This document shows positions 1-24,982 of a DNA stretch of 24,982 bases, piece after piece. Location of the stretch: NCBI GenBank assembly GCA_031430295.1, contig JANPBE010000570.1, positions 1-24,982 of the forward strand. The letters are read 5' to 3'. A model generated the notes under the pieces. The model ran no database searches and was not told the DNA's origin. It was given only the letters and a program-made list of their open reading frames with translations. The translations under genes and the position numbers were made by a program. Positions within the stretch are counted from its first letter, which is position 1. The number at the start of each line of letters is the position of its first letter. Source of the DNA: Phyllobacterium sp. GTDB taxonomy: Bacteria; Pseudomonadota; Alphaproteobacteria; Rhizobiales; Rhizobiaceae.

Positions 1-930
1 CTGCGCCGCGCGCTCCACTTCGCCGCGCATGGCGTCCAGCTTAGCTTGCTCAGGCGAGCGGATGTCCACTGTGAAAATCACCTTGCCGGGAATGACGTTG
101 CGCGAGTTTGGAAACACCTTCACCTGCCCCACCGCGCCAACGGCACCCGGCTGATGGCTCATGGCGATTTGATGAACGCGCTCCGTAATTCGCGCCATGC
201 CGAGACCAGCATTCACCCGCATGTTCATCGGCGTCGAACCTGTATGCGCGTCTTTTCCCGTCAGCGTGATTTCCAGCCACCACAGGCCTTGGCCGTGCGT
301 GACAACGCCGATGTCTTTACCTTCGGCCTCTAGTATTGGCCCTTGCTCAATGTGCAATTCCAACATCGCGTGCATCTTGCGCGCCCCGACTTTTTCCGTG
401 CCCACCCAACCGATGCGCTCCAGTTCTTCGCCGAACACTTTGCCGTCTAAATTCGTCCGGCCCTTGGCATAGTCTTCCGTGTGAATTCCGGCAAAAACGC
501 CCGAGGCCATCATCGCAGGTGCAAATCTTGCGCCTTCCTCATTGGTCCAGTTGGTGACAACAATCGGATGCTTTGTCTTGATGCCCAAATCATTCATCGT
601 GCGCACAACTTCCAGCGCGCCGAGCACGCCGAGCACGCCATCATACTTGCCGCCCGTTGGCTGTGTATCCAAATGCGAGCCCATGTAAACCGGTAGCGCG
701 GCAACATCTTGGCCCGCCCTCGTGGCGAACATATTGCCCATTGTATCAACGCCCATGGTCATCCCGGCGGCCTCGCACCAGCGCTGGAAAAGATGGCGGC
801 CTTCACTATCGGCGTCGGTCAAAGTCTGGCGATTATTGCCGCCCGCAATGCCGGGGCCGATCTTTGCCATCTCCATCAAACTATCCCACAGGCGGGCGCT
901 ATTGATCTTCATGTTTCCAGTCAGTGCCAT
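1..930 (-). CDS. Zn-dependent hydrolase, M20 family (beta-ureidopropionase / N-carbamoyl-L-amino acid amidohydrolase); runs off the left edge
   Basis: Manual translation from ATG at 930 (GGGG RBS upstream): MALTGNMKINSARLWDSLMEMAKIG...GSHLDTQPTGGKYDGVLGVLGALE...NWTNEEGARF...; motifs HLD, GxxDG, EEG of M20 amidohydrolases. Absent from the ORF track because it has no stop inside the window. Divergent RutR-like gene supports a pyrimidine-catabolism role. Confidence 0.92.
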   Translation of the reverse strand, partial: MALTGNMKINSARLWDSLMEMAKIGPGIAGGNNRQTLTDADSEGRHLFQRWCEAAGMTMGVDTMGNMFATRAGQDVAALPVYMGSHLDTQPTGGKYDGVLGVLGALEVVRTMNDLGIKTKHPIVVTNWTNEEGARFAPAMMASGVFAGIHTEDYAKGRTNLDGKVFGEELERIGWVGTEKVGARKMHAMLELHIEQGPILEAEGKDIGVVTHGQGLWWLEITLTGKDAHTGSTPMNMRVNAGLGMARITERVHQIAMSHQPGAVGAVGQVKVFPNSRNVIPGKVIFTVDIRSPEQAKLDAMRGEVERAAQ

Positions 931-951
931 GAAAGTCCCCGTGCGAAAATG

Positions 952-967
952 TTGACTATTCGGTCAA
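952..967. promoter_or_regulatory. RutR-type operator TTGACTATTCGGTCAA
   Basis: 16-bp imperfect palindrome matching the RutR consensus TTGACCAnnTGGTCAA, between the hydrolase and the RutR-like gene. Confidence 0.75.
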
Positions 968-1085
968 ATATGAAGCTATGAGGCATTCATTAAAGGGTCA
1001 AGAGCGATTGCGTTCTATCCTTGCTTTGTTTGGCGCTTTCGTGAACATGGCCCGCGAACACTTTTAGTAGAGGGGTCGACCTAGA

Positions 1086-1727
1086 GTGGTGGTGAAAGCA
1101 AAATCCAAAGCCGGCGAAAAGTCCACGCGCATTCAGGAAGCCAATCGCGGCATTATCTTGGATGCGGCGCTGGAAATATTTTCCACCTATGGCTTTCGCG
1201 GTACCACAATTGACCAAATTGCCGCCAAGGCGGATATGTCCAAGCCCAATTTGCTTTATTATTTTAAGCGCAAGGATGATATTTACGCCGCCGTTTTGGA
1301 AATGACGCTGGTGGAATGGCTCGAACCAATGAAGGCGATCAATGCGGATGGCGACCCGATTGAAGAGCTGCGCCGCTACATCACGCTGAAATTGGAAATG
1401 TCGGCCAAAAAGCCCGCCGCCTCGCGGTTTTTTGCCAATGAAATATTGCACGGCGCGCCGCATATTCATGAATTTTTGAAAACCGGATTGAAAAATCTGG
1501 TGGATGAAAAGGCGCAAGTTATCAAAAACTGGGTGAGCGCAGGCCGCTTGGCACCAATCGACCCGCACCATCTGTTTTTCATGATCTGGGCCACCACGCA
1601 GCACTATGCCGATTTCGACGTCCAAGTCCGCGCCATTTTGGGCCCGCAAGTGGATAAGCCCGGCTTTTACGAACAAGCCGCGCAAGCCGTGCTGTCGATT
1701 TTGCTGAATGGCGTGAAGGTTCGGTAG
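1086..1727 (+). CDS. rutR: TetR-family transcriptional regulator, RutR/PydR-like
   Basis: N-terminal HTH ILDAALEIFSTYGFRGTTIDQIAAKADMSKPNLLYYF; C-terminal IWATTQHYADFDVQV typical of RutR. Start is one of three consecutive GTGs (1086/1089/1092). Confidence 0.88.
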   Translation: MVVKAKSKAGEKSTRIQEANRGIILDAALEIFSTYGFRGTTIDQIAAKADMSKPNLLYYFKRKDDIYAAVLEMTLVEWLEPMKAINADGDPIEELRRYITLKLEMSAKKPAASRFFANEILHGAPHIHEFLKTGLKNLVDEKAQVIKNWVSAGRLAPIDPHHLFFMIWATTQHYADFDVQVRAILGPQVDKPGFYEQAAQAVLSILLNGVKVR

Positions 1728-1745
1728 GCCAAGCGAAAGCCCGCC

Positions 1746-1761
1746 GATCCCCATGGGGATC
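1746..1761. terminator. Perfect palindrome GATCCCCATGGGGATC between convergent genes; possible terminator hairpin
   Basis: Self-complementary 16-mer seen directly; lies between the stops at 1727 and 1794; no strong U-tract. Confidence 0.4.
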
Positions 1762-1793
1762 AGCGTCACAAACTCTCAAATTTTGAAAATCCT

Positions 1794-2453
1794 TCACGAG
1801 CTATCGTGCCGCTCGCCAGCGTAAATCGCCAGCAAATGGCATTCTAGCAAAACCTCGTCCACTTCATGAGTCTTGCGCTTTTCCGATGCTGGCGCGGGGC
1901 CGGGGCGCATGGGGGAATAGCGGTGGGCCAAATTTTGCGCATATGCCAAATCGCGCTGTTCGTACCAGCGGGCGAGACGTATGGCGTGGCGCGGCAAATT
2001 TTCCAAAGCATGTTTCAGCGCCAGAATGCGCAAGCCCAGCGAGGCGGCGGGTACAGGCGTTTTGTCCGGTGTGTCTGACTCCTCACCTGCATAAAACCCA
2101 TCCATATCCGGCGCTTCACGCCCGAATAACTTCAGCGGATCAATCAAACTAAACGACGGTAACGCTGGCTCGCCGCGCGGGTTTGGGCGCGAAAACACCA
2201 GAAATTCCGCCAGCCCGTCCCGCCGCGCCACGCGCAGTTTGAACCCGCGCAAAGCCATCTCATGAGCCACAATCATAATGAGCCGCCGCACGGCAGATTC
2301 CGCAGGGCGAAGAATACGAAGTGCGCGGCGGTACAAAAACAAAGGCAAAGTCACTAGCCGCCCGCCGCTGACCAGCCCAAGCGAAACCATCAGCGCCACG
2401 ATAATCGTCGTGAGCGCAGTGCGGTTTCGGTCTATGACGAGCGGCCAGTCCAT
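1794..2453 (-). CDS. Hypothetical protein (219 aa), no family recognised with certainty
   Basis: Long ORF with ATG preceded by AAGG; protein-like composition with helical segments (LRILRPAESAVRRLI, LALKHALENLPRHAIRLARW, HEVDEVLLECHLLA). Confidence 0.7.
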   Translation of the reverse strand: MDWPLVIDRNRTALTTIIVALMVSLGLVSGGRLVTLPLFLYRRALRILRPAESAVRRLIMIVAHEMALRGFKLRVARRDGLAEFLVFSRPNPRGEPALPSFSLIDPLKLFGREAPDMDGFYAGEESDTPDKTPVPAASLGLRILALKHALENLPRHAIRLARWYEQRDLAYAQNLAHRYSPMRPGPAPASEKRKTHEVDEVLLECHLLAIYAGERHDSS

Positions 2454-2528
2454 GTTTTGCCTTCCGTTTCAATTCACGGGCGGGAGTATATGGCAAGATT
2501 TTGGGGTGTGGATAAAATACCCAAAAAG

Positions 2529-2570
2529 TCCATCATTCCGCGTGCCGCCGCACGGTCGCGGAATGATGGA
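2529..2570. repeat. REP-like inverted repeat TCCATCATTCCGCG-N14-CGCGGAATGATGGA
   Basis: 14-bp perfect stem (2529-2542 / 2557-2570) with an ATTCC...GGAAT core. Confidence 0.65.
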
Positions 2571-2650
2571 GCGCGGGGATAAGTCGGCGGTTTTTCGCCT
2601 GCCAAGGGCGAGATAGACCATGCAGCGTCGCACGCCGGTTGTTGGTGGTG

Positions 2651-2687
2651 TAGCGCCGGAAGCGGAACTGAAGCGACTGCGGCGCTA
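2651..2687. repeat. Inverted repeat TAGCGCCG-N21-CGGCGCTA
   Basis: 8-bp perfect stem; loop contains a near-tandem GAAGCG(GA)ACTG / GAAGCGACTG. Confidence 0.45.
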
Positions 2688-2973
2688 GATGCCAAAATTG
2701 GGGCCAGATGAGGAGTTGCTCACATGTGGTATTGTCCCGATAGAACCCTCGACTTCCTTTGTCAGCAAGACAAATCGAGTCAAGGACACCGAGTGTACAG
2801 TCTCGCGCATGTACGCTATTTTATTGGCAAGCCAGAACGGCGATCATGCGTGGTAAAATTGGATGTCCCCGCATTACTGAGCGGCCACCCCAGCAAACAG
2901 TCAAACCATCTTGCAATCATAAGCGAAGCTGCCCATGTTCGCGTCTCAACTATCGCATTTCGGAAACCATCAC

Positions 2974-3912
2974 ATGCCCTTAAAAATCGCCGTTCAAATG
3001 GATCATATCCGCACCGTCAATATCAATGGCGACACCAGCTTTGCGCTCTCTCTGGAAGCACAGCGGCGGGGCCACAAGCTGTTTCATTATACGCCGGACC
3101 GGCTGGCGATGAGCGGCAATGATGTCACCGCGCGTATTGAAGAAATGGTGCTGCGCCACGAGGCGGGCAACCACTTTGATTTGGGAGCACCAGTGCGCAC
3201 CAACATGGCGGAAATGGATGTGGTGCTGCTGCGCCAAGACCCGCCGTTTGACATGAATTACATCACAACAACACTGATGCTGGACCGTATCCATCCCAAA
3301 ACATTGGTGGTCAATGATCCCGCTTCTGTGCGTAATTGTCCTGAAAAAATATTCGTGATGGAGTTTCCCGATCTGATGCCGGAAACCATTGTGACGAAAG
3401 ACCCTGAGGAAATTGCTGCGTTTCGAAAAGAACATGGCGATATCATTTTAAAGCCGCTTTATGGCAACGGCGGCGCTGGCGTTTTTCATTTGCGTGAGGG
3501 TGATAAGAACCTGTCATCGCTTCTCGAAATGTTTGGCAATCTTTCCCGCGAACAGATCATCGCACAGCGCTATTTGCCTGCCGTGCGGGCGGGCGATAAG
3601 CGCATTATTCTCATCGATGGCGAGCCAGTCGGCGCGATCAACCGTGTACCGGCAGAGCATGACACGCGCTCCAACATGCACGTTGGCGGGCGCGCGGAGA
3701 AATCTGATCTCACAAAATCCGACATGGCGATTTGCGAGCGTATCGGGCCGGAATTGAAGAAGCGCGGGTTTATCCTCACCGGTATCGACGTAATTGGCGA
3801 TAAGCTGACGGAAATTAACGTCACCTCGCCAACGGGTGTGCAGGAAGTGAAGCGCTTTGGCGGCGCGGATATTGCGGCACTGTTTTGGGATTGTGTTGAG
3901 GCCAAGCGCTAG
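2974..3912 (+). CDS. gshB: Glutathione synthetase
   Basis: [10 protein letters not shown]..., [47 protein letters not shown] are hallmark GshB motifs; start set at ATG 2974. Confidence 0.97.
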
Positions 3913-3975
3913 GAAGAACGTTTGTTCTCAATATTCTACCGTCTACAACCTAGCTAAAATTCAAAGCTGAATATT

Positions 3976-3990
3976 GTTCTCTAAATGTTC
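3976..3990 (+). promoter_or_regulatory. Alphaproteobacterial LexA (SOS) box GTTC-TCTAAAT-GTTC upstream of comM
   Basis: Exact GTTC-N7-GTTC match about 95 nt upstream of the comM ATG. Confidence 0.75.
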
Positions 3991-4084
3991 TTGCAATAGC
4001 ACGCAAACTATGGTTTTCTCTCCTGATACGAGTGGGGTTTTGCAACTGCAACTGAAATGGTTGTGTTTGCCGGGGGTAAACATT

Positions 4085-5617
4085 ATGGTGGCGCGCGTCA
4101 GTACGGTTGCATTTCAAGGCATTGAAGCCATCGCGGTCGATGTGCAGGTAATGATTGCGCCGGGCAAGGCAAACATTCATATCGTCGGGCTTGGCGATAA
4201 GGCTGTCGCGGAAAGTCGCGAACGGGTCTATGCCGCGCTCCATGCTTCGGGTCTCTCGCTGCCCGCCAAAAAGGTTACGGTGAATCTTGCGCCGGCGGAT
4301 TTGCCAAAAGAAGGCAGCCATTATGATTTGGCGATTGCTCTTGGGCTGATGGCTGCCCTCGGCGCGATACCGGGTGACGCGCTTGCGGATTATGTGGTGA
4401 TTGGCGAATTATCGCTGGATGGCACGATTGCCTCTGTCGCCGGGTGCTTGCCGGCTGCAATTGGTGCCAATATTTTAGGAAAAGGTCTGATTTGCCCTCA
4501 TGCCTGCGGGCCGGAAGCGGCGTGGGCGGGCGAGAACATCGACATTCTCGCGCCGCGCAGCCTCATTGCTATGGCCAATCATTTTCGTGGCACCCAAATA
4601 CTGGTGCGTCCGGAACCCGCGCTGCAAACAGCTGCCACCTTCATGCCTGATCTTTGCGAGCTGAAGGGACAAGAAACAGCGCGGCGGGCTTTGGAAGTTG
4701 CTGCTGCTGGCGGGCATAATCTCATTATGATTGGACCACCCGGCTCCGGCAAATCCATGCTGGCGGCACGACTACCGTCAATCTTGCCGCCCTTGAGCCC
4801 GCGAGAGCTGCTCGAGGTCTCAATGATTTCGTCCATCGGCGGCGAACTGGCCGATGGCAAATTGACCGACAGGCGTCCGTTCCGCGCGCCTCACCATTCG
4901 GCGTCCATGGCGGCGATGGTGGGCGGCGGCATTCGTGCGCGGCCGGGCGAAGTGTCGTTGGCGCATAATGGCGTTTTGTTTTTGGATGAGTTTCCTGAGT
5001 TTAACCCGCAAGTGCTGGATTCGCTACGCCAGCCAATGGAAACCGGAGATGTGCTGATTGCGCGTGTCAATCATCGCATCACCTATCCGGCACGGTTTCA
5101 GCTTATTGCGGCGATGAACCCTTGTCGTTGTGGCATGGCGGGAGAACCGGGTCACCAATGTGCACGAGGCCCGCGTTGCCAGTCGGACTATCAGGCGCGC
5201 ATTTCCGGTCCGATGATGGATCGCATAGATTTGCGCGTTGATGTTCCAGCGGTAACGCCCGCAGACCTTATCCGCCCGCAAAAGCCGGAAACCAGCGCTG
5301 TGGTTGCTGCACGAGTGGCGGCCGCAAGGACAAGGCAGCGCTTGCGGTTTGAAGCTGTCGGCCTTCACATGCTTTCCACTAACGCGCAATGTTCACCCTC
5401 CATGATCGAGGATATTGCGATGCCTGATAGTGCGGGATTAAAATTGCTCACCGATGCCAGCGAGCACATGAAGTTGTCGGCACGGGCCTATCACCGCATC
5501 TTGAAGGTCGCGCGCACACTGGCGGATTTAGATAACGAGGACAAAGTCGGGCGCATTCATCTTGCCGAAGCGATTTCATACCGTGTGCCATCGGACCGGC
5601 TGCAACGCGCAGCATGA
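4085..5617 (+). CDS. comM: YifB/ComM family Mg-chelatase-like AAA+ ATPase
   Basis: VGLGDKAVAESRERV, VNLAPADLPKEGSHYDL, Walker A GPPGSGKS, PFRAPHHSAS, LFLDEFPEF, CxC motifs; start at ATG 4085. Confidence 0.95.
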   Translation: MVARVSTVAFQGIEAIAVDVQVMIAPGKANIHIVGLGDKAVAESRERVYAALHASGLSLPAKKVTVNLAPADLPKEGSHYDLAIALGLMAALGAIPGDALADYVVIGELSLDGTIASVAGCLPAAIGANILGKGLICPHACGPEAAWAGENIDILAPRSLIAMANHFRGTQILVRPEPALQTAATFMPDLCELKGQETARRALEVAAAGGHNLIMIGPPGSGKSMLAARLPSILPPLSPRELLEVSMISSIGGELADGKLTDRRPFRAPHHSASMAAMVGGGIRARPGEVSLAHNGVLFLDEFPEFNPQVLDSLRQPMETGDVLIARVNHRITYPARFQLIAAMNPCRCGMAGEPGHQCARGPRCQSDYQARISGPMMDRIDLRVDVPAVTPADLIRPQKPETSAVVAARVAAARTRQRLRFEAVGLHMLSTNAQCSPSMIEDIAMPDSAGLKLLTDASEHMKLSARAYHRILKVARTLADLDNEDKVGRIHLAEAISYRVPSDRLQRAA

Positions 5618-5635
5618 ACCCAAAAGGAGACAGGT

Positions 5636-6250
5636 TTATTTCTTAATGGCACCGACGAGAATTTCGCGTGGACGGTCAATATCCACCCAGCGACCGGTAT
5701 GCTCAGATGATTGGCGCTTAAGGTAGCGATAGTCAGTGTCTTCCCATGCCAGCACATCATCGGTTAAATTATCGAGAATGTAATCACCATGTTGTGTGCG
5801 GACGGTTAAAACAGCATGGCCTTCCCCATCGCGTTTGCGCACGACGGTGATGAGTAGGTTTGCCGGTGAAATGCCCTTATTCATCAAAATTTTGCGCTTG
5901 AGCAAAACATAGTCTTCGCAGTCACCGGCAGTTTTTGGATAGGCCCAAACCTCGTCCTTGCCGTAGACTTCCAGGTCCGTTTCCGGCCGGATAGCTGCAT
6001 TCACTTGGGCATCCACGGTGACAATCAAATTCATTGTCTTGGCCCCGCCAATCAAGGGCTGCACGCCAATCGACTGAATACGGCACTCATCAACATAGGT
6101 TTTGCAAAACTCAAAATGTCCGATTGGCTGCGATGTGAGCTTGCTGGTTTGCATGGATGATGCGGCAAAAGAAGCACCGTTGGACAAGCCCAAAACCAGA
6201 CCAACTGGTAGTGCCAACTTGCAAATGACGCTTTTGGAACCGCTACGCAT
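5636..6250 (-). CDS. Transglutaminase-like cysteine peptidase (BTLCP, peptidase C93), secreted
   Basis: Signal-peptide-like N-terminus; GDCEDYVLLKR catalytic Cys, GEGHAVL His, ILDNL Asp. Confidence 0.92.
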   Translation of the reverse strand: MRSGSKSVICKLALPVGLVLGLSNGASFAASSMQTSKLTSQPIGHFEFCKTYVDECRIQSIGVQPLIGGAKTMNLIVTVDAQVNAAIRPETDLEVYGKDEVWAYPKTAGDCEDYVLLKRKILMNKGISPANLLITVVRKRDGEGHAVLTVRTQHGDYILDNLTDDVLAWEDTDYRYLKRQSSEHTGRWVDIDRPREILVGAIKK

Positions 6251-6275
6251 TACTCACCCTCGTCGACAAACTATC

Positions 6276-6291
6276 GTTAACAAAACGTTAA
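6276..6291 (-). promoter_or_regulatory. CtrA box TTAA-CGTTTTG-TTAAC
   Basis: Exact TTAA-N7-TTAAC on the minus strand, 26 nt upstream of the BTLCP ATG. Confidence 0.7.
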
Positions 6292-6333
6292 TATCCGGAG
6301 GGGTGTTGAGTCAATTGCGCCTGAACATACTTG

Positions 6334-6349
6334 TTAAAAGATGATTAAC
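6334..6349 (+). promoter_or_regulatory. CtrA box TTAA-AAGATGA-TTAAC
   Basis: Second exact TTAA-N7-TTAAC in the same promoter region. Confidence 0.65.
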
Positions 6350-6424
6350 GCCGTGACTTCAGCAATGACTTAGCGCCGCGCACGAGGCACGGAAAATGGA
6401 GCGAAAACGGGACCTAGAGATTAT

Positions 6425-7693
6425 TTACGCAACAATCCGCAGCGATTTCCTCGCTGAAGTCTGCGCCGAGCGATTGTCATTGATAAATTTGACAATCATT
6501 GGCGCGATATCACCACGGAACCGTGAGCCATTGAAAACGCCATAATGTCCGACTTTCGGCTGTACATGGTGCTTACGCTTGGAATCCGGCAAACTGCTGC
6601 ACAGCTTGTGCGCCGCTTCAGTTTGGCCAACACCAGAAATATCATCGTTTTCGCCTTCGACAGTAAGTAAGGCGGTATTGCGTATAGCCGATGGGTCCAC
6701 CAACTGGTCGCGATGCATCATCTCGCCCTTGGGCAGGCTGTGCTTGATGAACACCGTATCGACAGTTTGCAAGTAAAACTCCGCCGTCAAATCCATGACA
6801 GCCAGATACTCATCATAAAATTCGCGATGCTTTTCGGCGCTATCGCCATCACCCTCAACTAAATGCCCAAAGAAATCCTTAGTAGCATCAATGTGCCGGT
6901 CCATATTCATGCTCATAAAGCCCGATAGCTGCAAGAATCCAGGATAGACCGAGCGCATGAAGCCTGCATGTGGAAAAGGCACAGGCATAATGACTTTTTC
7001 GGCAAACCATTTGATGTCCTTGCCGACTGCCATTGTGTTAACCGCAGTCGGCTTCACACGGGTATCAATGGGTCCGCCCATCAAGGTCATAGACGCGGGA
7101 GCTGATGTGTCGCCGCGCGCCTCCATGACGGACACAGCTGCCAATACCGGAACGGAGGGTTGGCAAACCGCGATCACATGGGTGTCTGGTCCCAAAAAAT
7201 GGAACATATCAATCAAATAGTCGATATAGTCATCGAGATCAAAGCGACCATCAGTTAACGGAACAGTGCGGGCGTCAATCCAATCGGTTATGTAAACATC
7301 ACCATGAGGCAGCATGGCTTCGACCGTGCCGCGCAATAACGTTGCGTAATGGCCGGACATTGGAGCCACCAGCAAAATTTTTGGCTCATCTTTTTTGGAT
7401 TTTGGCACTGCCCGCTCAAAATGCAGGAGATTGCAGAAAGCGCGTGACCATACAATTTTCTCAGTTATAGCGACTTCGTTGCCTTCAACATTTGTGGTTG
7501 GCAATTCGAAACTCGGCTTGCCATAGCGGCGCGTCATACGCTCAAAAACTTCCGCCGCACCGGCAATGCTGCGGGCCATCGGGCTTTTGGACAACGGGTT
7601 AAGTGGATTGCGATAAAACATTTTAGTCGCTTCAGCGAAGGCGCGCATGGGCTGAAGGGCTGCGTGGTTCATCTCATAAAACTGGTAAAACAT
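6425..7693 (-). CDS. phaZ: Intracellular polyhydroxyalkanoate depolymerase
   Basis: LLVAPMSGHYATLLRGTV, YITDWIDAR, AVCQPSVP (catalytic Cys box), EYLAVMDL, VEGENDDISG, GHYGVFNG. Confidence 0.95.
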   Translation of the reverse strand: MFYQFYEMNHAALQPMRAFAEATKMFYRNPLNPLSKSPMARSIAGAAEVFERMTRRYGKPSFELPTTNVEGNEVAITEKIVWSRAFCNLLHFERAVPKSKKDEPKILLVAPMSGHYATLLRGTVEAMLPHGDVYITDWIDARTVPLTDGRFDLDDYIDYLIDMFHFLGPDTHVIAVCQPSVPVLAAVSVMEARGDTSAPASMTLMGGPIDTRVKPTAVNTMAVGKDIKWFAEKVIMPVPFPHAGFMRSVYPGFLQLSGFMSMNMDRHIDATKDFFGHLVEGDGDSAEKHREFYDEYLAVMDLTAEFYLQTVDTVFIKHSLPKGEMMHRDQLVDPSAIRNTALLTVEGENDDISGVGQTEAAHKLCSSLPDSKRKHHVQPKVGHYGVFNGSRFRGDIAPMIVKFINDNRSAQTSARKSLRIVA

Positions 7694-7756
7694 TGTCTTT
7701 TTAGGCTCCGATGACCACCAGCAAATATGCTGCGGACGCGAAGGCTAGCATGATTC

Positions 7757-7771
7757 TGTTGCAATGCAACA
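7757..7771. promoter_or_regulatory. Palindrome TGTTGCAATGCAACA, PhaR-like TGC-N3-GCA site upstream of phaZ
   Basis: 7-bp perfect arms around one base; TGC-rich motif resembles PhaR sites; 64 nt upstream of the phaZ ATG. Confidence 0.5.
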
Positions 7772-7824
7772 TCAAGCACCTTGCCCATTAGGACAATGCC
7801 GCGCGTTAACCGGCTAAGTGAAGC

Positions 7825-8112
7825 CTAAACGCCTTCAACGATGACCATCTCGGCATCAGCGACTTCTTGGCGGATGGCAGCAGCGATTTGATATTCCGGG
7901 CTATTGTAACAATCTAGCGCTATCTGCAGGCTGGGGAACTCGATAACGACGTTGCGAGCCCGTACTTGGCCCTCTAGTTTGTGAAAATTGCCGCCACGGG
8001 CAAGAAACTTTGCGCCATATTTTTCGAACGCCGGTTTGGCAGCGCTCACATAGTCTTTGTAGCGCTCAGCGTCCCTTATATCCACGCGGGCAATCCAATA
8101 GCCTTTTGCCAT
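7825..8112 (-). CDS. DUF1330 family protein
   Basis: MAKGYWIARVDI..., GAKFLARGG, VVIEFPS...CYNSPEYQ; 95 aa typical size. Confidence 0.9.
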   Translation of the reverse strand: MAKGYWIARVDIRDAERYKDYVSAAKPAFEKYGAKFLARGGNFHKLEGQVRARNVVIEFPSLQIALDCYNSPEYQIAAAIRQEVADAEMVIVEGV

Positions 8113-8123
8113 AGTTTTCGTCC

Positions 8124-8831
8124 TTATTTTGGTTGCGCCATATCGTTTAAAATCAACTTTGCAGCCTCGCTCATGTAAGCTGCGCCGGTAATCGGACGGC
8201 CAACCACCAGATGGCTTGCACCAGCGCGAATGGCAGCGCCCGGGGTCATTACGCGCTTTTGGTCGCCCTTTTCGCTACCAGCGGGCCGAATTCCGGGTGT
8301 TACAACAGCCATATCGGGTCCGACGATAGCGCGAACATAGTTAGCCTCTTCGGCTGAGCACACCACGCCGCCCATGCCGGCATCGCGGGCTTGCGCGGCC
8401 CTGCGTTTCACAAGCGTTTGCGGATCGGTATTGTATCCAGCTTCGGCCAAGTCCATCTCGTCCATAGAGGTGAGAACTGTAACGCCAAGCAAAGTCAGCG
8501 GTGAGCCTTTAGCAGCGTCCACCGCGGCACGCATGGCTTTGGGGTAGGCATGAAGTGTGAGCATCGACATGCCCATTTTGGCAATGTTTTCCACTGCCTT
8601 GGCAATGGTGTTATCAATATCTAACAACTTCATATCAAGGAATATTTTGTGGCCACTTTGGGAAAGCTCGCGGGCAAAATCGAGACCACCTGCAAATGCT
8701 AACTGATATCCGATTTTGTAGAAGTTAATGTCGCTGCCAAGCACTGAGACAATTTTCGATGCTGATTTTACATCTGGAACATCAAGAGCGACGATCAACC
8801 GGTCACGCATTTGGGAGTGAGACATTGTCAT
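8124..8831 (-). CDS. pyrF: Orotidine-5'-phosphate decarboxylase
   Basis: [19 protein letters not shown] (DxKxxDI), [21 protein letters not shown]; ATGA overlap with the upstream gene. Confidence 0.97.
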
Positions 8832-9415
8832 TTACGTTGTCCAGCAAGGAAAGCAGCGTGCTCGACAAGTGCGCGGGTCGCCTTTTGCAAATTGCCATGC
8901 ACGCGCTCGTCTTTGAAGCGGTCCATATCGTCAAAGGCATCTTGCGCGTTAGGCACAGAACATTGCTGGCTAACAACTTGAACGCCCATGTGAGCGAGAA
9001 TTGCCCGCAAATGGCTGATCGCACGAATACCAGCGAAGGTTCCCGTGGATGATGAGGCGAGCGCGGCAACCTTATCCGCATAGGGTTTTAGGGGCCGCTC
9101 ACCGTCGCGTTTCACACGGCTCACCCAATCGAGCACGTTTTTCAACAGCGGTGGAATAGAACCATTATATTCCGGTGTGGAGATGAAAAAGCCATCATGG
9201 GAAGCAAACAGGCGTGCTAACTTGATAGCGTTTTCTGGGATGCCCTTTTCGCGCTCCAAATCTTCGTCCATCAGCGGCAACGGATAGTCGATCAAGGCGA
9301 TGCGTGTCACATCGGCTTCGGCCAAACTAAGTTCCTTCATCGCCGCGTCAGCGACCTTGCCACTCCATGCGCCTATCCGGTTTGATCCGGCTAAAACAAG
9401 TATTTTCGGGCTCAT
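8828..9415 (-). CDS. NADPH-dependent FMN reductase
   Basis: [43 protein letters not shown]; GGAG RBS before ATG 9415. Confidence 0.92.
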
Positions 9416-9450
9416 GTGCACTCCGGGCCTTCGCTGCTACAGCCTATGCC

Positions 9451-10050
9451 TTAGCTTGCTAGGCGCTTATATGTCCAGATATGTGCGGGAGGAACATTGC
9501 GGAAAACAAAATCTGTCCGCGCTGCGACGAAACTTCCCGTGCCCTTCGGTACCGGCGATAGCGGGCCATAGGTAACTTGGACGATCGGACGTCCCGTTGG
9601 AATGCGATCTAACAGACTTTCAATGTAATCAACTCGCTCGCTTGGTCTGAAATTCAAAAGCGGAATGGCAGATATTACGCAGTCAAAAACAGTTCTGCTA
9701 TGCTCGCCCAGCGTTTCGTCCAGATCAAATGCGTCGCCTTCGATAACGTTCACGCATGGGAAATTATGCCGCAAACAGGCCGAGAAGTCGGCGGAATATT
9801 CGACAGCGAACAGCCGGTTTGCCGGCGTTCCGTGTTTTATTATTGCGCGGGTGATTACGCCGGTTCCCGCTCCAATTTCTAACACCGGTAGTTTTGACGC
9901 TAGATCAATGTGGCTTGCCATAGATCGTCCGGTGTAGGCGCTGGTGGGAAACGGCGTTCCAACACTTTTCGGACCGTCGATCCAGCCTTTGAAAAATCTT
10001 ACCTCGTCATCAAATTTGCTGGTCAGTTTTTTGGTGAGCGCGTGAAGCAA
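9451..10050 (-). CDS. pmtA: Phospholipid N-methyltransferase (PmtA-like), copy 2
   Basis: KFDDEVRFFKGWIDGPKSVG...PTS, SAM motif VLEIGAGTG, VQVTYGP, RNVPPA; probable TTG start at 10050 with GGAG 8 nt upstream. Confidence 0.85.
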   Translation of the reverse strand: MLHALTKKLTSKFDDEVRFFKGWIDGPKSVGTPFPTSAYTGRSMASHIDLASKLPVLEIGAGTGVITRAIIKHGTPANRLFAVEYSADFSACLRHNFPCVNVIEGDAFDLDETLGEHSRTVFDCVISAIPLLNFRPSERVDYIESLLDRIPTGRPIVQVTYGPLSPVPKGTGSFVAARTDFVFRNVPPAHIWTYKRLAS

Positions 10051-10174
10051 TATGAAAACTCCGTTTGGTTGCTCTTCCCTATGGGAAGGTTCAATCAAAA
10101 CTACAAGCTATCAGAGCCAAAATTATGTCGTTAATAAACAAAAAATTGTCGGTTTGAACATATTCAAAACGACG

Positions 10175-10771
10175 CTAGCTTATCCGCCGGTAAATCCATA
10201 ATTGTGCCGGCGGAATGTTTCGTAGCACAAAATCATAGCGTTCAAGACTAAATTTACCGGTTTTTGCGGCTACCGGTGCTTTTGGGCCATACGAAAATTG
10301 GATAAGAGGGCGACCAACCGGAATCCGGTTCAGCACATCATCTACAAATGCTATGCGCGATTCCGATGGAAAGTTAAGCAGTGGTAGCGCCGATATAGCG
10401 CAATCAAACTTCGTCTGATTTTCGTCAGCCAAAGTCTCTGCGAGGTTAAACGCATCACCCTGCACGACATTGATTGCTGGAAATTTGACACGTAATTTAT
10501 CAACAAAGTCCGCGCTATATTCAACGGCGAACACTTTGCAAGGCGCTATACCGGTGTCAAGAATTGCCTTGGTTATTGTGCCGGTGCCGGGGCCGATTTC
10601 GAGCACTGGCAGGCCGGATTTTACATCTATGACACTCGCCATGCGCCTTGCCATCGGAGCGCCCGTTGGCCAAACAGATCCGACACTTTGCGGACCATTC
10701 ATCCATGCTTTCAAAAACCCTACACCTTCAGCGAACGGACTGCGCGTGCGTTGAGCGGGGGTTTCGGTCAT
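10175..10771 (-). CDS. pmtA: Phospholipid N-methyltransferase (PmtA-like), copy 1
   Basis: FLKAWMNGPQSVGSVWPT, VLEIGPGTG, IQFSYGP, RNIPPAQLWIY; directly downstream of dnaJ as in rhizobia. Confidence 0.85.
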   Translation of the reverse strand: MTETPAQRTRSPFAEGVGFLKAWMNGPQSVGSVWPTGAPMARRMASVIDVKSGLPVLEIGPGTGTITKAILDTGIAPCKVFAVEYSADFVDKLRVKFPAINVVQGDAFNLAETLADENQTKFDCAISALPLLNFPSESRIAFVDDVLNRIPVGRPLIQFSYGPKAPVAAKTGKFSLERYDFVLRNIPPAQLWIYRRIS

Positions 10772-10835
10772 CAGCTAAACCTTAATGGATTCGTATCATT
10801 TTCCCTTGGCGGAAATCCGGTTCATTAACAAGCCG

Positions 10836-11960
10836 CTATTTGGCGAACCCGTCAAAGAACTCTTTCATGCTGGCGAAAAAGCCGCTGGATTGCGGGCTGT
10901 TTTCTTTGGAGGATAATTTTTCAAACTCCTCCAATAATTCGCGCTGGCGATGGGTCAATTTTTGCGGAGTTTCGATGTCAATCTGAATGTAGAGATCGCC
11001 CATGACAGTTTGACGAAGCACGGGCATGCCCTTGCCTTTGAGGCGGAACTGTTTGCCATATTCTGTGCCTTCGGGAACTTTGACCCGTGTTTGTGTTCCA
11101 TCCAATGTTGCCACTTCAAACTGACCGCCAAGGGCTGCGGTCGTCATCGAAATGGGGACTTTGCAATAAAGGTCCGCGCCGTCGCGCTGGAAGAAGACGT
11201 GCGGCTTGATAGAGATGAAAATATAAAGATCGCCCTGCGGCCCGCCGCGAACACCAGCTTCACCTTCGCCTGTGAGGCGGATGCGTGTGCCATCCTCGAT
11301 ACCGGCCGGAATGTTGACTGATAGGCTGCGCTCTTGGGTAATCTTGCCTTGGCCGGAGCACTTAGCGCACGGGTCTTTGATAATCTGGCCGCGGCCATTG
11401 CATGTCGGGCAAGCGCGCTCGACAGAGAAGAAACCTTGGGAGGCGCGAACACGCCCCGCCCCGCCGCACGTGTTACAAGTCGTTGGCTGCGTGCCGGGTT
11501 TTGCGCCTGTGCCGGAGCAGACATCGCAAGTAATGGACGATGGCACGCGCACTTGCGCGGTTTTGCCGGCAAATGCTTCTTCCAGCGTCACTTCCATATT
11601 CTAGCGCAGGTCCGCGCCGCGTTCACGGCCATTCGACTGACGACGGCCACGGCCGCCCATCATCTCGCCAAAAATATCTTCGAAAATATCAGCAAAACCG
11701 CCGCCGCCGCCAAAACCTTGAGCGCCGCCGCCGCCATTTTCAAACGCGGCATGGCCATAACGATCATAGGCAGCGCGTTTTTGCGGGTCCTTCAACGTCT
11801 CATAGGCTTCGTTGAGCTCTTTGAATTTGCCTTCCGCGCTGGCATCGCCCTGATTGCGGTCCGGATGATATTTCATTGCCAGCTTGCGATAAGAAGCCTT
11901 CATCGCTGCATCGTCGGCGCCTTTGGCAACGCCAAGCGTCTCGTAATAGTCAGCCTTCAT
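10836..11960 (-). pseudogene. dnaJ: Chaperone DnaJ interrupted by one in-frame TAG at 11601-11603 (nonsense allele or sequence error)
   Basis: J-domain with HPD and G/F region (11601-11960) and four CxxCxGxG repeats plus C-terminal domain (10836-11597) are in the same frame; junction reads [17 protein letters not shown] where DnaJ has GADLRYNME. Confidence 0.9.
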
Positions 11961-12016
11961 TAGTCAAATTTCCCGCAACAAATAATGTCCGCGCCAGTGG
12001 CGCTATCTTTTCGGGT

Positions 12017-12045
12017 ATTTAGGCGCTGTTGATGTGAAATGCCAG
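12017..12045 (-). promoter_or_regulatory. Candidate RpoH (sigma32)-type promoter for dnaJ: CTGGCA-N16-CCTAAAT
   Basis: 4/6 and 6/7 match to the rhizobial CTTGAA-N15-16-CCTATAT consensus with correct spacing. Confidence 0.4.
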
Positions 12046-12071
12046 TCTAACTGCGTGAAAAGTCGGTAAAA

Positions 12072-13184
12072 CTATTCCGCCGGTGCGACTGAAACCAATT
12101 GCTTTGGCTGCCCCATTGGCTTTGCAGGCTTTTTGAGCAACCAATTGGCTATCGGCTTTTCTACGAAACGATAGGACAGCATGGCAGCAACCGCTGACAT
12201 TAGCATCGGAACCAACAAAAAGGGATAGAAGCTGATAAGCCCCGACGGCTCAATAAGTCGGCGCCACAGGAAACTAATCATTATTGCCTCAAATATTGGG
12301 TGCCATAAATAGATACCAAATGAGACGTTCGACAACGGCGCGATCATGTCCAACCAAGCCGAACGCTCCGGTGCATTACGCTCACTGATGGCCGCCAAGA
12401 ACAGACCAAATGCCAATAGTATCAACGTCATATATGGCGGTACGCCATATTGCATACCAAAACAGGCGGTAATCATAGTGAGCCAAGCCGGTAGAGGCGA
12501 CTTTAGAGCCCATTGCGACCGTGCAACATACCTTGAGACAATGGCACCAATTGTGAAATCAGCAAACGCGCGATAGGCGCCCCATGTACTGGCATGCATC
12601 CACGCGTCATAGGGAAATTGCTTTGAAAGTGCCAAATATTGCAGTGCAGTCACCACCATTGCCAAGAGCAAGAAAAGGCCGGTAATTCCGGCTTTCCGGC
12701 TAAATAGAGCGATTATTGGCAGTACCAGGTAGCAAAACCACTCCGCAGACAGCGACCATGAGACATAATTGAATGTCAACGCGTCGGAGATGCCCCAAGC
12801 TTGAATAAGAAAAATATTAGAGGGAAGCTGCGACCAGTCATAACGCTCATGGCCGCCCAAGCTGCCATGGGATTGAACGAACCCGCTCGAAACAGCAAGG
12901 CCAACCAATACGAAGAAACCAGTGGTCATGATATGCAGTGGATAGAGCCGTGCAAGCCTACGGAAAAGATAGGAGCCGTACGCGGGTAGGCTCGTCATTT
13001 TATCGCTGTAGCGCGCAAAGATCAGGAAGCCCGATATCATAAAAAACATATCCAGCAGCGGCATGAGCCGCTCATACCAACGCAGCACATCTTCAAACCC
13101 TTGCGGGCCATAATGAGAAAAGTGGTATCCCATTACCAAAAAGGCGGCCAATAAGCGCCAGACACTAAAAATTCGAAATTGCAT
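12072..13184 (-). CDS. Acyltransferase-3 family membrane protein (OafA-like O-acyltransferase)
   Basis: Multi-TM; DMFFMISGFL, RRLARLYPLH, FNYVSWSLSAEW, SFGIYLWH, SYRFVEKP; start set at ATG 13184. Confidence 0.88.
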   Translation of the reverse strand: MQFRIFSVWRLLAAFLVMGYHFSHYGPQGFEDVLRWYERLMPLLDMFFMISGFLIFARYSDKMTSLPAYGSYLFRRLARLYPLHIMTTGFFVLVGLAVSSGFVQSHGSLGGHERYDWSQLPSNIFLIQAWGISDALTFNYVSWSLSAEWFCYLVLPIIALFSRKAGITGLFLLLAMVVTALQYLALSKQFPYDAWMHASTWGAYRAFADFTIGAIVSRYVARSQWALKSPLPAWLTMITACFGMQYGVPPYMTLILLAFGLFLAAISERNAPERSAWLDMIAPLSNVSFGIYLWHPIFEAIMISFLWRRLIEPSGLISFYPFLLVPMLMSAVAAMLSYRFVEKPIANWLLKKPAKPMGQPKQLVSVAPAE

Positions 13185-13253
13185 TGCCCACCCCAAAACG
13201 ACGATGAAACGCCGTGTTGTATGCGGTTTATCACGTAGCGGGATTGGATTTAT

Positions 13254-13270
13254 GTTAAACTATTTTTAAC
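13254..13270. promoter_or_regulatory. CtrA box GTTAA-ACTATTT-TTAAC (matches on both strands)
   Basis: Exact TTAA-N7-TTAAC about 70 nt upstream of the acyltransferase ATG; an extra TTAAC follows at 13272-13276. Confidence 0.7.
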
Positions 13271-13411
13271 CTTAACGGGATGGAGTGAGACTAGAGCGAG
13301 TGAGAGCTTACCCGCGCAAGCCTTTGTCTTGGCCTTGGCCATTATCGCCTGCCTTGCGATGTGCGTGAGTGCCTCGGCGCTGGATCTTTTGTGCCAAGGC
13401 TATATGGCTTA

Positions 13412-14218
13412 TCAGCCGAAGGCATAAAGCCCGGCAAGACCCGCCGCGCCGACGATAATGCGCCACCAGGCGAAGAACGCAAAGCCGTTGCGCGAGACGA
13501 AATCCAGCACCGTGCGGACAACAATCAGCGCAACAATGAAGGCACAAGCAAAGCCAATGGCGATGAGCAGACTATCGTCCATTGAGAGTTCATGACGGTT
13601 TTTGAACAGGTCCAGAGCAAACGCTCCCGCCATTGTGGGCATGGCGAGGAAGAATGAAAACTCCGCAGCCGAGCGCTTGTCTGTGCCCATCAAAAGTGAG
13701 CCGACGATGGTGGACCCGGAGCGCGATGTACCCGGAATCAGGGCCAGACATTGGAATAGGCCGATTTTGAAGCAAAGCGACAGCGGGTAATCCATAATGT
13801 CAGTATATCGCGGCTTGAAGCTCATTTTATCCACCGCCATCAAGATCAAGCCGCCCAAAATAAGCATCGTGCAGATGAGCTTTGGCGATTCAAACAGGTA
13901 GGATTTGATGAAATCGTGCATCAAAGCGCCAAGAATAGCGGCAGGCAGAAAGGCCGCCAAAACACCGAGAACAAAGCGCTGGGTGCGCTTATCACCGGGC
14001 AAATCCATCACAATTTTCAGCAAACGTTGAAAATAAACCGCCAAAATCGCCAAAATAGCGCCAAGTTGGATGAGAACCTCAAAGGTCTTGCCTGTAGAGT
14101 TAAAGCCTAGGAAATGCCCCGCCAGTAGCACATGGCCGGTTGAAGACACCGGGATAAACTCAGTCAGCCCTTCCAAAACACCCAAGATGATGGCTTCAGT
14201 AATAGTCCCAGTTGCCAT
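13412..14218 (-). CDS. uppP: Undecaprenyl-diphosphate phosphatase
   Basis: [50 protein letters not shown]. Confidence 0.97.
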
Positions 14219-14271
14219 GGTGGCTCCGTTTGATTTTATCCCGCCAATTCGGCATTTGGATATGACAGTTG

Positions 14272-14300
14272 CTTGTCAGAATCGACACTTCCCCCTATAG
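14272..14300 (+). promoter_or_regulatory. Candidate sigma70 promoter CTTGTC-N17-CTATAG for the fzlA-queG genes
   Basis: Close match to the rhizobial CTTGAC-N17-CTATAT consensus; also compatible with RpoH spacing (N16-CCTATAG). Confidence 0.5.
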
Positions 14301-14377
14301 CTGGGTAACTAACAACCTGAAACGTCATGCGGCGATTTTCGGGTATAATTCTATGTAATGTTCGCAAAATAGGCCTG

Positions 14378-15070
14378 ATGCTCACACTTTTTCACCATAT
14401 TATGTCCACAGATTCGCGTTTTGTCCGGTTGGGACTTGGCGAATATGGCGTTGAATTTGACATGGTTGAGGAAAAGCCGTGGGTGCGGCGGCGCGAATTT
14501 TTATCCATCAATCCAGCCGGCACAATTCCGGTGCTGGTAGCAGAACGAAACCAGATTATTCCCGGTGCCATGGTGGTTGCCGAGTATTTGGACGAGACCA
14601 GAGGCGCTTTGAAACGGGAACGTCGGCTTTTGGCGGAAGACCCGTTTGAACGGGTGGAAGCGCGGCGGCTTTGCGACTGGTTCTTGGGCAAAATGGAAAA
14701 TGAAGTGACGCGGCATTTGGTGCGCGAACGCATTTTCAAGCTGCTCATGACGGCCGAAGAGGGCGGCGGTGCGCCTGATAGCGCGGCAATTCGGGCGGCT
14801 AGAGCCAATATCAAGCAACATATGAAATATCTCAACTGGCTGGCCGGAACGCGCAATTGGCTGGCGGGAAGCCGCTTTTCCTATGCGGATTTGGCGGCAG
14901 GAGCGGCAATTTCCATACTCGATTACATTGGCGAGGTGGATTGGAAGGATGCGAGCGCGGCCAAGGATTGGTATGTGCGGGTGAAATCACGCCCCTCTTT
15001 CAGGCCACTTTTGGCGGACCGCGTTCGTGGCATTGCGCCGTCCTCGCACTATGCTGATCTGGACTTTTAA
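14378..15070 (+). CDS. fzlA: Glutathione S-transferase family protein, FtsZ-binding FzlA-like
   Basis: SRFVRLGLGE, INPAGTIPVL, EYLDET, WLAGSRFSYADL, VKSRPSFRPLL, C-terminal HYADLDF; position between uppP and queG. Confidence 0.78.
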   Translation: MLTLFHHIMSTDSRFVRLGLGEYGVEFDMVEEKPWVRRREFLSINPAGTIPVLVAERNQIIPGAMVVAEYLDETRGALKRERRLLAEDPFERVEARRLCDWFLGKMENEVTRHLVRERIFKLLMTAEEGGGAPDSAAIRAARANIKQHMKYLNWLAGTRNWLAGSRFSYADLAAGAAISILDYIGEVDWKDASAAKDWYVRVKSRPSFRPLLADRVRGIAPSSHYADLDF

Positions 15071-15075
15071 CCCCT

Positions 15076-16170
15076 ATGACGGGCGATCGTAAACCGCTCG
15101 AAGATGATACGAAAAGCGTGCGCCGGCCGCCCGAGATGGATGCGCGGAACGTGCGGCAAGTGCTCGAACGTGATGCGGAGGCGCACGGGTTCTGCGTTGT
15201 CGGTATCACGAGTGCAAAATCGGTTGGCGATACGCGCGACAAGCTGGCAAATTTTCTGGATCAAGGTTTCCATGGCTCGATGAGTTGGCTTGAGGAAGCC
15301 TTTGAGCGCCGCACCAATCCGAATGCGCTGTGGCCAGAAGCCAAGTCAATTATCATGCTGGCGATGAATTATGGACCGGACACCGACCCGCTGGAAAATC
15401 TTGGCAACCCCAAGGTTGGCTCTATCTCGGTTTATGCCCGCCACCGCGATTATCATGATTTGATGAAGGGGCGACTGAAGGGCATTGCCGGAAGGCTCAA
15501 GGCGAAGACTAAGCATGGGGTCAAAGTGTTTGTGGACACTGCGCCGGTGATGGAAAAACCGCTGGCCGCGAGCGCAGGGTTAGGCTGGCAGGGTAAGCAC
15601 ACAAATCTGGTCAGCCGCGAGCATGGCTCGTGGTTGTTCCTCGGGTCGATTTTTACCAGCTATGAATTTGAACCGGATAGGCCAGAGGTCGATCATTGCG
15701 GCTCTTGCCGTGCCTGCCTTGATGCCTGCCCGACCAATGCGTTTCCCGCTCCCTATCAACTGGACGCGCGGCGCTGCATTTCCTATTTGACGATTGAACA
15801 CGCCGGACCCATCCCGCACGAATTTCGCAAAGCGATAGGCAATAGGATTTATGGCTGCGATGATTGCTTGGCCGCCTGTCCGTGGAACAAGTTCGCACAA
15901 ATTTCAAAAGAGGCAAAGCTGGTGGCGCGGGACGATTTGATCGCGCCAAGTTTAGCCTCTCTCTTGGCCTTGGACGACGAGCAGTTCCGGACCCACTTTT
16001 CGCGCTCGCCGATCAAGCGCATCGGGCGCAATCAGTTCATCCGTAATGTGCTTATCGCCGCTGGTAATAGCGGGGATAAGGAGTTGGCGGGTTCCGTTCG
16101 TCAGTTGGCTAATGATGAGGATGAGGTCGTGCGCGAAGCAGCAAGCTGGGCGCTGGGTGAGCTGGGATAG
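15076..16170 (+). CDS. queG: tRNA epoxyqueuosine reductase
   Basis: ISVYARHRDYH, VDTAPVMEK, GLGWQGK, CGSCRACLDACPT, RCISYLTIE, GCDDCLAACPWN; alternative start at ATG 15136. Confidence 0.96.
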   Translation: MTGDRKPLEDDTKSVRRPPEMDARNVRQVLERDAEAHGFCVVGITSAKSVGDTRDKLANFLDQGFHGSMSWLEEAFERRTNPNALWPEAKSIIMLAMNYGPDTDPLENLGNPKVGSISVYARHRDYHDLMKGRLKGIAGRLKAKTKHGVKVFVDTAPVMEKPLAASAGLGWQGKHTNLVSREHGSWLFLGSIFTSYEFEPDRPEVDHCGSCRACLDACPTNAFPAPYQLDARRCISYLTIEHAGPIPHEFRKAIGNRIYGCDDCLAACPWNKFAQISKEAKLVARDDLIAPSLASLLALDDEQFRTHFSRSPIKRIGRNQFIRNVLIAAGNSGDKELAGSVRQLANDEDEVVREAASWALGELG

Positions 16171-16175
16171 AATGC

Positions 16176-16211
16176 TTGCCCTTCCCTTTCCACAAGGAAA
16201 GGGAAGGGCAA
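16176..16211. terminator. Perfect 16-bp hairpin TTGCCCTTCCCTTTCC-ACAA-GGAAAGGGAAGGGCAA between convergent genes (bidirectional terminator or REP-like element)
   Basis: Arms 16176-16191 and 16196-16211 are exact reverse complements. Confidence 0.7.
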
Positions 16212-16217
16212 TGTACG

Positions 16218-17612
16218 TCAGCCCATCACACCAGCTTCCTTCATATGCTTAGGCAAAAAGAAGTCGATGATGGCGAATAGCACAACGGCGATACCCGTCA
16301 GCGGGAAGGCCACGCACACCAAAATGCCAATCACCAGAATGGCCTTCGGGATGCGATAATCGCGCGGGTATTGTGGCGCGCTTAGTGTGCCGACAGTACG
16401 GCGCTTCCACCACATCACCACGCCGGAGACGCTGAGGAAAATGATACATAAGCAAAACACAGTGTTAAGCAGCGTGTTCCAAAGCCCGAGATTGCCTTGG
16501 TGCAGCGCAATGCCTGCGGCCATGCTTTTACCGGCGAGACTATAATCGGCAAAGCCAACATCGGCCAGAACCTTGCCGGTATATTGGTCGATGTGGACTG
16601 TATGATCGCCAAACGGATTGGCTGTATCGCCATCCATTGAGTCAGCTGATACGGTGAAGACGCCCTCTACGCCATCTGGAAGGTTGACGCGGAACTGGCC
16701 ATCAAAGCCGAAGGTCTTGGCGAAATCTGCCACTGTATTGAGATTGACCGGTTGGCCTGCGGGGACGCCAGTGACACCGGCCTGCGAACCAGAGGCGGGA
16801 AGTTTTGTCTGCTCCAACGGCCACGGCACTTCCTTCAAGGCACCGCCATTTAATGTCGCCATGGTTTTGTCTGACAAAGGCACATTATCAAATTTGGCGC
16901 TGGGAAATGTGCTCCAAGCCTGCACATATTTAGCGCCCCATATACCGGTCCATGACATACCAGTGATGAAGAAGAACAGCAAAACAATGGACAACCAAAA
17001 GCCTATGGACTTGTGCAGCTCGCGCCACAGTGCGCGGCCTTTGAGCGACAGGCGTGGAAGCAATGCGCCCGCAATGCCGCGACCATCGCGTGGCCACCAG
17101 AGATAACAGCCGGTTATGACGAGAATGATACCAAGGCCTGCCGCTACTTCTAAAATGCGGTCGCCAATAGCGCCGATCCACATGGTGCCGTGCAGCCCGC
17201 TGGCCCAGTTGAACCATGTGTTATCGCGCGAATAGCTGGCGAGAATTTTGGGTCCATGCGGATCGACAACGACGACAGTTTGGGCCTCGCCAGCCTTGAC
17301 GATGAAATAGCTGGCGATATCATCGCTTGGAGGACTGACAAACAATGACACCTTGCCGCCCGGCACTGATGTCTTTGCCGCCAGTGCTTGGGCAATGGCG
17401 CTGGCGCGTTCCCCGCCTGAGGCGACGTGATATTTTGGCCCTAAAAATGTGTCGATTGAATTACCATAGAGCATGATGAGGCCGGTTAAGGCCAAGAATG
17501 TTAAAAACGGAACGACAATAAGTCCGGCATAAAAATGCCAGCGCCAGACGGCGCGATACAGTTTAATGCCAAAGGCGGACGGTGTGTCCGTGGCAAAAGT
17601 GGTAGTTGTCAT
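16218..17612 (-). CDS. PepSY-associated TM-helix domain protein (probable heme-binding inner-membrane metal reductase/uptake component)
   Basis: VWRWHFYAG, LHGTMW, TGCYLWWP, ELHKSIG, ALHQGNLG, SGVVMWWKRR pattern with periplasmic PepSY-like loops. Confidence 0.9.
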   Translation of the reverse strand: MTTTTFATDTPSAFGIKLYRAVWRWHFYAGLIVVPFLTFLALTGLIMLYGNSIDTFLGPKYHVASGGERASAIAQALAAKTSVPGGKVSLFVSPPSDDIASYFIVKAGEAQTVVVVDPHGPKILASYSRDNTWFNWASGLHGTMWIGAIGDRILEVAAGLGIILVITGCYLWWPRDGRGIAGALLPRLSLKGRALWRELHKSIGFWLSIVLLFFFITGMSWTGIWGAKYVQAWSTFPSAKFDNVPLSDKTMATLNGGALKEVPWPLEQTKLPASGSQAGVTGVPAGQPVNLNTVADFAKTFGFDGQFRVNLPDGVEGVFTVSADSMDGDTANPFGDHTVHIDQYTGKVLADVGFADYSLAGKSMAAGIALHQGNLGLWNTLLNTVFCLCIIFLSVSGVVMWWKRRTVGTLSAPQYPRDYRIPKAILVIGILVCVAFPLTGIAVVLFAIIDFFLPKHMKEAGVMG

Positions 17613-17685
17613 GGGAATTCCCCTTGAAAATAATACAAAGCAACCGCCTCAGAGAACGAGGGCGGCCATGGTTATGTGATTATGT

Positions 17686-18084
17686 TCAAAGGGATAGGGG
17701 CGGTGCGCGGGCAGGGTTATTAGTTCGGCCTGTTTGCGAGACAAGGCGCAGTTCATCGGCGTGAAGCAACTGCCCACGAGTGGTTTGCGGTGCCAGAAGC
17801 GCCAGGACCACGGGCTCTGCAACCGCGCCAAGCGCGGAAACCATGCTGCCGGGCAGGCAGTTCTGGCACGGCCATTCCTTATCCCGCTTGCCGCGATGGT
17901 CGCCCACAGGATCGGCGTAGCTGGAGCAGATGGAACTGCCGGTGAGTTCCGCGATACTGTCAGCGGAAGTAATAGAAGGGCGCGGCAGTAGCGCAAAAAG
18001 TAGCGGCAACAGCAACAACACCGTTGCCAAAGTGGCAAAAGCGCGGCGCGTGACACGTAGCTCTTTTAAGAATCCGCTGTTCAT
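17686..18084 (-). CDS. DUF2946-like leader protein (TM/signal segment, Cys motifs, C-terminal RAPP)
   Basis: GAGGGA RBS before ATG 18084; hydrophobic LATVLLLLPLLFALL, ICSS, CQNC, ends NNPARAPPLSL. Confidence 0.78.
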   Translation of the reverse strand: MNSGFLKELRVTRRAFATLATVLLLLPLLFALLPRPSITSADSIAELTGSSICSSYADPVGDHRGKRDKEWPCQNCLPGSMVSALGAVAEPVVLALLAPQTTRGQLLHADELRLVSQTGRTNNPARAPPLSL

Positions 18085-18179
18085 TGGTCCCTCAATGATC
18101 ACAGCGGTAAGGCATTCGGCGCGCTAAGGAAAGCCGGAAATCGTCATAGGTTGTGAAATAGATTTACACGGGAACCGCA

Positions 18180-18192
18180 ATGTTGCTAACAT
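18180..18192. promoter_or_regulatory. Palindrome ATGTTGCTAACAT overlapping the putative -10 of the TA operon (candidate autoregulatory operator)
   Basis: 5-bp arms; TTTACA (18163-18168) and TAACAT (18187-18192) could be -35/-10. Confidence 0.4.
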
Positions 18193-18219
18193 GTGCACAA
18201 AGCCACAAAGGGTAATTCC

Positions 18220-18480
18220 ATGAGCGATACAACAGTGACAGTGCGCCTCAGTCAGGATTTGAAAAACCGGCTGGATGCGATTGGTTCGGTAACGCGGCGT
18301 TCGAAGTCATTTCTGGCTCATGAGGCAATTGCCAACTATGTCGAAACAGAAGAAAAGATGATTGCGGGGATTTTGGAAGCGCAGGCGCAGATAAAGCAGG
18401 GGCTTGGCGTTTCGCATGAGGATGCCATGACACGCATCCGCGCCCATATTCAAAAGACCGCAAAAACTGAAGCGGCGTGA
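18220..18480 (+). CDS. Ribbon-helix-helix (CopG-type) antitoxin
   Basis: TVTVRLSQDLKNRLDAI...RSKSFLAHEAIANYV = beta-alpha-alpha RHH; overlaps the toxin start. Confidence 0.85.
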   Translation: MSDTTVTVRLSQDLKNRLDAIGSVTRRSKSFLAHEAIANYVETEEKMIAGILEAQAQIKQGLGVSHEDAMTRIRAHIQKTAKTEAA

Positions 18481-18782
18481 TGCGTACCATCATCTGGGCA
18501 CCGAGGGCGTTAGAAGACGTGGAAGCCCACATTGACTACATTAATGAGCGCAGCCCGATGGGCGCCGATTTAATTTCTGATAGGCTCGGGGATGCTGTGC
18601 TCAGTCTGCGCGATATGCCCACAGGCAGGCCTGGAAAAGTGCCGGGAACTTATGAGCGCTATGTTCGCAAGGCCTCGCTTATCATTGCGTTTGAGCTTGT
18701 TGACACTGACCGGCTGATAATTCTACGCGTCATTCACGCAGCGCGCGATTGGCCGGATGGGCAGTGGCCCAAGGAAGACTAG
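18477..18782 (+). CDS. Type II toxin, RelE/ParE family
   Basis: IIWAPRALEDVEAHIDYI, GRPG, ILRVIHAARDWP; about 100 aa; start GTG 18477 or ATG 18480. Confidence 0.85.
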   Translation: MMRTIIWAPRALEDVEAHIDYINERSPMGADLISDRLGDAVLSLRDMPTGRPGKVPGTYERYVRKASLIIAFELVDTDRLIILRVIHAARDWPDGQWPKED

Positions 18783-18789
18783 ATACCAC

Positions 18790-19665
18790 ATGACCAACAC
18801 ATTCATCTTTGGCGCAGGATTCTCCGGCCTTGAAATCGGCAGGCAGCTAAGTGCGGCTGGCCATACCGTTGCGGGTTCAACGCGCAGCGCTGACAAGTTT
18901 GAAAAACTTGGCGGTCATGGAATTGCGCCGTTTGTGTTTGACGGGGCAAGTCTTAGTGCCGATGTTTTGGCGCGGCTGGAAACGGTCACGCATCTTGTCA
19001 TGTCTATCGGTCCCGATGATGGCGGCGATCCGCTGGTTCCCGTTCTTGGTAACCACTTAAGCCACGCGCTGAAAAACCTGCAATGGATTGGCTACCTGTC
19101 CACTGTTGGCGTTTATGGCGACCATGATGGCGGGTGGGTAAACGAAACCACGGTTTGCAAGCCCGTTTCGCAACGTTCGGTGCAGCGGCTGGAGGCGGAA
19201 CAGGCGTGGCAAAATTTTAGTGCGAGCCTTCGCGTGCCGCTGGCAATCCTGCGCCTGTCCGGCATCTACGGGCCGGGGCGCAACACATTTGTCAATCTGG
19301 CCAATGGCACCGCCAAGCGCATTATCAAGCCAAACCAAGTGTTTAACCGCATTCATGTGAGTGACATTGCGCGGGCGGTGCTGCATCTGAGCGCCAAAAA
19401 TACTGGCGGGCTTTTCAATGTGACAGACGATGAGCCCGCGCCGCCGCAAGATGTGGTGACATATGCGGCAAATCTGATGGGCATAGTGCCGCCCGAGGAG
19501 GTGGCTTACGATGATGCACAAATGTCGCCAATGGCGCGCTCGTTTTATGGCGAGGTGAAAAAAGTGTCCAATGAGAAGCTGCGTGAAACGGGGTTTGAAT
19601 TTAGCTATCCGAATTATCGTGTTTCGATGGATGCTTTATGGAACGCCAAAAACTGGGCGAAATGA
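18790..19665 (+). CDS. Atypical SDR / NAD-dependent epimerase-dehydratase
   Basis: IFGAGFSG, YLSTVGVYGDHDGGWV, LRLSGIYGPGRN, FNRIHVSDIA, FYGEVKKVSN. Confidence 0.9.
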   Translation: MTNTFIFGAGFSGLEIGRQLSAAGHTVAGSTRSADKFEKLGGHGIAPFVFDGASLSADVLARLETVTHLVMSIGPDDGGDPLVPVLGNHLSHALKNLQWIGYLSTVGVYGDHDGGWVNETTVCKPVSQRSVQRLEAEQAWQNFSASLRVPLAILRLSGIYGPGRNTFVNLANGTAKRIIKPNQVFNRIHVSDIARAVLHLSAKNTGGLFNVTDDEPAPPQDVVTYAANLMGIVPPEEVAYDDAQMSPMARSFYGEVKKVSNEKLRETGFEFSYPNYRVSMDALWNAKNWAK

Positions 19666-19685
19666 GTGCCGGCACTAGCCATAAA

Positions 19686-19704
19686 TTAACCATTCGCTAA
19701 CCAT
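19686..19704 (+). promoter_or_regulatory. CtrA-like site TTAA-CCATTCG-CTAAC (two TAACCAT units 11 nt apart) upstream of mepA
   Basis: One mismatch to TTAA-N7-TTAAC; contains the TTAACCAT octamer. Confidence 0.55.
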
Positions 19705-19745
19705 AATAACCCAAGGCTTATATCCTATCGATTTTGGAGAGTGGC

Positions 19746-20660
19746 ATGTTGAAGTTCCGCACGATTATTTGCGCCGCGCTTATTTTCGGCTCAAGTTTAG
19801 GCACAGGGTTTGCCAAGGATAAGACTCCCGCCAAAGAACTATTTGGCGCCGTAAAGCTGCCTGCCCTGACCGAGCCGGCATCGGCCGGATTCTATTCGAA
19901 AGGATGTTTGGCAGGCGGCGTGGCTATTCCTGTTGACGGGCCTGCATGGCAAGTGATGCGGCTTTCGCGCAATCGTAATTGGGGACACCCCGATCTTATC
20001 AAAGTGCTGGAACGACTTGCCCTTGATGGTAAAAAAGTGGGCTGGAACGGCTTGCTTGTTGGCGATATTTCGCAACCGCGCGGCGGCCCGATGCTAACCG
20101 GCCACGCCTCCCACCAGATTGGGTTGGACGCTGACATATGGCTGACCCCGATGCCGACCCGCAAGCTCACCAAGAAAGAGCGCGAAGACATATCCGCCAC
20201 CTCCATGATTAAGGGTGATAGCCTTTATGTTGATCCGGATGTGTGGACGCCTGGCCAATTGGCTATTATCAAAACTGCCGCCAGCTATTCCCGCGTTGAG
20301 CGGATATTAGTGCATCCCGGTATCAAGAAAAAACTGTGCGAAACGGCCACGGGTGATCGCGGGTGGCTATCGAAAGTGCGACCTTACTGGGGGCATAACT
20401 ACCACATGCATATTCGCATAACCTGCCCGAAAGACTCGCCCAACTGCAAGGGCCAAGAACCGGTTGTGAAGGGCGATGGCTGCGGCGATGCACTTGCATG
20501 GTGGTTTACCGATGAGCCATGGCGCAAACCAAAGCCAAGCGACAAGCCACCGGTGAAAAAGAAGCCGATAACGCTGGCTGACTTGCCGCCAGTATGCGCA
20601 CAAATTCTGGATGCACCGGGGCCCAAATCTGCCGCCGAAGTTACTTATGGCGCGCAATAA
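19746..20660 (+). CDS. mepA: Penicillin-insensitive murein endopeptidase
   Basis: Signal peptide; GFYSKGCLAG, RNRNWGHP, GDISQPRGGPMLTGHASHQIGLDAD, HNYHMHIRI. Confidence 0.93.
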   Translation: MLKFRTIICAALIFGSSLGTGFAKDKTPAKELFGAVKLPALTEPASAGFYSKGCLAGGVAIPVDGPAWQVMRLSRNRNWGHPDLIKVLERLALDGKKVGWNGLLVGDISQPRGGPMLTGHASHQIGLDADIWLTPMPTRKLTKKEREDISATSMIKGDSLYVDPDVWTPGQLAIIKTAASYSRVERILVHPGIKKKLCETATGDRGWLSKVRPYWGHNYHMHIRITCPKDSPNCKGQEPVVKGDGCGDALAWWFTDEPWRKPKPSDKPPVKKKPITLADLPPVCAQILDAPGPKSAAEVTYGAQ

Positions 20661-20687
20661 TGGTTTATGTAGCATGGATGTGAAACG

Positions 20688-21086
20688 ATGAGGGTTTGGA
20701 CTCTAAGCCTCACCACTGCTGCCGTACTTCTATTGGCGGATGCCATTGTCATTCCCGTTGTGATGCGCCCGCTGTTTTTGGCGTACCTTGGCCCGCTGAT
20801 GCTGGATAGTCTGCGCCTTATTCCGGCTGTGCTGTTTTACGCCATCCATATTTTCGGTCTGGTTTTTCTTGGCGGACTGCCTGCATTGCGGGCCGGAACT
20901 CCGAAAATTGCGCTGATAAATGGCGCGGTTTTGGGTTTCGTGGCCTATTCCTGCTATGAAATGACTAGTTGGACCATCATGCGCGATTGGCATATCAATC
21001 TGGTTCTGGTGGATATTGCTTGGGGTACTTTTATCTCAGGCGTCGCTGCCTATTGCGGCGCACGGATTGCAATTGGCAAAGCTTAA
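20688..21086 (+). CDS. DUF2177 family membrane protein
   Basis: Four hydrophobic segments; [22 protein letters not shown]. Confidence 0.8.
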
Positions 21087-21157
21087 GAATTCCGCACCGC
21101 TTTTCTTCTCATCCAAGCTTGGATATAGGCATTAAAAGCGTTTTTAATCTTCTCATC

Positions 21158-21571
21158 ATGGACACCAAACCTTTGCGTCTTGCCCTTATCGCTCACGATC
21201 AGAAAAAAGCCGTCATGGTGGAGTTTGCCGTGGCGCACCGCGCACTGCTGGCTCCCAACAGTTTTGTGGCAACCGGTACGACGGGCGGTTTGGTGCAGGA
21301 AGCCTGTCCGGAACTTTCCATTGTGCGCCTAAAAAGCGGCCCGCTTGGCGGCGACCAGCAAATTGGTGCCCTGATTGCGGAAGGCCAAGTCGACGCGTTA
21401 ATTTTCTTTGTCGATCCGCTCACTCCCATGCCGCATGATGTGGATGTGAAAGCGCTGATGCGCCTTGCGCTGGTTTATGACATTCCAATGGCGCTGAACC
21501 GCGCAACCGCCACCTTGCTTTTGGGCACACTACTTGCAAATTGGCGTCCGGCCCTTATTGAAGACAATTAA
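21158..21571 (+). CDS. mgsA: Methylglyoxal synthase
   Basis: [38 protein letters not shown]; start at ATG 21158. Confidence 0.96.
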
Positions 21572-21609
21572 GAACTGAATAGTAATATTAGCGATGATTG
21601 ATTAAGTGC

Positions 21610-22626
21610 ATGAGCGATGGTGTGAACGAGTTTGAATATCCGGTTTTGGTGGGTGATATTGGCGGCACCAATGCCCGCTTTGCTTTGTTGCTGACCAAAG
21701 ACAGCGAGCCTGTGTCGTTCGATACTGTGCAGACCGCCAGCTTTGCCAATATTGATGTTGCCATTCGCGATGCAATCTTGCCGGTGGCGAGCGTGAAGCC
21801 ACGCACGGCGATTTTGGCGATTGCCGGACCGATAAGCGGTGATGAGATTGAACTGACAAACTGCCCGTGGGTGGTGCGCCCGCATGTGATGATGGATATG
21901 CTCGGCCTTACCGATATTATCGTGCTGAATGATTTTGAAGCGCAGGCGCTGGCGGTTGCCTCGCTTGGCAAAGAGCATCTGACGCAAATTGGCGGCGGCG
22001 CGGCGATTGAAGATGCGCCGCGCGTGGTGCTCGGCCCCGGAACCGGCCTTGGCGTTGCGGGCCTCATCAAAATCGCTGATCGCTGGTATCCTGTGCCGGG
22101 CGAAGGCGGCCACATGGATGTGGGTCCGCGCTCGGAGCGCGACTATGAAATATTCCCGCATATCGAAACCATCGGCGGGCGGGTTTCCGGCGAGCAAATT
22201 CTCTGCGGTCGCGGGCTGGTCAATGTCTATCGCGCTGTTTGCGCAGTTGAAAATGTCACCACAACGGTCACCGAACCGGCGCAGGTAACGGCGGCAGCTT
22301 TTGCAGGCAATGACCCGCAAGCCACGGAAGCCGTCAATTTCTTTGCCGGCATTCTCGGTCGCTATGCAGGTGATTTGGCGCTGGTATTTATGGCGCGTGG
22401 CGGGGTTTATTTATCCGGTGGCATCGCGCAGAAAATCGTAAGCGTTTTGGCAGAGGGCGATATGCGTTCGCAGTTTGATAACAAAGGGCCGCACAATGAA
22501 TTTATGGCGCAAACGCCGATATTCGTCGTGACGCATCCACTCGCTGCTGTGGCCGGGCTAGGCGCTTATGCCAAGGCTCCCGCCCATTTTGGCATGAACC
22601 TTCAAGGGCGTCGTTGGACACACTAG
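21610..22626 (+). CDS. glk: Glucokinase
   Basis: LVGDIGGTNARF, AIAGP, LNDFEAQA, GPGTGLGVA, GEGGH, GGVYLSGGI. Confidence 0.96.
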   Translation: MSDGVNEFEYPVLVGDIGGTNARFALLLTKDSEPVSFDTVQTASFANIDVAIRDAILPVASVKPRTAILAIAGPISGDEIELTNCPWVVRPHVMMDMLGLTDIIVLNDFEAQALAVASLGKEHLTQIGGGAAIEDAPRVVLGPGTGLGVAGLIKIADRWYPVPGEGGHMDVGPRSERDYEIFPHIETIGGRVSGEQILCGRGLVNVYRAVCAVENVTTTVTEPAQVTAAAFAGNDPQATEAVNFFAGILGRYAGDLALVFMARGGVYLSGGIAQKIVSVLAEGDMRSQFDNKGPHNEFMAQTPIFVVTHPLAAVAGLGAYAKAPAHFGMNLQGRRWTH

Positions 22627-22727
22627 CTGCCTAAGACTTGACGCGTTAAGCCTCTTGCGCTTGACCTTTGCCAGCCAAGCGCACTATCAGCATCGGCAAC
22701 GTTTTGAACAATGGCGGAAAACTTCGG

Positions 22728-24572
22728 TTGAGCGTAGTCACACAAATCACGCCGCAGGCAAAAGCCCCTGCTTTGGACGCAAAAGGTCTGATAAAGCGGG
22801 TATTCAGCGAAAACGCCCGCGATTATTTGGGCAGTTATGCTATCGCCACTTTTTGTTTGCTGCTGATTTCCGGCTCCACTGCCTTCGTAGCGTGGATAAT
22901 GCGCGATGTGATCGACAAGATTTTCTATGAGCGCAATCAAAATGTTATTTTGATTATCAGCGCGTCTGTCTTCGGGGCCTTCCTCATTCGTGGATTGGCT
23001 TCTTATATGCAGGCTGTGATCTTTGCCCGCGTCGGCAATAATCTTGCCGCCCGCTATCAGCGCCGTTTGGTGGAAAAACTTATGTCGCTCGACATGCGGT
23101 TTTTCTCCGGTACTCACTCCGGCACATTGAGTGCGCAGCTCAATCAAAATGTCGCCGGTATCCGCGATATTCTCAACGTGACGCTAACAAGCTTCGCCCG
23201 CGATTTCATGACACTGGTCGCCCTCATTGGCGTGATGGTTTATCAAGACCCGCTGCTCTCGCTGTTCACCATCACAGCCGCGCCGCCGCTGATTTTCGGT
23301 GTCAATTATCTGGCGCGGCGCGTGCGCAGTGTGGTGCGTGAATCGGTGGTGCTGAATTCAAAATTACTTGGGGCCATTCAAGAAAGCACGCAAGGCGTCG
23401 CGGTTGTTAAAGCCTACACGATGGAAAGCGCAATCGTTGCTCGCGTCGACGGCTTGATCAAATCGGCTGAAAACCGCGCCAACAAAATCACCAATATTTC
23501 CGAGCGCACAGCCCCGATTGCCGAGACTTTGGCGGGCCTGACTGTTGCCAGCGTTATCGCCTACTCCGGCTTTAGGGCCGTGCACCAAGCCATTCCGCCC
23601 GGCGCGACATTCGCGTTTATCACGGCCTTGTTGTTAGCCTATGATCCCGCCCGCCGCCTTGCCAACTTGCAAGTGACGATGACCCGCGCACTGGTTAACG
23701 CGCAGATGGTCTATGATATTTTGGACTTAAAGGCACGCGAACCGGATGGCGCAAACGCCAAACCGCTTATCGTCACCAAAGGTGAAGTGCGCTTCGACAA
23801 AGTGGACTTTGCTTATGACGCCGATAATCCCGTTTTGCGGACCACTAGCTTCATTGCCAAAGCGGGTGAAACAACGGCCATAGTCGGCCCCTCCGGTTCC
23901 GGCAAGTCCACCATCGCCAATCTTATCTTGCGCTTTTATGATCCGGCAAACGGTGCCATCTCGATCGACGGCACAGACATTAAAACTGTGACCAAGCAAT
24001 CGCTACGCAACGCCATCGCCTATGTCAGTCAAGCGCCTTATATGTTCGAAGGCAGCATCCGCGATAACATCCGCTTTGGCCGCGCGGATGCCACCGATAG
24101 CGAAGTAGAAGCGGCGGCAAAGCTGGCCAACGCCCACAACTTCATCGTCGAGCAGCCAAATGGCTATGATACTGAGGCGGGTGAAAACGGCACGATGCTT
24201 TCCGGCGGCCAGCGCCAGCGCATTTCAATCGCCCGCGCCATGCTGCGCAATGCGCCTATCTTGCTGCTTGATGAAGCGACATCATCGCTCGACAATGAGT
24301 CTGAACGGCTGGTGCAGCAGGCGTTGGAAACTGCCATGAAGGGCCGCACCACGATTGTGATTGCCCACCGGCTTTCCACCATCATCCATGCCAATAAGAT
24401 CATCACGCTGATGGACGGCCAGATTGCCGAAGAAGGCACGCACGACCAGCTTGTTAACGCCAAACATGGTATTTACGCCCGCTTCTTTGCCATGCAAAAT
24501 GGCAAACAGATCGAAGATAAGCCGGTCGAGAAACCAAAAGTGAAACGGGCCGCAAAGGGTGCGCCAAAATGA
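22728..24572 (+). CDS. ABC exporter, fused permease/ATPase (MsbA-like)
   Basis: N-terminal TM domain; Walker [35 protein letters not shown]. Start uncertain (TTG 22728 chosen). Confidence 0.9.
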
Positions 24573-24982
24573 GTGATTTGAAGCTGGTAGTCGTCGGCGC
24601 GGCAGGGCGTATGGGCCAAGCGCTCATCCGCGCCATTGCCAAAAAGGACGGCGTGGTTCTGCATGGCGCAGTGCTTCATGCCGCTGTGGAGCGCAAAGGC
24701 GCACCGCAAATTGGCATGGATGCGGGCGAAGTGGCTGGCATCGGTCCCATTGGCGTGCCGATTACCGATGACCCGCTACGCGCCTTTGCCCATGCTGATG
24801 GCGTCTTAGATTTCACCATACCCACCGCGACCACAGAATTTGCCGCCTACGCCGCACAGGCCCGCATTGTCCATATCATTGGCACAACAGGCTGCACGCC
24901 GGATGACGACGCCAAAATTCTCGCGGCCGCGCGCCATGCCACGATTGTTAAATCCGGCAACTATAGCCTTGGCGTCAATATT
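24569..24982 (+). CDS. dapB: 4-hydroxy-tetrahydrodipicolinate reductase; runs off the right edge
   Basis: Manual translation: [19 protein letters not shown]...DGVLDFT...HIIGTTG...[12 protein letters not shown]; ATGA overlap with the ABC gene. Confidence 0.95.

Follow-up and report, generated by a model that had tools for sequence, protein, structure and literature searches.

A predicted CruR/CutF-type arrest-peptide leader and a candidate Shine-Dalgarno-masking helix ahead of a PepSY_TM gene in Phyllobacterium sp.

The leader and its open-reading frame

The window, which is the whole stretch of 24,982 nucleotides analyzed here (Phyllobacterium sp., contig JANPBE010000570.1 of assembly GCA_031430295.1), carries on its minus strand a small open-reading frame followed by a gene for a PepSY_TM protein (Table 1). 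The small protein, hereafter the leader, has a basic N-terminus (K7, R10, R13 and R14) ahead of a 19-residue hydrophobic segment with a 15-residue Kyte-Doolittle mean of up to 2.8, which is conserved within its subfamily. A second hydrophobic stretch covers residues 80–99 and ends 29 residues before the predicted arrest point. The C-terminus reads ARAPPLSL, with RAPP at positions 126–129 followed by three residues (LSL) and a TGA stop codon. The CxxC motif is separated from RAPP by 49 intervening residues and would lie 52–55 residues from the peptidyl-transferase center when the ribosome sits at the arrest point. A first-pass annotation made from the nucleotide sequence had described a 132-residue frame with an N-terminal hydrophobic segment, ICSS and CQNC motifs and the ARAPPLSL end, placed 73 nt ahead of the PepSY_TM gene. 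All of these were found, the frame running from 18084 to 17686, the two Cys motifs lying at residues 52–55 and 73–76 and the gap to the PepSY_TM ATG at 17612 being exactly 73 nt.

In comparisons of the leader with its two close relatives (loci L003 and L005, 87–89% protein identity), third codon positions account for 42 of the 58 and 40 of the 62 nucleotide differences, and the codon changes comprise 37–40 synonymous and 14–17 non-synonymous ones. This third-position bias indicates that the frame is under purifying selection. The family alignments show Met1 to be almost invariant. A spurious open-reading frame is ruled out by the codon-position bias together with the conservation of the motifs. 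No sigma-70-like promoter for the leader was found in positions 18085–18200.

Table 1. Features of the leader–PepSY_TM locus (positions in the window; all on the minus strand)
Feature	Positions	Strand	Remarks
Leader Shine-Dalgarno GAGGGA	18088–18093	minus	3 nt between its end and the ATG; read from the sequence
Leader open-reading frame	17686–18084	minus	132 aa, ATG start, stop codon included; homologues at 26–95% identity
Hydrophobic segment A15–L33	17986–18042	minus	codons 15–33; candidate export signal or N-in/C-out anchor, from hydropathy
Cys53 codon of the ICSS motif (residues 52–55)	17926–17928	minus	invariant in 12/12 subfamily members and 68/68 PepSY-linked leaders
C73-Q-N-C76	17857–17868	minus	candidate metal-binding CxxC; Cys73 invariant in 68 leaders, Cys76 present in 33/68
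R126-A-P-P129 putative arrest motif	17698–17709	minus	CGC GCA CCG CCC; R126, P128 and P129 invariant
5′ arm of the predicted masking helix, UCCCUUUGAA	17685–17694	minus	Ser131, Leu132, stop and one further nucleotide; RNA fold
Inner GC-rich hairpin	17642–17667	minus	−11.8 kcal/mol; U-rich run after it at 17629–17641, flagged terminator-like
3′ arm of the predicted masking helix, UUCAAGGGGA	17619–17628	minus	with the PepSY_TM Shine-Dalgarno AAGGGGA, 6–7 nt before the ATG; RNA fold
PepSY_TM gene	16218–17612	minus	464 aa; CrpH/FoxB-like putative haem-dependent periplasmic metal reductase; PF03929, E 5e-60

The PepSY_TM gene and its surroundings

The gene behind the leader is the sole PepSY_TM gene of the genome. 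A search of PDB sequences with its product returned nothing. A structure model of the protein (pLDDT 67) matches FoxB in a fold search (PDB code 7ABW; E 2e-11, TM-scores 0.51/0.63), a haem-dependent siderophore reductase of known structure. In the alignment of PepSY_TM proteins His26, His141, His200 and His371 are invariant and are located near helix ends.

The leader is flanked upstream by a divergent ParD/ParE pair and the PepSY_TM gene is followed by a convergent queG, which makes the leader and the PepSY_TM gene a two-gene unit. There is no TonB-dependent receptor in this unit, and the two TonB-receptor matches of the genome lie on other contigs; the PepSY_TM gene thus stands as the only candidate for regulation, as had been proposed. 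Both genes are broken in a congeneric genome, and the PCuAC gene of the genome analyzed here, on contig C365, has no leader. The sequencing runs that contain the locus are exclusively DNA metagenomes, and the branch to which the leader belongs occurs in metagenomes of freshwater sediment.

Family membership and conservation of the leader

The suggested kinship with DUF2946 (PF11162) was upheld in extent and fell short in score: the match of the leader covers profile positions 3–117 of 117, but at 14.9 bits (E 0.045) it remains under the gathering cut-off of 23.7 bits. A word-indexed homologue search reached close relatives only, and an exhaustive phmmer search extended to a small subfamily at 26–45% identity, a distance at which the motifs are still invariant. 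The invariant positions in the alignment of 12 subfamily sequences include R13, L24, P27, P34, C53, P99, R126, P128 and P129, and C73 and C76 are nearly so. Ten of these 12 members match PF11162 weakly, with a best E-value of 8.5e-5; the profile is also matched at E ≤ 0.1 by 51 of 68 PepSY-linked leaders (best E 8e-9). The gathering cut-off was passed by one of the ten leaders scanned individually, that from Hydrogenophaga with 36.7 bits, so that searches at the Pfam cut-off would miss at least these leaders. When the subfamily profile was compared by hhalign with this Hydrogenophaga leader, as a single bona fide DUF2946 member, the RxPP tail alone was aligned.

In the alignment of the 68 PepSY-linked leaders the mean column identity is as low as 16%, and the sole invariant columns are C53, C73, R126, P128 and P129. 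The second Cys of the CxxC motif is absent in 35 of the 68, which keep only two distant Cys residues. The CxxC–RAPP spacing is 48–49 in nine of the 12 subfamily members; in the other PepSY-linked leaders it varies from 39 to 49 and is most often 45.

The hallmarks of the CruR family are an export signal, a semi-conserved Cys, a CxxC motif and a CxxC–RAPP spacing of 45 ± 2 (PMC9426467). Its members occupy the first position in copper-related operons with “TBDT- and/or PepSY_TM” genes (PMC9426467). The leader described here possesses a C-terminal RAPP about three residues from its end, the CxxC and the upstream Cys, and is followed on the same strand, 73 nt downstream, by the PepSY_TM gene; its spacing lies outside the reported range. 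Judged from these sequence features, the leader is a diverged member of the CruR/CutF (DUF2946-like) arrest-peptide class and not a canonical PF11162 protein. The earlier assignment to a Cys-bearing leader of the CruR/CutF type is sustained by the RxPP tail and two Cys residues being all that is invariant among the 68 leaders, and by the recurrence of the gene pair.

Recurrence of the gene pair

Orthologous loci were collected with the PepSY_TM protein alignment as the anchor, which gave 80 loci at 45–64% identity, mostly from Alphaproteobacteria with some from Burkholderiales. In 69 of these 80 the PepSY_TM gene is preceded on the same strand by an open-reading frame that ends in RxPP and a short tail, mostly of 1–6 residues, and the pairing of leader and PepSY_TM gene foreseen in the first-pass annotation is therefore a recurrent one. 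Among the 74 loci analyzed further, the tail most often comprises three residues (42 loci), the leader stop codon is TGA in 68, and the median gap to the PepSY_TM gene is 69 nt. The subfamily loci that were read all have the leader ahead of the PepSY_TM gene, with gaps of 63–73 nt.

Predicted masking of the PepSY_TM Shine-Dalgarno sequence

The spacer between the two genes is predicted to fold as one long helix of −29.7 kcal/mol (17612–17697, z = −2.5 against shuffled sequences), the closing stem of which is formed by UCCCUUUGAA and UUCAAGGGGA. The 5′ arm begins 9 nt downstream of the first position of codon Pro128, and the 3′ arm is identical in L003 and L005. The predicted intergenic stem-loop would thus sequester the Shine-Dalgarno sequence of the next gene, as in CutF-type systems.

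Pairing between the 3′ end of the leader and the Shine-Dalgarno sequence, formed by different sequences, is found in every subfamily locus. RNAalifold applied to a MAFFT alignment of 12 spacers found no helix in a common register, because the pairs between the anti-Shine-Dalgarno and Shine-Dalgarno sequences slide between loci. Covariation was therefore assessed by shuffling and by comparing the energies of matched and mismatched arms, and not by counting pairs. At least five pairs of the minimum free energy (MFE) structure connect the leader 3′ end with the Shine-Dalgarno window in 65 of 74 loci, where the downstream start codons were assigned heuristically and partly by Shine-Dalgarno quality, and the mean number of such pairs in the 74 loci is 8.1 as against 4.6 with the 5′ arm shuffled. 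Matched arms reach −12.1 kcal/mol and mismatched arms −8.6 kcal/mol, the latter value reflecting a partly compositional pairing of pyrimidine-rich tails with purine-rich Shine-Dalgarno sequences (Wilcoxon p = 5e-11, a value that overstates the support, as do the other p-values, since the loci are related by descent). When the set was reduced to 12 loci that share less than 60% identity between the first Pro codon and the PepSY_TM start, the corresponding energies were −11.8 and −8.3, and the observed mean was not attained in any of 5000 label permutations. In the median, the pairing arm extends from +8 to +15.5 nt, counted from the nucleotide that opens the first Pro codon.

Of the bona fide PF11162 leaders, 23 were sampled from 300 other Pseudomonadota genomes, and 20 of these show the same arrangement, which makes masking by the leader 3′ end probably general. 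It is seen in all 12 sampled PF11162 leaders that precede long open-reading frames, most of which have a signal-peptide-like N-terminus and are likely to be TonB receptors. Predicted masking of the Shine-Dalgarno sequence is thus the rule for PepSY_TM-linked leaders and probably extends to the wider family.

Proposed mechanism

During translation of the leader, the N-terminal signal or anchor would engage the export machinery, and the region with Cys53 and the CxxC motif would emerge from the ribosome. A ribosome arrested at RAPP would cover the next ~13–15 nt, comprising the Leu-Ser-Leu codons and the stop codon. When there is no arrest, these last codons and the stop would pair with AAGGGGA and close the whole 73-nt spacer. 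Arrest would instead free the ribosome-binding site so that the PepSY_TM reductase is made, and once the arrest is released, the leader would be completed, the helix would re-form and translation of the PepSY_TM gene would be switched off. The location of the pairing arm inside the footprint of a RAPP-stalled ribosome fits unmasking of translation of the SecM/CutF type. The same logic (PMC9973294) explains why the motif is held two to three codons from the stop. RAPP and RGPP are known to arrest by default and to resist EF-P, and the position of the arrest was toeprinted for CruR itself (PMC12992588). For the present leader the arrest, its ligand, its polarity and the site of sensing, whether in the periplasm or in the cytoplasm, are what we infer. 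Overall, the leader and the PepSY_TM gene probably constitute a two-gene unit of the CruR/CutF type, in which arrest would unmask the Shine-Dalgarno sequence, copper would be the signal and expression would be on when copper is scarce.

The leader might alternatively act on transcription, as does CruR of Bordetella, with a stalled ribosome that blocks Rho or with a hairpin and U-run that terminate, masking of the Shine-Dalgarno sequence being secondary. CruR indeed uses Rho-dependent termination and not masking (PMC9426467), and the inner hairpin followed by UUUGUAUUAUUUU resembles a terminator. However, the spacer is short and almost fully base-paired, and with 19 C and 15 G it shows no excess of C over G of the kind expected for a rut site, for which it is thus a poor candidate. 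The hairpin begins ~19 nt past the stop codon, out of reach of the ribosome, so that the ribosome position would not gate it, and the U-run is not conserved in distant loci, whereas the pairing with the Shine-Dalgarno sequence is. Control of transcription is therefore considered unlikely. We take the inner hairpin to clamp the long-range helix or, at most, to act as a weak constitutive terminator; as a regulated terminator providing the main mechanism it was rejected, since a ribosome at RAPP or at the stop codon would not extend to it. It is also conceivable that the small protein is exported and serves mainly as a stable partner of the PepSY_TM protein, as a copper-binding accessory or in substrate delivery, with the RAPP tail and the helix tuning the stoichiometry. 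The purifying selection acting on the whole frame among close relatives and the joint loss of both genes in the congeneric genome (G001) would suit such a role. Against it, the sequence beyond five residues is not conserved, neither CruR nor CutF can be detected in vivo and both are quickly degraded (PMC9426467, PMC9973294), and the PepSY_TM orthologues closest to the present one function with no leader at all, which makes a stable partner very improbable.

Signal and polarity

Copper is the most likely signal for the proposed switch, in view of the copper-chaperone neighbors, PCuAC and Sco, and of the literature on CrpH; the earlier best guess of copper agrees with these neighbors. A PCuAC gene divergently adjoins the pair in four subfamily loci (L008, L012, L013 and L014), and related leaders precede PCuAC-like and YcnI-like genes. 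The closest PepSY_TM orthologues (59–64% identity) are leaderless and located directly behind a Sco1/SenC-like gene, and another one is found behind a PCuAC-like gene. Copper starvation induces CrpH, the PepSY_TM protein of the Bordetella cruR operon; this protein supports haem-copper oxidases, depends on its His ligands and does not require the TonB receptor CrtA for its action (PMC13038864).

A polarity like that of CruR, with stalling and expression under copper scarcity and with release and shut-off once copper occupies the Cys motif, is more likely than that of CutF, because the default arrest at RAPP resists EF-P and because CrpH-type proteins serve the copper supply to haem-copper oxidases. 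With the opposite polarity, periplasmic binding of the metal would induce the stall and the PepSY_TM gene would be on in metal excess. CutF combines the same stem-loop and Shine-Dalgarno logic with a metal-induced stall (PMC9973294; 10.1101/2025.02.05.636593), and the candidate export signal of the leader and its second hydrophobic stretch would be compatible with periplasmic sensing. The CutF stall, however, occurs at an EF-P-dependent PPP (in contrast to the EF-P-resistant RAPP and RGPP, PMC12992588), CrpH and its operon respond to copper starvation, and the neighbors are copper-delivery chaperones rather than efflux or detoxification genes, so that this polarity appears quite unlikely. Instead of copper, a different thiophilic metal might be sensed, or else the thiol/disulfide state of the Cys pair after export, where a forming disulfide would exert the pulling force. 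An association with Ni/Co genes is seen in some CutF-like clusters (PMC9973294), RAPP/RGPP upstream frames also occur ahead of DsbA and thioredoxin genes (PMC12992588), and about half of the PepSY-linked leaders have no CxxC. Yet several loci have genes for copper-specific chaperones on the flanks of the pair, and the characterized relatives respond to copper, which renders a different signal improbable and leaves copper as the preferred one.

Comparison with known systems

The closest parallel is CruR (Bp2923), encoded in the cruR-crtA(bfrG)-crpH(bp2921) operon of Bordetella pertussis and belonging to DUF2946 (PMC9426467, PMC12914433, PMC13038864). Both are small first-position frames with a candidate export signal, a semi-conserved upstream Cys, a CxxC motif and RAPP exactly three residues from the C-terminus, and both have a PepSY_TM gene, CrpH in Bordetella and putatively CrpH-type here, as the target or proposed target in a copper-related neighborhood. 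Unlike in the cruR operon, no TonB receptor is placed between the leader and the PepSY_TM gene here. The spacer of 73 nt is fully structured, whereas that of CruR spans 162 nt and contains a rut site, and the control predicted here is translational, through masking, while that of CruR is Rho-dependent. The leader also differs in its longer CxxC–RAPP spacing (49 versus 45 ± 2) and its PF11162 score below the cut-off.

The similarity to CutF of the Rhodobacter capsulatus cutFOG genes (PMC9973294; bioRxiv 10.1101/2025.02.05.636593) lies in a leader with a Cys motif, a short intergenic spacer and stalling that melts a stem-loop shielding the Shine-Dalgarno sequence, the last of these being predicted for the present locus; CutF acts only in cis. 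CutF carries CxxxC and an EF-P-dependent PPP instead of the CxxC and RAPP found here, and its copper-induced stall controls a multicopper oxidase of detoxification, whereas the proposed target here is reductase-like and linked to copper acquisition. The anti-Shine-Dalgarno sequence is provided here by the last codons and stop of the leader itself, unlike in CutF. Sensing was proposed to be cytoplasmic for CruR and shown to be periplasmic for CutF.

With SecM, ApdA and ApdP (PMC10951233, PMC7897499, PMC12992588) the leader shares a putative C-terminal arrest core of the RAPP type, a candidate N-terminal export signal and a predicted coupling of arrest to exposure of the downstream ribosome-binding site. 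Those peptides monitor Sec/YidC activity and precede sec genes, whereas the present one has Cys motifs and precedes a metal-reductase-like gene.

Relation to published work

The leader class has already been published (CruR in 2022, CutF in 2021–2025, with CrpH characterized in 2026), and the locus represents no new kind of system. PMC9426467 mentions leaders before PepSY genes, and a catalogue of them is given in PMC12992588, where PepSY-domain genes are among the targets enriched for RAPP/RGPP upstream frames; the pair falls within the catalogued frames ahead of PepSY-domain, PCuAC, YcnI and TonB-receptor genes. The novelty implied earlier for a leader–PepSY pair that lacks a TonB receptor does not hold, as PMC12992588 lists PepSY targets and PMC13038864 shows that CrpH is independent of CrtA.

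What is added is a sub-threshold alphaproteobacterial branch of the CruR/CutF class, with a spacer of 48–49 residues, and quantitative support for masking of the Shine-Dalgarno sequence by the leader 3′ end across PepSY_TM-linked leaders. The survey in PMC12992588 leaves open how RAPP arrest controls the downstream metal genes, and the conserved masking helix predicted here for the PepSY_TM-linked set gives a testable answer, namely a stalled ribosome sitting on the anti-Shine-Dalgarno sequence. With two genes and a 73-nt spacer, the locus thus offers a compact model for metal-dependent release of arrest and for the regulation of CrpH-type putative copper reductases.

Discussion of masking by the leader 3′ end was not found in the CruR paper (PMC9426467). 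As a tentative extension, RAPP/RGPP Cys-leaders throughout the Pseudomonadota, also those ahead of TonB receptors, may generally exert their effect through masking by their own last codons and stop, and the Rho control in Bordetella would then be a special case. Under the same tentative extension, the subfamily with the 48–49-residue spacer, whose hydrophobic patch stops 29 residues short of the arrest site, may couple release of the arrest to membrane partitioning of the nascent chain and not to simple copper-induced folding.

The spacer of this subfamily is three to four residues longer than that of the CruR family. Insertion of five residues in Bordetella CruR strongly lowered the copper response (PMC9426467), and the spacing of 49 in the present leader therefore weighs against the proposed mechanism.

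Structural variants of the leader

The second hydrophobic stretch of the leader, formed by residues 80-99, starts directly C-terminal to the CxxC motif and ends 29 residues ahead of Pro128. Many of the leaders possess a short hydrophobic patch behind the Cys motif, and this patch could be the source of an arrest-releasing force. The cysteines themselves vary: in an alignment of the leaders of loci L025-L101, the CxxC motif is absent from 35 of the 68 PepSY-linked leaders, which keep two Cys residues located 44-48 and ~70-79 residues ahead of RxPP. Additional variation is found at the C-terminus, where leaders of the Roseobacter group carry an extra His-rich tail 'FTHHTAGFHWRYDARGPP' and the leader of locus L095 ends in STGPPSAI and lacks the Arg.

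The pairing of the last leader codons with the Shine-Dalgarno sequence of the next gene was scored in 23 leaders from bona fide PF11162 loci of other Pseudomonadota (L105-L134). At least five pairs are predicted in 20 of them, with a mean of ~7.8 pairs vs ~3.7 for shuffled sequences, and such masking may be a general feature of the PF11162 family. The leaders that show it include ones placed ahead of long ORFs, mostly with a signal-peptide-like N-terminus, which are probably TonB receptors.

PepSY_TM orthologues without an intact RxPP leader

The PepSY_TM orthologues of highest identity, 64% in Mesorhizobium sp. BR1-1-16 (L023) and 59% in a Hyphomicrobiales MAG (L024), have no RxPP leader, and a Sco1/SenC-like gene (FGFTHCPEVCPTTL) lies ~120 nt ahead of PepSY_TM in both loci (2230-3000). 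In locus L058, PepSY_TM is preceded by a PCuAC-like gene, the product of which has a Met/His-rich tail. In four loci from Hydrogenophaga and Rhodoferax (L053, L057, L062 and L102), PepSY_TM is preceded, in place of an RxPP leader, by an ORF of 164-347 amino acids, the C-terminal tail of which is His-rich (...HGKHKH, ...HGQHKH or ...AAAHKH).

In a genome of the same genus (G001, loci L006/L007), the reading frame of the homologous leader is interrupted by a TAG codon behind '...PRPSIA' and also by a frameshift, and the PepSY_TM gene behind it ends early, at ~105 residues, followed by unrelated genes. The leader and the PepSY_TM gene seem to have decayed jointly in this genome, the alternative being an assembly error.

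Neighbouring genes

The ParD/ParE pair is divergent from the leader, shares with it a 108-nt region that contains its promoter-like site, and is also a neighbour in the locus of a close relative (L003). Elsewhere in the genome to which the window belongs, the sole PCuAC gene (L103, contig C365) has no leader and is flanked by a small toxin-antitoxin-like pair before and a HupE/UreJ-like membrane protein after it. Two adjacent ORFs of the window are separated by one stop.

Coordinates of features in the window
Feature	Position	Strand	Remarks
Second hydrophobic stretch of leader	17785-17845	-	SMVSALGAVAEPVVLALLAP; moderate, Kyte-Doolittle ~2
Promoter-like site of ParD/ParE pair	18163-18192		
ParD-like and ParE toxin pair	18193-18782	+	ParD-like: RHH, weak match; ParE: PF05016, E 1e-12
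Adjacent ORFs of 253 and 119 aa	10836-11960	-	Stop at 11598-11600
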